NCBI GenBank assembly: GCA_964459435.1
Contig: CAYWLU010000003.1
Span: forward strand, 1-46,694
DNA length: 46,694 nucleotides
Direction: 5' to 3'
DNA from: an uncultured Candidatus Peribacteria bacterium
GTDB taxonomy: Bacteria; Patescibacteriota; Gracilibacteria; UBA4473
Part shown: in pieces, positions 1 through 46,694 of the stretch
Numbering within the stretch: position 1 is the first letter of the stretch
How the letters are laid out: every line of letters starts with the position of its first letter
The notes under the pieces: model-generated
Databases searched by the model: none
Seen by the model: only the letters and a program-made list of their open reading frames with translations
What the model was told of the DNA's origin: nothing
Made by a program: the position numbers and the translations under genes

Positions 1-37
1 ATAGGGAGAAGGAATCAGGTGGTATTAGTGCACTTCA

Positions 38-127
38 TGGCGGAGAGAGCGGGATTCGAACCCGCGGTGAAGTTGCCTCCACACACGCTTTCCAAGCGTG
101 CGCATTCGACCACTCTGCCATCTCTCC
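38..127 (-). tRNA. tRNA-Ser (anticodon GGA), CCA encoded
   Basis: Reverse complement folds as a 90-nt class II cloverleaf: acceptor GGAGAGA/TCTCTCC, anticodon stem CACGC/GCGTG with loop TTGGAAA, long variable arm GTGGAG-GCAA-CTTCAC, T arm GCGGG-TTCGAAT-CCCGC, discriminator G, CCA. Confidence 0.9.
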
Positions 128-335
128 TTCGTCGGTGAGGACTTCGTTGGACTCACGATCCGCCACGGCGGATAGTTCGTTATACTTCGTCTCACCTCCT
201 CTTGTTCGTACGGAGATCTTCAAGCTCATTTAACGCTATTGATTCGCTATACTCGTTAACAGCTATTCGCTTTCAGCTACCCCGTTCTCACATGAAATCT
301 CTATTCATCCTCAGCTACTTCATATTCAGAGTTTT
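128..335. repeat. GC-rich tRNA-flanking repeat, copy A (junction motif, hairpin, one ~115-nt unit plus a partial unit)
   Basis: TCGTCGGTGAGGACTTCG at 129-146, hairpin ATCCGCC..GGCGGAT at 158-173, unit 186-300 matching the units at 15499-15745 (blocks TTCGTCTCACCTCCTCTTGTTCGTACGGA and TTCGCTATAC..CTATTC..GCTACCCC). The only ORF here runs through the tRNA. Confidence 0.6.
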
Positions 336-466
336 TAAAGATCTATACTTAGAGGACTGAAAGATTCTAAATAGAAAACAAATATTGGCAATATTAGTTA
401 TCTTAAACATATAGAAATAAGGAGTTCTCTTCTTGAATTTTTTTAAAATAAAATCATGATGATTGT

Positions 467-724
467 GTGAAATTAATGAAGAAAGGTAGGTATTTTGAAG
501 CGTTAAAGAAATTAATATTATTTTCGGCTTTTTCTCATATATTTATTCTGATAATATTTTTCATAATAAAATGGGACATAACCGTTTTTAATTATTTCTC
601 TATTTTAGAGCTTAACTTGTTTTTTCCTTTTGTCGGACATGGTTTGTTTAGTCAATTAATCTCATTTTTTATTGTGCTAAGTATTTATCTTATATTTTGT
701 TTTGTACCTTTTCATAAAAAATAA
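467..724 (+). CDS. hypothetical small membrane protein (GTG start, or ATG at 476)
   Basis: 85-aa ORF with two or three hydrophobic stretches; no recognisable motif. Confidence 0.3.
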   Translation: MKLMKKGRYFEALKKLILFSAFSHIFILIIFFIIKWDITVFNYFSILELNLFFPFVGHGLFSQLISFFIVLSIYLIFCFVPFHKK

Positions 725-863
725 TTTTATCGATTTAAATACAAAAAAACTCGTCAAAAAGTTTGACATCTGCTTACAGTTACTTACACTCGCGCGCGAT
801 AAATTGTGTCTTTTTGGCATAATAGATATAAGATTTTCTAAATCGATTTTTTAATCACTTTAC

Positions 864-3800
864 ATGGCGAAAAAAACGCTTCAATTCCCTGCAAAGCTGA
901 CCCCAACCAAAGAAGAAGGTGGTCGGTATTTTTTTACAGATGTAGAAAGAGACTTTCCTTTTCCTGATTTAATTGAGGTTCAAACTAGATCCTACAATTG
1001 GTTTTTAGATAATGGAATTAAGGAGCTTTTAGATGAAATAAATCCTATCGAAGATGCTACTGGGAAAAAATTAAGATTAGAAATTAAGGGTTATGAAATT
1101 GAGGAACCTAAATATAATATTCTAACTTGTAGAGAAAAAGGACTTTCTTTTGAGTCTATTGTACGAGGACATGTGGCCTTAACCAACTTAGAATCTGGGG
1201 AAATTAAAGAGCAAGATGTTTATTTTGGGCAAATTCCTCGAATTACAGAACAGGGAACTTTTATTGTTAATGGAATAGAAAGAATTATTGTTTCACAAAT
1301 TGTGAGAAGTCCTGGGATTTTCTTTGCTAAAAATTCAGCCTTACCAGGGAAATATACTGCCAAAATGATTCCTAAACGAGGAGCTTGGTTAGAGGTAGAG
1401 TCTGATAAAAAAGGATTAATTTGGATTAAGGTTGATAGAAAAAGAAAAATACCGGTAACCATGTTTCTTCGAGCTTTCGGTTATTCTACGGATAAAGAAA
1501 TTTTGGATCTTTTTAAAGACCAAACGAAGGGATTAGAAGAAAATTCTATTACTAAAACTTTAGCTAAGGATGAGTCAGAAAACGAGAAGGATGCTTGGCA
1601 AGGAGTATATAAAAGAATCCGTCCTGGAGATTTAGCTACTCCAGACAATGCTCGAAACTTTATTGAGGATGTGTTTCATAATCATCGAAAATATGATTTA
1701 GGACCTATCGCTCGTTACAAGATTAATAAAAGATTTGATTTGAAAACTAAAGATAATGCAAAAGGACGGATATTTCGGATAGAAGATTTTATTGCTATGA
1801 TTCGTGAAATTTTGATTCTTAATGAAGGTCAGGGAGTGGGTGCAGATGATATAGATCATTTGGCTAATAGAAGAATTAGAGCAGTAGGAGAATTAGTACA
1901 AAATAAATTTAGAGTTGGATTGCTCCGTACAGAACGAATTGTGCGAGATAGAATGTCTATTGTGGATTTAGAAGAAGTAACGCCAACCCAAATTGTTAAC
2001 TGTCGTCCAATTACGGCGGCGATGCATGAATTTTTTGCGAGTTCACAACTTTCGCAGTTTATGGATCAAACAAATCCTTTGGCAGAACTAGAACACAAAC
2101 GAAGAATTTCTGCGATGGGTCCAGGAGGACTATCTCGAGAACGAGCTTCTTTTGAAGTACGAGATGTACATCCTTCTCATTACGGACGAATTTGTCCGGT
2201 AACTACTCCAGAAGGACCAAATATTGGTTTAGTGTTACATTTGGCTTCTTATGCTCGAGTAAATGAATATGGATTCATTGAAACACCTTATAGAACAGTG
2301 GCACATACTTTGCCTAATGATGGTTTGTCTTGTGTTGGTAGAAGAGCGGGAGAAGATATTAAAGATGGTCGAAAGATTATAGTTAAGAAAGGAGAGGAAA
2401 TAAACGACAAACTTGCTAAAGATATCAAGAAATTAAAGGACTATAAAGAGGTGCCTGTTTGGGCTTATATTACGGAAGATGTAAATTATTACGATGCTGA
2501 GGCAGAAAAAGACATGTGTATTGCTCAGGCTAATACAGTTCTTAATGAAAAAGGAGAATTTGTGAAAGAAATGATTTCTGCCAGAGAGAACTATGAACCT
2601 GGTTCTTATGATGAAAATAAAATTACATATATAGATGTTTCTCCAAAACAGTTGATTTCTTTATCTACAGCTCTTATTTCTTTCTTAGAGCATGATGATA
2701 ATACGAGAGCCTTGATGGGGTCTAACATGCAGAGACAAGCAGTGCCTTTAATTAAACCAGAATCCCCAGTTATTGGAACTGGAATGGAACGGATTACTTC
2801 ACATGATCAATGTATTCATGCTCCAGAAGCTGGAGAAATAAAGTATGTGGATGCTAATGAAGTAATATTTGTTGGAAAATCTGGGAAAAAAGTAGTTTTC
2901 CCTATTAGGAATTTTTATAGAACAAATCAATCGACCTGTATCACTCAACGAGCAGTAATAGAATCTGGAGAAAAGGTTAAAAAGGGAGATGTTATAGTAG
3001 ATGGAGCTTCTGTGCAAAATGGAGAATTAGGACTTGGAAGAAACTTGCTTGTGGCTTATATGTCTTGGAGTGGATATAACTTTGAAGATGCCGTGATTGT
3101 TTCTGACCGAGTTGTTAAAGAAGGGCTTTTTGATTCCGTGCATATTGAAAAATATGAATTGGATGTTAGAGATACGAAACTTGGACCGGAAGAGCTAACT
3201 TCAGATATTCCAAATGTAGCGGTGGCAAAACTAAAAGACTTAGACGAACAAGGGTTAGTTAGAATTGGAGCTACGGTATTAGCTGGGGATATTCTAGCAG
3301 GAAAAGTTACTCCAAAAGGAGAAACAGAACTTACAGCAGAAGATAGATTGCTTCGGGCAATTTTTGGAGAAAAAGCTCATGATGTAAAAGATTCTTCGCT
3401 TCGTTTGCCGCGTGGATCTGGAGGAAAAGTAATCGCTGTTTCTATTTTAGATAGATCAGAAGGAGATGATTTACCAACTGGTGTAATTAAAAGGATTCAA
3501 GTAAAAGTAGCTCAATTACGACATTTGGAAGCAGGAGATAAGATGGCTGGAAGACATGGAAATAAAGGTGTTATTTCTCAAGTTATTCCATCAGAAGATA
3601 TGCCTCACATGGAAGATGGAACTCCAGTAGATATTATTCTAAATCCACTTGGTGTTTCTTCTCGAATGAATATTGGTCAGATTTTAGAGACACATTTAGG
3701 AATGGCTGCTAAAAAAATGGGAATTAAAATAGCAACGCCAGTGCTTCATGGAATTAAAGTAGATAAGATTCGAGAGTTTTTGAAGGCTAATGATTTTCCA

Positions 3801-4454
3801 GAGGATGGAAAATTTCAATTATATGATGGAAGAACGGGGGATTCTTTTGACCATCCAACAGTAGTTGGAATAGTTTATATGTTAAAACTAATTCATTTGG
3901 TGGAAGACAAGATGCATGCTAGATCTGTTGGACCATACTCTTTAGTTACTCAACAGCCATTTGGAGGTAAAGCTCAAAATGGAGGGCAGAGATTTGGAGA
4001 AATGGAAGTTTGGGCATTAGAAGCTTATGGAGCCGCTCATATTCTGCAAGAAATGCTGACAATTAAATCAGATGATGTTCATGGTCGAGCAAAAGCTTAT
4101 GAAGCGATTGTGAAAGGAGAACCTATTGAACTTGTTTCTGTTCCAGAATCTTTCAATGTGTTAATTAAAGAACTTCAAGCACTTTGTTTGAAAGTAGAGC
4201 TTTTGCAAGACGGAGAAATTGCTGAAGGAGTTCTTACTCCAGAAAGTAAAGAAGAGGAAGGAGTGGTTAGAGAAAGAGAATTAATAGATGAAGCTGCTGA
4301 AGTTAAAAAAGTAGTTGACGAAGCAGAGGCTTCTAAAATGACTATGGAAGGAGATGAGACCGGAATAGAAGATGAAGATGAAGATGAAGATGATATGGAT
4401 AAAGAAGTGGTGGTAGACGATGCTGAAATAGATGAATTAGAAAAAGAAGAATAA
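864..4454 (+). CDS. rpoB: DNA-directed RNA polymerase beta subunit
   Basis: 1196-aa ORF with beta-subunit blocks NMQRQAVPL, GDKMAGRHGNKGV and GGQRFGEMEVWALEAYGAA; ~70-aa strongly acidic C-terminal tail. Confidence 0.97.
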   Translation: MAKKTLQFPAKLTPTKEEGGRYFFTDVERDFPFPDLIEVQTRSYNWFLDNGIKELLDEINPIEDATGKKLRLEIKGYEIEEPKYNILTCREKGLSFESIVRGHVALTNLESGEIKEQDVYFGQIPRITEQGTFIVNGIERIIVSQIVRSPGIFFAKNSALPGKYTAKMIPKRGAWLEVESDKKGLIWIKVDRKRKIPVTMFLRAFGYSTDKEILDLFKDQTKGLEENSITKTLAKDESENEKDAWQGVYKRIRPGDLATPDNARNFIEDVFHNHRKYDLGPIARYKINKRFDLKTKDNAKGRIFRIEDFIAMIREILILNEGQGVGADDIDHLANRRIRAVGELVQNKFRVGLLRTERIVRDRMSIVDLEEVTPTQIVNCRPITAAMHEFFASSQLSQFMDQTNPLAELEHKRRISAMGPGGLSRERASFEVRDVHPSHYGRICPVTTPEGPNIGLVLHLASYARVNEYGFIETPYRTVAHTLPNDGLSCVGRRAGEDIKDGRKIIVKKGEEINDKLAKDIKKLKDYKEVPVWAYITEDVNYYDAEAEKDMCIAQANTVLNEKGEFVKEMISARENYEPGSYDENKITYIDVSPKQLISLSTALISFLEHDDNTRALMGSNMQRQAVPLIKPESPVIGTGMERITSHDQCIHAPEAGEIKYVDANEVIFVGKSGKKVVFPIRNFYRTNQSTCITQRAVIESGEKVKKGDVIVDGASVQNGELGLGRNLLVAYMSWSGYNFEDAVIVSDRVVKEGLFDSVHIEKYELDVRDTKLGPEELTSDIPNVAVAKLKDLDEQGLVRIGATVLAGDILAGKVTPKGETELTAEDRLLRAIFGEKAHDVKDSSLRLPRGSGGKVIAVSILDRSEGDDLPTGVIKRIQVKVAQLRHLEAGDKMAGRHGNKGVISQVIPSEDMPHMEDGTPVDIILNPLGVSSRMNIGQILETHLGMAAKKMGIKIATPVLHGIKVDKIREFLKANDFPEDGKFQLYDGRTGDSFDHPTVVGIVYMLKLIHLVEDKMHARSVGPYSLVTQQPFGGKAQNGGQRFGEMEVWALEAYGAAHILQEMLTIKSDDVHGRAKAYEAIVKGEPIELVSVPESFNVLIKELQALCLKVELLQDGEIAEGVLTPESKEEEGVVRERELIDEAAEVKKVVDEAEASKMTMEGDETGIEDEDEDEDDMDKEVVVDDAEIDELEKEE

Positions 4455-4467
4455 TAATAGTCTGAAG

Positions 4468-4542
4468 GCGCGTATCGTATAGTGGCTATTACACGGCCTT
4501 GCCAAGGCTGAGATACGGGTTCGACTCCCGTTACGCGCTCCA
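4468..4542 (+). tRNA. tRNA-Gly (anticodon GCC), CCA encoded
   Basis: Acceptor GCGCGTA/TACGCGC, anticodon stem CGGCC/GGCTG with loop TTGCCAA, T arm ACGGG-TTCGACT-CCCGT, discriminator T, CCA. Confidence 0.9.
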
Positions 4543-4725
4543 AAAGAATTCCGATATACCTTTTGGGTATAACGGAATTCTTTTTGTATCGTGATGAGAA
4601 CCCGTATTTTTGCGAAGCAAAAATGGGTTCGATGAGCCGAAGAGAGGAAAGAGAGCTTGCTCTCAATTTCCGAGCGAGGTGAAACGACTAAACGAAGCGA
4701 AGGAGTATTCCCGTTACGCGCTCCA
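4543..4725 (+). mobile_element. ~165-nt mini-element (CIME/MITE-like) ending in a 17-nt direct repeat of the tRNA-Gly 3' end
   Basis: TCCCGTTACGCGCTCCA at 4709-4725 is identical to 4526-4542. GGGTTCGA at 4625-4632 repeats the T-stem/T-loop start. The block at 4633-4708 is ~83% identical to 14850-14923 (reverse strand). Confidence 0.45.
4546..4585 (+). terminator. intrinsic terminator after tRNA-Gly
   Basis: GAATTCCG/CGGAATTC outer stem plus TATACC/GGTATA inner stem, followed by TTTTT. Confidence 0.75.
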
Positions 4726-4729
4726 TAAT

Positions 4730-4757
4730 TTGACAAACTAAATCTCAGAAATATAAT
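4730..4757 (+). promoter_or_regulatory. near-consensus sigma-70 promoter (TTGACA-N16-TATAAT)
   Basis: TTGACA at 4730-4735, 16-nt spacer, TATAAT at 4752-4757. Confidence 0.6.
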
Positions 4758-4764
4758 CAATACA

Positions 4765-4845
4765 ATGAAGGACTTTGAATTCACAGTTCAATCAAATAAC
4801 AAGCCGCAGCTGCCGGTTTCTTCATTATATCCCATGCGGTACTAA
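4765..4845 (+). CDS. 26-codon leader ORF or small RNA (MKDFEFTVQSNNKPQLPVSSLYPMRY)
   Basis: The ATG lies 7 nt after the -10 box (leaderless geometry). The ORF ends 31 nt before a terminator that sits 25 nt upstream of the OCD start. Confidence 0.3.
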   Translation: MKDFEFTVQSNNKPQLPVSSLYPMRY

Positions 4846-4876
4846 ATTATATATAAGATCAATTAGTAATATTTAG

Positions 4877-4900
4877 CCCGCATCTAGCGGGATTTTTTTT
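4877..4900 (+). terminator. intrinsic terminator / attenuator upstream of OCD
   Basis: CCCGC-ATCTA-GCGGG followed by A and T8. ATGCGG at 4834-4839 can alternatively pair with CCGCAT at 4878-4883. Confidence 0.65.
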
Positions 4901-4925
4901 ATTTCCCTATTTAATTAACAATCAT

Positions 4926-5924
4926 ATGAAAATCATAACCTCAAACGAAATCGCTAAACTTTCTCTAGATACATTATTAGAAGATGCCTTTAAGTTTCTA
5001 GAAGAAGATCTTAAATGCTGGGAAAAGTTTCACAAAAGTCCGCGTCATGCTGTGTATTTTGATCACGGAGTTTTTGAACTTATGCCTTGTGCAGATGACC
5101 AGTTTTATACTTACAAATATGTAAATGCTCATCCTGCGAATCCTCAACAAAATAAAATGTCTATTGTGGCAGTAGGAATGTTGGCAGATATAGAAACGGG
5201 ATATCCACAGCTTTTTTGCGATATGACTATTCTTACAGCAATACGTACTGCTGCAACTTCTGCGATTGCAGCAAAGCATTTAGCACGTGAAGATTCTTCG
5301 GTATTAGGAATAATCGGAACTGGTGCTCAATCTGAATTCCAGGTTTACGCAATGAAACAGTTGTTTGATATAAAAACCATTCGTTATTTTGATCGTGATC
5401 CAAAAGCTATGAAAAAGTTTGCAAATAATTTTGCAGAAAGTGGTATGGAATTAATTGCTTGTTTGCATGGGACAGAAGTTGTTGAAGGAATAGATATTCT
5501 TACCACCTGTATTTGCGAAAAAACGCATGTGGAGTTATTTCCATATTCGGCTATTAAAAATAATAAGGGATTATTTATTAATGCCATAGGTGGAGACTGT
5601 CCTGGAAAAACAGAACTAGATCCAGAAATAATGCGTAAGGCACGCATTATTGTGGAATTTTTCGAACAAACTAAATATGAAGGAGAAATTCAGAATCTTG
5701 AGGCTGGTTCATTTACGTATAATGAATTATGGGAAATTATCCAAGATCCGAAAAAAGGTCGCAGTAAAAAGGATGAATTAATTGTATTTGATGCGGTTGG
5801 ATTTGCCCTTGCTGATTTTTCTGTAACGAGAATGTTATATGAAAAAGGGATTGGTAAAGATATGAATATTTTACCTTCAACGAAAGATCCAAAAAATTTA
5901 TTTTCAATTTTTAGGACTTTATAA
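4926..5924 (+). CDS. ornithine cyclodeaminase / mu-crystallin family protein
   Basis: 332 aa; MTILTAIRTAATSAIAAKHL block and Rossmann-type GIIGTGAQSEFQ. Confidence 0.8.
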   Translation: MKIITSNEIAKLSLDTLLEDAFKFLEEDLKCWEKFHKSPRHAVYFDHGVFELMPCADDQFYTYKYVNAHPANPQQNKMSIVAVGMLADIETGYPQLFCDMTILTAIRTAATSAIAAKHLAREDSSVLGIIGTGAQSEFQVYAMKQLFDIKTIRYFDRDPKAMKKFANNFAESGMELIACLHGTEVVEGIDILTTCICEKTHVELFPYSAIKNNKGLFINAIGGDCPGKTELDPEIMRKARIIVEFFEQTKYEGEIQNLEAGSFTYNELWEIIQDPKKGRSKKDELIVFDAVGFALADFSVTRMLYEKGIGKDMNILPSTKDPKNLFSIFRTL

Positions 5925-5971
5925 AGTTTGTCAAAATAGAACTCTTTATAAAGTCTTGGAATAACATTGTG

Positions 5972-5987
5972 TTATATTGTAATATAA
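5972..5987. repeat. AT palindrome copy (TTATATTGTAATATAA, 15/16)
   Basis: One of 9 copies of TTATATTATAATATAA; lies 107 nt upstream of the argH start. Confidence 0.8.
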
Positions 5988-6093
5988 TACCTTATTTTTA
6001 AATTAAAAAATAAGAAAATAAATAAAAAAATATTTGCTTATTTTCTTATAATACATTTAAAATGATAGTTAGAATTTTTTAACCCCCTTTATT

Positions 6094-7338
6094 ATGTCGA
6101 CCCCTATAAAGAAAAAGATCTGGTTTAAGGATAAGGAAGTGAGTATGAACAGAGTTGTGGAGGAGTATAACTCGGGAGAGGATATTTTATATGATCAGTT
6201 TATGATTCCAGATGATGTCTGGTGTTCTAGGTGTTACGCTCGGATGTTGAAAAAACATAATTTATTAACGGATAAAGAATTAAAAGAGCTGGAGGGTGGT
6301 TTAGATGATATTTTAGAACTTTATAAAAAAGGTGAATTTATTCTTAAAGTGGAAGATGAAGATTGTCATACAAAAATAGAAGATTATTTAATTGAGAAAT
6401 TAGGAGATACTGGAAAGAAGATTCACACGGGAAGATCTAGGAATGATCAAGTAATAACAATGGTGCGGTATTTTCTTAAACGCAAATCTACCGAACTTAG
6501 AAAAAAAGCGATGATTACTGCAGAAAGCATGGTTAAATTTGCAAAGAAATACGAAATGATTCCTATGCCGGGTTATACGCATATGCAAAAAGCTATGCCG
6601 ACAACGGTTGGTACTTGGATGGGATCTTTTGCTGAAAGCTTGTTAGACGATATTCGACTGCTTAATGCTATTAATGATGAAATTCTTGACCAGAATCCTT
6701 TAGGGTCTGGAGCGGGATATGGTTCGCCTTTTGATTTCGACCGAGATTGGTTAAGTAAGGAGCTTGGTTTTGCACGAACGCAAAATAATGTGATTTATTG
6801 TCAGAATTCTCGGGGAAAAATAGAAGCATTGGTACTAGAGGCTTGTTGTAATATTATGCTGACTCTTAATAAGTTAGCTTGTGATTTACTCTTCTTTACT
6901 ACTCAAGAATTCCAATTTTTTCACATGCATGACAGTATTGCTACTGGATCTTCTATTATGCCCCAAAAGAAAAATTTAGATGTGGCAGAACTTATGAGAG
7001 GAAGAGCAATGACAGTTTTCGCTAGTCGGAATGAAATAGAAATGAATATTCTCAATAAAGTTGTTGGATATCATAGAGACGGACAAGAAATGAAGAGACC
7101 TTTGTTTTTAGGACTAAAATATACAGAAATGTCACTGGAAGTTACTAACGAGATTTTAGATAATATTGCTCCTAATGAAGAAGTTCTTATGCAATCCATG
7201 CTAGATTGTCCAGGACTTTTCGCTGCCCATAAGGCTTTTGAGAAAGTAAAAGAGGGGATGACTTTCCGAGATGCTTATCGAGAAGTTGGTTCTAATATTG
7301 CTGGAATTAAAGTGACTCCTGAAGATATTCAGCACTAG
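6094..7338 (+). CDS. argH: argininosuccinate lyase, ending at an in-frame TAG (conserved C-terminus continues in frame to 7422)
   Basis: TGRSRNDQV and fumarate-lyase signature GSSIMPQKKN. After TAG 7336-7338 the same frame reads LKMSTHQGGTGNLGLDKLEKEVQKMKK-stop. Confidence 0.85.
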   Translation: MSTPIKKKIWFKDKEVSMNRVVEEYNSGEDILYDQFMIPDDVWCSRCYARMLKKHNLLTDKELKELEGGLDDILELYKKGEFILKVEDEDCHTKIEDYLIEKLGDTGKKIHTGRSRNDQVITMVRYFLKRKSTELRKKAMITAESMVKFAKKYEMIPMPGYTHMQKAMPTTVGTWMGSFAESLLDDIRLLNAINDEILDQNPLGSGAGYGSPFDFDRDWLSKELGFARTQNNVIYCQNSRGKIEALVLEACCNIMLTLNKLACDLLFFTTQEFQFFHMHDSIATGSSIMPQKKNLDVAELMRGRAMTVFASRNEIEMNILNKVVGYHRDGQEMKRPLFLGLKYTEMSLEVTNEILDNIAPNEEVLMQSMLDCPGLFAAHKAFEKVKEGMTFRDAYREVGSNIAGIKVTPEDIQH

Positions 7339-7460
7339 CTCAAGATGTCTACTCATCAAGGAGGGACCGGGAACTTGGGATTAGATAAGTTAGAGAAAGA
7401 AGTCCAGAAAATGAAGAAATAAATAAAAAATTTAATTTAAAACTTTTAACCCAATTTCTT

Positions 7461-8447
7461 ATGACCTCAGAAAAATGGAACGTTCTCGGACTTTTGCGCG
7501 AAAAGATAAAAGCTAAAGGTGGTGCTGTTTCTTGTCACGCACATTTTGATAAAGCCTATGTTATTACTCCAGAAACTCTTCAAATGTGTAATGAGCATAT
7601 GGAGGTAAAATGGGATTTGTGGAAGAAAGTTAAGGAAGAATATACTAGAGAGAATTTAGTGGAGAGAATTTCGTTGAGTGCGGAAAAGATGATTGCTCAA
7701 GGTTGTGATGCAACTCGTACCAATATAGATGTAGATAATACGGTGGGGATGATGTGTATTGAGGCAGCGTTGGAGGTAAAAGAAAAATATAAAGATAAGA
7801 TAGACCTTCAGATTTGTTCACAAGTGTTAGAAGGAGCAATGACTAAAGAAGCTCAAGAATGGATAGAAAAAGCGGCTAAATATGTAGATGTGCTTGGTGG
7901 ATTACCTTCACGAGATAGACCTAATCAGGAAGAACACCTAGCCTATCTTTTTGATGTTGCCAAGCGACATAACAAAACGGTGGATGTGCATATTGACCAA
8001 AACAATGATCCAGAGGAACGAGATACTGAACTTTTAGCTAAATCCGTAATAAAACATGGTATGCAAGGGAAAGTAAATGCGGTTCACTGTTGCTCTTTGT
8101 CAGCTCAACCAGATGATTATATTCGAGATGTAGCTCAGATTATGAAAGAAGCAGATATGAGCGTTATTGTTTGTCCGCGAGCGATGATAGATAACCAACA
8201 GCCACGACATAAAACTGGACCAATCCATAACTCTATTGCTCCAGTACCTCATTTACTTGAAGCTGGGCTTAATGTTTGCTTGGGAGTAGATAATGTCCAT
8301 GATTATTTCTGTCCTTTTATTGATGGAGACCTTTTTACAGAACTTGTTTTCTTACTAGAAACTACTCGTTTCTACGAAGTAGATAAACTCGTAGATATTG
8401 CTACAGTTAATGGAAGAAAGGTTTTGGCAATGAGAAATGAAGAATAG
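7461..8447 (+). CDS. metal-dependent amidohydrolase, cytosine-deaminase (CodA)-like, lacking the N-terminal beta-sandwich
   Basis: SCHAHFDKAY (HxH), DVHIDQNNDP and CLGVDNVHDY blocks parallel the CodA metal ligands. Confidence 0.65.
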   Translation: MTSEKWNVLGLLREKIKAKGGAVSCHAHFDKAYVITPETLQMCNEHMEVKWDLWKKVKEEYTRENLVERISLSAEKMIAQGCDATRTNIDVDNTVGMMCIEAALEVKEKYKDKIDLQICSQVLEGAMTKEAQEWIEKAAKYVDVLGGLPSRDRPNQEEHLAYLFDVAKRHNKTVDVHIDQNNDPEERDTELLAKSVIKHGMQGKVNAVHCCSLSAQPDDYIRDVAQIMKEADMSVIVCPRAMIDNQQPRHKTGPIHNSIAPVPHLLEAGLNVCLGVDNVHDYFCPFIDGDLFTELVFLLETTRFYEVDKLVDIATVNGRKVLAMRNEE

Positions 8448-8578
8448 CTTAAAAGCTAAAAAGTCTAAAAGTTGAAAAGTAAAAAGATGACATTTTTTAT
8501 TGAAAGAAATAAATTTACCTTGCGTATTAGGGGGTGAAGTTTCAAATTTTATTTCTTATTTTTTAATCAACAAAAACA

Positions 8579-9169
8579 ATGAAAATTTCTAAAATCGGTT
8601 TTGTATCAGTTCTTTCTTTAATGACCATGATTATAATTACTTCCCAAACTTATGCTTTCGGAGGAGGAAGAGAAGGTGGTCGAGAAATGAACCAGGAACG
8701 TTTCGAGGAAATGAAACAACTCTTTCTAAATAACGACTTGGAATCTTTCAAGGCGGCTAGAGAAGAGCGACGTCAAAGTCATATGGAAGATCGAAAATCT
8801 TTTCGAGATAGTATTACCCGAGAAGTGAATAATATCGACAATGGAGTAGAAATGACTATTACCTCAAGTGATCCAGAAGTTGTAGAAAAACTTCAATCTA
8901 GAGAAGAAAAATCATCTTGTAACGAAGAAATTACAAAAGTACGAGAAAATATCACTAATGGGATTAGAATTACTATTACTTCAAGTGATTCAGATCTCGT
9001 AGAAAAAATTCAGTCTAGAAAAGAGGGGATGTCAGCTCGAGGTCAAAATGGCCGGGGAGGTCGAGGATCTAAAATGAGAGGAGGGGATGGTAGTGAACAG
9101 AATGATGGTTTTAGATCTAGAGCAAAACGAGGACAATGGAAAGGTGGAGAAGAGTTAAATACTCAATAA
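8579..9169 (+). CDS. secreted protein with internal duplication and Gly/Arg-rich tail
   Basis: Signal peptide MKISKIGFVSVLSLMTMIIITSQTYA; repeats VEMTITSSDPEVVEKLQSREEK and IRITITSSDSDLVEKIQSRKEG. Confidence 0.55.
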   Translation: MKISKIGFVSVLSLMTMIIITSQTYAFGGGREGGREMNQERFEEMKQLFLNNDLESFKAAREERRQSHMEDRKSFRDSITREVNNIDNGVEMTITSSDPEVVEKLQSREEKSSCNEEITKVRENITNGIRITITSSDSDLVEKIQSRKEGMSARGQNGRGGRGSKMRGGDGSEQNDGFRSRAKRGQWKGGEELNTQ

Positions 9170-9198
9170 ACATTTTTATCTTTCTCGTATAAATAAGG

Positions 9199-9227
9199 GC
9201 TCCCTAGTAAAAATAGGGAGCTTTTTT
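9199..9227 (+). terminator. intrinsic terminator
   Basis: GCTCCCT / AGGGAGC stem followed by TTTTTT. Confidence 0.75.
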
Positions 9228-9281
9228 CTTTCCAAAAAAACTGAAAGAAAATATTCTCTATTGTGTTTAAAGTAATGTTGC

Positions 9282-9848
9282 ATGAAAAAACAAGATTTTA
9301 CAGATGAGCAGTTAGTAGCAAAGTCTTTGGAAGACATAGCTTTTTTTGGTTCTTTAGTAGAACGGTACGAAAAGCCACTACTTAATTACGTTTTTAGAAT
9401 CTCCGGATTTAGTCTGGAAATTGCAGAAGAAATTTTGCAGGAAGTATTTATAAAGGTTTGGAAAAATCTAAATGATTTTTCTTCTCCCATGAAGTTCTCT
9501 AGTTGGATTTATAGGATTACTCATAATGAAACGATATCGACTTTTCGGAAGATAAAATCACGTGGAGAGCAAGAACAGGTAGAATTAGATGAGAGTTTGT
9601 TCTTACCAGGCAAGACTGACTTTACAAAGGAATTTGATCAAAAAATTTCTTCTGTAGCTATTAAGAAGATACTTTCTGTTCTTACTGAGAAATATAGAGA
9701 AGTATTAGTTCTTCGTTTCTTTGAAGATAAAAGCTATGAAGAAATTTCTGATATTCTGCAGATTCCATCAGGAACTGTAGCAACTCTCATTTCTCGCGCT
9801 AAGATTAGTTTTAGAGAGACATCGGCTCGTCTTAATTTAAATTTTTAA
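9282..9848 (+). CDS. ECF-type RNA polymerase sigma factor
   Basis: Region 2 (EVFIKVWKNL..SSWIYRITHNETIS) and region 4 HTH (SYEEISDILQIPSGTVATLISRAK). Confidence 0.85.
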   Translation: MKKQDFTDEQLVAKSLEDIAFFGSLVERYEKPLLNYVFRISGFSLEIAEEILQEVFIKVWKNLNDFSSPMKFSSWIYRITHNETISTFRKIKSRGEQEQVELDESLFLPGKTDFTKEFDQKISSVAIKKILSVLTEKYREVLVLRFFEDKSYEEISDILQIPSGTVATLISRAKISFRETSARLNLNF

Positions 9849-9857
9849 TTTTTAATA

Positions 9858-10679
9858 ATGAATCCTACAAAAATCTCCGATTCCGTTCTCAAAAAAATAA
9901 AAACCCAAAATATAGCTCCAAAAGCTAAATGGAAATTCTTAGCTAAAAATACTTCCTTTTGGATTTTATTTGGCTTATCAGTACTACTTAGTGCTGTTGG
10001 AGTATCTGTAGTTATTTTTGCTTTCATGGAAACGGATTTTGATCTTTTCTCCTATTTAGATGGATCTGGAATCCAAAGGTTTTTCAGTCTTTTACCTATT
10101 TTTTGGATTTTGTTCTTTGCGATCTTTATTGGTGTAGCATTGTTAGGGTTGAGAAAAACCAAAGGGGGATATAAGTTTTCTATTTCTAAGTTACTACTTG
10201 TTAATATGGTTTTAGGAATTTTTTTAGGAACTTTTGCTTATAACCTAGGGGGAGCAGAACAATTTGAGAATATTTTTGCGAACAATGTTAGGTTCTATCA
10301 CGGAATACGAGACCAACGGATAAAGCGTTGGGCTCGTCCAGAAGGAGGAAGACTTGCTGGGGAAATTATAGAAATAAAAGCTGATAAGATTTTTCTTTTA
10401 GATGATTTTGATCAAAAAGAGTGGATAGTAGATGCTAAGAATTTAATAAAAGAACCATTTCTCGAACTTATTCTGGGGATGAAAGTTAGAATGATTGGAG
10501 AAGAAATTTCTGGAAATAAATTCAAAGCAAAAGTTATTCAGCCTTGGCGAAGACGACCAGAAATAGATTCAAAAAGACCAAGAGGATTTAAGGAAGAAAG
10601 GAGTAGAATGCTGACACCAAGGTCTTTTATAGATAAAGAAATTTTTTCTGAAAGAAGTATGGATAAGTCTTTTGAATAA
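9858..10679 (+). CDS. membrane protein, putative anti-sigma factor
   Basis: Starts 10 nt after the sigma gene; short cytoplasmic N-terminus, several TM helices, extracytoplasmic C-terminal domain. Position-based call only. Confidence 0.4.
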   Translation: MNPTKISDSVLKKIKTQNIAPKAKWKFLAKNTSFWILFGLSVLLSAVGVSVVIFAFMETDFDLFSYLDGSGIQRFFSLLPIFWILFFAIFIGVALLGLRKTKGGYKFSISKLLLVNMVLGIFLGTFAYNLGGAEQFENIFANNVRFYHGIRDQRIKRWARPEGGRLAGEIIEIKADKIFLLDDFDQKEWIVDAKNLIKEPFLELILGMKVRMIGEEISGNKFKAKVIQPWRRRPEIDSKRPRGFKEERSRMLTPRSFIDKEIFSERSMDKSFE

Positions 10680-10691
10680 AAAAAGTGTTCA
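10670..10691. repeat. 22-bp direct repeat, left copy (TTTTGAATAAAAAAAGTGTTCA)
   Basis: Identical to 11241-11262; overlaps the stop codon of the preceding gene. Confidence 0.9.
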
Positions 10692-10804
10692 AAAAATAAA
10701 GACTAAAAAAACATAAAATAGTTTTTTGTTCCAGAAGATATCTTTGTTTTATAGATTATTTGTCCTTTAGAATGTAAGAAGTTTATTTTCTAACCCATAT
10801 TTAT

Positions 10805-11191
10805 ATGGAAACTTCTTTATTTCTCGCCAAGGTTTTCGGTATTCTTTTTACGGTAGTTGGACTTGGTTTTTTAATCAATTTCAAATCATATCAAAAGATA
10901 TACGATGATTTTTTTAAGAATTCGGCCATACTTTACATGGGGGGACTCTTGGCTCTAATCATGGGTATTCTCCTAGTTCTTTACCACAATGTTTGGGAAG
11001 GTGGTTGGGTGGTAATTATTACTGTTCTTGCTTGGATGTCGCTTATCAAGGGAGTTTGTTTGCTTGTTTTCCCAAATTGGTTTGTCAAAATGAAATTTTA
11101 CTTTAAGGGAACATTTTGTTGGGTTAGTGTTGTGCTTTGTTTGGTTTTAGGAGTTTTCCTTTTGTCTAAAGGATTTGCTATTACTTTCTAA
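10805..11191 (+). CDS. small integral membrane protein (4 predicted TM helices), function unknown
   Basis: 128-aa hydrophobic ORF with its own terminator, bracketed by the 22-bp direct repeats. Confidence 0.5.
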   Translation: METSLFLAKVFGILFTVVGLGFLINFKSYQKIYDDFFKNSAILYMGGLLALIMGILLVLYHNVWEGGWVVIITVLAWMSLIKGVCLLVFPNWFVKMKFYFKGTFCWVSVVLCLVLGVFLLSKGFAITF

Positions 11192-11216
11192 AGCTCATCT
11201 ATAAAAGATAAAAATC

Positions 11217-11246
11217 AGCAGGGGTTAATGCTCCTGCTTTTTTTGA
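11217..11246 (+). terminator. intrinsic terminator
   Basis: AGCAGGGG / GCTCCTGCT stem followed by a T run. Confidence 0.7.
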
Positions 11247-11262
11247 ATAAAAAAAGTGTTCA
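11241..11262. repeat. 22-bp direct repeat, right copy
   Basis: Identical to 10670-10691. Confidence 0.9.
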
Positions 11263-11375
11263 TAAGTATTATCTGAATATTAAATTATAGATAGTAGTAG
11301 GTTGTTTTTTCTTGACAAAAATACATTCTGGAAGAAGATTTTGTCAATTGGGTCAGTATTCTTATTAATTATTTA

Positions 11376-12248
11376 ATGAAAGATATTTTTGTTTCTACTG
11401 AGACTGGAAAACTTTGTTCTGTTGTTTTGGGCAGAGCTGAAACTTTGAATTTGACTGAAAATAATTTAATTTCTTTTCACTTAAAAGAGTCTTTTGAAAA
11501 AGCAGATTTTCCTGACAAAAATAAAGCAATAGAAGAATTTTCTGCTTTGGAACAAATTTTAAAAGAAAGAGTGGTGGAAGTTTTGCGTCCAGATATTTTA
11601 AATACTCCGGAACAACTTAATACTAGAGATATAGGATTTACTATAGGAAGCACTTTTTTTGTGTCTCGAATGAAAGTTTCTACTCGTCAGGAGGAAATAG
11701 TTGGTATTGAAAAGTTTATACAAGAATTTTCAAAAGTAGTTCGTATTCCCGAAGGGGCTATTTTAGAGGGAGGAGATATTATTACAGATAAAGGGTTTGT
11801 TTTTGGGGGAGTAGGGTCAAGGACTAATGAAGAAGGTTTTAAATGGCTTAAGAATTATTTAGAAAATAATGAATTAGGGACAGATTTTAAATTAATACCT
11901 ATTTTTATTAAAAATCCTGTAATCGGGGAGGTTTTGCATTTAGATTGTGCTTTTATGCCTGTAGGAGAAAATTTGGCTTTGATTTATCGACCAGCTTTTG
12001 CAGATGGAATTCCAAAGGAAATAACAGATAATTATCGTTTGATTGAAGTTACAGACGAAGAACAAAGGAATCTTGGGACAAATGTTTTGAATTTAGATAA
12101 GCATACGGTTGTTTGTCGACCGGAATCTGTTCGACTAAACGAGTTACTACAAAAAGAGGGAATGAATGTGATCCCTCTTTCTTTTAATGAAAATTCAAAA
12201 ACAGGGGGTAGTTTTAGGTGTGCAACGCTACCTTTGATAAGAAGGTAA
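11376..12248 (+). CDS. guanidino-group modifying enzyme fold (DDAH / amidinotransferase / arginine deiminase-like)
   Basis: VLHLDCAFMPVG block and C-terminal catalytic-Cys motif GGSFRCATLPL. Confidence 0.65.
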   Translation: MKDIFVSTETGKLCSVVLGRAETLNLTENNLISFHLKESFEKADFPDKNKAIEEFSALEQILKERVVEVLRPDILNTPEQLNTRDIGFTIGSTFFVSRMKVSTRQEEIVGIEKFIQEFSKVVRIPEGAILEGGDIITDKGFVFGGVGSRTNEEGFKWLKNYLENNELGTDFKLIPIFIKNPVIGEVLHLDCAFMPVGENLALIYRPAFADGIPKEITDNYRLIEVTDEEQRNLGTNVLNLDKHTVVCRPESVRLNELLQKEGMNVIPLSFNENSKTGGSFRCATLPLIRR

Positions 12249-12270
12249 TTATTTTTAGTTTTGTGTATTA

Positions 12271-12298
12271 TTGACAGAATATTACGAATAAATATTAT
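12271..12298 (+). promoter_or_regulatory. near-consensus sigma-70 promoter (TTGACA-N16-TATTAT)
   Basis: TTGACA at 12271-12276, TATTAT at 12293-12298; an ATG follows 6 nt later. Confidence 0.6.
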
Positions 12299-12304
12299 AA
12301 AACT

Positions 12305-12427
12305 ATGGAAGGAGATATGTGTCGAACAAATATTATTTTTGAAACTTTCTTAAAAGAAGGGGGTACTCCTGCATATTTAAATTATCTAACATGGTGGAAT
12401 AAGTTATTATGGTGCATAACAAATTAA
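12305..12427 (+). CDS. 40-codon small ORF (MEGDMCRTNIIFETFLKEGGTPAYLNYLTWWNKLLWCITN); candidate peptide substrate or leader peptide
   Basis: Below the 60-aa cutoff of the ORF track. Leaderless geometry from the promoter; a second ATG at 12317 is preceded by GGAGAT. Aromatic/Cys-rich C-terminus with tandem TGG TGG. Confidence 0.4.
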   Translation: MEGDMCRTNIIFETFLKEGGTPAYLNYLTWWNKLLWCITN

Positions 12428-12464
12428 TATTTAGCTTTAAAAGCTAAGAAATGTGCACCAAGAA

Positions 12465-12489
12465 GCATCTGAATTACAGATGTTTTTTT
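12465..12489 (+). terminator. intrinsic terminator between the small ORF and the radical SAM gene
   Basis: GCATCTG-AATTA-CAGATGT stem-loop followed by T7, 20 nt before the ATG at 12510. Confidence 0.65.
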
Positions 12490-12509
12490 ATTTTTAACTT
12501 ATTTTTATA

Positions 12510-14546
12510 ATGAAAAATTTATTACCAGAAAATGCGGGATCCGAATTAATTGAGATCCCTGTCGCAGAAACAAAATACTTAGATGTTCGAGGGAATCTAG
12601 AGGAAGTTCCTACTAGTCTAAGAAATTTATTGATTTCCTTGGAAGATAGTTCAGCTGATTCAGTTGAGTTGGACACAGATTACAGGAATGAATTTCTGAC
12701 ACTTGCCGGAAATGAAATATATGAAGCTAAATTATCTGAACTCATAGATTCTGAAAGTACTTCATATACTATAGCTGAATTTGATGAAAGCTATTTAGGT
12801 CATCATTCTCTCATAATAGTTAGACAACTTCTTCCATATCTAGAATCTATTGGAATTAGTGGTACGGTGTCTGATAACGGGGGGGAGCTGAACTTTCCTA
12901 CAGTAGGATATATAGCCTTTGATATTGATGGAAAAATTCAAATATGTGATGATTCCCGCCTTATAGACAAAGATATCTTTCATTATTTGTCTTGCCACAT
13001 AAGTCAGGATCTTGCTGTTGTAGTAAGGCGAAATAATCAGTTTATATATGCAAGTGATATATCAAGATTTGAAAAAACACCAAAAAGCAAAGAAGGAAAG
13101 AATGCTTTTTTAGGGGCAGATATTATTGAATTTCACTCAGTAGCTCCGAATTTCGGCTCTCAACTTGGATATCTATTTCAAAAAATAATTGAATCTTTTG
13201 AAACAGGTAAACTTGGTATGCTAGTTGTGGATCTTTATGGGCAAAATATTTTTAAAGACGAAGAAGGAAATGCAATACATCGTTTTGAAAGAGATAAATT
13301 TATTCCTTTAAAAGGAGATAATGGTGAATTATTAGGATTTATAGGAGTTGCCGATGTGTTTTTTCAAAATGTTGAAGAAAAACTTAGTCCATACGAAGGA
13401 GGTGAATATTCTATTACTCCGATAACCCAGTTGGATATACAAACAAAGGATTTTTCTAAGAGAGTTGCTGAAATCACTAGTGACAATCTTGTAGAAGAAC
13501 TTCTCGATGAGGGGATAACAAGTGAACGGAAAATACAAATAGTTCAGAAAATATTAAATAATAAAGATCAATATCAGGATGAAGTTTTAGAAATATCAGC
13601 AAAATTGAACAGAGAGCGTTTTGGTGGACGACTTAATTTATATGGGATTAGTTATATTTCGGATAAATGTGTTAATGATTGTACATATTGTGGACACCAT
13701 GCGCAGTTAAGAACAGATAGGGATACTTTAACTGAAGAAGAAATGAGGCTGGATTTCAGTGTTGTTTTGAATAATAAACCAGATGAATTTTGTATTCTTG
13801 CAGGAGAATATCCGGGAGGAATAGAAGATTATTGTCAGGCGCTAAGAGTCCTTAATACCATTGATGATGAAACGGGAAATAGTCTTCAACGCATATCATT
13901 AAATGTTGCGCCATTATCCGAAGATGGTTTTAAGACATTAGTTGCTGCTCATTCAGGAAAAATTCCACTTCAATATAGATTATTTCAGGAAACTTATGAT
14001 CAAGAGCAATATGCAAAATATCATAAAAAAGGACCAAAAAAGGATTTTCAGTTTAGAGCGGAGGCACAAGATAGAGCCTTGAAAGCTGGATTTGATGAAG
14101 TTGGTTTGGGGGTTTTAATGGGTCTAAATACTAGAAATAATCCCTATCTTAATTTCGGTCACGATTTTGAGATATTATCTCTTATAAGACATGCTTATAA
14201 ACTAAAGGAAGATCATGGAAAATTTCCATCTGGAATTTCGATTCCGAGACATCAGCCAGTATCAGGATATTCTTTTGAAACACCTAATCCTATAGATGAT
14301 GACTTGTATGTTTTTTATCATGCATTATTGAAATTAGTTTTACCAGAGACGAAATTAATAATTACAAGCAGAGAAACACAGGAGTTAATTCAAAGGGTTG
14401 AGCCTTATGTGAATATAAGAGATTTAGCTCCGCGTCCTGGAGTTGGTGGTAATTATAGATCTAGCACAAACTTCCAAAATGAATTGGGAGATGCACGAAG
14501 TGCTGCAGAAATAATTAAAGACTTAAAAGAAAGACTTCTTTTATAG
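12510..14546 (+). CDS. radical SAM enzyme: ThiH/HydG/NosL-type (aromatic amino-acid lyase family) C-terminal domain fused to an unknown ~370-aa N-terminal region
   Basis: SDKCVNDCTYCGHH (CX3CX2C), FQETYDQEQYAKYHKKGPKKDF, VGLGVLMGL and IITSRETQ parallel ThiH blocks. No motif recognised in residues 1-320. Confidence 0.75.
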   Translation: MKNLLPENAGSELIEIPVAETKYLDVRGNLEEVPTSLRNLLISLEDSSADSVELDTDYRNEFLTLAGNEIYEAKLSELIDSESTSYTIAEFDESYLGHHSLIIVRQLLPYLESIGISGTVSDNGGELNFPTVGYIAFDIDGKIQICDDSRLIDKDIFHYLSCHISQDLAVVVRRNNQFIYASDISRFEKTPKSKEGKNAFLGADIIEFHSVAPNFGSQLGYLFQKIIESFETGKLGMLVVDLYGQNIFKDEEGNAIHRFERDKFIPLKGDNGELLGFIGVADVFFQNVEEKLSPYEGGEYSITPITQLDIQTKDFSKRVAEITSDNLVEELLDEGITSERKIQIVQKILNNKDQYQDEVLEISAKLNRERFGGRLNLYGISYISDKCVNDCTYCGHHAQLRTDRDTLTEEEMRLDFSVVLNNKPDEFCILAGEYPGGIEDYCQALRVLNTIDDETGNSLQRISLNVAPLSEDGFKTLVAAHSGKIPLQYRLFQETYDQEQYAKYHKKGPKKDFQFRAEAQDRALKAGFDEVGLGVLMGLNTRNNPYLNFGHDFEILSLIRHAYKLKEDHGKFPSGISIPRHQPVSGYSFETPNPIDDDLYVFYHALLKLVLPETKLIITSRETQELIQRVEPYVNIRDLAPRPGVGGNYRSSTNFQNELGDARSAAEIIKDLKERLLL

Positions 14547-14830
14547 TTTTTGTACTAGAAAGCCCTGGGTAAGGCTTAATAAACTGCCCAGAGGTGATGT
14601 TTAATTTATGTTAGTTCTCTTAATAATTATAAAAAACCTGCTACACCACAAGGGGGAACTGCGGTCTTGAAAAATTAAATATTACAAAATAAGCCCCTCG
14701 ACTTTGCTCGGGGCACTCATTCGCCTGCTTTCTTTTACAAATGTATAACTTCCGATGATAGTGCTAGTGGTCGAAGACCATGAGCGACCGACCCTTCGGC
14801 CTTGAGCTATGTCGAAAGGAGGGAGTCGAA

Positions 14831-15013
14831 TGGTGGAGGTGGCGAGAATACTTCCTCACTTCGTTCGGTCGTTTCACCTCATTCAGAAATAGAGAGCGAG
14901 CTCTCTTTCTTCATTTCGGCTCATTGAACTCTGCGAGTTAAATTTCACTTCCTGCTACGCAGGAATAAAAAACAGGCCTATCCCCGCAAGGGGGACATGC
15001 CTATTTTTTTAAC
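14831..15013 (-). mobile_element. ~165-nt mini-element downstream of ssrA ending in a 19-nt direct repeat of the tmRNA 3' end
   Basis: TGGTGGAGGTGGCGAGAAT at 14831-14849 is identical to 15014-15032. A T-arm fragment CGCAGAGTTCAAT (reverse complement of 14924-14936) precedes a block (14850-14923) homologous to 4633-4708. Confidence 0.45.
14966..15002 (-). terminator. intrinsic terminator after tmRNA
   Basis: On the minus strand, AGGCATGTCCCC-CTTGC-GGGGATAGGCCT followed by TTTTTT. Confidence 0.7.
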
Positions 15014-15439
15014 TGGTGGAGGTGGCGAGAATTGAACTCGCGTCCAAAGAGGAAATCTATTTTTATCTACGAAGCCTAGTTCAGTTGGTTATTTCTCTTG
15101 ATTAGAACTGAACAAAAAACAAAAGAAGATGACCGAATATTTTCCTTAAAAAGTTGGTCAAACTTTATAAGTAAGGATCCTTAATTTTAGAAAGTAAAAG
15201 ACTATGGATCAACATCTAATACTTCCTGGCGAGCCAAAAGGCTCAAGCCAAGTTAGGCGTAAGCATAAGCTACTGGTGCTGGAGCAAAAGCTCTGGCAAC
15301 ATTTTTAGCAAAATTGCTTACACGTGCAACAAATAAATTTTTTGCATTTAAGTTTGTTCATCGGATATACCGGCAGATGAACGTGCCGAACTCGCAAAAA
15401 ATAAATTTCTAAATCTCTCTGTCAAAGCCGAGCACCCCC
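15014..15439 (-). ncRNA. ssrA: tmRNA (one-piece), 426 nt
   Basis: 5' GGGGGTG pairs with 3' CACCTCC-A-CCA, including a G3:U pair; GGCTTTGACAG near the 5' end; T arm GCGAG-TTCAATT-CTCGC. The tag frame ends GCT TAT GCT TAC GCC TAA (..PVAYAYA). Confidence 0.9.
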
Positions 15440-15745
15440 GTTGTCGTCGCCAGAGGACTACACTATCTCGCAAATAGCTTTGCTATTGGCTCGATTTGTT
15501 TCGTCCTCGCTCCTCTTCGCTCAAATGGAGGTCTTCGTCCTCACTTTACGGAATTCTTCGCTACACTCAGAATTCCTATTCGGACTCAGCTACCCCATTT
15601 TCGCGGTTTCAAAGAATAATTATTTCGTTTTCGCTCCTCTCACTCACACGGACTACTCGGCTTTATAACGAGATTTTCTTGCTACACGTGAAAATCTCTA
15701 TTCAGCCTGCGTTACCCCATGTTCGTGTGAAAATCTTAAAAACTA
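15440..15745. repeat. GC-rich tmRNA-flanking repeat, copy B (junction motif, hairpin, two tandem ~125-nt units)
   Basis: TCGTCGCCAGAGGACTAC at 15444-15461, hairpin AATAGC-TTT-GCTATT at 15473-15487, units at 15499-15623 and 15624-15745 sharing two conserved blocks. Confidence 0.65.
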
Positions 15746-15749
15746 TTTG

Positions 15750-15765
15750 TTATATTATAATATAA
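15750..15765. repeat. AT palindrome copy (TTATATTATAATATAA, 16/16; 18-bp palindrome with flanking G/C)
   Basis: Exact copy between the repeat units and the rel stop codon. Confidence 0.85.
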
Positions 15766-15806
15766 CGTCTTTGGGTGTTATTTGTGAAAGAACGGGTTTT
15801 AATTAT

Positions 15807-17864
15807 CTATGAAATTTTACTTTGTGTCAATTGAGAAGAGGGGTTGAGTTCTTTAACTGAAAAAACATTAGGAATTGTTTTTAAATCGTTTAAGAGTTTA
15901 CTTACTTCAGACAAAGTATTAGATTCTACTATAAATTTCCAATTTACTATTCGGCGATTATTCTTGTCATAAGAATGGTTTAGACTGAATTCACGAAGAA
16001 AATTTAAACCGTGATGAGCAATAATAGTTGTGTAATCACGAGAGAGTCCGATTCTGTCAAAAGCATAAATTTCTATTTTGTTTTCTGTGTAAAAATTAGC
16101 TTCTAGAAATTTAGTTGGATCTAAGTGATTAAGATGTTTGCAATTCTCTCTATGGATAGTGAATACTAAGCCACGAGATTTGTATCCGATAATACTTTGA
16201 CCATATTGTGGTTTACAACAATTAGCCAGACGGTAAGGAATATTCCTTTCTCCGCCAATAATGATTTTGATGTTTTGGTCTTTTTTATCTTGATTTAGAG
16301 GAATATGACTTCTTTTTTTTCTTGCTTCAGATAGTAATGATGATTTAATAATTTCTGTTGGAGCTTCTGTGTGTTTTACGCGTCCCTTATTAATTTCTAG
16401 TTTAATATTGCTTCGAGCAGAAGATGATTTAGCAAAATTAAGCCAAGCAGGATTTGGTGTGCGTCCTTTTTTAGTTAAGATGTCCACAATTTCTCCATTT
16501 TGTAGTTGGTAATCCAATGGCTTAATAGCACCATTAACTTTAGCACCAATACAGTTATTACCAATATTAGAATGAATAGCGTAGGCAAAATCTATCGGAG
16601 TACTTCCTAGCGGAAGATTTTCTATGTCTCCTTGAGGAGTAAAAACATAAACGCTATCAGCAAAAACAGAATTGGAAATTTCTTCGAAGAATTTTTCTGG
16701 AGAAGCATTTTCTTGGACTATAAGTTCTTTTGGGAACCAGTTCGTCCGTTGTAGATAATTTTGATCAAAGTGAGAGTGTCCCATCTTTTTATAAGCCCAG
16801 TGACTTGCCGGACCGAATTTAGCGTCGATATTCATTTCGGCGGTTCTTATTTGAATTTCAGTAGGAATTTCATTTCCGCCTACTCCTAGTAAAGTAGTAT
16901 GAAGACTGCGATAACCGTTAGACTTAGAGACAGCAATGTAGTCTTTAAACCGATTGGGAATTGGTTTCCAAGTAGAATGTAGTAAGCCCAGGGCTTGATA
17001 ACAATCTTCTTTGTTTGAAACAATTACTCGGAAACCAAGAAGATCATATATTTCAGAAACAGAAGTTAAGTTTTTCAGTTTCATTTTATTGTAAACGGAT
17101 GCAATGTTTTTTTGTCGACCTTGAATTTCTATTATCTTTAATTTTGATTTTGTAAATATTTTAAGAATTTCTTGTTTAGATTTGTCTATAGATTCCAATT
17201 TTTCTTTTTTTAAATCGGAAATTTCTTGGTTTAATTGCTTGCAAATTTGAGGTTTTAATTGGCATAGACAAAGATCTTCTATTTCGTTTTTAAATCTAAA
17301 TAAACCGAATTTAGCTGCCACGGGCGCATAAATATTTTGTGATTCGTGAGCAATAAAATCGGCTTTTCCTTTGGGAAGATGTTTTAAGGTTTGTAAGTTG
17401 TGGATTCGATCGGCCAACTTTACAAAAATTACTCGTATATCTTGAGAAACAGCCACAAATAATTTTTGGATATTTTCAAATTGTTGTGAACTATCGTGTT
17501 TTTTTAGTAAATTAACTTTGGAAATTTTTTGGACTCCTTCGCATAAGAATCTAACTTTAGCACCAAATTTTTCTTCTATTTCTTGAGCAGTAATTTCCGT
17601 TTCCTCGAGAACATCGTGCAATAAACAGGCTTGGACGGTTTCTAAATCTGGTAAGATAGATAGAAGAATTTTAGTTGCTGCTACTCCATGACTAAAGAAA
17701 GGTTCCCCAGAGGCTCTTTTTTGTCCGTGATGAGAATCTTTTCCGAATTTATAAACTTCACGCAAAGAATTTTCCTCCTTTTCTCCAAAGTTAGGATGAT
17801 ACTTTTGGATAGATATAACAATATCTTCCAGAGCTTTACTGAAATTGTAATTTTGAGAGTTCAT
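15807..17864 (-). CDS. rel: bifunctional (p)ppGpp synthetase/hydrolase, RelA/SpoT family
   Basis: HD domain LLHDVLEETE, synthetase block GYRSLHTTL, and TGS- and ACT-like C-terminal regions; 685 aa. Confidence 0.9.
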   Translation of the reverse strand: MNSQNYNFSKALEDIVISIQKYHPNFGEKEENSLREVYKFGKDSHHGQKRASGEPFFSHGVAATKILLSILPDLETVQACLLHDVLEETEITAQEIEEKFGAKVRFLCEGVQKISKVNLLKKHDSSQQFENIQKLFVAVSQDIRVIFVKLADRIHNLQTLKHLPKGKADFIAHESQNIYAPVAAKFGLFRFKNEIEDLCLCQLKPQICKQLNQEISDLKKEKLESIDKSKQEILKIFTKSKLKIIEIQGRQKNIASVYNKMKLKNLTSVSEIYDLLGFRVIVSNKEDCYQALGLLHSTWKPIPNRFKDYIAVSKSNGYRSLHTTLLGVGGNEIPTEIQIRTAEMNIDAKFGPASHWAYKKMGHSHFDQNYLQRTNWFPKELIVQENASPEKFFEEISNSVFADSVYVFTPQGDIENLPLGSTPIDFAYAIHSNIGNNCIGAKVNGAIKPLDYQLQNGEIVDILTKKGRTPNPAWLNFAKSSSARSNIKLEINKGRVKHTEAPTEIIKSSLLSEARKKRSHIPLNQDKKDQNIKIIIGGERNIPYRLANCCKPQYGQSIIGYKSRGLVFTIHRENCKHLNHLDPTKFLEANFYTENKIEIYAFDRIGLSRDYTTIIAHHGLNFLREFSLNHSYDKNNRRIVNWKFIVESNTLSEVSKLLNDLKTIPNVFSVKELNPSSQLTQSKIS

Positions 17865-17967
17865 TACTAGTTAATAATGTTTTTTTTTTGGTATTTGTCT
17901 AGTTTTTTATAACTTTCTTGCATTTAATTTTAATTTATGATAAAATAACAAGATTTATTTATTATAA

Positions 17968-18729
17968 ATGAAACATAAAACAAAAGTCAGATTCTGTATT
18001 TTAGCCTCTTTAGTGCTAATTATAAACGGAATTTGTGTGGATAATTCCATAGAAAAACTAACTGCTTCTATTTTGAAAGTAGATATAGTTTCTGCGCAAA
18101 CTTCAAAAGAACTAGACATAGAAGGGAAACCAGAATTAGTGGAGGGAGCAAGAACTTATGTTAATCGTAATGGATATACAGTTTTCCATGGTTATGAGTA
18201 TAAGGATCTTTCTCCAGAAGAAAGTTTGAGAGCGGCAAAAGAAATTCGGGCAAAAAGAAATTTAAGAAGTTCTTCGGGGATACCACGTCAAAGGACTACT
18301 AATTTTCGTTATCTTTCTGCTGAAGATAGAGCTAAGCAGTCTACTTTTTATAGTTCTGCTTTTACTGATGAAAAAAAAGGAGTAGCTTTGGGTGCAAACA
18401 GGGAAATAAAAAAGACTCTTGCTGTCCGGAAAGAAGTTGGTCGAAAACAAAAAGCTAGGGTTGAAAAAACAGCGAGAGGAAGGATTTCTTTGCGACAGAC
18501 AGATTATTTTGGGACGGCGTTAAGACATAAGATTAGTAAACAAAAAGTAGAAGAACATCAGGAGTGGGCTAGTGAGGTATGGAAACAAAATAGAACAAAA
18601 GATACTTCAAATCCTAAGCTTAGAAAAGGGATATCTCGAATCAAGATAAAAAATATTAGAGAGAGTCGAGAAGTGCCACTTTTTTATGTGAGACCAGAGG
18701 ATGTTGAAAAGGTTGGGGAAGATGAGTAA
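17968..18729 (+). CDS. secreted, highly basic hypothetical protein
   Basis: N-terminal signal/anchor (FCILASLVLIINGIC), Lys/Arg-rich remainder; no motif recognised. Confidence 0.5.
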   Translation: MKHKTKVRFCILASLVLIINGICVDNSIEKLTASILKVDIVSAQTSKELDIEGKPELVEGARTYVNRNGYTVFHGYEYKDLSPEESLRAAKEIRAKRNLRSSSGIPRQRTTNFRYLSAEDRAKQSTFYSSAFTDEKKGVALGANREIKKTLAVRKEVGRKQKARVEKTARGRISLRQTDYFGTALRHKISKQKVEEHQEWASEVWKQNRTKDTSNPKLRKGISRIKIKNIRESREVPLFYVRPEDVEKVGEDE

Positions 18730-18772
18730 TGAATAATGAGTAATGAGGAGGGGGGTAATGTAGAAGGTAGAA

Positions 18773-18812
18773 CCCCAGTGAAATAGCCCCGACAAGTCGG
18801 GATTTCACGGGG
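18773..18812 (+). other. long GC-rich hairpin (possible terminator)
   Basis: CCCC-A-GTGAAA..CCCGAC-AA-GTCGGG..TTTCAC-GGGG; no clear T run follows. Confidence 0.5.
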
Positions 18813-18892
18813 CAGGTGTAGAATGAAGAATAAAATAGGAAGGTTTCTATTTTTAACTCTTTGACTCTAGAATTTTTCAATGATTTCTCTTA

Positions 18893-18908
18893 TTATATTA
18901 TAATATAA
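18893..18908. repeat. AT palindrome copy (16/16)
   Basis: Exact TTATATTATAATATAA, 88 nt upstream of the PBP start. Confidence 0.85.
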
Positions 18909-18995
18909 CAAGAACAGCTAATAACTAAAGACTAAAGACTAAAGACTAATTCATAATTGCAATCCACTTTTAGTTGATTAGAATCTTAGAGTTAC

Positions 18996-21182
18996 ATGCA
19001 TTCTGCTTTTTTTGTTCGAGTTCGGATTTTAAAGATAATTTTCCTTGGGGTATTTGTCCTTTTTGTTTTACGTCTTTTTGATCTTCAATTTCTAAAATAT
19101 GATGAATTTTATGCGGAAGCTAAGGCTCAACACGAAAAAAGATCTATTTTGCCAGCTCAACGGGGGAATATTTTAGTTCGCAAAAATCGTTTATCAGAAG
19201 AAGTTACACCGTTGGCGACAAATAATACGTTGAAGATGCTTTTTGTTGATCCTGTGATTTTGGCTTATCCGAGTTATAATCCGAACTTAGATTCAACTGT
19301 TCAAGAAAAAGGGAATCCTTCTTTGGCGGCGGAACTTTTAGCTCCGCTTCTAATTCATGCTCATTGTGAAAAAATAGAAGGTTGTGAAATAGAAATAGAT
19401 TCTCAAAAGTGGACAGAAGAGGAGCATACTGCCATAGATAATTATCGGATAGAACTGGAGAAGATATTTGTGGAATTAGAAAAAAGAAGAGTTGTGCTAG
19501 CAACAGATGTTGCAGAATCACGAATTCAAACAATTAAAGAACTTCGTTTGTCTAGTGTTTGGTTAGAAGGATCATCGGTAGTTGTTGATCCTACTAGGAT
19601 TAGTTCGATAGACAATATAGTCGAACAAATTTCTCCTTTACTTAATATTGATGAAAGGAAATTAAAGAAATTATTAGCCCGTCGTCCTAAACGGTATGTA
19701 GAAATTTCTAATAAGATTGTTCCAGAAGTAGCGGATCAGATTTTGGAGTTAAAAAATAATCCCCGTTACCGTAGTATTTTACGGGGGATACAGTTGAGAG
19801 ATGAACACTGGCGTTATTATCCGGAACGGGAACTTGCTGCTCAAATTCTAGGATTTGTGGATTCTAGTAATAAAGGACAATATGGAATTGAGGGGCGATT
19901 TGATCAAGAATTGGCTGGTCAAGAAGGAGTTATCTTTGGAGCGACAAATACCAGAGGGCAAAGAATCCTTGGAAAGGGATCAGAGATATTACGCGCTCGG
20001 GACGGAGCAGATATTCTTATTTCTATTGATCGAGTGATTCAGGGAGAGGTGGAAAAGATTTTAGAGGAGGATCTTAAACGATTTGACGCAGATTTCGGTC
20101 AGGTAATTGTTGTTGAACCTAAAACTGGTCGGATTTTAGCTATGGCTAATGCACCTTCTTTTGATTCTAATGAATTTGGAAAAGCCTTCTTGCGTTATGA
20201 AGTTACTCCAGAACAAGAATTGGAAGACAGAGAAGATGAAAATTTTAACCAAAGAATTCCTACTGTTGTAGATCGAGGACGGTATTATAGGTATTTTAAT
20301 AAATGGGGACCAGAAGTATTTAGAAACAAAGTTATTTCTGATGTTTATGAGCCAGGGTCGGTGGTTAAAGCTTTAACTATGGTAGCGGCTTTTAACGCTG
20401 ATGAAGTTAGTCCCCAAACAACTTTTAATGATAATGGTCCTATTGAAGTAGATGAATTTGAAATTCGTAATGCTGATGAAAAATATGAGGGAATTACTAC
20501 TATGGTTGAGGTAATAAACAGATCTCTTAATACTGGTATTGCTTTTATAACAAGAAAAATGGGGGCAAAATTGCTTTATGAATATTTAATTAATTTTGGG
20601 TTTGGTCAGTATACGGATATAGAATTAGACGGAGAGGCAGATGGAAAATTAGAATTTTGGAAAGATTGGGAAGAATCAGAATTGGTAACTAGGGGGTTCG
20701 GACAGGGGATGACTAGTTCGGCACTTCAAATGGTCATGGCTTTTTCTTCACTTGCTAATGGAGGATATCTAATGAAACCAATCCTGGTGGAGGAAATTCG
20801 TTATCCAGATGGTAAGGTTAAGGAATTTTATCCAGAAAAGATTAGAAGGGTTATTTCTGATGAATCTTATAATAAAATAAAAGCCATGCTTCTTAATTCT
20901 GTTTCTAATGGAATTGCGAGAGGTGCGAAAGTATGGGGTTATTCTGTAATGGGAAAAACAGGAACTTCTCAGACTTATAAAAATGGGAAGGTCTTAGAGG
21001 GATTGGGAACTACAATTACTAGTTTTGCAGGATTTGGTCCTTTTGATGATCCCGCTTTTGTGGTTTTAGTGAAGTTTGATAGACCAAGAACTTCGCAGTG
21101 GGGATCCGAAACTGCTGCAGGAACCTTTAAAAGGGTGGCAGAATTTTTGTTCCAACATCTAGGAATTCCTCCGGATAAGTAA
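18996..21182 (+). CDS. class B penicillin-binding protein (PBP2/FtsI-type transpeptidase)
   Basis: N-terminal TM anchor; SxxK (GSVVKAL), SxN (RSLNTG), KTG (GKTGTSQ). Confidence 0.85.
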   Translation: MHSAFFVRVRILKIIFLGVFVLFVLRLFDLQFLKYDEFYAEAKAQHEKRSILPAQRGNILVRKNRLSEEVTPLATNNTLKMLFVDPVILAYPSYNPNLDSTVQEKGNPSLAAELLAPLLIHAHCEKIEGCEIEIDSQKWTEEEHTAIDNYRIELEKIFVELEKRRVVLATDVAESRIQTIKELRLSSVWLEGSSVVVDPTRISSIDNIVEQISPLLNIDERKLKKLLARRPKRYVEISNKIVPEVADQILELKNNPRYRSILRGIQLRDEHWRYYPERELAAQILGFVDSSNKGQYGIEGRFDQELAGQEGVIFGATNTRGQRILGKGSEILRARDGADILISIDRVIQGEVEKILEEDLKRFDADFGQVIVVEPKTGRILAMANAPSFDSNEFGKAFLRYEVTPEQELEDREDENFNQRIPTVVDRGRYYRYFNKWGPEVFRNKVISDVYEPGSVVKALTMVAAFNADEVSPQTTFNDNGPIEVDEFEIRNADEKYEGITTMVEVINRSLNTGIAFITRKMGAKLLYEYLINFGFGQYTDIELDGEADGKLEFWKDWEESELVTRGFGQGMTSSALQMVMAFSSLANGGYLMKPILVEEIRYPDGKVKEFYPEKIRRVISDESYNKIKAMLLNSVSNGIARGAKVWGYSVMGKTGTSQTYKNGKVLEGLGTTITSFAGFGPFDDPAFVVLVKFDRPRTSQWGSETAAGTFKRVAEFLFQHLGIPPDK

Positions 21183-21372
21183 GCAATGATTAATGAGTAA
21201 TGAAGAATGAAGGTTTCTTCTATTAGGATAAGTGCTAACGTTTGGATACAAGATAAATTTGGATCTGATTCTGGACAAGCCAGAATGACTGATCTTGTGT
21301 AGGATAAAAAAATGGGGTCTTTTTAGTTTATATTTATTGATCATTAATAATTAATCATTAATAATTACAAAG

Positions 21373-23289
21373 ATGAATTTTTCTATTCCCGCTAGTGATG
21401 AAAGCTTAGGCAAGGAGCGATTAGACTTTTTAGAGTCCTTTAAGAAGTCTTGCAGGAGGACAATGTTGGAGATGTTAAGAACTTCTCAATCAGGGCATCC
21501 AGGAGGATCTTTGTCTTGTTTAGATTTTTTAGCAGTACTTTATGCTTTCAGATTATCTCAAACTAACGAAAAGATTGTTGTTTCCAATGGTCATATTTCT
21601 CCTGGGGTTTATTCAGTGCTTGCAGAAGTGGGGGCGGCAGATAAAGAAGAATTAATAAAGACTTACCGACAGCTTGATTCTAAATTCGAAGGTCATGTTA
21701 CTCGGCATGTTCCAGGAGTATGGTATGGGACTGGACCATTGGGAGTAGGAGTATCTGTAGCAGCTAGTTTTGCTTGGGTAGGTAAAAAAAAGAAAGAAAC
21801 AGAGAAAGTTTTTTGTCTTATGGGAGATGGAGAAATGCAGGAAGGTCAAGTTCATGAGATGGCTTTATGGGCTGCTAAAGAGAAACTAAATAATTTAGTT
21901 TTGTTTGTGGATTACAATCGGGTACAACTGACAGATTCTTTAGAAAAAACTTTGCCAATAGATGTGGTTGGATTTTTTAAGTCTAAAGGTTGGAAGGTAG
22001 TGGAAATAGATGGACATAATCATGAGCAAATCTGGAAAGCAATTCATTCTTCTTGTAATCAAGGAAGACCGTTAGCCATTATTGGGAAAACTATTATGGG
22101 AAAGGGGATTCCTTGTATGGAAAAAGATGGGAAGAATTTAAATCCGGCTTGGCACGGAAAAACTCCCAAACCAGACCAAATAGACGAAATGTTAGAAAGT
22201 AAAGAATTTACAGTTACAGATGAAGAATCAAAAGAATTAGAAGAATTTAGGAAAGACCGGAAATTCTCTCCAGAGAAAGCTTCTTTTGTGGAAAATCTAA
22301 AACCAATGAATTTAGATACTGGTGATCCAATCCTCTACGGTTTAGATGAAGTAACGGATTGTCGTTCTGCTTATGGAAAATCTTTATTAGATTTAGCGAA
22401 GCGTAACAAGAATATTATTGCTTCTACGGCAGATTTAGGAGGATCTGTTATGACTAAATTCGTAGCGGCAGAATTACCTGACCAGTTTATTGAATTTGGG
22501 ATTGCAGAACAGAATATGATTTCTGTTTCCGGAGGACTTTCTTTGACAGAAATTGTTCCTTTCTGTTCTACTTTTGGAGTTTTTATGACTTCTAGGGGGC
22601 GAGATCAAGCGAGGGTTAATGATATTAACCGTACTAATGTAAAAATGGTATCTACTCATTGTGGACTTTCTGTAGGAGAAGATGGACCAACTCATCAGGC
22701 GATAGATGATATGGCTTCCATAGCAGCTTTGATAAATACTAATGTTATAGAACCAGCCGATCCTAATCATTGTGATCGGATTATCCGTTATGTGGCTAAT
22801 CATTATGGCAATTTCTATGTTCGGATGGGACGAGCTAAATTATCTACTTTAACTCACGAAGATGGATCAGTATTTTTTGATGAAGCTTACAGTTACAAAT
22901 ACGGGCAAACAGATACTTTGAGAGAGGGGAGTGAGATAACTATTGTAGCTAGTGGGGCTTGTGTACACGAAGCATTGAAAGCCAGAGAGAAAGCGAAAGA
23001 TCCAAGTAAAATAGAAATCATAATAGCAAGTTCGAACAAAAATTTTGATCACAAACTAGAAGATTCTTTACGCAAAACAAAACAGGTTATAACGGTAGAA
23101 GATCATGGTGTCTATGGAGGACTTGGAATGTCTTTAGCCTCGTTTTGTATAGAGAAAGGAATTGAACTAAAGAAATTCAAGTCTCTGGGAGTAAGAGAAT
23201 ACCAGTTATCTGGAAAACCAGAGGAGCTATATCATAATGTGGGAATTGATTGTGAGGGGATTTTGAAAGAAATAGAGGATGTAAAGTGA
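21373..23289 (+). CDS. tkt: transketolase (full-length, unsplit)
   Basis: SGHPGGSLS and ThDP motif LMGDGEMQEGQVHE; 638 aa. Confidence 0.85.
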   Translation: MNFSIPASDESLGKERLDFLESFKKSCRRTMLEMLRTSQSGHPGGSLSCLDFLAVLYAFRLSQTNEKIVVSNGHISPGVYSVLAEVGAADKEELIKTYRQLDSKFEGHVTRHVPGVWYGTGPLGVGVSVAASFAWVGKKKKETEKVFCLMGDGEMQEGQVHEMALWAAKEKLNNLVLFVDYNRVQLTDSLEKTLPIDVVGFFKSKGWKVVEIDGHNHEQIWKAIHSSCNQGRPLAIIGKTIMGKGIPCMEKDGKNLNPAWHGKTPKPDQIDEMLESKEFTVTDEESKELEEFRKDRKFSPEKASFVENLKPMNLDTGDPILYGLDEVTDCRSAYGKSLLDLAKRNKNIIASTADLGGSVMTKFVAAELPDQFIEFGIAEQNMISVSGGLSLTEIVPFCSTFGVFMTSRGRDQARVNDINRTNVKMVSTHCGLSVGEDGPTHQAIDDMASIAALINTNVIEPADPNHCDRIIRYVANHYGNFYVRMGRAKLSTLTHEDGSVFFDEAYSYKYGQTDTLREGSEITIVASGACVHEALKAREKAKDPSKIEIIIASSNKNFDHKLEDSLRKTKQVITVEDHGVYGGLGMSLASFCIEKGIELKKFKSLGVREYQLSGKPEELYHNVGIDCEGILKEIEDVK

Positions 23290-23296
23290 TGAGGCA

Positions 23297-23312
23297 TTAT
23301 ATTATAATATAA
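23297..23312. repeat. AT palindrome copy (16/16)
   Basis: Exact copy filling most of the 26-nt gap between convergent tkt and yggU stops. Confidence 0.85.
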
Positions 23313-23315
23313 CGC

Positions 23316-23597
23316 TTATTTCCACAATTTTATCAGTTTCAAACTATGTGTTTTACCTGATATTATCTCTGTTTGACAGTTGAATTCTTTATTTAAGAAT
23401 TTAACTATTTCCTTATTGGCTAATCCCTTGATGGGAGGAGCTTTGATATTTATCTTGGCTGTTAATTCTTCTTCTAATTCTAAAAGCTCTGTAAAGGCGT
23501 TTTCTTTACTTCCTGGTCTTATCTTAACCCGAAGATAAGAAATACCTTTAGAATTTAATTCAGTTTTGATTTTTTCTACGAAGTTAAGGATATCCAT
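23316..23597 (-). CDS. DUF167 / YggU family protein
   Basis: 93 aa; PPIKGLANKEIVKFL..ISGKTHSLKLIKL pattern typical of UPF0235. Confidence 0.65.
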   Translation of the reverse strand: MDILNFVEKIKTELNSKGISYLRVKIRPGSKENAFTELLELEEELTAKINIKAPPIKGLANKEIVKFLNKEFNCQTEIISGKTHSLKLIKLWK

Positions 23598-23598
23598 A

Positions 23599-24216
23599 TT
23601 AATCCAGCATTTTTCCTACTAAAGTAAGAAGCAGGTCTTCGGGTAGAAGTTCAGATATTTTTACACTTCGATCAAAAACGAAGAAAGGTGTTTCTTCGAT
23701 ATTATATTTTCTTTTTCCCATAGATTTATCTTGAGAAACTCTATTTCTAGCTAATTTATCAGATTCTAGACACATTCGGAATTCGTTCATATTTAATGCT
23801 GAAAGAAGTGCTACTTCTCGAATAGTATCTTCGTCATAAAAACCAAATTGCTCTTCGAAATAGCTGTTGAAAAATTCTTGAAATTTGCCTTGATTACGAG
23901 CACATTCTGCGGCTTCGTGAACAGGACGGTATTTTGATTCTAAAGGGAAATGCCTTCGATCTACGAGAATTTTATTGCCAAATTTTTCTTCTAATTTTTT
24001 AGTAATAGCAAAAGCATCTAGGCAGTCTGGATTACCAAAATCAAAGAACAGCGTTATTTTAAGAGGACCAACTCGTTCGGTGTCAAAAACATCTTTTACT
24101 TTATTGCTTTCAAAGGATCGACGATCAGAAATATTGGTATAGTTACTATTTCTAAGAAGTAATGTTGCAGCACCAAAAACAAGAACTACACCGAGAATGA
24201 TTAGTAATTTCCTCAT
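23599..24216 (-). CDS. DsbA/thioredoxin-like fold protein with degenerate active site
   Basis: TM anchor plus a thioredoxin-like layout, but NPDCLDA (a single Cys) sits where CxxC is expected. Confidence 0.4.
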   Translation of the reverse strand: MRKLLIILGVVLVFGAATLLLRNSNYTNISDRRSFESNKVKDVFDTERVGPLKITLFFDFGNPDCLDAFAITKKLEEKFGNKILVDRRHFPLESKYRPVHEAAECARNQGKFQEFFNSYFEEQFGFYDEDTIREVALLSALNMNEFRMCLESDKLARNRVSQDKSMGKRKYNIEETPFFVFDRSVKISELLPEDLLLTLVGKMLD

Positions 24217-24236
24217 AAATAAGATTAATTAAAAAG

Positions 24237-25016
24237 TTAATTGTTTCTATTCTGCCAAAAATTTTGTGACCAAGCTAGTAAAAATGAAATTATAATCATA
24301 ATTACACAGAGAAATTGTCCGGTAGTAAGTAAACTAATCATACCATGTGGTTCTCTGAAAAATTCGAGAGAGAAACGGAAACTTCCGTAAAGAAGCAGAA
24401 ACATGAAAGTTAGGAACCCAGTTTTATTTTTGTATTTATGGAGGAATAAAAAAGTTAAAATTAAAGCGATGACTAGGTTTTTTCCGGCTTCATATAATTG
24501 GCTGGGATGACGGAAGAGATTGTCTATATGGGGGAAAATTATGCCCCATTCTTGGTTAGTTATTCGACCAACAAGTTCTCCGTTTATAAAATTACTAATT
24601 CTGCCCAAACAAAGCGCTAAGGCTAGTGGAATTACAAAGACATCAAAGAGGTTAATGAATGATATTTTATTTCTTTTAGACCAAAACCAAGCGAAAATGA
24701 CTGCTCCTATTATACCTCCGTGGATAGACATTCCTCCCTGCCAAATTTGTAAAATTCGCCAAGGATCACTTAGAAAAATATTAGGATTATAAAATAAAAA
24801 ATGTCCGATTCTACCGCCAATAACTCCAGAAATGAAAATCCAAAAACAAAGATTCTCCCAGTCTTTTTTGTTTATAGATTTGGTTTTTAAAATTTTATTT
24901 TGAATTTCCCAACCCAGGAAAAGAGCAATAAAAAATCCTAAAATATAAGCTATTCCGTACCAACGGACATCTAAACCCATTAAAGAGAGGGCAACTGGAT
25001 TCATATTCCAAATCAT
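24237..25016 (-). CDS. lgt: prolipoprotein diacylglyceryl transferase
   Basis: GGRIGHFLFYNP and GGMSIHGGIIG blocks; multi-TM. Confidence 0.85.
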   Translation of the reverse strand: MIWNMNPVALSLMGLDVRWYGIAYILGFFIALFLGWEIQNKILKTKSINKKDWENLCFWIFISGVIGGRIGHFLFYNPNIFLSDPWRILQIWQGGMSIHGGIIGAVIFAWFWSKRNKISFINLFDVFVIPLALALCLGRISNFINGELVGRITNQEWGIIFPHIDNLFRHPSQLYEAGKNLVIALILTFLFLHKYKNKTGFLTFMFLLLYGSFRFSLEFFREPHGMISLLTTGQFLCVIMIIISFLLAWSQNFWQNRNN

Positions 25017-25606
25017 TGGAGGGATTTGTATTTAGGAAGATTAAATAGTTGTCTGAGAGGAATTAGTTTGCTATTCCAAATACCAACTTCGTTATTATAG
25101 ACTTTTTGTAGTTCTACCAGCTTTTCGTCTATGAATTCTAAATCTTTTAAGACACTTGTAAATTTAGAATTTGATTTAATTTTTCCAGTTTTTTCTAAGT
25201 CAGAAAAATATTTAAACAAAATACGAGAAACGGTTTTTTCTAATTGCATTCTGGCTTGAGGATTTTCCTTAAAAGGCATGTTTTTTGCTTGTAATCTTAT
25301 GGATAATATTTCTTCTAGAGCATTTTTATCTAAAAGCTGATCTTGGGTAGCAAAAGTATAGACCAAGGGTAACATCATTTGTCTTTTAGAGAGAAAGAAG
25401 ACAATGAATTTTTTTAGTTTTTCTAGACGCATTTTTTCTCGATGGAGACTATTTAAGGCGAGTTTGAAAATAGCGATGATTACTATGAATAAAAAGAACC
25501 AAGGCAAATATTCTTCGACTGAATTTTTGAGATATGAGAATAAGTTAAAATCTTCGGAAAGATTATTTAAACTACTTGGCAACGGGCGGGCAAAGACATT
25601 ATTCAT
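25013..25606 (-). CDS. LemA-like membrane-anchored protein (divergent)
   Basis: N-terminal TM helix; KRQMMLPLVYTFA and LQKVYNNEVGIWNS loosely match LemA blocks. ATG at 25606 (TTG at 25609 in the ORF track). Confidence 0.4.
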   Translation of the reverse strand: MNNVFARPLPSSLNNLSEDFNLFSYLKNSVEEYLPWFFLFIVIIAIFKLALNSLHREKMRLEKLKKFIVFFLSKRQMMLPLVYTFATQDQLLDKNALEEILSIRLQAKNMPFKENPQARMQLEKTVSRILFKYFSDLEKTGKIKSNSKFTSVLKDLEFIDEKLVELQKVYNNEVGIWNSKLIPLRQLFNLPKYKSLQ

Positions 25607-25751
25607 CAAAAAAATTCATAGAAGTTTCTACGCTTTTTTCTCCAAATAAAGTTTGAGTAGAACGGAAAAGAATCTCATCCCATTCATAGTCAGAAGTAAA
25701 AGAATCTGTCTTAAAGCCGAATTGAGATTTTTTATTTTCTTTAATAAACAT
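25599..25751 (-). CDS. 50-aa hypothetical ORF translationally coupled to the LemA-like gene
   Basis: MFIKENKKSQFGFKTDSFTSDYEWDEILFRSTQTLFGEKSVETSMNFFDE; its stop overlaps the next gene start (GATGAATAA). Confidence 0.3.
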   Translation of the reverse strand: MFIKENKKSQFGFKTDSFTSDYEWDEILFRSTQTLFGEKSVETSMNFFDE

Positions 25752-25841
25752 TTAAGGAAAGTCTTATAAATAAATTCGCTAACAAAAATTCTATATTTTT
25801 TATAAAACTTTCGCTAAATTCATTCTATAATACTTTTGAGT

Positions 25842-26957
25842 ATGAACCAAAATAATATAGACGGTGCTAATTTACACAAAACATATGATGTGTTGCTAGC
25901 TTCTTTTGCCCAGAAAAATGGTGCTTCTAGAGGGAGAAAGCATAAAGAACTACCAGATCCAGAGAGACTACCTTTTCAGAGAGATAGAAGCAGAATTATT
26001 CATACTAATTCTTTTCGTCGTTTAAAAGGAAAGATGCAAGTGGTGTCGCCGCATAAAAGCGATCATTTTAGAAATAGGTTGAGTCATACGCTAGAGGTTG
26101 CCCAAATTGCGAGAGATTTAGCTCGTTCACTTTGTCTTAATGAAGATTTAGCAGAAGCGGTGGCATTGGCTCATGATCTTGGACATCCACCGTTTGGTCA
26201 TTCTGGGGAAAAAGCTTTGGATCTAAAAATGAGAGAACAAGGTTCTTCTTTTGAACACAACAAGCAATCGCTTCGTATTGTAGAAATTTTTGAGTCTCGT
26301 TATCTGGATTTTCCCGGACTTAATCTGACTTACGAAGTATTGGAAGGAATTCAAAAACATGAGACATTTTTTGATCGTCCACAGGGAAATAAGATTTTTA
26401 CCCCACATTTAGAAGCACAATTGGTGGATATTGCGGATGAAATTGCTTATTTATCTGCGGATTTAGAAGATGGATTGAGAGGCGATTTTTTTGAAATAAA
26501 AGATTTATTAGGTTTAGTTATACCAGGGCAGGCGATAGGAGAATTAAAGGGAGACGCTAAATTCCATCGTCCAGCAATTATTAGAAGAATTATTAGGAAT
26601 TTTTTGGTTAAAATCGTGATGGATACAAAAGAAAACTTGAACAAAAAAAGTGTTCAATCTTTGCAGGATGTGCAAAACTTAAAGACTAAGATTGTTAGTT
26701 TTGATGAAGAGTGGTTAATTGGGTTTAAGCAACTGCGTCAGTTCCTTTGGGACAGATATTATTCTGCTCCAGAAATTTTAGCAGTAAATATTAGAGGGCA
26801 GGAAATACTAGCAAATATTTTTGATTTCTTAATAAAAAATCCTCAGCGCATTCCTGATAATTTCATGGTGCAAGAAAAAGATTCGATTAGAAGAATCTGT
26901 GACTATATTGCGGGAATGACTGATGAATTTGCTGAGAAATTTATAGCTAATGTATAA
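25842..26957 (+). CDS. dgt: dGTP triphosphohydrolase-like HD-domain protein
   Basis: FQRDRSRIIH, RLSHTLEVAQIARDLA, HDLGHPPFGH. The ATG at 25842 is preferred over the TTG at 25836. Confidence 0.85.
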   Translation: MNQNNIDGANLHKTYDVLLASFAQKNGASRGRKHKELPDPERLPFQRDRSRIIHTNSFRRLKGKMQVVSPHKSDHFRNRLSHTLEVAQIARDLARSLCLNEDLAEAVALAHDLGHPPFGHSGEKALDLKMREQGSSFEHNKQSLRIVEIFESRYLDFPGLNLTYEVLEGIQKHETFFDRPQGNKIFTPHLEAQLVDIADEIAYLSADLEDGLRGDFFEIKDLLGLVIPGQAIGELKGDAKFHRPAIIRRIIRNFLVKIVMDTKENLNKKSVQSLQDVQNLKTKIVSFDEEWLIGFKQLRQFLWDRYYSAPEILAVNIRGQEILANIFDFLIKNPQRIPDNFMVQEKDSIRRICDYIAGMTDEFAEKFIANV

Positions 26958-27177
26958 GGTATCATGTATCAAGTATTATGTATAAAAAAATCAGAATATA
27001 AATTCTAAATTACTATTTTTTGAGCGCTGAGCTTTAAATTCAAAATTTATATTTAATTTAACTTCGTATTAAAGCTTGAAATTGATATTTTATACTTAAT
27101 ACATAATACGAAATACATTCTACATTATTTTTTTTTGCTTGCTTAAACTCTTTTTATAAGCAAAATATCGGTCATAA

Positions 27178-28458
27178 ATGGCTCATTTTGAAATCCAAGG
27201 CGGCAACAAGTTAGGAGGAGAGATAAGTATATCTGGGGCAAAGAATGCAGCGCTTCCTATGCTTTGTGCGGCATTACTTACTTCGGAAAAGTGTGTGTTT
27301 AAGAATGTGCCTAGAATTGGAGATGTCGCAACATTATTAGAAATTTTTCATGAGATTGGAGTAGAAATTTCTGGTGATCCAGACTCTAAAGTTGTAGAAG
27401 TACAAGCAAAAGAAGTAGATTTAGATAAATTAAAGACTTGTGAGAAAGTGAGGAAATTAAGGGCTTCACTTTTAATGTTGGGACCACTTCTTTCTCGTTT
27501 TGGAAGAGTAGAGATTTTCCAACCAGGAGGATGTATTTTAGGAGCACGACCTAACTTTATTCATTTAGATGGTCTAAAAACTTTAGGAGCAGAAATTTTA
27601 CGAGAAGATGAGGAGATTGCTCTTAAATTTGAAGGTAAAAAATTAGCCAACAGGAGAATTCTTTTGTCGGAAGCATCTGTAACTGGAACAGAAAACTTGT
27701 CCATCTTTTTAGCTGGTAAAAAAGAAGAATCCGAAATTTATTTTGCGGCGGCAGAACCTCATGTTTGTGCCACGCTTCAGATGCTCCAAAAGATGGGGGC
27801 AACGATTGAAGGTATTGGAACTCATTGTTTAAAAATCAAAGGAAACGGTAGGCTTAAGGGAGGAACTTTCGAAGTTCCTCCGGATGGATTGCTTGTGGGA
27901 ACTTATGCGATTGCTGCGACTTTAACTGGAGGAGAATTATTAATCCGTAATGTAAACCACAAAGAATTATTTTCTTTTTATGGGGCTTTAAAGAGGATCG
28001 GAGGGCGGTTTGATATGGAAGATAATGCTTTGAGAGTTTTTCCGTCAGAACACTTAAAAGCAATTCCAAAACTTCAAACAGCTATTTATCCAGGATTTTC
28101 TACTGATCTACAGTCGCCATTTGGAGTGCTTTTGACGCAATGTGAAGGAGAATCTTTAATTTTTGAGACTCTTTTCGAAAATCGTCTTACTTACTTACAA
28201 GAATTAAAAAAGATGGGGGCTAAAATAGAAGTTTTGAATGCTCATCAGGCTAAAGTAATTGGGCCAGTCAAGCTTCAAGGTACAGAAATTCATAGTTGGG
28301 ATTTGCGAGCCGGAGCGGCAATGGTATTAGCGGGACTAGTAGCAGAGGGAACGACCAAGGTAACTAACGTAGATTATATAGATCGTGGTTATGAACGTTT
28401 TCCGGAAAATTTAGAGAAATTGGGAGCGAAGATTAAAAGAATTAATAATGCAGAATAG
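27178..28458 (+). CDS. murA: UDP-N-acetylglucosamine 1-carboxyvinyltransferase
   Basis: ISGAKNAALP and catalytic-Cys loop PGGCILGARP. Confidence 0.9.
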   Translation: MAHFEIQGGNKLGGEISISGAKNAALPMLCAALLTSEKCVFKNVPRIGDVATLLEIFHEIGVEISGDPDSKVVEVQAKEVDLDKLKTCEKVRKLRASLLMLGPLLSRFGRVEIFQPGGCILGARPNFIHLDGLKTLGAEILREDEEIALKFEGKKLANRRILLSEASVTGTENLSIFLAGKKEESEIYFAAAEPHVCATLQMLQKMGATIEGIGTHCLKIKGNGRLKGGTFEVPPDGLLVGTYAIAATLTGGELLIRNVNHKELFSFYGALKRIGGRFDMEDNALRVFPSEHLKAIPKLQTAIYPGFSTDLQSPFGVLLTQCEGESLIFETLFENRLTYLQELKKMGAKIEVLNAHQAKVIGPVKLQGTEIHSWDLRAGAAMVLAGLVAEGTTKVTNVDYIDRGYERFPENLEKLGAKIKRINNAE

Positions 28459-28518
28459 GGGATTTTTGTTTGACAAAAAATAAGAATTTCATACTCTTTG
28501 CAAGCTTTATAAACAAAC

Positions 28519-28791
28519 ATGGCACACAAAAAAGCTGGTGGATCGTCCAAAAACAATAGAGACTCACAATCAAAACGTCGAGGAGTGAAACGTTTTGGTG
28601 GACAGACTGTGTCTGCTGGTGAAATTATTGTTCGTCAAAAAGGAACTAAATTTCGTCCCGGAGAAAATGTTGGTTTGGGGAGAGATTTTACTTTATTTGC
28701 TGAAAAAGCAGGGAAAGTCGCTTTTACAGAAAAAGCAGTAACTAGATTTGATGGACGAAGATACGAAAAGAAGTTTGTGAATGTGGGATAA
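28519..28791 (+). CDS. rpmA: 50S ribosomal protein L27
   Basis: [31 protein letters not shown]. Confidence 0.92.
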
Positions 28792-29044
28792 TTTTCAATC
28801 TACAATCTACAATCTTCAATTTTCAAACAAAAAGGGGAGTATTTTTGTTATATTATAATATACATTAGCTATTAGCGGTTGGCTTTTAGTTTTTTGAGAA
28901 AGTTCGATTCGTTACGACGAATCGAATTCTAGGAATGATTATTTTAAAAAATTAGACAAACCCATTGTTCATAATTAAAATGACACTTGTTAGGCTTCAT
29001 TGTTCGTAATTGATAATTGAAGATTTATAATTGATAATTAAATA
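28792..29044. repeat. mosaic intergenic element with inverted terminal modules, AT palindrome and a perfect 10-bp hairpin
   Basis: AATCTTCAATT at 28811-28821 versus AATTGAAGATT at ~29014-29024; palindrome at 28848-28862 (15/16); TTCGATTCGT-TACG-ACGAATCGAA at ~28895-28918. Confidence 0.55.
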
Positions 29045-29047
29045 TTG

Positions 29048-29638
29048 ATGGGACAAGAATCAACGGCAAATTTGGAGGATTTAATGCTCGGTAATGTGGG
29101 AGAAGAGGTAGGTGAGTCTGATGAACAATTTGCGGTTCGTTTAGTGGCTGCACAAACTAAACTGGCCAAGATTGCTAAAGATGAAGGCAAAGCTAAAAAC
29201 TTTGATGGGAAGCTTGCTAAAATTATTCCTAGACTCTCTCTTCATACTTTGAAGTTAGTAGTTTTTTTAATAGATCACGATATTCCCAGTTTAACTATTT
29301 TAGCTATTATTGCCTTGGAAGCAGATGGGGCAGCTAAGATTTGTCATGGAGAATTTTATGAATTTATTTCCGAACCAGCAGATTTCTCTACAGTAAAATT
29401 AACTAAGGAACTAGAAGAAAAAATGTCGCTGTGGTGGACTTTTATTTTGGCTGCTAATCAAATATCTACCACTACAAAACTTGAAGAGTTAAAGAAAAAT
29501 GCTTCGTTTACAGAATTTGTTTCTTTAGAGATTATTGAAATGATTAAAAGGTTTATAGCTATTAATAAAGTAGAAGAATTCAATAGATTAGCTTTAGAAA
29601 AAACTTTGGAGAAATATCAGGAAGAGATTTTTGGATAA
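29048..29638 (+). CDS. hypothetical protein
   Basis: 196-aa ORF with coding-like composition; no motif recognised. Confidence 0.5.
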   Translation: MGQESTANLEDLMLGNVGEEVGESDEQFAVRLVAAQTKLAKIAKDEGKAKNFDGKLAKIIPRLSLHTLKLVVFLIDHDIPSLTILAIIALEADGAAKICHGEFYEFISEPADFSTVKLTKELEEKMSLWWTFILAANQISTTTKLEELKKNASFTEFVSLEIIEMIKRFIAINKVEEFNRLALEKTLEKYQEEIFG

Positions 29639-29653
29639 GAAATAGTTAGTAAT

Positions 29654-29667
29654 TTATATTATAATAT
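29654..29667. repeat. AT palindrome copy (TTATATTATAATAT, 14/16)
   Basis: Lies between the hypothetical gene stop and the dnaN promoter. Confidence 0.7.
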
Positions 29668-29712
29668 GCTACACTTTTTTTGTTGTTAAAGAAAAAAGCA
29701 CCTAAAAATATT

Positions 29713-29739
29713 TTGACAACTTATAATTTGGTGTATAAT
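29713..29739 (+). promoter_or_regulatory. promoter of dnaN (TTGACA-N15-TGTATAAT, extended -10)
   Basis: TTGACA at 29713-29718, TGTATAAT at 29732-29739; ATG at 29749. Confidence 0.55.
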
Positions 29740-29748
29740 TTTATCGAA

Positions 29749-30852
29749 ATGAAGTTAGTTATCTCTCAAGAGGCACTTTTAGACAGCTTGAAAATTGTCT
29801 CTCGAGCCGTATCTGGTCAAAATACGCTACCTGTACTTGGTAATATTTTAATCAAAGCTGAAGGAAAAAAAGTTTATTTCGCGGCTACTAATTTAGAGAT
29901 ATCTATTTCTACTTCTGCAGAAGCTATTGTAAAAAATGAAGGAGCTATTACTGTGCCTGCTAAAATTTTAACTTCCTATACTTCACTTCTTGGTAAGGCG
30001 GAGGAGGTGGAGCTATCTGTGACTGCTGGTATGACTTTGGAAATTAAATCTAAGAGTTCTAAAACTAAAATTAAAGGAATTTCTGCTGATGAGTTTCCAG
30101 CTATTGCTCGAGTAGAAGGTGGAACAAAGTTGGATTTAGATACTAAAGATTTTAGAAAAGCAGTTAATGAGGTTGCTTTCTCTGCCCAAGAAAATTCTTC
30201 TCGTCCGATTCTTTCTGGGGTGTTCTTTAAGACTGAAAAAACAGAATTGCGTATGGTAGCGACAGATTCTTATCGTTTAAGCGAAAAGGTTTTGAAATTA
30301 AAAAATAGTGTCGAAGAAACTTCTTGCGTGATTCCAGTAAGAGCTGTTTTTGAGGCAGATAGGCTGGCGGGAGCTTCAGAGGATATAAAAGTGGCTATTT
30401 CAGAAAACCAAGTAATGTTTACTGTTAATGGGACAGAGCTGACTTCTCGTTTAATTGAAGGACAGTTTCCAGATTATCAGCAGATTATTCCAAAAAAGAG
30501 TTCTACTACTGCTGAAATAAATAGAGCGGAATTTGAATTAGCGGTACGGAGAGTCTCTATTTTTGCTAAAGAGAATAATCAGCACATGAAGTTAGAGTTT
30601 CTTAATGATAATACTTTAACAGTGTCTACTGATGCGACAGAAATAGGAGAGGAAAAAACTACTATTGCAGTTAAAGTTACTGGTGGTACGAATGTTATTG
30701 CTCTTAACGCTGATTACGTTTTAGATGTACTTGGAGCTATGAGTGGTGAAGATAAAATAAAAATGGAATTAGAAGGTAAGATGAATCCAGCAGTTATTAA
30801 ACCTGTTAAAGGAAATAGCTTTATTCATCTCATCATGCCGCTTAAAATGTAG
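29749..30852 (+). CDS. dnaN: DNA polymerase III beta sliding clamp
   Basis: MKLVISQEALLDSLKIVSRAV..NTLPVLGNILI is a typical DnaN N-terminus. The ORF-track start at 29680 would read through the promoter. Confidence 0.9.
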   Translation: MKLVISQEALLDSLKIVSRAVSGQNTLPVLGNILIKAEGKKVYFAATNLEISISTSAEAIVKNEGAITVPAKILTSYTSLLGKAEEVELSVTAGMTLEIKSKSSKTKIKGISADEFPAIARVEGGTKLDLDTKDFRKAVNEVAFSAQENSSRPILSGVFFKTEKTELRMVATDSYRLSEKVLKLKNSVEETSCVIPVRAVFEADRLAGASEDIKVAISENQVMFTVNGTELTSRLIEGQFPDYQQIIPKKSSTTAEINRAEFELAVRRVSIFAKENNQHMKLEFLNDNTLTVSTDATEIGEEKTTIAVKVTGGTNVIALNADYVLDVLGAMSGEDKIKMELEGKMNPAVIKPVKGNSFIHLIMPLKM

Positions 30853-30857
30853 GAATT

Positions 30858-30896
30858 CCCGCTCGACCTCCCCCTTTTTTCGAGCGGGATTTCTTC
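30858..30896 (+). terminator. intrinsic terminator after dnaN
   Basis: CCCGCTCGA / TCGAGCGGG stem followed by a T-rich tract. Confidence 0.7.
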
Positions 30897-30935
30897 TATT
30901 GTAGGAGGATATAAAGATTTTTTGTACATGCAATA

Positions 30936-33900
30936 ATGACCGAAGCCGATAAACTTAAGTTGCCATTTCAGCTTGATTTGGCAGAACAAATCACTTTACT
31001 TGAGAAAACTAAGCATTTGACCTTGGTTAATCTCGGGAATGTTCCAGCGAAGTCTTTTGTTATATCTCAAATTTTAGATAAGACTAATTTTCAAAATATC
31101 TTTTGGGCTTCTACGGATGAAAAAGCAGATCAGATTTTTTCGTCTGCGGAATTATTTTTTAATGGGAATGTGCATTTAGTGCCTGCCAAAGTTACTATTG
31201 CTAAGTTTTATGAATTACGAGATTTGTTGGTAGAAGAAAAAAATGCTTTATTTCTTTTTGAAGATTTTGAGGCAGTATTAGAGCAAAAATTCCCAACTTA
31301 TAGTGATATTCAGGCAGATAAGATTGTGCTTAAAAAAGGTGAAAAGATTCAAATATTTACTCTTTTTGAACAACTAGAATCGCTTGGATATCGCCCAGCA
31401 GAAGATCAATTAATGAATTCTGGAGAGTTTGTTCGCAAAGGAGAAACGCTTTTTGTATATCCAGAAAATCACCCTTGTCCCTTTAGAATTGTCTTGGATG
31501 GAAATGAAATAGAAGAAATTAGTGTTTTTGTGCAGAATGAACAAAAAAAGTGTTCAGTTGTTAATGAGGAAGATGTTTTAAAAGGGGGAAAATTAGAGAT
31601 TTATCCGGCTTCTTTTAAACAGGAATTGGAGGGAAAATTTGTAAATTTAATTGAGGGAAAAAAAGACACTCTTTTTGTTTCAGATGATTTAGACAATGAT
31701 ATTTGTCCTAGTGGTGATTTCTTTCAGGTTAAATTCACTACTTTTCCAGGAGAAAATGAAAAGTTTTTTCATCTTAATTTTTTCTCGGTACTGCCTTTCT
31801 ATACTGTTCCAGATTTTGTTCTTGATATAAAAGAGCGACTTAGAAGGGGTTTTGATATTGTCTTAATGACGAAAAAATTTGATGAAGTTACTCGTATTTT
31901 TAAGGAAGATAATGTGATGTTTACTGAGGATTTAGATGAAAAAAATCCTTCTACAGTAAAGATTGTAAAAGTGGCTAGAGATGTTTTTTTACCGCATTCT
32001 TTTCAAAACAATACGAGTAATCTTTTCTTTTTGACGGATCGGGAAATTTTCAAATTTCACCGTTCTTCTCGGCAAAAAAAGGCAGTAGCAGGAGTGAATT
32101 TAGATTTAATGACTTCGCTTAAACCAGGGAATTTTGCAATCCATGTTGATCATGGATTGGCTAAATTTGATGGAATAGTTAGACGAGACCTTGGAGAGAA
32201 TTTTGGTGGAGTGAGAGAATATTTAAAATTAGAATATGCTGGAAATGATAAACTTTTTGTACCAGTAGAATCGGCAGAAAAAGTAACAAAATTTATTGGT
32301 GATGATGATCCTGTTTTACATAAATTAGGATCTTCGGAATGGTCTCATGCTCAGAAAAAATTAAAGGTAGAAGCGGAGCGAATTGCTAAAGATTTACTTA
32401 AATTATATGCGGCACGGGAGATGGCTAAAGGTCATAAATTTTTAGAAGATGATGAGATGATGAGGGATTTTTGCGATGGTTTTCCATACGAATTAACTCC
32501 TGGACAACGGCAAACTTGGTTTGATGTTCAAAGAGATATGGAATCTTCTCGAACAATGGATCGACTAGTTTGTGGTGATGTTGGTTTTGGGAAAACAGAA
32601 ATTGCGATGAGAGCGGCCTTTAAATGTTTTAGATCAAATATGCAGGCGGTAATTTTGGCACCTATTACAATTTTAGCAGAACAGCATTATCAATCTTTTC
32701 AAAAAAGAATTAAAGAAAAAAATTATAATGTGCGGATAGAGTTGTTATCTCGTTTTCAATCTCCAGCTCAGCAAAAAAAGATTGTTTCTGATATTGCTCA
32801 TGGACTAGTAGATATTGTAATTGGGACCCATCGAATATTGTCGGAAGATATCAAATTTAAAAATTTAGGGGTTATTGTTATTGATGAGGAACAACGGTTT
32901 GGGGTTAAGCAAAAAGAAAAACTAAAAGGGCTCAGGGCAGCGGTAGATATTTTAACTATGACGGCAACACCTATTCCGCGGACCTTGAATATGTCTCTTA
33001 ATAAATTAAAAGATATTTCTACAATTACCACGCCTCCACCGGGGAGATTGCCAGTGGTAACAGAGGTAAGGAAATATAATCTTTCTCTTATTAGAGAAAG
33101 GATTGTTGAGGAAATTGCTAGAAAAGGGCAGGTCTATTTTTTGCATAATCAAGTGCAAACCATAGAGGCTCAAGCAGAACAAATGAGGATTCTTATTCCA
33201 GAAGCACGATTCATTGTTGCTCATGGACAACTTTCGCCAACTGAGTTAGAAGAAAGAATTAGAAAATTTAAGAATGGAGAAGTAGATGTGTTAATTGCTT
33301 CTACAATTATAGAAAATGGAATAGACCTTCCTAATGCTAATACTTTGTTGGTTAATCGAGCGGAAAAATTTGGTCTGTCACAACTATATCAGTTGCGAGG
33401 TCGGGTTGGGCGTTCTAGGACGCAAGCCTACGCGTATTTTTTATATCATGGACAGAAGTTGGAACTAGAATCTAAAAAGCGACTGAGGGCTATTGTGGAA
33501 GCTTCTGAGCTTGGTTCTGGGTTTCAGATTGCCATGCGAGATTTGGAGATTAGGGGAGCAGGAGAAGTGTTGGGATTATCTCAATCTGGAACAATTAAGA
33601 CGGTAGGAGTATCTCACTTCATGAGACTTCTGAATAAAACAGTGGAAGAAATGAAGAGTGGGGAAGTAGCGACAGATATTAAGGAGGAAGAGGCAATTAC
33701 GGTGGAAATTCCTTTATCGGCCTATATTCCGCCTTCTTTTATTCCTAATGCTGAAGAAAAGATTCAAGTGTATAAAGAATTAGCTTCGGCAGAAGATACA
33801 AAATCTTTAGATGATTTCAAACATGATTTGAGAGAAGACTACGGAACGCTACCGAGAGAGGTAGAAAACTTATGTAAGGTTATTGCTCTCAAGATGTTGC

Positions 33901-34154
33901 TCAGAGAGGTTAATATTTCTGGCGTAAAGATTCACCGTTCTACTCATAAGGATTACGAAATTGTTTTGAGAATGGGAAGAGAATTTACTCCAGATCAAGT
34001 ATTCGGTTTAATAAAAAATTCTAAAGAAAAATGGGTGATTACTGCTCAAGCAATTAAAATGTCTTTTGAAAAATTACCTGTGACTTGGTATGAGGATTTG
34101 GTGAAAGAAGTGGAGTATTTAAAACCAATCAAAAAAACGGAAAAGAAAAATTGA
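30936..34154 (+). CDS. mfd: transcription-repair coupling factor
   Basis: GDVGFGKTEIAMRAAF, VIDEEQRFGV, MTATPIPRTL; 1072 aa. Confidence 0.9.
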   Translation: MTEADKLKLPFQLDLAEQITLLEKTKHLTLVNLGNVPAKSFVISQILDKTNFQNIFWASTDEKADQIFSSAELFFNGNVHLVPAKVTIAKFYELRDLLVEEKNALFLFEDFEAVLEQKFPTYSDIQADKIVLKKGEKIQIFTLFEQLESLGYRPAEDQLMNSGEFVRKGETLFVYPENHPCPFRIVLDGNEIEEISVFVQNEQKKCSVVNEEDVLKGGKLEIYPASFKQELEGKFVNLIEGKKDTLFVSDDLDNDICPSGDFFQVKFTTFPGENEKFFHLNFFSVLPFYTVPDFVLDIKERLRRGFDIVLMTKKFDEVTRIFKEDNVMFTEDLDEKNPSTVKIVKVARDVFLPHSFQNNTSNLFFLTDREIFKFHRSSRQKKAVAGVNLDLMTSLKPGNFAIHVDHGLAKFDGIVRRDLGENFGGVREYLKLEYAGNDKLFVPVESAEKVTKFIGDDDPVLHKLGSSEWSHAQKKLKVEAERIAKDLLKLYAAREMAKGHKFLEDDEMMRDFCDGFPYELTPGQRQTWFDVQRDMESSRTMDRLVCGDVGFGKTEIAMRAAFKCFRSNMQAVILAPITILAEQHYQSFQKRIKEKNYNVRIELLSRFQSPAQQKKIVSDIAHGLVDIVIGTHRILSEDIKFKNLGVIVIDEEQRFGVKQKEKLKGLRAAVDILTMTATPIPRTLNMSLNKLKDISTITTPPPGRLPVVTEVRKYNLSLIRERIVEEIARKGQVYFLHNQVQTIEAQAEQMRILIPEARFIVAHGQLSPTELEERIRKFKNGEVDVLIASTIIENGIDLPNANTLLVNRAEKFGLSQLYQLRGRVGRSRTQAYAYFLYHGQKLELESKKRLRAIVEASELGSGFQIAMRDLEIRGAGEVLGLSQSGTIKTVGVSHFMRLLNKTVEEMKSGEVATDIKEEEAITVEIPLSAYIPPSFIPNAEEKIQVYKELASAEDTKSLDDFKHDLREDYGTLPREVENLCKVIALKMLLREVNISGVKIHRSTHKDYEIVLRMGREFTPDQVFGLIKNSKEKWVITAQAIKMSFEKLPVTWYEDLVKEVEYLKPIKKTEKKN

Positions 34155-34187
34155 CAGAAATTCATTAGAAAATAAGATTTTCGTGTA

Positions 34188-34376
34188 ATGATTACTTTTG
34201 AAATAAAAAGAGACGGTACAGAATTTCATGCTTGGAGTCCAGAACTGCCAGGATGCCACACACATGGGCGGACAGTAAAAGAAGCTCTGCGAAACTTGAA
34301 AGATGCAGCTGGTTTATATTTAGAGACTGTTATGGAAGAATCAATTGCTAAACAAACTTTAGAAATTGCAATATGA
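34188..34376 (+). CDS. hicB: HicB-family antitoxin
   Basis: FHAWSPELPGCHTHGRTVKEALRNLKDAAGLYLE. Confidence 0.75.
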   Translation: MITFEIKRDGTEFHAWSPELPGCHTHGRTVKEALRNLKDAAGLYLETVMEESIAKQTLEIAI

Positions 34377-34552
34377 AACCAAGAGACTTGGTTAAGTTGC
34401 TAGAGGAAAATAAGTTCTTCTTTGTTCGTCAGGCAGGTAGTCATGCTATTTATAAAAAAGAGGATCATAAATTAATAATAGTTCCGATTCACAATAGAGA
34501 TGTTCCAATAGGAACTTTGAAAGCCATTTTAAAGGATGCTGGATTAAAATAG
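34373..34552 (+). CDS. hicA: HicA-family mRNA interferase toxin (59 aa, below the ORF-track cutoff)
   Basis: MKPRDLVKLLEENKFFFVRQAGSHAIYKK..IGTLKAILKDAGLK; ATGA overlap with the hicB stop. Confidence 0.75.
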   Translation: MKPRDLVKLLEENKFFFVRQAGSHAIYKKEDHKLIIVPIHNRDVPIGTLKAILKDAGLK

Positions 34553-34567
34553 TATATTATAATATAC
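34552..34567. repeat. AT palindrome copy (GTATATTATAATATAC, core 14/14)
   Basis: Overlaps the last base of the hicA TAG stop; lies between convergent hicA and dnaA. Confidence 0.8.
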
Positions 34568-34685
34568 TAAGGAAAAGCGAGAGAGTTGGAAAGTTAGAGA
34601 GTCAAAGAGTTAAAAAATAGAAACTCTTCTAATTTCGGTCTTTTGAGCTTTCTTACTTTTCAGCCCTATTAATCATTCTTCGTTA

Positions 34686-36095
34686 TTACTTGACTCCCAG
34701 ATCCTTCCGCAACGCATGGATATGTCTAGCAGTGGCAGAATCTTTTCTTTTTAGTCCGGAGATTTTTCTAATACCATGCATAATAGTGGTGTGATTTTTA
34801 CCACCAAAATCTTTGCCAATGGATTCGTGACTCATGCGGAGGATATCTTTACAGAGAGTCCAAGCAATTTGTCTTGGAAAGACAATCCCTTGTTTGCGAG
34901 AGTGACCAAGAAGTTCGGTGGCTGGCACTTGGAAGTATTCGCTGACTGCTGTGATTATTTCGTCTGAAGATTTGGCATATCCTTTTTGTGCTCCGTCAGA
35001 GGTTTCTAATGATTCTGAGGGATTGAGTTTGCGGAACATTTTTCCAACAGATTGAACGGTGGGGGAGAGTTGGGAAAGTTCTACTTCTGCGGCAATTTGG
35101 TTGAGAATGTTTTCTAGTTCTCTGAGACTTTTCCTTACATTTGCAGCAATAAATTCTTGGACATCTTTCGGAAAAACGAGTTCCAGTTCTTTAGATTTTT
35201 CTTGAACAATAGCGAGTTTTGTTTCGTATCCCGGCATTTGAACATCAACAGATAGTCCCCAGCCCATTCTACTACGGAGTCGATCAGATAGTCCGACCAG
35301 TTCTGACGGAGGACGATCTGCGGAAAAGATAATTTGCTTATTAAATTCAAAGAGGTCGTTAAAGGTATTAAATAACTCTTCTTGGGTTTTTTCTTTACCT
35401 TCAAAAAATTGAATGTCATCCAGAATAAGGGCATCTACTCGGCGGTATTTCTTGCGTAATTCATCACCTTTTCTGTTTCTAATAGCATCTACTATTTCAT
35501 TAATAAATCTTTCTGCGGTGGTATAAACTACAATTGCATTAGAATTGCGTCGCATAATTTCATTAGCGGTTCCCTGCAAAAGATGGGTTTTTCCAAGTCC
35601 TACTCCACCGTAAACAAAGAGGGGATTATATTTTTTCTTTTCTTTAGAACCTGTTTCTGCCACAGCCATACAAGCGGCATGAGCAAGTTTAGTTTCTTCT
35701 CCAACAACAAAGTTCTCTAAAGTGAATTTAGAATGAACAATACGGGAATTTAAATCTTTAGTGAGTTTTACATCTGGCTGATTAGGTAATTTGCGAGGAG
35801 ATTTTATTTTTTCAAAAGCTTGGTGGGTAACAGAAGGCGAGTCGGCAAGAGTAAGGTCTACATTAAAGAAGATTTTATCTATTTCTGGCAAAATTCCTTT
35901 AATATTTTGTAAAATCATGCCGTGATATTTGGTTTCTAGCCAGTTCTTATTCATTTCAGTTGGGCAACTAAGAAGAACTGCTCCGCCAGAGACTTCTGCG
36001 ATTTTGACTTTTTTGAACCAGGTATGAAATTCCATCCGAGATATTTTCTCGGACATTCTAGTTAGAACGGCATCCCAGACTTGATTTTTGTCCAT
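34686..36095 (-). CDS. dnaA: chromosomal replication initiator protein DnaA
   Basis: GGVGLGKTHLL, LILDDIQFF, C-terminal DNA-binding block GGKNHTTIMHGIRKI. Confidence 0.93.
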   Translation of the reverse strand: MDKNQVWDAVLTRMSEKISRMEFHTWFKKVKIAEVSGGAVLLSCPTEMNKNWLETKYHGMILQNIKGILPEIDKIFFNVDLTLADSPSVTHQAFEKIKSPRKLPNQPDVKLTKDLNSRIVHSKFTLENFVVGEETKLAHAACMAVAETGSKEKKKYNPLFVYGGVGLGKTHLLQGTANEIMRRNSNAIVVYTTAERFINEIVDAIRNRKGDELRKKYRRVDALILDDIQFFEGKEKTQEELFNTFNDLFEFNKQIIFSADRPPSELVGLSDRLRSRMGWGLSVDVQMPGYETKLAIVQEKSKELELVFPKDVQEFIAANVRKSLRELENILNQIAAEVELSQLSPTVQSVGKMFRKLNPSESLETSDGAQKGYAKSSDEIITAVSEYFQVPATELLGHSRKQGIVFPRQIAWTLCKDILRMSHESIGKDFGGKNHTTIMHGIRKISGLKRKDSATARHIHALRKDLGVK

Positions 36096-36102
36096 GAAAA
36101 AA

Positions 36103-37389
36103 TTAGTTTTTAAAAATTAAGTCTCCTCGATCTGGTCCAACTCCTATGGCTTTAATTTTGGCTCCAATAGATTTCTCTATAGCGAATATATAGTTTTGGG
36201 CGTTTTTAGGAAGCTGAGAGAATTCAGATATTTCACTAAGATCTTCTTCCCATCCAGGAAATGTTTCGTATTCCAAGCGAAGTTTATCATTCGCTTTTCT
36301 AGTGGTAGGAACAGAAAAAAGTTCCGTGTCATCTAAAAAGTATCTTTGAGCAATTTTGAGTTCTTTTAGTCCAGAAAGGACATCTAATTTAGTAAGATTA
36401 ATTGTAGTTATGCCGTTAGTTTCTACGGCATTACGAACAATTACGGCATCAAACCAACCGCATCTTCGTGGTCGTCCAGTAGTAGCTCCAAACTCGGCTC
36501 CTTTCTTTTGCATGTGTTGTCCAGCTTCGTCTAATATCTCTGAAGGGAATGGGCCAGAACCAACTCGGGTGGTATAGGCTTTAGTGATTCCAATAACATC
36601 AGAAATTGTTTTTGGAGAAACTCCTAGACCAGTACAAACCCCTCCCAAACAAATAGAACTAGAGGTTACAAAAGGATAAGTTCCGTGATCGATATCTAGT
36701 TGTTGACCTTGGGCACCTTCAAAAAGAATTTTTTTGCCATCTAAGATAGAGTTATGAAGGAATTTTCTAGTATCAGTAAGTAAGGGTTTAATTTTTTCTC
36801 TATACGCCATGATTTTTTCCAGTTCTTTATTTGGGTCTAAATCTAAACCAAAATTTTTGCCATGAAAGGTACAGTTGAATTCTAGTTTTTCCTTTAGGAG
36901 TTCCATATCTAGAAGGTCTTCACATCTTATGCCAATACGAGCGAATTTATCAGTATAAGCTGGACCAATTCCGCGTTGAGTTGTTCCTACTTTTTTACTA
37001 CCTTTCCGTTCTTCTAAGGCGGCATCTATTTCTTTATGGTAGTCAAAAATCATATGAGCTCGGAGAGATAGTTTTACCCGAGAAGAAACATTTAGTCCCA
37101 TATCTTCTAATAGTTTTATTTCTTTAGCTAGTTCATCAATTTCTACCACAGTTCCATTGCCAATGACTCCAATGGTATTTGGATGAAGCATGGCAGATGG
37201 CAGTAAATGGAAAATAAAAGTTTCTCCATCTACAACAATAGTGTGTCCAGCATTTGCTCCTCCGGCACTTCGGCAGACGATATCGAAATGAACACTCAAG
37301 GCATCGACTAATTTTCCTTTTCCTTCATCTCCCCATTGGGTACCTAAAATTGCGACATTACGACCAAGAGAAGCGAGAAAATCGTTCAT
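36103..37389 (-). CDS. purA: adenylosuccinate synthetase
   Basis: GTQWGDEGKGK P-loop; 428 aa. Confidence 0.92.
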   Translation of the reverse strand: MNDFLASLGRNVAILGTQWGDEGKGKLVDALSVHFDIVCRSAGGANAGHTIVVDGETFIFHLLPSAMLHPNTIGVIGNGTVVEIDELAKEIKLLEDMGLNVSSRVKLSLRAHMIFDYHKEIDAALEERKGSKKVGTTQRGIGPAYTDKFARIGIRCEDLLDMELLKEKLEFNCTFHGKNFGLDLDPNKELEKIMAYREKIKPLLTDTRKFLHNSILDGKKILFEGAQGQQLDIDHGTYPFVTSSSICLGGVCTGLGVSPKTISDVIGITKAYTTRVGSGPFPSEILDEAGQHMQKKGAEFGATTGRPRRCGWFDAVIVRNAVETNGITTINLTKLDVLSGLKELKIAQRYFLDDTELFSVPTTRKANDKLRLEYETFPGWEEDLSEISEFSQLPKNAQNYIFAIEKSIGAKIKAIGVGPDRGDLIFKN

Positions 37390-37436
37390 TGTTGAAAGAG
37401 AAAAAAGGGAAAAACTGTGAGGGGTCAGCGAGAAAA

Positions 37437-37465
37437 AATTTAGAGGTTTTGCACCGAGGTGTCAA
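37437..37465 (-). promoter_or_regulatory. promoter of purA (TTGACA-N17-TAAATT on the minus strand)
   Basis: Reverse complement of 37460-37465 is TTGACA; reverse complement of 37437-37442 is TAAATT. Confidence 0.5.
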
Positions 37466-37532
37466 TGGAAAAATGTGTAAAAAATAATTTAGATTACGAG
37501 TATTTCTAACCTATATTAAATAAAATAATAAG

Positions 37533-37716
37533 CTTTAGGCTCTAAACCCTATATAAACAATTTTAAATTTTTAATTTTTAATTTTTAAATAATTTCTAAT
37601 ATCCTAATTTTTAAAAATTAGAATCTATTACAACTTTTAAGTTATTTATAGCATATTATAATATAATACCAGTCCTTAATTGAAGATTGATAATTGCAGA
37701 TTGAAGATTGATAACT
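37533..37716. repeat. mosaic intergenic element, inverted homologue of 44283-44436
   Basis: Shares the modules CTAAACCCT, (AATTTTT)n, the AT palindrome (37653-37666) and (ATTGAAG/ATTGATA)n with the lspA-upstream spacer, in opposite orientation. Confidence 0.55.
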
Positions 37717-37728
37717 TGTTATCTATTT

Positions 37729-38319
37729 CTAGTTTGGACTTCTGATAAAATTATAAACTTTAGCACTAAAATTACGGAATTCGTTTACAGTTTCGCTTAG
37801 CCAATGATGAAAATAAAACCTATTGCGGGTGGCAATAGCACCAAATTTTTGTTTTAAAAGTGATCGTTCTTTTCTAGCCTGATTTTCATCAATGGTATTG
37901 ATTAGTTTTGTTTTACTGACTCGACTGACTTGATTGGCTTTGGCACGGCACCATTTGTCTTGGCTATAGTTTTTGGATTTGTCTAAGCTTTTTCCACATT
38001 GTTTAAAAATATTCAGACAAATATCCATTAAACATTTTTCGTGTTGGCGAAAATCATAAATTCCTTTTTCGGCAATAAAATTTGGATTAGATCCATTGTC
38101 TTGGTAGATAATATCTAAGACTTCAAATTGAAAGTTGTTAAATTCATCTTTTAAAGCCTGATTACCTAGTAATTCATAATTTCTAGAATTTCCGTTACAT
38201 TGATCACTTTCTCGAAAATTGGGAATAGAGCGTGGACAAGATAAAGTTGAAGATTGGGTAAAAGCAGAAGCTTGTCCAGAAAGAACGATTATGACTATCA
38301 ATGTCCAAAGAAACCTCAT
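37729..38319 (-). CDS. secreted Cys-containing hypothetical protein
   Basis: Signal peptide MRFLWTLIVIIVLSGQASA; 8 Cys; no motif recognised. Confidence 0.5.
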   Translation of the reverse strand: MRFLWTLIVIIVLSGQASAFTQSSTLSCPRSIPNFRESDQCNGNSRNYELLGNQALKDEFNNFQFEVLDIIYQDNGSNPNFIAEKGIYDFRQHEKCLMDICLNIFKQCGKSLDKSKNYSQDKWCRAKANQVSRVSKTKLINTIDENQARKERSLLKQKFGAIATRNRFYFHHWLSETVNEFRNFSAKVYNFIRSPN

Positions 38320-38446
38320 GATTAAATTTTAAAGCATGTTTTTAGATATGTATAATGTATCATGTATTAAGTATTATATATTGAGAATTTAAGGAAAGTC
38401 TGATAAATACTTCACCATAGAAAAATTCTCAGATTTTTTATACTCA

Positions 38447-38552
38447 TTTGCTTTGAAATCTTCGATTTCGCAAATTTCGTATGACGTCTAGTACACTCCT
38501 TCGGAGTTGGGAAAACAAAGTTTTCCCTTAATAATTTCTTCGAAATTATTAA
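38447..38552 (+). ncRNA. candidate structured small RNA: four contiguous hairpins, TTCG/TTC loops
   Basis: TTTGC..GAAATC-TTC-GATTTC-GCAAA (38447-38474), ACTCC-TTCG-GGAGT read as ACTCCTTCGGAGT (38495-38507), GGGAAAAC-AAA-GTTTTCCC (38509-38527), TTAATAATTTC-TTC-GAAATTATTAA (38528-38552). Confidence 0.35.
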
Positions 38553-38865
38553 AGTATTCTGGTATAGGAAATTTGTTTCAAAAATAATTTTGTTTAATTG
38601 TTTAAGCAAAAGGATTTTGGGGATAAATTTACAAAAAAGATGAATTTTTGGTGAAGCCATTTTTTAGGTTTTTTTATTATTATTTTAAATTTACCAGGGT
38701 TTACTTATGATCAAAGCTAATAGCTAAAAGCTAACGAACTATCTTTTAATACTTAACAACAAAAACACGAACATTACTACGGAAAATTGGATAAAAAATT
38801 TGCTCATGTGCAATAAATTTGTTTCAATTAGAGGTGAATAAATTTTGTATTCTATACTCACAAAT

Positions 38866-40152
38866 ATGAAACATTTTGGTTGGTCCGCTTTCGTTATAGG
38901 TTTGATGTTTTTTTCTGCCATTGCTTTTGCAGTAGAATGGGATGGAGACACTGGAACAGAAAATAATTATTTTAACGGAAGTGTTTTAATTGATGATGTG
39001 GAATTACCTAGTGTCTTGGATGGTAGTACGGGAAGTAGTGAGGTAACTGTTGAAGGGACTGGCTCGGTAACGATTTATAATAATACTGAACCAAGTATGT
39101 ATTTAAGTTTTCCAGGGGGAACAACTATTACGGTGAAGCGTGAATATGATGAAAGTGGGAATAATTCCTGGTGGGAAGGTATTTTAGAATCACCTCAAAT
39201 AGGAGGAAATCCTCATTATGATGGAGAAAACATTTATTGGAAGACCGATGGACTTCATCCTAGTAGTGAGCCTAGTGTTGTTTATACTATTACACAGGGA
39301 TTACCTAATGCAGAATATTCTTTTTCTAATACCGCTACCTATAATATTACTAAAACCCCAGAAGCTGATGGAGTAAAACTTTGGATTGCTTACAAGAATA
39401 CAGTCTCACCAGATGAAGAAGATGATGTTGACTGGATAATTACAGAAGGAGACTATTGTATTGTTGAGAATGGAACTTGTTCTATTCAGGTAGATAAAAT
39501 AAATGCTTTTACTTTAGTGCGAGAAATTTTTGGAGTATGTCCAAGGTCTTCTGGATCAAATACGACAATTAGAAATGGAACGATGAGTGCCGAACCGTGG
39601 TGTAAGGTTTCTTGTGATAGGGGATATGAAGTAAATTATGACGAAAACAACTGCGATCCTATTGTTGGATCTGTTCCGGTGGAATCACCTGCAGTATCAG
39701 AAATAGTTACGGAGCAAATTCCAGAAGAGGAAGGGGCTTTTTACGATGTTCGACCTGGATATTTTCGTTATACAGGTAGTAGCGAGCAATTCCGAGAATT
39801 AGATCCAACAGGAACGGTTGGAGCTGAGCGAATACAGATTCAAAGATCTAATGCAGCAATAAGGAAAACTGTAGGAGATGATAAACCAGAAGAAGTTGTA
39901 GAAGTCGAAAATCCAAATAAAGATAGTTTTATGAATTACATGTGGAGAATCCGTGAATTTTTCGGAGAGAGTTCAAATATGGTAGTAGTCTCAGAAGAAG
40001 TAGAAACTGGAGAAATGATAGATGGAGAAATAGAAGAGTCAGAAGTTCATTCTTCTGCCCCTTTACTACCAAGTACTGGACCTGGTATTTTTGTTGGTCT
40101 GGCTGCAGTAGGCCTCGGTCTCATGGTTATGGGAGGTCGGAGGAGACATTAA
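38866..40152 (+). CDS. LPXTG-anchored cell-surface protein
   Basis: Signal peptide MKHFGWSAFVIGLMFFSAIAFA. The C-terminus LLPSTG, hydrophobic helix and RRRH form a sortase sorting signal. The ATG at 38866 is preferred over the TTG at 38845. Confidence 0.75.
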   Translation: MKHFGWSAFVIGLMFFSAIAFAVEWDGDTGTENNYFNGSVLIDDVELPSVLDGSTGSSEVTVEGTGSVTIYNNTEPSMYLSFPGGTTITVKREYDESGNNSWWEGILESPQIGGNPHYDGENIYWKTDGLHPSSEPSVVYTITQGLPNAEYSFSNTATYNITKTPEADGVKLWIAYKNTVSPDEEDDVDWIITEGDYCIVENGTCSIQVDKINAFTLVREIFGVCPRSSGSNTTIRNGTMSAEPWCKVSCDRGYEVNYDENNCDPIVGSVPVESPAVSEIVTEQIPEEEGAFYDVRPGYFRYTGSSEQFRELDPTGTVGAERIQIQRSNAAIRKTVGDDKPEEVVEVENPNKDSFMNYMWRIREFFGESSNMVVVSEEVETGEMIDGEIEESEVHSSAPLLPSTGPGIFVGLAAVGLGLMVMGGRRRH

Positions 40153-40187
40153 AATCAACTTATAGTGGGAAATTTGTGGGTTAAGAT

Positions 40188-40220
40188 GGGAAAACCGTGA
40201 GGGGTCGCGGTTTTTCCTTA
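40188..40220 (+). terminator. intrinsic terminator
   Basis: GGGAAAACCG..CGGTTTTTCC stem running into a T-rich tail. Confidence 0.65.
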
Positions 40221-40404
40221 TGGAGGATTAATTTTCAATAAAAAATTGAGTCGCCAGTCGCTAGTCATTAGTCGTTAGTTTTTGATGGTTATTTTTTATT
40301 AGATTTTTAAAGACTAAAGACTAATGACTTATGACTAAAGGCTAAATTAATTTGACTTTTGTCTTTCGCACCATACAATTCACGAGAATTTTTAGAGCTT
40401 ATTA

Positions 40405-40665
40405 ATGAAAAAAGATATTCATCCCGAATCCCATCCAGTTATTTTCCGTGATGCAAGTGCTGGACAGGACTTCGTCATGTGGTCAACCATGACTTCTAAG
40501 GAAGTAGAAAAAGTTAAAGGAGTGGATCATTTCGTGATTCATCTAGATATTTCTTCGGCTTCTCATCCATTTTTTACTGGAAAACAGAACCTAGTAGATA
40601 CTTCTGGGCGAGTAGAGAAGTTTAAGGCTCAAATGGAACGAGCTAAAAAAAAGACTGAAAAATAA
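40405..40665 (+). CDS. rpmE: 50S ribosomal protein L31 (type B, no CxxC)
   Basis: MKKDIHPESHPVIF..HPFFTGKQ; TTGACT-N16-TACAAT promoter at 40352-40379. Confidence 0.88.
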   Translation: MKKDIHPESHPVIFRDASAGQDFVMWSTMTSKEVEKVKGVDHFVIHLDISSASHPFFTGKQNLVDTSGRVEKFKAQMERAKKKTEK

Positions 40666-40667
40666 AC

Positions 40668-41525
40668 ATGAAAAAAGATTCTTCACTTTCATATGGTAAT
40701 TGGAAAAAGCTGCTTTTAGATACGGTGAGAGCTTTTCCTTCTCTTTGGTGGAGGATTTCTATGATAAGTGTTCTGACAGTTATTATGATTTTTGGTGGCA
40801 CAGCTTTGTTTATGCAAATAGGGGTTCTTTTCTTTAAAGAGAGCTTTGAAAACTTTATGCTTAACATCCAAAACGGAGGTTCAATTATTAGTTTTACTGC
40901 AGTTTTGTTTTTATTTGTGCTATGGGCACTTTTTGTAGTTACTTTTTCTATTAACGGTAAAATTGGTAATTTACTTATCTTGAAGAATTATGTACACGGG
41001 AAGGTGCAGAATCCTTTTAAAATTTATTTTAAGGAGGCTTGGACTTATTTTTGGAGATATGTGATGACTGGATTGTACATGCTTCATTATGTTCTTTGGC
41101 CAGTGGCTATTGTGATGATAGTGGTGTTTGCTATTACTTTCTTCCTACCTTTAGAATTAATTTCTATGATTGGATTTGTTCTTAGTGCGTTGTTATTTAT
41201 CTGGCGGGGACTAGAAGTATTTATGTCTCAGCAATTTCTAATAGAATTTAAGAAAAATCCCAAGAAAAGTATTGAAACAAGTATTAAGGTGGTAAAGGGT
41301 AATTGGTGGCAAGTATTAGTATTCTTCCTAGGAACTTTCGTTCTAATTAGTTTAGGACGAGTTTTATTTATTAGTCCAATGTATATTTGGGATGAAGTAA
41401 GTATATTAATTAATGTTTTAAGTAGCTTAGATTTCATCTTTTCGTTTTTTGTTTTAGCACCATTGCTTATTAGTTTTATGTATCTCTTCATGCTTCATTT
41501 AGTTAAATTAAAAAATATTAAATAA
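40668..41525 (+). CDS. polytopic membrane protein, function unknown
   Basis: 285 aa with about 6 hydrophobic helices; starts 3 nt after the rpmE stop. Confidence 0.55.
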   Translation: MKKDSSLSYGNWKKLLLDTVRAFPSLWWRISMISVLTVIMIFGGTALFMQIGVLFFKESFENFMLNIQNGGSIISFTAVLFLFVLWALFVVTFSINGKIGNLLILKNYVHGKVQNPFKIYFKEAWTYFWRYVMTGLYMLHYVLWPVAIVMIVVFAITFFLPLELISMIGFVLSALLFIWRGLEVFMSQQFLIEFKKNPKKSIETSIKVVKGNWWQVLVFFLGTFVLISLGRVLFISPMYIWDEVSILINVLSSLDFIFSFFVLAPLLISFMYLFMLHLVKLKNIK

Positions 41526-41532
41526 TTAAACC

Positions 41533-41778
41533 ATGTCTAAAAAACCTGTCCCGTCCAAAAAACAAGCTGTAAGTTCTACTAGATCTCGACACGGAGCTTA
41601 TGTGCGAAAAGTAAGAATTAAATTAGATAACGCAAATGCTTTAGATACTTGTCCTAAATGTAAAGCTACTAAGAGGCGTCATTTTGTTTGTAAGGAATGT
41701 GGTACTTATAAAGACCAACAAGTTTTTGAACCTAAAAGCAAAAAGACTCCTACTCCTATTCAGGAGATAGAAGCTTAA
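41533..41778 (+). CDS. rpmF: 50S ribosomal protein L32 (zinc-ribbon form, extended C-terminus)
   Basis: Basic N-terminus and CPKCKATKRRHFVCKECGTY. Confidence 0.75.
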   Translation: MSKKPVPSKKQAVSSTRSRHGAYVRKVRIKLDNANALDTCPKCKATKRRHFVCKECGTYKDQQVFEPKSKKTPTPIQEIEA

Positions 41779-41836
41779 AAGAAAATTACAATCTTCAATA
41801 TCTAAGTTCTAAATTCTAAGCTCTAAGTTCTAAACT

Positions 41837-42274
41837 ATGGCTACAGACAAAAAAGCTCGTCACGAAAGTCGCGTAACAGCTGTAAAGGTGCTATTTACTT
41901 TTTTGGCACGGGAAGAGAAGATTGAACTTAAGGAAGTATTAGAACATGTAGTATCTTTAGAAGATAAGAAAGATGATGATTTTGCGGAATCTTTACTACA
42001 GAATGCCATAGAGAATTTAGGAAAAATTAGATTGGTTATTAAGGCACTTGCCGTGGAGTTTGCTTTTGAAAAAATTGCCCCAATTAATAGGGCAGTATTG
42101 ATCTTGGGGATCACAGAACTCAAGTTCTTTGATACTCCTCCTATTGTAGTTATCAATGAATATATTGAGATTGCTAAAGCTTTTGGAGAAGAAAAATCTG
42201 CTTCCTTTGTGAATGGAGTGTTAGATAGTTTTAGGATAAATATTGGTAAACAGCGAGAAGAAGAAAAGGAATGA
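41837..42274 (+). CDS. nusB: transcription antitermination factor NusB
   Basis: ARHESRVTAVKVLF.. and VVINEYIEIAKAFGEEKSASFVNGVLD. Confidence 0.85.
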   Translation: MATDKKARHESRVTAVKVLFTFLAREEKIELKEVLEHVVSLEDKKDDDFAESLLQNAIENLGKIRLVIKALAVEFAFEKIAPINRAVLILGITELKFFDTPPIVVINEYIEIAKAFGEEKSASFVNGVLDSFRINIGKQREEEKE

Positions 42275-42313
42275 TTTTTGATTTTTCTCCTAAAAAACGT
42301 TAAAAATAGAGCA

Positions 42314-43012
42314 ATGAAAAATTTTGAAGACTTATTTGGGAAGATTGGTTTTGGGATCAAGAACCAACAGCTTCTTATAGAAGCTTTTACGCATCGTTCT
42401 GCTGTTAATGAATATTCAGATATTGCAGTGCATAACGAAAGATTAGAGTTTCTAGGAGATGCCGTATTAGAACTTATTGCGACAGAATTTTTGTACGAGA
42501 AGTTTCCAGAGAAACCAGAAGGGGAATTAACGAATCTTCGTTCTGCTTTAGTTAAGGGAGAGAATCTATCAGAAGTAGCCAGGAAACTTAATTTAGGAGA
42601 ACTTCTTTTCTTGTCTCACGGAGAAGCAAAATCTGGAGGAGCAGAGAAGGACTATATTCTAGCTAATACAGTAGAAGCTCTCATTGGAGCTATCTATTTG
42701 GATTTAGGAACAGAAAGGGCTAAAGAATTTATTAGTAAGTGGATTTTAGTTGATCTAGAAGATATTATTAAGTACGGAAAGCACATAGATGCTAAATCTG
42801 AATTTCAGGAGTTGTCACAAGAGAGGGTAGGAATTACGCCTCACTATGAAGTTGTGTCAGAAAGTGGACTAGATCATGAAAAAACATTTGTTCTAGCGGC
42901 TTTTTTAGAAGACAAAAAGGTAGGAGAGGGGACAGGAGGATCTAAAAAAGAAGCTCAGGTTGCGGCTGCGGCAGATGCTTTAGTCCACAAGGAACATTGG
43001 CTGGAGCAATGA
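42314..43012 (+). CDS. rnc: ribonuclease III
   Basis: NERLEFLGDAVLEL catalytic signature and a C-terminal dsRBD. The ATG at 42314 is preferred over 42278. Confidence 0.9.
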   Translation: MKNFEDLFGKIGFGIKNQQLLIEAFTHRSAVNEYSDIAVHNERLEFLGDAVLELIATEFLYEKFPEKPEGELTNLRSALVKGENLSEVARKLNLGELLFLSHGEAKSGGAEKDYILANTVEALIGAIYLDLGTERAKEFISKWILVDLEDIIKYGKHIDAKSEFQELSQERVGITPHYEVVSESGLDHEKTFVLAAFLEDKKVGEGTGGSKKEAQVAAAADALVHKEHWLEQ

Positions 43013-43156
43013 AGAATGAAGAATGAAGAAATTCCCTTGTTGCTGTCATTCAGAATTTATTGCGGGATTTAGTCGTAAATTAATTGTTTGATTTTATTTC
43101 GACTTCTGAATAAATTCAGCATGACAAACGTTTGTTTTTTCATATGCTAAAAATAC

Positions 43157-44242
43157 ATGAATATAGTTAGTGCATTTTGTTTTTTTGTAGAAAATATTTT
43201 AAAGGGCGAGGAGGGGATTTTTTGGTCAGAAGATAGTGGTGATGGGGAAATTAGATGGATTTTTGGTTGGGGAAAGAAAATCAAGGCAGATTTTACTAAA
43301 GGACCATTCCCTTTTTTCTCTATAACTTCTTTTTTGGGAGAGGAGAGCTCGTTCTGGCATTTTGAGAACTGGGTTACGAACGAAGACGGTGTAAAGAATG
43401 GGGAAAAAAGTTTTCCGCAAAGTTTGCAGGATTTGCGAATGTTTTCCACAGAAAAGAGCCTAGAATTTTTTGCTAGTGAGACTAAGGACAGTTTCTGTCA
43501 GAAAGTAGAGAAAATAAAAAGGCTTGCAGAAGAAGGAGATGTCTGGGTTCTTAACTTAGCTCAAGAATTTGCAGGTGAAGCAAAAGATGAGAAAATATTA
43601 TTAACTGCTTTTTGGCGATTTTTGCAGTTACAGAAAAGACATGCTGGGGGTGTAGTATGGACTAATGAACAAAAATTTTGTTCATTCTCTCCGGAGATTT
43701 TTCTTATTCAAGATGGCAAAACACTGGCTACTTTTCCAATCAAAGGAACAGGAACCAAGGAATATTTAGAGGATAGTCAGAAAGAAATTGCAGAATTGTC
43801 TATGGTTACTGATTTGCTTCGTAATGATTTAGGACAAATAGCTAAGCGTGTTTGGATGGAAAAAGAAAGAGTATTAGTAAATAGAGGTACTCATCATGAT
43901 GCTCAAGCGCAAATATTTGCGGAACTATCAAGTTCTATTCTTACTTGGGAAGATTATCAGAAATTATTACCAGCGGGTTCTATTTCTGGAGCACCCAAGA
44001 AAAGGGTAGTGGAAAATATCCTTTCTTTGGAGGGTTTTGAGAGAAAATGGTATACAGGCACCTTTGGGGTGAAATTTTTGCCTGAGAGTGCAATTTTTAA
44101 CATTTTGATTAGAACTTTGTTCTTAGAAGATAAGAAATGGAGATTTCCTGTGGGAGCCGGAATTACTTTCGAATCGGATTCAGAATTAGAATGGCAGGAG
44201 ATCTTGCAAAAAGCAGAAATCTTGAGAGAATGCCTCTTGTAA
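43157..44242 (+). CDS. chorismate-binding enzyme (aminodeoxychorismate/anthranilate synthase component I-like), short form
   Basis: FPIKGTGT and GSISGAPKKR blocks. The N-terminal ~100 aa are not recognisable, so the start is uncertain. Confidence 0.65.
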   Translation: MNIVSAFCFFVENILKGEEGIFWSEDSGDGEIRWIFGWGKKIKADFTKGPFPFFSITSFLGEESSFWHFENWVTNEDGVKNGEKSFPQSLQDLRMFSTEKSLEFFASETKDSFCQKVEKIKRLAEEGDVWVLNLAQEFAGEAKDEKILLTAFWRFLQLQKRHAGGVVWTNEQKFCSFSPEIFLIQDGKTLATFPIKGTGTKEYLEDSQKEIAELSMVTDLLRNDLGQIAKRVWMEKERVLVNRGTHHDAQAQIFAELSSSILTWEDYQKLLPAGSISGAPKKRVVENILSLEGFERKWYTGTFGVKFLPESAIFNILIRTLFLEDKKWRFPVGAGITFESDSELEWQEILQKAEILRECLL

Positions 44243-44440
44243 TGTAGAATGTAGAATGATGAATGGAGAATAAATAATCTTCAATTATCAATCTTCAATT
44301 TTCAATAAATCGAATATTATATTATAATGTAATAGAGCTTAGGGTTTAGAACTTAGAACTTAGAAAATAACAAAATACAAATTTAAAAAATTAAGATATT
44401 ATTTACAAAATTAAAAATTAAAAATTAAAAATTTTCAACA
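44243..44440. repeat. mosaic intergenic element: 28 heptads in a single register, with an embedded AT palindrome
   Basis: 44243-44438 parses as TGTAGAA TGTAGAA TGATGAA TGGAGAA TAAATAA TCTTCAA TTATCAA TCTTCAA TTTTCAA ... TTAAAAA x3 TTTTCAA. Palindrome TTATATTATAATGTAA at 44317-44332. Confidence 0.7.
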
Positions 44441-44881
44441 ATGAAACGAGTTTCCTTTGTGATTATCTTTCTTTTGCTGATTGATCAGATTAGCAAGATT
44501 ATGGCTCGCATGTTTTTTACGGTAGATAGTGAGACACTGGCACCTTTTGAGTTCCAATTTACAGAAAACACAGGAATTGCCTTCTCTATTCCTTTTCCTC
44601 CTTTCTTGTTGATTATAATTACTTTGGTGATTTTAGGGTTTTTGAGTTGGGCGATGATTAAAGAGTCTTTGCTGGAGTGGGAAGAAGTAGGGGTTGTATT
44701 TATTTTTTCTGGAGCTTTGGGTAATTTAATAGATCGAATTTTTTATGGTTCGGTTACTGACTTTATAAAAATATTTGGTTTTCCGATTTTTAATTTTGCT
44801 GATATTTGGATTACCGCTGGAATTGTGATTTTTTTGTGGTATGAATTGATAGTTAAAAAGTTTAAAAGTCAAAAAGCTTAA
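44441..44881 (+). CDS. lspA: lipoprotein signal peptidase II
   Basis: GALGNLIDRI and FNFADIWIT blocks; 4 TM helices. Confidence 0.88.
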   Translation: MKRVSFVIIFLLLIDQISKIMARMFFTVDSETLAPFEFQFTENTGIAFSIPFPPFLLIIITLVILGFLSWAMIKESLLEWEEVGVVFIFSGALGNLIDRIFYGSVTDFIKIFGFPIFNFADIWITAGIVIFLWYELIVKKFKSQKA

Positions 44882-44917
44882 AAGCTAATGACTAATAACT
44901 GATAGCTAAAAACTTTC

Positions 44918-45289
44918 TTATTTTTTAGTAGTAGCTTTCCTTGGGGCGACTTTCTTAGTTTCTTTTTTAGCTGGTTTAGCTTCTTTTTTGGCAGATAGTT
45001 TAGTAATAGTTGCTTTTACTTTAGCTATTCCGCTTTTAGCGATTAATTTAGAAAGATTAGATTTCTTTCTAGCGCCAGTATTAGCATGAATAAGGTTCTT
45101 TTTTACAGCAAGATCAATAGCTTTTTGAACTTGAGGAAAGAGCTTTGCTGCTTCTTCTATTTTTTTCTCTTTCACCAAAGTCAAAAATTCTTTTGTTAAG
45201 CTTTTGAACTTATTTTTAGAAAGAAGATTTTGTTGTGTTTGACGTTTAGTCTTACGAACTCTTTTGATAGCGGATTTAATAAGGGGCAT
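44918..45289 (-). CDS. rpsT: 30S ribosomal protein S20 with a Lys/Ala-rich C-terminal extension
   Basis: MPLIKSAIKRVRKTKRQT..; about 35 extra basic residues at the C-terminus. Confidence 0.85.
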   Translation of the reverse strand: MPLIKSAIKRVRKTKRQTQQNLLSKNKFKSLTKEFLTLVKEKKIEEAAKLFPQVQKAIDLAVKKNLIHANTGARKKSNLSKLIAKSGIAKVKATITKLSAKKEAKPAKKETKKVAPRKATTKK

Positions 45290-45352
45290 GTTTGAATTGA
45301 AGAATGGAAATTATTCGTGCAAAATTTACGGATTTTAATAAGGAAGTCAAGT

Positions 45353-45381
45353 TTGACTTTTTAAAAAGCAATCTGTAAAAC
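45353..45381 (+). promoter_or_regulatory. candidate promoter of tRNA-Val (TTGACT-N17-TAAAAC)
   Basis: TTGACT at 45353-45358, TAAAAC at 45376-45381, 14 nt before the tRNA. Confidence 0.4.
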
Positions 45382-45395
45382 AGACCCGCTTTTTA

Positions 45396-45472
45396 GGGCG
45401 GTTAGCTCAGCTGGCTAGAGCGCCTGCTTGACTTGCAGGAGGCCACAGGTTCGAGTCCTGTACCGCCCACCA
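45396..45472 (+). tRNA. tRNA-Val (anticodon GAC), CCA encoded, T at position 37
   Basis: Acceptor GGGCGGT/ACCGCCC, anticodon stem CCTGC/GCAGG with loop TTGACTT, T arm ACAGG-TTCGAGT-CCTGT, discriminator A, CCA. Confidence 0.85.
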
Positions 45473-45640
45473 TCGTCGCTGGATGACTTCATTAACTTCG
45501 TCCGCCAATGGCGGACTTGTTTTATTTCGTGATCGCTCCTCTCACTCACATGGAGGCTTTCGGATTCCTTAGTCGGAGCATGTATGTATCACATGCTCTG
45601 AAACGTTTCGAACCAGGTTAATATAAGTCTCCGACATGAG
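45473..45640. repeat. GC-rich tRNA-flanking repeat, copy C
   Basis: TCGTCGCTGGATGACTTC at 45473-45490, hairpin GTCCGCC-AAT-GGCGGAC at 45500-45516, block TTCGTGATCGCTCCTCTCACTCACATGGA at 45526-45554, hairpin GAGCATGT..ACATGCTC at 45576-45598. Confidence 0.6.
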
Positions 45641-45760
45641 TTCACATATAGTAGAAGTTTGTATAACGTTCAATATTTGATATAATAAAAGTGAGTAATT
45701 TGGATAAAAACTAGTTAGGGGAAAGAGTGATTTTTTTATTTAATAACCAATAAAATTATT

Positions 45761-46002
45761 ATGAAACAATTTTGGAAATTATTTTGGGACATATCTGCTG
45801 TCATTGTCGGCTTGTATCTTGGATATAAAGTATTTATTTGGGTGAACATATTCCGGCTTTTGGGTATTTCCCAATAGGGTTAATAGTTGGACTTTTGGTA
45901 TTAGGGATCGGAGCATATGCTGTTCACGGATTAGAATTGTTTTTTAGTTGGATTCTTTTCAAATTGTTCAAAATTAGAACACAAGATGATTTGCCATTTT
46001 AA
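45761..46002 (+). pseudogene. small hydrophobic protein gene, either frameshifted or two overlapping mini-ORFs (45761-45877 and 45838-46002)
   Basis: Two hydrophobic reading frames overlap by 40 nt; together they would give an ~80-aa two-TM protein. Confidence 0.3.
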
Positions 46003-46073
46003 TAAGTAAAAAATTACTTCATTATATAACATAGAATATATAACTATACTATAAATATTATAAAAATGAAATT

Positions 46074-46568
46074 ATGAAATATAATGAATTATCAAAAATA
46101 ATCCTTCAGGAGCTAAAAACAAAACTAGAAAATCATAAAGGCTTATCTGTTTTTGCAAAACATAGGGCAAAATTTGAAGGGTGGTTAAAAGTAGAAGTTT
46201 GTGAAATTTTAACTAAGTATTTTAATAACGTTATACCTGAAGATAGACGCATTGATATTACTTTTGATGATTGGGCAATAGAATTAAAGACCTTGAATAC
46301 AAATATAAGATATAAAAATGTAATAAATAAACAGAGACCAATTACAGAAAATACTAAAGGTGTAATAAAGGATATAAAACAACTTAGAAAAAAAGATTTT
46401 ACAAATAAAGCTGTTTTATTTATTACATTTCCTATTGAACGCGAGAATGCAAATTGGCAAATTCAACTGAAAAGAATTACAAGTGAATTATCAGAAGATA
46501 TCAAATTTTGCCAATTTAATTTTGATAATAATATTGCAACTGGCGTTATATATTTTGGATTAGTGTAA
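46074..46568 (+). CDS. hypothetical protein, possible PD-(D/E)XK nuclease fold
   Basis: RIDITFDDWAIELK gives a D..(D/E)xK-like spacing. Very AT-rich; no other support. Confidence 0.35.
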   Translation: MKYNELSKIILQELKTKLENHKGLSVFAKHRAKFEGWLKVEVCEILTKYFNNVIPEDRRIDITFDDWAIELKTLNTNIRYKNVINKQRPITENTKGVIKDIKQLRKKDFTNKAVLFITFPIERENANWQIQLKRITSELSEDIKFCQFNFDNNIATGVIYFGLV

Positions 46569-46640
46569 TTTGTATTTTTGTAATATTTTTCGCTTCGTTC
46601 TAAATTTTCTTTTACTGTAGTTCTAAGTAAACTAATAACT

Positions 46641-46694
46641 ATGATTCCACCAAAATTAAAGCAAGACGATGAAATTAGAATTATTGCTCCTGCA
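46641..46694 (+). CDS. 5' fragment of an LD-carboxypeptidase-like gene (runs off the window)
   Basis: MIPPKLKQDDEIRIIAPA resembles the L-x-GD-x-I-x-IIAPS N-terminus of LdcA/MccF-family proteins. Confidence 0.35.
   Translation, partial: MIPPKLKQDDEIRIIAPA

Follow-up and report, generated by a model that had tools for sequence, protein, structure and literature searches.

What is the short segment that follows the tRNA-Gly gene in this genome of an uncultured Candidatus Peribacteria bacterium? Behind the gene, the end of its T stem and the first bases of its T loop occur a second time, and the rest of the T loop, the T stem, the acceptor strand and CCA resume only after a 76-nt insert. The sequence-only reading of this DNA found a similar arrangement behind ssrA, and took the two for copies of an intact non-autonomous element or for a functional RNA, rather than for a random deletion scar. 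The whole stretch that we analyzed, 46,694 nt long and referred to here as the window, is core chromosome: it carries rpoB, relA, dnaA, dnaN, mfd, purA and other such genes. By its RpoB, the organism is nearest to proteins that carry the label Candidatus Gracilibacteria. Table 11 leaves the ORFs of the window intact, which makes the standard code the likely one; genetic code 25 was dropped.

The anchor gene of the first unit is an intact tRNA-Gly(GCC) on the forward strand, at 4468..4542 (ARAGORN; Rfam, 61.4 bits), and its T loop is TTCGACT (C59). The unit, on the same strand, opens with an intrinsic terminator at 4543..4587, a hairpin (4543-4583; -21.1 kcal/mol, z = -6.0) with a T run after it; homologues of this hairpin with compensatory changes occur in two relatives, L004 and L032. 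The next part, which we call the left module, occupies 4598..4632 and folds with z = -5.2. Its hairpin (4598-4630; -15.3 kcal/mol, z = -5.2), previously described as bulged, is a palindrome in which an inverted copy of the T-arm 5ʹ half, GAACCCGT (4598-4605; corresponding to positions 49-56 of the T arm in reverse complement), pairs with the GGGTTC of a direct copy, GGGTTCGA (4625-4632). Between the two lies an inner hairpin, ATTTTTGC-GAA-GCAAAAAT (4606-4624). A purine-rich block of 76 nt, assigned to type 1a, is placed immediately after T-loop A58, at 4633..4708 (nhmmer E = 2e-17 against the type-1 family), and contains a central hairpin at 4646-4671 (z = -2.7). The unit ends at 4709..4725, where 17 nt repeat tRNA-Gly positions 60-76 exactly, CCA included; with T4708 taken as the ancestral T59, the copy has 18 nt. 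The displaced copy keeps T59, as do the tRNA-Gly genes of relatives, whereas C59 stands in the tRNA of the window itself, a difference that would be expected if a 3ʹ end had been swapped in. The unit contains no ORF. ARAGORN, Rfam, the sequence itself and the folds thus bear out the features and coordinates that had been proposed after tRNA-Gly. An independent assembly (L001) from the same organism is identical across the region, so the unit is not an assembly artefact.

The second anchor is an intact tmRNA gene, ssrA, on the reverse strand at 15014..15439 (ARAGORN; Rfam, 94.7 bits), and the parts behind it, all on the reverse strand, follow in the same order as those behind tRNA-Gly: terminator, hairpin, 5ʹ half, block and 3ʹ copy. 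A terminator-like site at 14966..15013 opens the unit. The left module at 14924..14965, identified by fold and sequence, matches the T arm of tmRNA and not that of tRNA-Gly. Its parts are a hairpin (14965-14949, TTCCTGC-GTA-GCAGGAA), the 5ʹ half of the tmRNA T arm in inverted form, TAACTCGC (14940-14933), and the same half in direct form, GAGTTCAA (14931-14924). A second type-1a block lies at 14848..14923 (nhmmer E = 3.5e-15). The tmRNA 3ʹ end is repeated over 19 nt, ATTCTCGCCACCTCCACCA, at 14831..14849, the first two bases of this copy overlapping the end of the block. Further out, at 14625..14654, is a leftover terminator of a second unit; by blastn it is identical at 30/30 positions to the ssrA-proximal terminator of a relative, L048.

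The two blocks of the window, which lie in opposite orientations, are identical at 63 of 76 positions (83%), so that an earlier hand count of 13 differences was exact. This similarity is far above background: the next-best 76-mer on either strand of the window matches at 36 of 76 positions, and the maximum over 20,000 shuffles was 37. The covariation that had been read into the central hairpin, where the outer pair changes from G-C to A-T between the copies, is present. Within the 46.7-kb window there are only these two copies, and none outside a T-arm context. The ends of the block, judged from the aligned block sequences, have no terminal inverted repeats or other inverted symmetry; both are purine-rich, and the flanking repeat is 0-2 nt. 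Hence, the block shows neither the terminal inverted repeats nor the target-site duplication that mark a MITE. Two further readings of the block were dropped. A coding role was set aside on inspection, since the copies do not share conserved reading frames and the subtypes are separated by indels. A pseudo-acceptor pairing between the middle of the block and the acceptor strand is found in both window copies and is not conserved in the Lys and Val copies.

Is this arrangement peculiar to the window? We collected instances in relatives through the rpoB and relA gene neighbors, with two degenerate pattern scans and with an nhmmer profile. The same architecture occurs in 13 instances, in about ten genomes labelled as Gracilibacteria, and the host genes are of six kinds: tRNA-Gly(GCC), tRNA-Gly(TCC), tRNA-Lys, tRNA-Ser(GGA), tRNA-Val and tmRNA. 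The shared order is terminator, palindrome (inverted plus direct T-arm 5ʹ half), a purine-rich block of 62-99 nt, and 3ʹ end. The block starts exactly after T-loop nucleotide 58, and the 3ʹ copy resumes at 59/60, G59 being lost at the Val and Lys sites. The inverted copy of T-arm positions 49-56 differs with the gene (GAACCCGT at Gly, TAACTCGC at tmRNA, GAATCCGC at Lys) and lies 3-25 nt from the direct copy. Every 3ʹ copy matches its own local gene, lineage-specific variants included; in L006, for example, CACGCGC is found in both gene and copy. A conserved block tail, ending in CGAAGYGARGRAGTAT, stands directly upstream of the 3ʹ repeat. Hence, the claim that the module is recurrent and ordered, rather than a random scar, holds well beyond the two loci for which it was made, and in all 13 instances the block is followed by the 3ʹ end of the neighboring gene, the point on which a check had been proposed.

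The block is present in all of the mini-units that we saw, and contiguous pseudo-T-arms occur only in an array of cargo genes in L048. The same array contains a type-1 block far from any tRNA, beside the repeat GTTCGAAC. In L011, the same block family is found in the T loop of a full-length copy of tRNA-Val that stands in tandem with an intact copy. The 58-nt 5ʹ part of the interrupted gene is identical to that of its intact neighbor; the interrupted copy has an A2-A71 mismatch and no CCA.

In searches of wider collections, the exact block core, GAGGTGAAACGACNNAACGAAG, gave 0 matches in genome and viral collections, this pattern being too specific. With degenerate tail patterns, real copies were found only in Gracilibacteria MAGs and one metagenome contig, and the other matches were GC-rich or coding noise. 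A BLAST search of the element against phage and plasmid records returned no match, and the left-module pattern matched viral contigs twice, both times by chance. Thus, pattern and BLAST searches revealed no phage, plasmid or viral contig with a block or a left module.

The left module and the block are conserved in opposite ways. Blocks resemble one another within a genome, with 83% identity between the Gly and tmRNA blocks of the window and 92% between the Gly and Lys blocks of G57, whereas blocks at orthologous tRNA-Gly sites are 67% identical (window versus G57 and window versus L032). Left modules resemble one another at the same locus in different genomes: identity is 98% between the window and L032 and 88% between the window and L004 at tRNA-Gly, 93-98% between the window and L048 at ssrA, and 97% between L032 and L035 at tRNA-Ser. 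Across different loci, left modules are 49-75% identical. Since blocks cluster by genome and palindromes by locus, the block appears to move, or to be converted, as a unit. The comparison of ssrA loci leads to the same view. The blocks of both ssrA units in L048 start alike and unlike those of the window, and homology between the window and L048 breaks off sharply at the T-loop position of the left module. Within a genome, blocks are colinear from the first base to the last. Together, the sharp breakpoint in the T loop and the end-to-end colinearity suggest copying or exchange of the entire block at a defined site. The left module, at 88-98%, is conserved between species whose RpoB proteins are only ~83% identical. 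This is far beyond neutral expectation, and the left module could have a function other than recombination.

Units are polymorphic in presence, number, order and cargo. In L049, the closest relative by RpoB, the ssrA site is empty, and 5 nt separate the end of the gene from the stop codon of the neighboring ADI gene; an empty site in a related genome is what had been proposed as a check on mobility. In L002, from the same MAG as L049, no unit follows tRNA-Gly within 310 nt, which is all that the contig covers. L048 has two units behind ssrA, and a third state is found in L051, where ssrA is adjoined by a recombinase-bearing element. The distal unit of L048 is the orthologue of the proximal unit of the window (98% over 53 nt), and its proximal terminator corresponds to the distal remnant in the window (blastn, 100% over 30 nt); hence, the order of units has changed between the two genomes. 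Arrays behind tRNA-Gly vary in the number and type of units (L004, L006, L030 and L035), and truncated or degenerate copies occur among the arrays (the third copy of L004, L030, L035 and the second unit of L048). Some sites carry genes. In L032, tRNA-Gly is separated from the unit by an OLD-family nuclease and a UvrD helicase, a Gabija-like pair; here the distal 3ʹ copy is exact, and a third, degenerate 3ʹ copy lies nearer the gene. In L048, the cargo consists of a radical-SAM gene, hicAB and fic, parted by contiguous T-arm-like repeats. Non-autonomous cassettes, as suggested by the first reading, fit the empty site, the swapped order and the cargo. That suggestion has to be amended in one respect: there are two layers, and the block is an entity separate from the unit that contains it.

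Which enzyme could act at these sites? No recombinase, transposase or reverse transcriptase is encoded among the ORFs of the 46.7-kb window, in agreement with the original statement that the units have no integrase. Nor was any such gene tied to a block-bearing unit at any of the loci found, and no excised or circular form was seen among them. The only recombinase found next to ssrA is that of L051, a large serine recombinase of 539 aa, which abuts the gene and is encoded on the reverse strand. The protein contains Resolvase, Recombinase and Zn_ribbon domains; among NCBIfam models it matches XisF and CcrB best, in either case under the curated cut-off. L050 has the same ssrA as L051 and lacks the recombinase. 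A direct repeat that begins in the T loop had been attributed to a tyrosine integrase. The footprint is indeed of the integration type, but the tyrosine part of that attribution does not agree with L051, since its recombinase is of the large serine type. Two other candidates were rejected. An XerA/integron-integrase-like recombinase beside a tRNA-Ser unit (L028), the only protein of the integron-integrase type that we saw, was considered as a factor acting in trans; it scores below its integron-integrase cut-off, its close homologues are found in non-tRNA contexts, and it is not consistently linked to tRNAs. A stop of reverse transcriptase at m1A58, yielding an 18-nt copy in the style of a retroviral primer-binding site, would fit the boundary, but no reverse transcriptase is present, and this reading also fails to explain the sense orientation and the left half-site.

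We favor, with about even confidence, a two-layer structure that arises by site-specific recombination at the T loop, in which a cargo-less cassette is moved in trans. The first layer would be the ~165-180 nt between the 3ʹ end of the gene and the downstream copy, a putative cassette without cargo or recombinase. It resembles a cis-mobilizable element within a tandem array such as integrative islands form at tRNA and tmRNA genes. Crossover would take place at or beside T-loop nucleotide 58/59. The incoming DNA would bring a new 3ʹ end and a terminator, so that the gene stays intact, and the old 3ʹ end would be displaced downstream. Units could then be lost, gained, reordered or loaded with cargo by a recombinase working in trans. 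The second layer would be a pseudo-T-arm within the unit, made of the inverted and direct 5ʹ half and then the 3ʹ half, with the purine-rich block of 62-99 nt in its loop; the block would be copied or exchanged whole between such sites within a genome. The anatomy, the recurrence, the polymorphism in presence and order, and the opposed clustering of blocks and left modules are observations. We infer that recombination is enzymatic and acts in trans, and it is by the same kind of reasoning that one would name the enzyme or choose between transposition and gene conversion of the block. Several observations fit poorly. No recombinase, transposase or reverse transcriptase is tied to a block-bearing unit, no excised or circular form was seen, and the searches revealed no phage, plasmid or viral contig with a block or left module. 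The block in every mini-unit and the strong conservation of the left module also count against this reading. A canonical attR has a contiguous T arm, and a block between the halves of a T loop, together with an inverted 5ʹ half, is unexplained by standard serine or tyrosine recombination. Moreover, the ends of the block, with no inverted symmetry and a flanking repeat of at most 2 nt, do not look like the attP of a serine or tyrosine recombinase.

Could the block on its own be the mobile entity? It may be a miniature structure-guided transposable element (REP/PATE-like, IS200/IS605-like or another single-strand DNA element) that inserts 3ʹ of TTCRA in T-arm-like hairpins and depends on an enzyme encoded elsewhere in the genome. 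Since insertion into the single real gene would be lethal, pseudo-T-arms would serve as safe landing sites. Precise placement after nucleotide 58, whatever the block type or the target gene, in a fixed orientation and with no clear target duplication, is consistent with such an element, as are the colinearity of copies within a genome over their whole length, the compensatory changes in hairpins, and the difference between blocks at orthologous sites whose flanks are conserved. The type-1 copies in the T loop of a complete tRNA-Val (L011) and far from any tRNA (L048) would also be accounted for. We nonetheless consider it unlikely: no transposase was found, the 46.7-kb window contains two copies and none outside T-arm contexts, and the block lacks terminal inverted repeats and a clear right-end hairpin. 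The opposite orientations of the window copies would be ill-suited to a lagging-strand-specific mechanism, if both are on the same replication arm, and loss of nucleotide 59 at the Val and Lys sites is unexpected for clean peel-and-paste. A related and unlikely possibility is that the block is a new miniature mobile cassette that recognizes the shape of a T arm, with the palindrome and 3ʹ copy maintained as a decoy landing pad. If so, the pad would divert T-loop-targeting elements, blocks as well as larger defense islands, from the single essential tRNA or tmRNA gene, and the unit would be a selected device for genome protection and gene capture rather than debris. The interrupted tRNA-Val of L011, otherwise complete and with a 5ʹ part identical to that of its neighbor, also raises the idea that the block is a T-loop intron spliced from the RNA. 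Archaeal tRNA introns at non-canonical positions do spread between tRNA genes within a genome. This idea is very improbable and, for the window, largely refuted: the 5ʹ two-thirds of the tRNA is missing in the window and in 11 other cases, every case, L011 included, has an intact gene copy next to it, and the mismatch and lack of CCA in the L011 copy also count against an intron. In addition, 76 nt is too short for a self-splicing intron, and inspection of the folds revealed no bulge-helix-bulge at the junctions.

One of the original alternatives, in which the unit would act as a functional RNA gene or as a cis-element, could take two forms: a sense transcript that ends in a mimic of the neighboring gene's 3ʹ end, or an antisense sRNA with 18 nt complementary to the tRNA 3ʹ end, then a pyrimidine-rich stretch, ending at the block hairpin. 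The conservation of the left module relative to RpoB points toward function, as do compensatory changes in stems and the exactness of the distal 3ʹ copy in L032, where the nearer copy is degenerate. Read on the opposite strand, both window copies have a terminator-like site where a T/C-rich run comes after the block hairpin, and a weak promoter (9/12 matches) at 4779-4750 faces it. Nonetheless, we judge an RNA function improbable. With Rfam 15, only the tRNA and the tmRNA reach thresholds, and nothing credible is found over 4590-4725 even at E = 10; folding of the whole unit is unremarkable (z about -1.8). The unit sits behind a strong terminator, and no convincing sense promoter was found for it; there is no 5ʹ acceptor partner, so the unit cannot be a tRNA-like minihelix. 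Pairing of the block tail with the 3ʹ copy scored -75.5 for own pairs and a mean of -82.4 for permuted pairs; partners of the same unit pair no better than shuffled ones, and this permutation test speaks against a dyad or pseudo-T-stem that covaries with the target. A hammerhead-like reading of GUGAUGAG...GGGUUCGA was likewise rejected, because C3 and A14 do not fit and conservation of the motif does not extend to L004. Finally, the unit is missing from the ssrA of a close relative, and the block is not conserved at orthologous loci. Thus, of the original pair of alternatives, the ordered module of integrative type is supported, and the RNA has gained no positive support from Rfam, folding or the pairing test. 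Alternatively, the units may be inert decay products of old island integrations, with gene conversion keeping the blocks within a genome alike. This is quite unlikely, although the truncated and degenerate copies in arrays, the strong deletion bias of small genomes and the fact that no mobile form was observed are all in its favor. Independent deletions would not give colinear 76-nt blocks with identical end points at two genes. Homology between the flanks, ~8 nt to the left and a few nt to the right, is too short for RecA-type conversion that stops exactly at T-loop positions. Furthermore, unit order is swapped between close relatives, and left modules are far better conserved than neutral DNA.

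How does recombination at the T loop, the reading that we favor, compare with known systems? The nearest described relatives of the units are integrative islands at tmRNA and tRNA genes and their cis-mobilizable derivatives. In the ssrA islands of Dehalococcoides, the repeat starts midway through the T loop, a conserved motif lies immediately upstream of each repeat, and a CcrB-family serine recombinase of ~540 aa, on the reverse strand, adjoins ssrA; islands form tandem arrays, and members without integration genes have been read as cis-mobilizable (McMurdie et al. 2011; PMC3146451). The window shares with these islands the ssrA target, a repeat that starts at 58/59 and a conserved block tail upstream of it. 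The recombinase of L051 occupies the Dehalococcoides-type position, and the window has none. Unlike the Dehalococcoides islands, the units of the window are gene-less and only ~165-180 nt long, the T arm appears split, with its 5ʹ half, in palindromic copy, placed ahead of the conserved block, the same block family is also found at several tRNA genes, and the phylum is different.

Islands at tRNA and tmRNA genes, prophages with crossover in the T loop, and tycheposons (Hackl et al., bioRxiv 10.1101/2020.12.28.424599) share with the units a full gene followed by partial copies of its 3ʹ end. As in genomic islands, the target genes of the window are both intact and a distal direct repeat of the 3ʹ part of the target is present (17/18 nt at tRNA-Gly, 19 nt at ssrA). 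Repeated integration in tRNA islands and tycheposons pushes older elements outward, so that remnants accumulate, and their cargo includes defense and adaptive genes; these features are shared as well. In contrast to these elements, no integrase lies in or beside the window units, and the 5ʹ half is split from the partial copy by an insert. The CIMEs of Streptococcus ICE families and the ccr-less SCC-like cassettes are also flanked by attachment-site repeats and lack recombinase genes, stand in tandem with autonomous elements or replace them, and are presumed to be moved in trans. The unit, too, is bounded by attachment-site-like repeats and has no genes for recombination or transfer. Known CIMEs, however, are kilobases long and carry genes, whereas the unit consists of terminator, palindrome, block and repeat only, and its mobilization is putative.

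Small mobile elements and integrons offer weaker parallels. REP/RAYT elements, IS200/IS605-derived PATEs, IS1397 in the loops of REPs and Rickettsia palindromic elements are small, hairpinned and alike within a genome, and insert at a defined position in a structured target. Unlike such elements, the block has a low copy number and no terminal repeats, and its target is a mimic of a tRNA T arm. In the specific comparison with IS200/IS605, insertion is after TTCGA/TTCAA, there is one clear hairpin and a weak second, no TnpA was seen at any locus, and the window copies are oppositely oriented. Integron arrays consist of promoter-less cassettes with structured sites of variable center between them, and a single recombinase serves such an array in trans, as would be the case for the units. 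Unlike attC, the unit has no GTTRRRY/RYYYAAC cores (GAACCC...GGGTTC does not fit), no integron integrase is nearby, and the site is derived from the anchor gene itself. Four features are novel here: the miniaturization, a pseudo-T-arm that is split and carries a palindrome, a block at 58/59 that can be exchanged, and the occurrence in candidate-phyla-radiation bacteria, in which the sites coincide with turnover of defense genes.

What is the significance of such units? Candidate-phyla-radiation bacteria have tiny genomes and few recognized mobile elements, yet close relatives differ in their defense genes. The units belong to a system that extends across the lineage, in which tiny cassettes without genes lie at tRNA and tmRNA genes. 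They seem to be reduced relatives of the mobile islands that normally carry defense genes to such sites. They mark places of defense-gene exchange behind tRNA-Gly, tRNA-Ser and ssrA. The split T arm is a concrete puzzle about the working of T-loop-specific recombination, as is the genome-wise homogeneity of the 76-nt insert. For fragmentary metagenome assemblies, the palindrome, the block and the 3ʹ copy are sequence handles by which hotspots can be found. We also observed that contigs often break at the sites of these units.

In one of the compared loci (L028), a tRNA-Ser unit is followed, after 160 nt, by a tyrosine recombinase gene (positions 6–785, + strand). The 259–270 aa protein matches its homologues (P0121–P0240) with 81–91% identity among the 120 best matches. 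In NCBIfam it scores best against integron integrase and XerA, in each case below the cut-off. The few homologues with a named source are labelled Kerfeldbacteria, Paceibacterota, Moraniibacteriota, Vogelbacteria, Spechtbacterales and even Actinomycetota. The contigs that carry the gene are mostly short (~1–5 kb). This conservation far exceeds that of RpoB and suggests recent horizontal spread. In a Paceibacterota population, no tRNA was found near a gene of this type. A large serine recombinase abuts ssrA in another locus, L051. The called ORF crosses the final 92 nt of ssrA in the antisense direction (3121–3212), and hence the recombinase gene may contain the attachment site within its own 3ʹ end.

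Relative to rpoB, and by comparison with the other genomes, tRNA-Gly with its unit is inverted in L030 (5228–5302), and tRNA-Ser with its unit is inverted in L032 (9424–9513) and L035 (9447–9536). L035 also carries an inverted tRNA-Ser 3ʹ fragment (13987–13999), and 14 nt separate it from a 3ʹ copy of tRNA-Gly. These arrangements suggest that different genes have recombined with one another at their T-arm sites. In L030, the intact tRNA-Gly is closely preceded by a degenerate duplicate of its 5ʹ two-thirds, broken at the T arm (about 5335–5400, − strand). This is the second case of a duplicated tRNA 5ʹ part, the first being in L011.

What is carried at these sites? In L032, a Gabija-like defence pair, made up of an OLD-family TOPRIM nuclease and a UvrD-like helicase, is inserted between tRNA-Gly and its unit (13964–17405). 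No recombinase accompanies this insert, and its right edge is marked by a third, degenerate tRNA 3ʹ copy (TCCCATAGGGTGCTCCA). The 3ʹ side of tRNA-Ser(GGA), a tRNA that bears a unit in other genomes, is another defence island in the relatives L002 (2640–8802) and L004 (1876–8379). AbiEii, Cas9, Cas1 and Cas2 are found there in both loci, whereas hicAB is found only in L004; the L032 gene list has none of these 3ʹ of tRNA-Ser(GGA). In the window, the ADI gene is separated from the ssrA array by a radical-SAM gene (678 aa; 12510–14546, + strand). This radical-SAM gene is missing from the corresponding interval of the relatives L048 and L049, and is therefore probably acquired cargo. We found no repeat bounding it.

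A second repeat family starts immediately behind the CCA of tRNA-Val, of other tRNAs, of 3ʹ copies and of ssrA. The window copy occupies 45473–45640 (+ strand), and others are in L006 (13858+), L032 (17844+), L011 (about 2750–2650, − strand) and L050 (12675+). Copies open with TCGTCGYTRG..ACTTCAYT, after which come a terminator and a run rich in pyrimidines. The complementary strand is purine-rich, ends in the T-arm-like GGTTCGAA and resembles an inverted block.

Directly after the tRNA-Gly 3ʹ copy, the window has a perfect σ70 consensus promoter (TTGACA-16-TATAAT, 12/12), a downstream 26-codon ORF (4765–4845) and a terminator (4877–4900), all on the + strand. TTGACA is also present at the equivalent place in L023. 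The stretch 4730–4900 could encode a small protein or a small RNA.

The window rpoB (864–4454), whose product has a long acidic tail at its C terminus, is followed not by rpoC but by tRNA-Gly and then an ornithine cyclodeaminase gene (4926–5924). A single in-frame TGA codon is all that separates nusB and rnc (41837–43012), which would become one fused ORF under genetic code 25. Since the remaining window ORFs are all intact under code 11, the organism likely uses the standard code despite its Gracilibacteria label.

Follow-up and report, generated by a model that had tools for sequence, protein, structure and literature searches.

It is textbook knowledge that mobile DNA integrates into the genes of tRNAs and tmRNA, and the T-loop was reportedly described by Williams in 2002 as a sublocation for islands in such genes. 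To our knowledge, the mobile DNA of bacteria of the candidate phyla radiation (CPR) is poorly charted. The ssrA islands of Dehalococcoides have a 20-bp repeat, insert midway through the T-loop and carry a conserved motif of 15 bp just upstream of every repeat (McMurdie et al. 2011, PMC3146451). They stand in tandem, with a CcrB-like serine recombinase of ~540 aa (DsiB) next to ssrA, and some of them have no integration genes (PMC3146451). In tDNA islands (Islander, PMC4383910) the split gene is restored; an island has the regenerated gene at one end and a displaced 3′ fragment at the other. Cis-mobilizable elements (CIMEs), as described for Streptococcus ICE families, are flanked by attL and attR, have no integration or transfer functions and accrete in tandem at hot spots (PMC5704250; also PMC3146451).

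Here we describe the ssrA 3′ flank at 14547-15013 of the window, the whole 46.7-kb stretch of DNA that was analysed, and the family of small units to which it led. The flank resembles the Dehalococcoides islands in its apparent insertion in the middle of the tmRNA T-loop, in its tandem layers behind ssrA, in a motif upstream of the repeats and in layers without integration genes. Unlike those kilobase islands, its intact layer is ~165 bp long and non-coding, the motif has a different sequence, and the family also occurs at tRNA-Gly, tRNA-Ser and tRNA-Ala genes. The ~540-aa serine recombinase beside ssrA is absent from the window and has a counterpart, by class, place and length (548 aa) only, in the related locus L004. 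As in tDNA islands, the sublocation is the T-loop, with the block of identity spanning the T-loop to the gene 3′ end; unlike tDNA islands, the units have neither integrase nor cargo, are ~100 times smaller, are near-constant in length and contain an internal T-arm-like hairpin. As in CIMEs, there are att-type flanks, no integration or transfer genes, and stacking at a hot spot, but CIMEs are kilobase deletion derivatives of known ICE, whereas the units have no known parent and resemble a self-consistent, retargeted family. The Dehalococcoides ssrA islands are the closest described case, and the units are most likely a miniature form of the integrative elements of tRNA and tmRNA genes and their cis-mobilizable derivatives; in the literature we found no description of miniature, gene-less, size-constrained elements at several tRNA-type genes.

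We regard it as probable that 14547-15013 is a variable ssrA 3′ flank produced by recurrent, conservative, site-specific integrations at the T-loop (58|59) of small, terminator-carrying elements that have no recombinase and are mobilised in trans, together with older, decayed layers and a radical SAM cassette.

Layers behind the tmRNA gene

The window has a GC content of ~35%, and the proteins nearest to its RelA/SpoT and RpoB (79-93%) are named Candidatus Gracilibacteria. Apart from the features listed below, its genes are housekeeping genes (rpoB, relA, penicillin-binding protein, transketolase, dnaN, mfd, dnaA, purA, rnc). A Pfam scan of the larger ORFs of the 46.7-kb window found a recombinase or transposase domain in none of 29, and the 165-bp unit contains no ORF. 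The features, with the ssrA flank read on the minus strand, are:

15014-15439, minus: tmRNA gene (ssrA; ARAGORN and Rfam RF00023, 94.7 bits), the proposed insertion target
15014-15032, minus: direct repeat copy 1, the final 18-19 nt of ssrA (T-loop nt 58/59 through CCA)
14966-15013, minus: terminator 1, bidirectional (A-run, GC stem, T-run), the left part of the mini-element
14949-14965, minus: small hairpin TTCCTGC-GTA-GCAGGAA
14924-14939, minus: palindrome AACTC-GCA-GAGTT + CAA, whose 3′ arm resembles the 5′ strand of the tmRNA T-stem and the T-loop start
14849-14923, minus: purine-rich block of type A (TGAGCCGAA...GAGGTGAAACGACCGAACGAAGTGAGGAAGTA), 75 nt, the right end of the mini-element
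14831-14848, minus: direct repeat copy 2, a second ssrA 3′ end, nt 59-76 (a numbering that implies no origin)
14665-14830, minus: older layer, beginning with the T-loop-like TTCGACTCCCTCC and containing terminator 2
14625-14664, minus: terminator 3, truncated, corresponding to the 3′ half of the terminator located directly behind ssrA in L002
12250-14624, plus: radical SAM cassette, a ThiH/HydG-like gene at 12510-14546 (Pfam) with a conserved 130-nt upstream region, located between ssrA and an ADI/DDAH-family gene
4468-4542, plus: tRNA-Gly(GCC), the second proposed target in the window
4543-4707, plus: sister mini-element, with terminator 4543-4587, hairpin GAGAACCC..GGGTTCGA at 4596-4632 and type A block 4633-4707
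4708-4725, plus: second tRNA-Gly 3′ end, nt 59-76, exact over 17 nt (4709-4725)
38-127, minus: tRNA-Ser (ARAGORN and Rfam searches)
45396-45472, plus: tRNA-Val

All the items that the original prediction placed downstream of ssrA are present in the sequence, some with slightly corrected coordinates. The 19-nt sequence of the tmRNA 3′ end, ATTCTCGCCACCTCCACCA, is present in exactly two places of the window, 15014-15032 and 14831-14849, and 0 of 100 shuffled sequences yielded a match of any kind. Between the two copies, terminator 1 has a folding energy of about -25 kcal/mol (-25.1; terminator scan and RNAfold), and is followed by the small hairpin, the palindrome and the block. The copy of the T stem and T-loop start with one extra base is GCAGAGTTCAA at 14924-14934, compared with GCGAGTTCAA in the gene, the extra base being an A. 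The motif in front of the block (GGTTCGA or GAGTTCAA), which at ssrA had been read as a copy of the T stem and T-loop start, is the 3′ arm of a hairpin found repeatedly in the units. Its match to the cognate gene is close in some units (8/8 at tmRNA) and poor in others (tRNA-Ala and the tRNA-Gly of L017), and it is thus more than a stray T-stem copy. Taken together, 15013-14849 probably represents one complete, non-coding unit of ~165 bp, the newest layer of the flank, lying between two copies of ssrA nt 59-76.

Beyond the second repeat, the predicted T-loop-like fragment TTCGACTCCCTCC is found at 14818-14830. The second GC hairpin (14693-14714) and the TTATTTTG that follows it form terminator 2 (14685-14714; -15.8 kcal/mol, RNAfold), and the older layer that contains it has no similarity to any of the fetched loci. 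Further out, 14625-14664 aligns to terminator 1, as expected of the degenerate second terminator copy that had been proposed there. This terminator 3 is 100% identical over 30 nt to the intact terminator directly after tmRNA in L002 (12762-12791), and it now folds poorly (-7.6 kcal/mol) because its left arm is gone.

One architecture at four kinds of tRNA-type gene

The mini-element is, as originally predicted, common to tRNA-Gly and ssrA: at both genes the parts have an identical order and a period of 183 bp, and the blocks are ~83% identical. The ssrA block is 83% identical to 4627-4710 over 84-87 nt, 79% identical to 4627-4726 over 100 nt, and 87% identical to positions 271-354 of the fetched locus L009. 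Each unit has an intact gene at one end and, at the other, a direct repeat of the gene's 3′ fragment, exact over 19 nt at ssrA and 17 nt at tRNA-Gly. The difference between the window tRNA-Gly and its displaced copy at nt 59 (C59/T59) was considered as proof of which copy the element had brought in, and was set aside as ambiguous, the crossover possibly lying 3′ of nt 59.

In total, seven repeat-flanked units with one architecture were found, spread over tRNA-Gly, tRNA-Ser, tRNA-Ala and tmRNA genes in five assemblies: the window tRNA-Gly and tmRNA units, those at tRNA-Gly in L015 and L017, at tRNA-Ser in L018 (located by a systematic search for second copies of gene ends), at tRNA-Ala in L012 and at tmRNA in L002. 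In 7/7 units the repeat begins at T-loop nt 57-60, 17-20 nt from the end of the gene, a range that is consistent with one junction at 58|59. The repeat is exact over 17-20 nt and reaches the gene end in six of the seven, that of L002 being truncated to 10 nt. The repeat-to-repeat period is 183 bp for both window units, 190 bp in L015, 187 bp in L017, 184 bp in L018 and 190 bp in L002; the composite unit of L012, in which tRNA-Ala, a terminator and GAGAACCGAAAAAGGTTCGA precede a composite block (B+A) and a repeat exact over 19 nt, has a period of 240 bp.

An alignment of six units gives a common plan, and both hairpins show compensatory changes. In the second one the arm covaries with the T-loop-like motif, as GAACC/GGTTC in the tRNA units and AACTC/GAGTT in the tmRNA units; the form GAGAACC..GGTTCGA, with an arm change from CG to UA, is found in tRNA-Gly, tRNA-Ser and tRNA-Ala units, and CCCTTGTGG lies in the terminator loops of units at different genes. 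At the other end, a 25-mer, AACGACnnAACGAAGnGArGrAGTA, adjoins the repeat in different genomes, with blocks of type A as well as type B. A metagenome scan with this 3′ 25-mer located the L012 unit and further copies near tRNA-type ends: L009 has a hairpin and a type A block, L008 has the 25-mer downstream of a tRNA-Ser, and a phage-like contig (terminase with intein), which is L006 of the viral collection and L011 of the metagenome scan, starts within the motif. The copies in L008, L009 and L006 have no recognisable copy of the neighbouring gene's end. L002 (FLOH01000139.1) also carries, between HicA and Fic, a block of type B with a decayed end resembling that of tRNA-Gly behind it; the block and CTCCTGTTACACTTCA lie at 18917-19025.

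These copies bear on a local origin, in which tandem duplication and unequal crossing-over of the gene 3′ end and its terminator would have built the flank with no mobile DNA involved. The T-half and the repeat do together copy ~30 nt of the gene, imperfectly and with an interruption, terminator 3 is akin to terminator 1, and unequal exchange could yield the differing order of units in the window and in L002. However, a ~83%-identical block lies at two unlinked genes 10 kb apart and on unrelated metagenome contigs, and CCCTTGTGG loops and GAGAACC..GGTTCGA are common to tRNA-Gly, tRNA-Ser, tRNA-Ala and tmRNA units. Because copies exist at separate loci, this reading is strongly disfavoured, and we give it next to no credence.

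The unit ends are repeats of the att type and no recombination or transfer genes lie between them, as in CIMEs; the sublocation is the canonical T-loop one of tDNA islands, and an integrase of their own is missing. They have no inverted repeats at their ends and a duplication of 18 nt that is identical to the gene end, which sets them apart from MITEs. Insertion of the IS200/IS605, IS91 (GTTC target) or Helitron-like type was weighed because the left flank is always GTTCR; it was rejected as the main model, the 18-nt repeat being present and transposase genes and end structures absent. Viral scans with the 5′ portions of type A and type B blocks, and BLAST of both window units against cultured phages and plasmids, returned nothing; a scan of genome contigs with TGAGCCGAAN{26,42}GAGGTGAAACGA returned only one chance match, in an Acidobacteriota coding region.

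The constant block, followed by a segment that always equals nt 59-76 of the neighbouring gene, would also suit a functional RNA, either a scaffold with an 18-nt guide for RNA-directed homing or cleavage, or a CCA-ending mimic or decoy of a tRNA end. Two structural observations point the same way: the block pairs with the acceptor 3′ strand in the MFE folds of both window copies, and the block hairpin has one compensatory change (GGAAA/TTTCC versus AGAAA/TTTCT). The pairing registers with the acceptor strand are, however, unlike between the two window copies, the L009 copy disrupts one pair of the block hairpin, and the z-scores of the folds, -0.8 to -1.8, are weak. Upstream there is a strong terminator, the promoter-like motif of the lineage is absent before the unit, no TnpB, IscB, Cas12k or IS110-type effector gene was found, either in the window or next to units of the fetched loci, and the block matches no Rfam family even at E<10, apart from a trivial T-arm match to permuted tmRNA. 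We consider an RNA function of either kind very unlikely. More specific RNA candidates were rejected: a hammerhead-like reading of GUGAUGAG..CGA has the wrong core and Rfam is silent on it; a tRNA-like minihelix or T-loop intron is contradicted by the T-halves of L012 and L017, which are unpaired with the T-stem strand downstream, and by differing acceptor pairing registers; and for a CAST V-K homing crRNA, an omega RNA or an IS110 bridge RNA there is neither an effector gene nor scaffold similarity.

Variation at ssrA and tRNA-Gly among relatives

The presence of units and their order vary among relatives, with empty sites in L005 and L013 and sites filled with other variants in L002, L015 and L017. 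In L005 (RelA 79% identical), 5 nt separate the tmRNA CCA from the stop codon of a convergent gene of the ADI/DDAH family (arginine-deiminase-type), and this gap contains no unit, terminator or radical SAM gene; L013, which comes from the same assembly (GCA_021734525.1), has a tRNA-Gly without a unit. In L002 (RelA 87%), ~280 nt between tmRNA and the ADI-family gene hold two stacked units, both with a type D block. The inner one carries the intact form of the terminator that is truncated at 14625-14664 of the window, and its repeat is cut to 10 nt. The outer one has a partly deleted copy of terminator 1 with the same hairpin and palindrome, within a 53-nt stretch of 98% identity that includes the small hairpin at 14949-14965. 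The terminator types thus have in L002 the reverse of their order in the window.

L003 and L004 encode an identical RelA protein, and their sequences diverge immediately past the tmRNA CCA, a sign of recent integration at ssrA. L004 has there a large serine recombinase of 548 aa (Resolvase, Recombinase and Zn_ribbon_recom domains), the 3′ end of whose gene overlaps the tmRNA 3′ end. This recombinase element lies at the same ssrA end as the units and its far end is beyond the contig; it has no sequence in common with the units, and neither L004 nor L020 contains informative direct repeats. The repeated insertion at the ssrA 3′ end that was suspected from the window alone is borne out by an empty site (L005), two stacked units (L002) and divergence past CCA (L003/L004), and because these flanks vary, we regard the ssrA 3′ end as an active insertion hot spot in this clade.

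At tRNA-Gly, the terminator and hairpin of L015 are homologous (77% over 190 nt), yet its block is of type B; ~100 nt further out lies a degenerate remnant, TTCCCGTTACGATTC, with the end of a type C block in front of it. L017 has a type C block and an exact repeat with that genome's variant of the acceptor stem (GTCACGC). Similarity between units at one gene ends exactly at GTTCR|, and block types exchange at this point, A against B at tRNA-Gly and A against D at ssrA. The exchange is a hint that insertion at this T-loop position may involve a second step, separate from the first.

Neither L005 nor L002 has, between ssrA and the ADI-family gene, the radical SAM gene or the scars beside it (12250-14830), so that the proposed test of an island boundary has a positive result. 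Base composition gives no such mark, as 22 of 89 windows of equal size deviate at least as much as 12250-14830. The best homologue of the radical SAM protein, that of L020, is 63% identical, versus 87% for RelA. The ThiH/HydG-like family is rare (13 full-length homologues) and its members sit in other contexts, in L020 4 kb from a serine recombinase and a ParB-methylase module; the upstream region is 75% identical to that of L020. No displaced tmRNA end was found beside the ADI-family gene of the window. A TCCACCA at 12391-12400 was tried as the outermost tmRNA remnant and rejected, lying within the upstream region conserved in L020. The cassette fits the picture of an insertion hot spot at ssrA.

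The L004 recombinase element and the radical SAM cassette are full-sized insertions at sites of this kind and suggest another origin for the units, as non-mobile leftovers of full-sized islands or prophages at ssrA and tRNA genes, the block being the last piece of a right arm. The start of the phage contig (terminase with intein) within the block's 3′ motif and the visible decay of outer copies would fit such deletion remnants. Against them, random loss would not leave six independent units, at four genes and from five assemblies, with one four-part plan and a period of 183-190 bp, and the left edge of every block lies exactly at the T-loop-like GTTCR. We consider this origin unlikely.

Proposed integration in trans and its possible consequences

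In the integration model that we prefer, a donor or circular form would carry an attP-like site, in which the 3′ end of the block is fused with a copy of nt 59-76 of the target. By recombining with the gene, this form would restore an intact tmRNA or tRNA, with the element's terminator behind it and a second 3′ end at the far side. As the element has no recombinase, mobilisation in trans would be required; candidates are a large serine recombinase such as that of L004 at the ssrA 3′ end, or a tyrosine recombinase. A tyrosine recombinase of the Xer/integron-like type stands next to the L018 unit. We infer that the block serves as a recombinase-binding arm, and by analogy with the comparable motif of the Dehalococcoides ssrA islands the 25-mer at its 3′ end may be an element-side recombinase half-site. 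Older layers would move outward and decay, which would account for the 165-nt segment with its terminator, the truncated terminator of the L002 type and the radical SAM cassette.

Besides the exact repeats, the empty sites, the differing order of terminator types, the L003/L004 divergence, the conserved 25-mer and the common architecture described above, two observations count for the integration model: the repeat follows the local allele, that of L017 having the variant of its own tRNA-Gly, and the stacks decay outwards, as seen in the degenerate remnant of L015 and in the truncated second repeat and partly deleted outer terminator of L002. Against it count the lack of a recombinase gene in the unit and the window, the failure to find an autonomous element carrying the block, the absence of shared sequence between the L004 recombinase element and the units, the copies in L008, L009 and L006 with no recognisable gene-end repeat, and the size of the presumed double-stranded circle, 165-185 bp being at the lower limit for recombinases. 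A plain att model does not predict the near-constant size, the internal T-arm-like hairpin or the exact exchange of blocks at GTTCR|, and these misfits leave room for readings in which the repeat is made by insertion or the unit acts as RNA.

In one such reading, the units would be a retargetable family of ~165 bp, inserted at 58|59 of any tRNA-like T-loop by an enzyme that recognises the T-arm, with an 18-bp duplication made through staggered cuts at the T-loop and the CCA end. Recognition of the T-arm could possibly be helped by the element's own T-arm-like hairpin or by an RNA copy of it. We hold this to be quite unlikely; if it were true, passage from tRNA-Gly to tRNA-Ser, tRNA-Ala and tmRNA would need no change of a carried att site, and the element would be a portable terminator or insulator for tRNA-type genes in streamlined CPR genomes.

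If, as the integration model has it, the units move in trans, they would be the smallest integrative elements so far, and natural attP/attB pairs for several tRNA T-loops, an aid to finding recombinases and possible tools. The units provide the only terminator between ssrA and a convergent gene, and they mark a hot spot at which cargo such as the radical SAM gene enters tiny genomes. Several assemblies break exactly at units. The contigs L013, L014, L016 and L019 end at or shortly past tRNA-Gly, as is expected because repeats break assemblies.

A structured leader RNA motif at the 5′ ends of tmRNA and tRNA genes

Upstream of the tmRNA and of some tRNA genes lies an unrecorded structured RNA motif of approximately 110 nucleotides, frequently in tandem, located after a promoter-like motif and before the mature 5′ end of the gene.

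Window 15494–15602, minus strand: structured RNA leader motif
Window 15618–15724, minus strand: structured RNA leader motif
Window 180–289, minus strand: structured RNA leader motif
Related locus L015, 11708–12134: structured RNA leader motif
Related locus L012, 2126–2373, minus strand: structured RNA leader motif

The motif folds into three nested helices, with GGGGUAGC, GAGUAG and GAGUGUAGCGA conserved, and 10 of its 20 pairs carry compensatory changes. A covariance model with six copies as input recovered two independent copies 5′ of the tRNA-Ala gene of L012 (76 and 71 bits), and a search of Rfam with the motif gave no match. The copies finish with CGACGA, flush with the mature 5′ end of the gene. 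The motif is missing from the tmRNA leader of the related locus L005 and, compared with L015, from the tRNA-Gly leader of the window. Given these absences from corresponding leaders among relatives, the copies are insertion polymorphisms, like the gene-less mini-elements of about 165 bp at the 3′ ends of such genes.

Pieces of the same motif also occur in reverse, 3′ of the genes.

Window 45473–45598, adjoining the CCA end of tRNA-Val: partial leader-motif copy, antisense (25 bits, E approximately 4e-4)

Here the CGACGA end contacts the tRNA as it does in the leader copies, with the orientation reversed, and L003, a metagenome contig, has a comparable antisense piece 3′ of its tmRNA.

Variable DNA at the 3′ ends of tmRNA and tRNA genes

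The 3′ end of the tmRNA gene (ssrA) is occupied differently in two metagenome contigs, L003 and L004, in which RelA is identical and the sequences part directly after the tmRNA CCA.

L004 3121–4767, minus strand: gene for a 548-amino-acid large serine recombinase, compared with L003 12675–12766
Window 14818–14830, minus strand: TTCGACTCCCTCC, immediately 3′ of the second copy of the tmRNA end
Window 12510–14546, plus strand: gene for a 678-amino-acid radical SAM protein

Over its final 30 or so codons the recombinase gene runs antisense to the 3′ end of the tmRNA, and a type I restriction-like gene follows it. In the window, nucleotides 1–10 of TTCGACTCCCTCC equal the T-loop and the 3′ strand of the T-stem of the tRNA-Gly of the window (TTCGACTCCC); the 165-nucleotide segment that starts with TTCGACTCCCTCC had no match among the fetched loci. 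The C-terminal half of the radical SAM protein is 29–33% identical to ThiH/HydG and its N-terminal extension is uncharacterised. A search of 5.8 billion clustered proteins found only 13 full-length homologues, and their gene neighbourhoods differ.

Relatives vary in what defence or mobile DNA occupies the 3′ flank of tRNA-Ser(GGA), beside rpoB; in the window this flank is lost at the left edge.

L013 2431–6802: variable tRNA-Ser(GGA) 3′ flank
L015 2062–6379: the same flank
L016 1630–5944: the same flank
L017 1–7580: the same flank
L018 6–785: the same flank

The flank carries Cas9–Cas1–Cas2 with AbiEii in one version, a restriction-modification/EMARD set in another and, in a third, an integron/Xer-like tyrosine recombinase adjoining an 18-nucleotide-repeat unit.

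Reading frames and intergenic repeats

Under translation table 11, 3 of 19 long open reading frames stop at TGA (34152–34154, for example). Because Gracilibacteria reportedly read UGA as glycine, some of the ends assigned in the window may be wrong; this decoding has no effect on the finding of the mini-elements, which are non-coding.

Three kinds of short repeat recur in the window.

15746–15764, 28844–28862, 5968–5986, 18889–18907, 34548–34569, 37647–37668, 44313–44334: AT-rich palindromic motif, TTATATTATAATATAA and variants (repeat families D12 and D16)
18919–18971, 26950–26997, 28786–28826, 37677–37726, 38348–38381, 40244–40360, 41801–41832, 44251–44364: short tandem heptamer repeats
10673–10691, 11244–11262, 26638–26656, 31538–31556, 43666–43684: palindrome TGAACAAAAAAAGTGTTCA (family D3)

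The TTATATTATAATATAA-type motif is repeated across intergenic regions and, since it stands 7 nucleotides upstream of the tmRNA in L005, is probably a promoter or −10 element of the lineage. Tandem heptamers (TAAAGAC, ATGTATC, AATCTAC, TCTAAGT and others) occupy many intergenic spacers on both strands. The five copies of TGAACAAAAAAAGTGTTCA, 84–100% identical and mainly at gene ends, possibly represent a shared terminator or protein-binding site, and L017 contains a motif that resembles them.

Follow-up and report, generated by a model that had tools for sequence, protein, structure and literature searches.

A structured element at tRNA and tmRNA gene 5' ends in Gracilibacteria-class CPR bacteria

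The tmRNA gene ssrA in the window (the whole 46,694-nt stretch of DNA that was analysed) is preceded by copies of a non-coding element, named E here. On balance, E appears to be a structured RNA module of approximately 170 nt that, in CPR bacteria of the Gracilibacteria class, belongs to the transcribed 5' leaders of tRNA and tmRNA genes, is released by RNase P, and moves and recombines among tRNA loci.

Copies of E in the window

A covariance model of E, designated R1, was searched against the window and related contigs, whose loci are labelled L001 onward. A filter-free scan of the whole window found four copies only, each adjacent to a tRNA or tmRNA gene and all on the minus strand. The approximately 300 nt between tmRNA +1 (15439) and a palindrome (15750) correspond to one complete and one partial copy. 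The features concerned are as follows.

38..127, minus strand, tRNA-Ser(GGA), from RNA gene searches
128..300, minus strand, complete copy of E, ending 0 nt before tRNA-Ser +1 (R1, 159 bits)
296..334, minus strand, further, incomplete block 2 (the 5' half of domain 1), beyond the tRNA-Ser unit
391 to 364, minus strand, promoter-like site TTGCCA-16 nt-TAGAAT, just outside the tRNA-Ser copy of E
15014..15439, minus strand, tmRNA gene ssrA, its 5' end adjoining E (ARAGORN; Rfam RF00023, 94.7 bits)
15440..15442, minus strand, gap of 3 nt (sense AAC) separating tmRNA +1 from the E tail
15443..15613, minus strand, proximal, complete copy of E in the ssrA leader (R1 over its full length, 186.9 bits, E-value 1e-48)
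15446-15513, minus strand, domain 2 of the proximal copy, beginning within the purine-rich GAGGAG linker stretch (same 28-pair support as domain 1)
15470-15490, minus strand, hairpin P4 of the proximal copy, variable in sequence and part of domain 2
15518-15605, minus strand, domain 1 of the proximal copy, a long irregular hairpin (structure from 28 covarying pairs)
15624..15735, minus strand, distal, partial copy of E comprising domain 1 and linker/block 1 (R1, 59.5 bits, E-value 2e-14)
15736..15749, minus strand, A/T-rich 5' flank of the E unit, sense AGTTTTTAAGATTT
15750..15765, palindrome TTATATTATAATATAA, promoter-like (minus strand ATAACA-16 nt-TATAAT, ending 15754)
45396..45472, plus strand, tRNA-Val(GAC), from RNA gene searches
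45472..45596, minus strand, partial copy of E, mainly domain 2, its tail adjoining the tRNA-Val CCA end (R1, 49.9 bits)

The 3' tail of the proximal copy reads CGACGAC. The distal unit is without P4 and junction, and distal tandem units of like kind were found in L050, L066, L040, and L029. The motif TCTTTAAA stands at the outer end of most copies. The sense strand of the copy at 45472..45596 is opposite to that of tRNA-Val.

All features listed in a preliminary description of this DNA were found in the window sequence at the coordinates given there, including the junction motifs (15444-15461, 129-146, and 45473-45490), a hairpin at 15473-15487, two tandem units spanning about 15499-15745, a further unit at 186-300, and a conserved sequence block (block 1) at 45526-45554. 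The coordinates also agree with its placement of the element on the 5' leader side of tRNA-Ser and ssrA and on the 3' side of tRNA-Val. Its unit of about 125 nt can be refined: by the covariance model the natural unit, to which the name E is given, is about 170 nt long and takes in the junction and the hairpin. The tRNA-adjacent repeats are not due to chance, given the counts against expectation: the block 1 pattern has three exact matches in the window (0.00 expected), the block 2 pattern has four with up to three mismatches (0.09 expected), TTCG occurs nine times in 306 nt (1.6 expected), and the GC fraction of this 306-nt region is 0.44 versus 0.35 for the window. The region is more GC-rich than its surroundings, as had been described, and no credible ORF was found in it with code 11 or code 25.

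Fold, strand, and flanking signals

E folds on the tRNA-sense strand, which is the minus strand for tRNA-Ser and ssrA; the "antisense sequence orientation" previously assigned to it came from writing out the plus strand, which is the non-folding one. RNAalifold gave -40.1 kcal/mol for the sense strand versus -18.8 for the other strand, and 17 of 17 copies folded better on the sense strand by 7-21 kcal/mol. The covariation analysis that the preliminary description had proposed yielded a consensus of 40 pairs, 28 of them with double compensatory changes. Pairing cells made up 95.0% versus 76.2% in shuffles and 33-43% with partners slid, double-change cells in the alignment numbered 155 versus 55, and the covariation score was 0.596 versus 0.245, with none of 500 shuffles attaining 0.596. 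A tally from pair tables counted approximately 33 G-U cells on the sense strand versus 13 A-C cells. Covariation alone is no proof of use as RNA, since G-T pairs are tolerated in folded single-stranded DNA too.

Domain 1 forms a long, irregular hairpin whose purine-rich internal loops are conserved; domain 2 is the tRNA-side stem around a hairpin of free sequence, and the conserved GAGGAG stretch links the two. The CGACGA tail is single-stranded and ends 0-4 nt before tRNA +1. In the consensus alignment, CGAA motifs occupy constant positions of the RNA. The hairpin keeps its place while changing sequence, as noted earlier, and compensatory changes were found in eight of its eight pairs. An identical P4 variant was present beside tRNA-Ser, Lys, Cys, and Gly; the variable parts of E therefore do not track the target, and a programmable guide of the omega RNA or bridge RNA kind was rejected. 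A protein-coding role, with code 11 or code 25, was ruled out by stops and by 1-nt indels between copies. Long stop-free frames occur on the pyrimidine-rich plus strand only; the sense strand has stops in all frames, and its longest stop-free run is 72 codons with code 25 and 25 with code 11. These stops and indels also dispose of a conserved protein translated from the region, which the preliminary description had named as a way in which its view could fail.

Promoters were assigned by consensus matching only. Promoter-like sites of the kind seen at 15750 numbered nine in the window versus 0.13 expected, all outside the listed ORFs, and L019, L050, L017, L032, and L051 have the same palindrome immediately outside E. 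In L005, which is without E, the palindrome lies approximately 10 nt from tmRNA +1; native leaders without E are only a few nt long (e.g. L005). At the ssrA and tRNA-Ser copies no promoter-like site was found inside E or between E and the gene, and no intrinsic terminator was found on the sense strand of E. Near the tRNA-Val copy there was no minus-strand promoter-like site, and reading on the plus strand gives P4 (45500-45516) and then TTGTTTTATT, a terminator-like combination that looks like a putative terminator of tRNA-Val.

Occurrence and turnover at tRNA and ssrA loci

Most census loci had been retrieved with an E motif, which makes them a biased sample, the unbiased part being the ssrA series and the window; in this census, 19 of 42 tRNA/tmRNA genes on related Gracilibacteria contigs, or about half, have E ending 0-4 nt before +1, and six have it inverted at the CCA end. 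The 19 comprise genes for 13 different amino-acid tRNAs and tmRNA, and the 5' sequences of the targeted tRNAs are unrelated to one another. Among 38 covariance-model matches, 19 end within -3 to +3 nt of a same-strand tRNA/tmRNA 5' end, six are inverted and adjoin the CCA end of an opposite-strand gene, and the others are mostly found at contig edges or as distal units of tandems. The description of a genuine repeat family tied to tRNA/tmRNA genes was upheld, and within the bias of the census copies were confined to tRNA/tmRNA ends. In L044 and L067 a tRNA-Leu gene and tRNA-Met +1 are separated by a single E unit and nothing else, and in L017 two copies of opposite orientation lie within approximately 700 bp, each facing its own tRNA.

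A block 1 scan of genome contigs gave ten matches, two of them in Gracilibacteria. One of the two, L011, is a true tRNA-Leu leader copy of E, and the other, L012 (from a 62% GC MAG), was rejected, having two motifs similar to block 1 ahead of a dnaJ-like gene and only 22 bits with the model. The other eight look like chance matches, three of them without nearby tRNA genes. A block 2 scan of metagenome contigs gave 55 loci, 22 of which were true copies by the covariance model and the rest chance. No sign of a phage origin was seen: the model confirmed none of three exact motif matches in IMG/VR viral contigs, and none of them has a tRNA nearby.

Comparison of orthologous ssrA and tRNA loci, a check suggested by the preliminary description, showed that related genomes differ in having or lacking E at orthologous loci. 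The ssrA leader is without E in L001-L003 and L005, and E occupies the tRNA-Gly leader of L019 but not that of the window. The copies are also mosaics of exchangeable domain variants; between the ssrA copy of the window and the tRNA-Arg copy of L050, domain 1 is 100% identical and domain 2 only 67%. For an independent test, ssrA loci were fetched via RelA homologues, so that E was not used as query; an exact look-up of the window RelA protein had given no record. E was found at tmRNA +1 in L075 (RelA 56% identical to that of the window), L077 (57%), and L079 (58%), and a reduced form in L082 (50%); L080 and L081 had lost RelA synteny and were uninformative for this series. The copies obtained in this way carry new compensatory stem variants. 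Within E, conservation reaches deepest in domain 2, which is next to the tRNA, in the GAGGAG stretch, and in the CGACGA tail. Being dispensable at individual loci, E is not required for tRNA maturation.

The "mini-element" at tRNA-Gly, which had been considered related to the unit, is one of two window units of another family, named R.

4543..4725, plus strand, family R unit at tRNA-Gly, with a terminator hairpin, a GATGAGAACCC...GGGTTCGA hairpin, and a purine-rich stretch
14831..15013, minus strand, family R unit following the tmRNA, with a 19-nt copy of the tmRNA 3' end as its terminus (14831-14849)

The distinguishing mark of R is a duplication of the tRNA 3' end: the units are bounded by repeats of 17-20 nt, most often 18 nt, and the unit at tRNA-Gly holds a 17-nt copy at 4709-4725. 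From its position, an 18-nt copy would start in the T-loop. Neither the HMM nor the covariance model of E matches R, and the R HMM does not match E. Homology between E and R could not be shown: they share short purine-rich motifs only, and on these models R is treated as a family separate from E. No third copy of the tmRNA 3' end was found bounding the radical-SAM insertion.

The R units of the window do resemble RtT RNA (RF00391) and the E. coli tyrT repeats of 178 bp in the details of their layout: they have a GGATGAGAA.C...GGTTCGA hairpin and, beyond a purine-rich stretch, end in GAGT plus 17-19 nt copied from the tRNA 3' end. RtT reportedly arises by processing of the tRNA primary transcript (10.1101/2024.07.17.603846). 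The R HMM matches the E. coli tyrT-tyrV spacer weakly (E-value 1e-3), and the one RF00391 match is an R unit in L050, a weak link at 25.8 bits and E-value 0.61 versus a cut-off of 45; the window R units had no RF00391 match. This RtT match in L050 and a weak tmRNA_permuted match downstream of ssrA were not reproducible. E is like RtT in being a repeat of about 170-180 nt in a tRNA operon context, but differs in its position 5' of the tRNA, its lack of a tRNA fragment, its fold, and the absence of an RF00391 match.

Interpretation and comparison with known elements

In the preferred explanation, transcription would start at the promoter-like palindrome just outside E and run through E into the tRNA, and RNase P cleavage at tRNA +1 would free E with a defined 3' end. 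RNase P RNA is retained in CPR bacteria in diverged forms (PMC8172020). Where E stands between two tRNAs, its 5' end would be set by 3' processing of the first tRNA, a case of tRNA punctuation. Transcription through E, release by RNase P, and accumulation of the RNA are what we infer from the sequence; E does fit a tRNA-punctuated non-coding RNA in its direct same-strand adjacency to tRNA/tmRNA genes. Because the leader is discarded, it would be a safe place for a repeat to persist, and E would spread and homogenise among tRNA loci by recombination or by another insertion route. The six opposite-strand copies are covered by this model only via a secondary role: in this inverted minority at CCA ends, the P4 hairpin and the T-run on the tRNA strand probably act as terminators.

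A different origin would make E, perhaps together with R, an RNA-level mobile element that hitch-hikes on tRNA maturation, being released by RNase P, joined again to the ends of other mature tRNAs through template-switching reverse transcription or ligation, and copied back into the genome; the conserved fold would then serve the propagation of E itself and not the host. Such a process would explain junctions at +1, just after CCA-76, and within the T-loop. The DNA junctions are indeed mature-RNA landmarks without shared DNA sequence, namely tRNA +1 in 19 copies, the base after CCA-76 in the six inverted ones, and, for family R, a copy of the last 17-20 nt of the tRNA, which would start in the T-loop; the unrelated 5' sequences of the target tRNAs, the presence/absence polymorphism, and the mosaicism point the same way. 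We nevertheless regard it as unlikely. An unsystematic look near E copies revealed no reverse transcriptase or ligase gene, and no poly-A tract, target-site duplication, or other retro-insertion scar was found around E. Since native leaders are only a few nt long, selection alone could confine surviving insertions to the base before +1, and the persistence of E at ssrA in deeply separated lineages suits a functional element no less than a selfish one. A cis-acting leader needed for tRNA expression, such as a boxA/B/C-like antitermination or folding cassette, an RNase P enhancer, or a self-cleaving ribozyme making the tRNA 5' end, seems a rather poor candidate, even though the fixed position immediately 5' of +1, the deep conservation of domain 2, the GAGGAG stretch, and the CGACGA tail, and the hairpin conserved in structure and not in sequence, as in boxB, would suit it. 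Orthologous tRNA and ssrA genes manage without E, which is present at only about half of the sampled tRNA genes; the sense strand offers no intrinsic terminator to regulate, no Rfam ribozyme or leader family matched even at E-value <=10, and the purine-rich tail has no pyrimidine-rich partner in E that would put the cleavage site in a helix.

Two DNA-level explanations were weighed as well. That E acts as folded single-stranded DNA, as a non-autonomous IS200/IS605-type or REP/REPIN relative or an attC-like site moved by a hairpin-recognising HUH transposase or integrase, is improbable. Conservation of structure beyond sequence, the strand-specific fold, the single strand shared by the four window copies, and the recombinase genes beside ssrA in some relatives (serine recombinase, L003; tyrosine integrase, L075) are compatible with it, but orientation follows the adjacent tRNA and not one DNA strand, as the opposite copies about 700 bp apart in L017 illustrate, and the recombinase genes do not track E, that of L003 being found where the ssrA 5' end is without E. 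E was found to have neither terminal inverted repeats nor a target duplication nor a constant target motif of 4-5 nt, its left flanks are unrelated tRNA ends, and a 40-pair, two-domain fold with purine-rich internal loops exceeds simple REP/attC hairpins. The preliminary description had compared the recurring TTCGT/ACGAA pentamers to integrase arm-type sites or other protein-binding arrays, which would be remnants of tRNA-integrated elements. This has become very improbable, and the arm-site reading is largely refuted, despite the status of tRNA/tmRNA genes as classical integration sites, the over-representation of TTCG(T), and the att-like tRNA 3'-end duplications in neighbouring R units. Compensatory changes on one strand and G-U pairs are not expected of duplex protein-binding sites, and the CGAA motifs recur at the same aligned RNA positions. 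The first 14 nt of the adjacent tRNA are not copied within 700 nt upstream in any gene checked, most copies of E stand at the tRNA 5' end, known tRNA-targeting integrases recombine within the tRNA 3' half, and none of the ORFs flanking the four window copies that were scanned against Pfam looks like an integrase or other recombinase.

E was compared with the 4227 models of Rfam 15, which include ribozymes, leaders, omega RNAs, and RtT, and no match was obtained on either strand at gathering thresholds; at E-value <=1 and <=10 there was again no match to E in the window or in four other E-bearing loci. The searchable literature contained no description matching E, in line with the earlier remark that no described element of such a layout was known, and E is an undescribed RNA family in the sense that no Rfam family or paper matches it.

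Several non-coding RNAs, namely 3'ETS-leuZ, MALAT1/mascRNA, the RNAs of plant tRNA-snoRNA genes, and those of mitochondrial tRNA punctuation, are matured by tRNA processing. Like E, they abut a tRNA or tRNA-like structure directly, and it is this abutment by which an RNase P or RNase Z cut would define an RNA end; they are, however, single loci, whereas E is multi-copy, lies at many tRNA genes and tmRNA, has its own 40-pair fold, and is only predicted to be processed. ERIC, the Neisseria Correia repeats, pneumococcal BOX/RUP, and REP/REPIN are repeat families that lie between bacterial genes, are transcribed, and often share transcripts with the genes beside them. E shares with them its short, non-coding, multi-copy, structured, and mosaic nature and a presence that varies between strains; unlike them, it has no terminal inverted repeats or target duplication, is tied to tRNA/tmRNA ends with near single-nucleotide precision, and shows extensive RNA-type covariation. 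Nor is it a MITE, its ends (the CGACGA tail and the A/T-rich TCTTTAAA flank) not being inverted repeats and its flanks being unduplicated. With tRNA-homing mobile elements (integrase islands at tRNA/tmRNA 3' ends; Ty3, TRE5), E has in common the use of tRNA genes as safe landing sites in compact genomes and, with the Ty3/TRE5 type, insertion upstream of the tRNA, which leaves the gene intact. Unlike these elements, E has no encoded enzyme, att duplication, or long terminal repeat. Integrases target the tRNA 3' half and not +1, and Ty3 and TRE5 rely on the eukaryotic Pol III machinery. When E was tested as an integrase island, no direct repeat of a tRNA part (first 14 nt, 700 nt upstream) was found bounding the insert.

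For genome work, E breaks assemblies at tRNA loci (contigs L002, L018, L032, and L039 end inside copies of it) and CPR genomes should have it masked or annotated. The R units hint at a wide distribution of the long-unexplained tyrT/RtT repeat architecture of E. coli. RNAs with this much covariation support are usually functional, and a conserved folded module common to the leaders of many tRNA genes and ssrA has no described counterpart. E is multi-copy in the approximately 1-Mb genomes of uncultivated code-25 CPR bacteria, in which RNA biology is almost blank; it may be an abundant RNA produced by tRNA punctuation, a platform affecting tRNA or tmRNA expression, or a selfish RNA with the discarded leader as its safe haven.

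Repeat family E in the window

The window is a low-GC contig (GC 0.35), and the best named relatives of the RelA/SpoT protein encoded at 15807-17864 on the minus strand belong to Candidatus Gracilibacteria, a CPR lineage described with genetic code 25 (PMC6851277). Four stable-RNA genes were predicted, with ARAGORN and Rfam in agreement.

Stable-RNA genes of the window (ARAGORN, Rfam)
38-127, minus strand, tRNA-Ser
4468-4542, plus strand, tRNA-Gly
15014-15439, minus strand, tmRNA (ssrA)
45396-45472, plus strand, tRNA-Val

The tRNA-Gly gene, not rpoC, follows rpoB (864-4454) after 14 nt, and the rpoB product has an acidic, Asp/Glu-rich C-terminal tail. The tmRNA tag peptides predicted by ARAGORN for the window and for related loci L001-L005 and L033 are unusually long (25-30 aa) and end in AYAYA.

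All motifs quoted in the preliminary description were found where it had placed them. The block 1 pattern has three exact matches in the window (0.00 expected), and block 2 has four matches at ≤3 mismatches (0.09 expected). The stretch at 15440-15745 has a GC of 0.44, contains nine occurrences of TTCG versus 1.6 expected, and lacks a convincing ORF under either code 11 or code 25. Scans of the window for the ~170-nt repeat element, E, with a three-copy HMM and with a filter-free covariance model gave the same four copies and no others, all at tRNA or tmRNA ends.

Copies of E in the window (HMM and covariance model)
128-300, beside tRNA-Ser
15443-15613, beside tmRNA
15624-15735, distal unit of the tmRNA leader
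45472-45596, beside tRNA-Val

The overall observation of a repeat family flanking tRNA and tmRNA genes is confirmed.

RNA fold of E

The fold was computed on an alignment of 17 E copies from several contigs (A2/A3). RNAalifold gave -18.8 kcal/mol on the strand originally described versus -40.1 kcal/mol on the opposite one. The latter, the sense strand, is shared with the neighboring tRNA and folded 7-21 kcal/mol better in every single copy (n=17). The sense-strand consensus has 40 pairs, 28 of them with compensatory double changes. In the MAFFT alignment 95.0% of cells were paired, compared with 76.2% when partners were shuffled and 33-43% when partners were slid by 1-3 columns. Double-change cells numbered 155 versus 55 in the shuffles and the covariation score was 0.596 versus 0.245; none of 500 shuffles reached the observed values. 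The pair tables also contain about 33 G-U cells on the sense strand versus 13 A-C cells, which would be G-U on the other strand.

Parts of the E RNA, sense strand
Domain 1, a long irregular hairpin in which GGGGUAGCUGA is invariant
Internal loop of domain 1, GAAUAG / AAAUGAG, adjoining a helix
Apical loop of domain 1, GAGUGUAGCGAG
Linker, the conserved sequence GAGGAG
Domain 2, a stem made of the "junction" motif and block 1, enclosing a free-sequence hairpin, P4
Tail, single-stranded CGACGA

Variants of the domain 2 stem covary (GAGGAC/GUCCUC, GAAGAC/GUCUUC, GAUGAC/GUCAUC, and GAUCAC/GUGAUC), and covariation was present in all eight pairs of P4. The TTCGT pentamers, previously likened to integrase arm sites, are the complement of CGAA motifs recurring at fixed aligned positions of the E RNA. 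Because E is an RNA fold, the arm-site mechanism is wrong, and the relevant strand is the opposite of the one first written; the family itself, its linkage to tRNA genes, and its position as a 5' leader all held.

Linkage to tRNA genes, proposed transcription, and exchange

Species-representative genomes were scanned once with block 1, which returned 10 loci. One Gracilibacteria MAG has a true E copy next to tRNA-Leu; another, L012, had only a weak block 1-like match, and the remaining loci appear to be chance matches. In L012 (62% GC, labelled Gracilibacteria), the region 1620-1950 upstream of a dnaJ-like gene has a pair of block 1-like motifs and a low-scoring model match (22 bits) but no neighboring tRNA; this is a chance match or else a relative of E that has diverged and lies away from tRNAs. 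A single scan of metagenome contigs with block 2 returned 55 loci, 22 of which contain true copies according to the covariance model (R1), several of them from the assembly of the closest relative, FLOH01.

These loci were picked by an E motif and so form a biased sample. In 19 of 38 model matches, E stops between -3 and +3 nt from the 5' end of a gene on its own strand; tmRNA and the Leu, Val, Gln, Ser, Gly, Glu, Cys, Met, Thr, Arg, Lys, and Tyr tRNAs are represented. Another six touch the CCA end of a gene on the opposite strand (tRNA-Val in the window; elsewhere tRNA-Leu, tRNA-Arg, tRNA-Ala, and two tmRNA genes). Roughly seven matches are second units located upstream of a first, and five reach a contig end. 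At L044 and L067 one E unit fills the whole spacer between a tRNA-Leu gene and the mature 5' end (+1) of tRNA-Met.

An unbiased set of ssrA loci was retrieved through RelA homologues only, with RelA identity measured against that of the window. E lies directly at the tmRNA +1 in L075/L076 (56%), L077/L078 (57%), and L079 (58%), with new compensatory stem variants. L082 (50%, named Peregrinibacteria by its source) has a reduced E at this position, in which domain 2, the GAGGAG stretch, and the tail are kept and a small hairpin replaces domain 1. The closer relatives L001 (87%), L002-L004 (83%), and L005 (79%) carry no E in the ssrA leader.

TATAAT can be read in either direction within the palindrome at 15750-15765. 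It is here, immediately outside the distal E unit, that a consensus scan placed a minus-strand promoter-like site (ATAACA-16 nt-TATAAT, with its end at 15754); the scan gave none between E and the tmRNA. The tRNA-Ser copy likewise has TTGCCA-16 nt-TAGAAT at 391->364, just outside E. The 16-nt palindrome, TTATATTATAATATAA, occurs nine times in the window at ≤2 mismatches versus 0.13 expected (5972, 15750, 18893, 23297, 28848, 29654, 34552, 37651, and 44317), always outside listed ORFs. Five other loci have it immediately past the outer end of E, and it is frequent in related loci as well; in this lineage it probably works as a symmetric promoter element. In L005, without E, it lies ~10 nt from the tmRNA +1, so that E represents a ~305-nt insertion into a native ssrA leader of a few nucleotides. 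The rpoB-tRNA-Gly spacer, 14 nt in the window, holds heptamer repeats and an E unit ending at +1 in L019. Short tandem heptamer repeats of varied sequence occur at many sites between listed ORFs of the window (for example 18924-18949, 26950-26986, 28790-28826, 37559-37588, 40308-40346, 41801-41833, 44276-44306, and 44407-44433); in related loci, repeats of this kind separate E from the promoter palindrome.

RNase P makes the 5' ends of tmRNA and tRNA. E would be co-transcribed with the downstream gene and released from the transcript by this enzyme. RNase P RNA is retained in CPR bacteria, in diverged forms (PMC8172020). No minus-strand promoter was found near the tRNA-Val copy; there, P4 plus TTGTTTTATT scores as an intrinsic terminator on the tRNA strand. 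In the other inverted copies this hairpin is likewise followed by a T-rich stretch, and inverted copies probably serve secondarily as terminators.

Copies of E are mosaics, as seen from domain identities among loci. In domain 1, the window's ssrA copy is 100% identical to a tRNA-Arg copy (L050) and 98% to a tRNA-Gln copy (L017), but in domain 2 it has only 67% and 55% identity, respectively, with them; its domain 2 is instead 88% identical to those of tRNA-Tyr (L066) and tRNA-Glu (L036) copies. Orthologous tRNA-Lys copies (L051/L069) agree in domain 2 (91% identity) but not in domain 1 (72%). This mosaicism, together with differences in presence and absence, indicates frequent exchange of E among loci. 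The junctions of E coincide with mature tRNA ends and share no common DNA motif, a pattern that would fit either selection acting within very short leaders or copying at the RNA level.

Family R, the tmRNA 3' side, and the standing of E

The tRNA-Gly "mini-element", initially considered a relative of E, belongs to a second family, R; HMMs of E and R gave no cross-matches.

Units of R in the window
4543-4725, plus strand, after tRNA-Gly
14831-15013, minus strand, after tmRNA

An R unit comprises a terminator hairpin, a GGAT.AGAACC...GGTTCGA hairpin, and a purine-rich stretch. The final 17-19 nt of the upstream gene are repeated exactly at the end of both window units; by position this copy would span the T-loop to CCA. 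Among 45 ARAGORN tRNA/tmRNA genes of the gathered loci (42 in loci taken as Gracilibacteria), 13 have an R unit 155-185 nt downstream, one of them with two units in tandem. Across loci, units measure ~160-185 nt, and their last 17-20 nt exactly duplicate the 3' end of the gene they follow. R was also found in L019, L029, L044, L049, L050, L065, L066, L067, and L069; the tRNA-Ser 3' site, without R in the window, is filled in L019. This layout matches the E. coli tyrT/RtT repeats (178-nt units that contain a GGATGAGAAGC...GGTTCGAC hairpin and close with GAGT followed by 19 nt copied from the 3' end of tRNA-Tyr), although statistical links to that locus are weak. A permuted-tmRNA model matched weakly at 14942-15041 on the minus strand (22 bits, E=0.035), pairing the tmRNA 3' end with GGAAGUG ~70 nt downstream within the R unit; the match is probably a by-product of acceptor-like sequences there.

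Between an arginine-deiminase-like gene and ssrA, the window holds a segment (12249-14830) consisting of a gene for a 678-aa radical-SAM protein (12510-14546) and ~280 nt extra. The two flanking genes are adjacent in L001 and L005, so the segment is an insertion on the ssrA 3' side; no further tmRNA fragment bounds it. In L003 a large serine recombinase gene (3121-4740) directly follows the tmRNA 3' end, and in L075 a tyrosine integrase gene (13068-13880) lies ~400 nt beyond it. L002 and L003 encode identical RelA proteins and diverge right after the tmRNA CCA, which, with the recombinase genes, suggests island integration at ssrA.

E itself shows none of the tested features that define an integrase att remnant, a MITE, or an IS200/IS605-type element. 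Its behavior resembles that of tRNA-punctuated RNAs and of transcribed intergenic repeats. No family in Rfam 15 matches E, and full-text literature searches found no description of it. E is best read as an undescribed structured RNA, conserved over deep lineages and present in multiple copies in the leaders of tRNA and tmRNA genes of Gracilibacteria-class bacteria.
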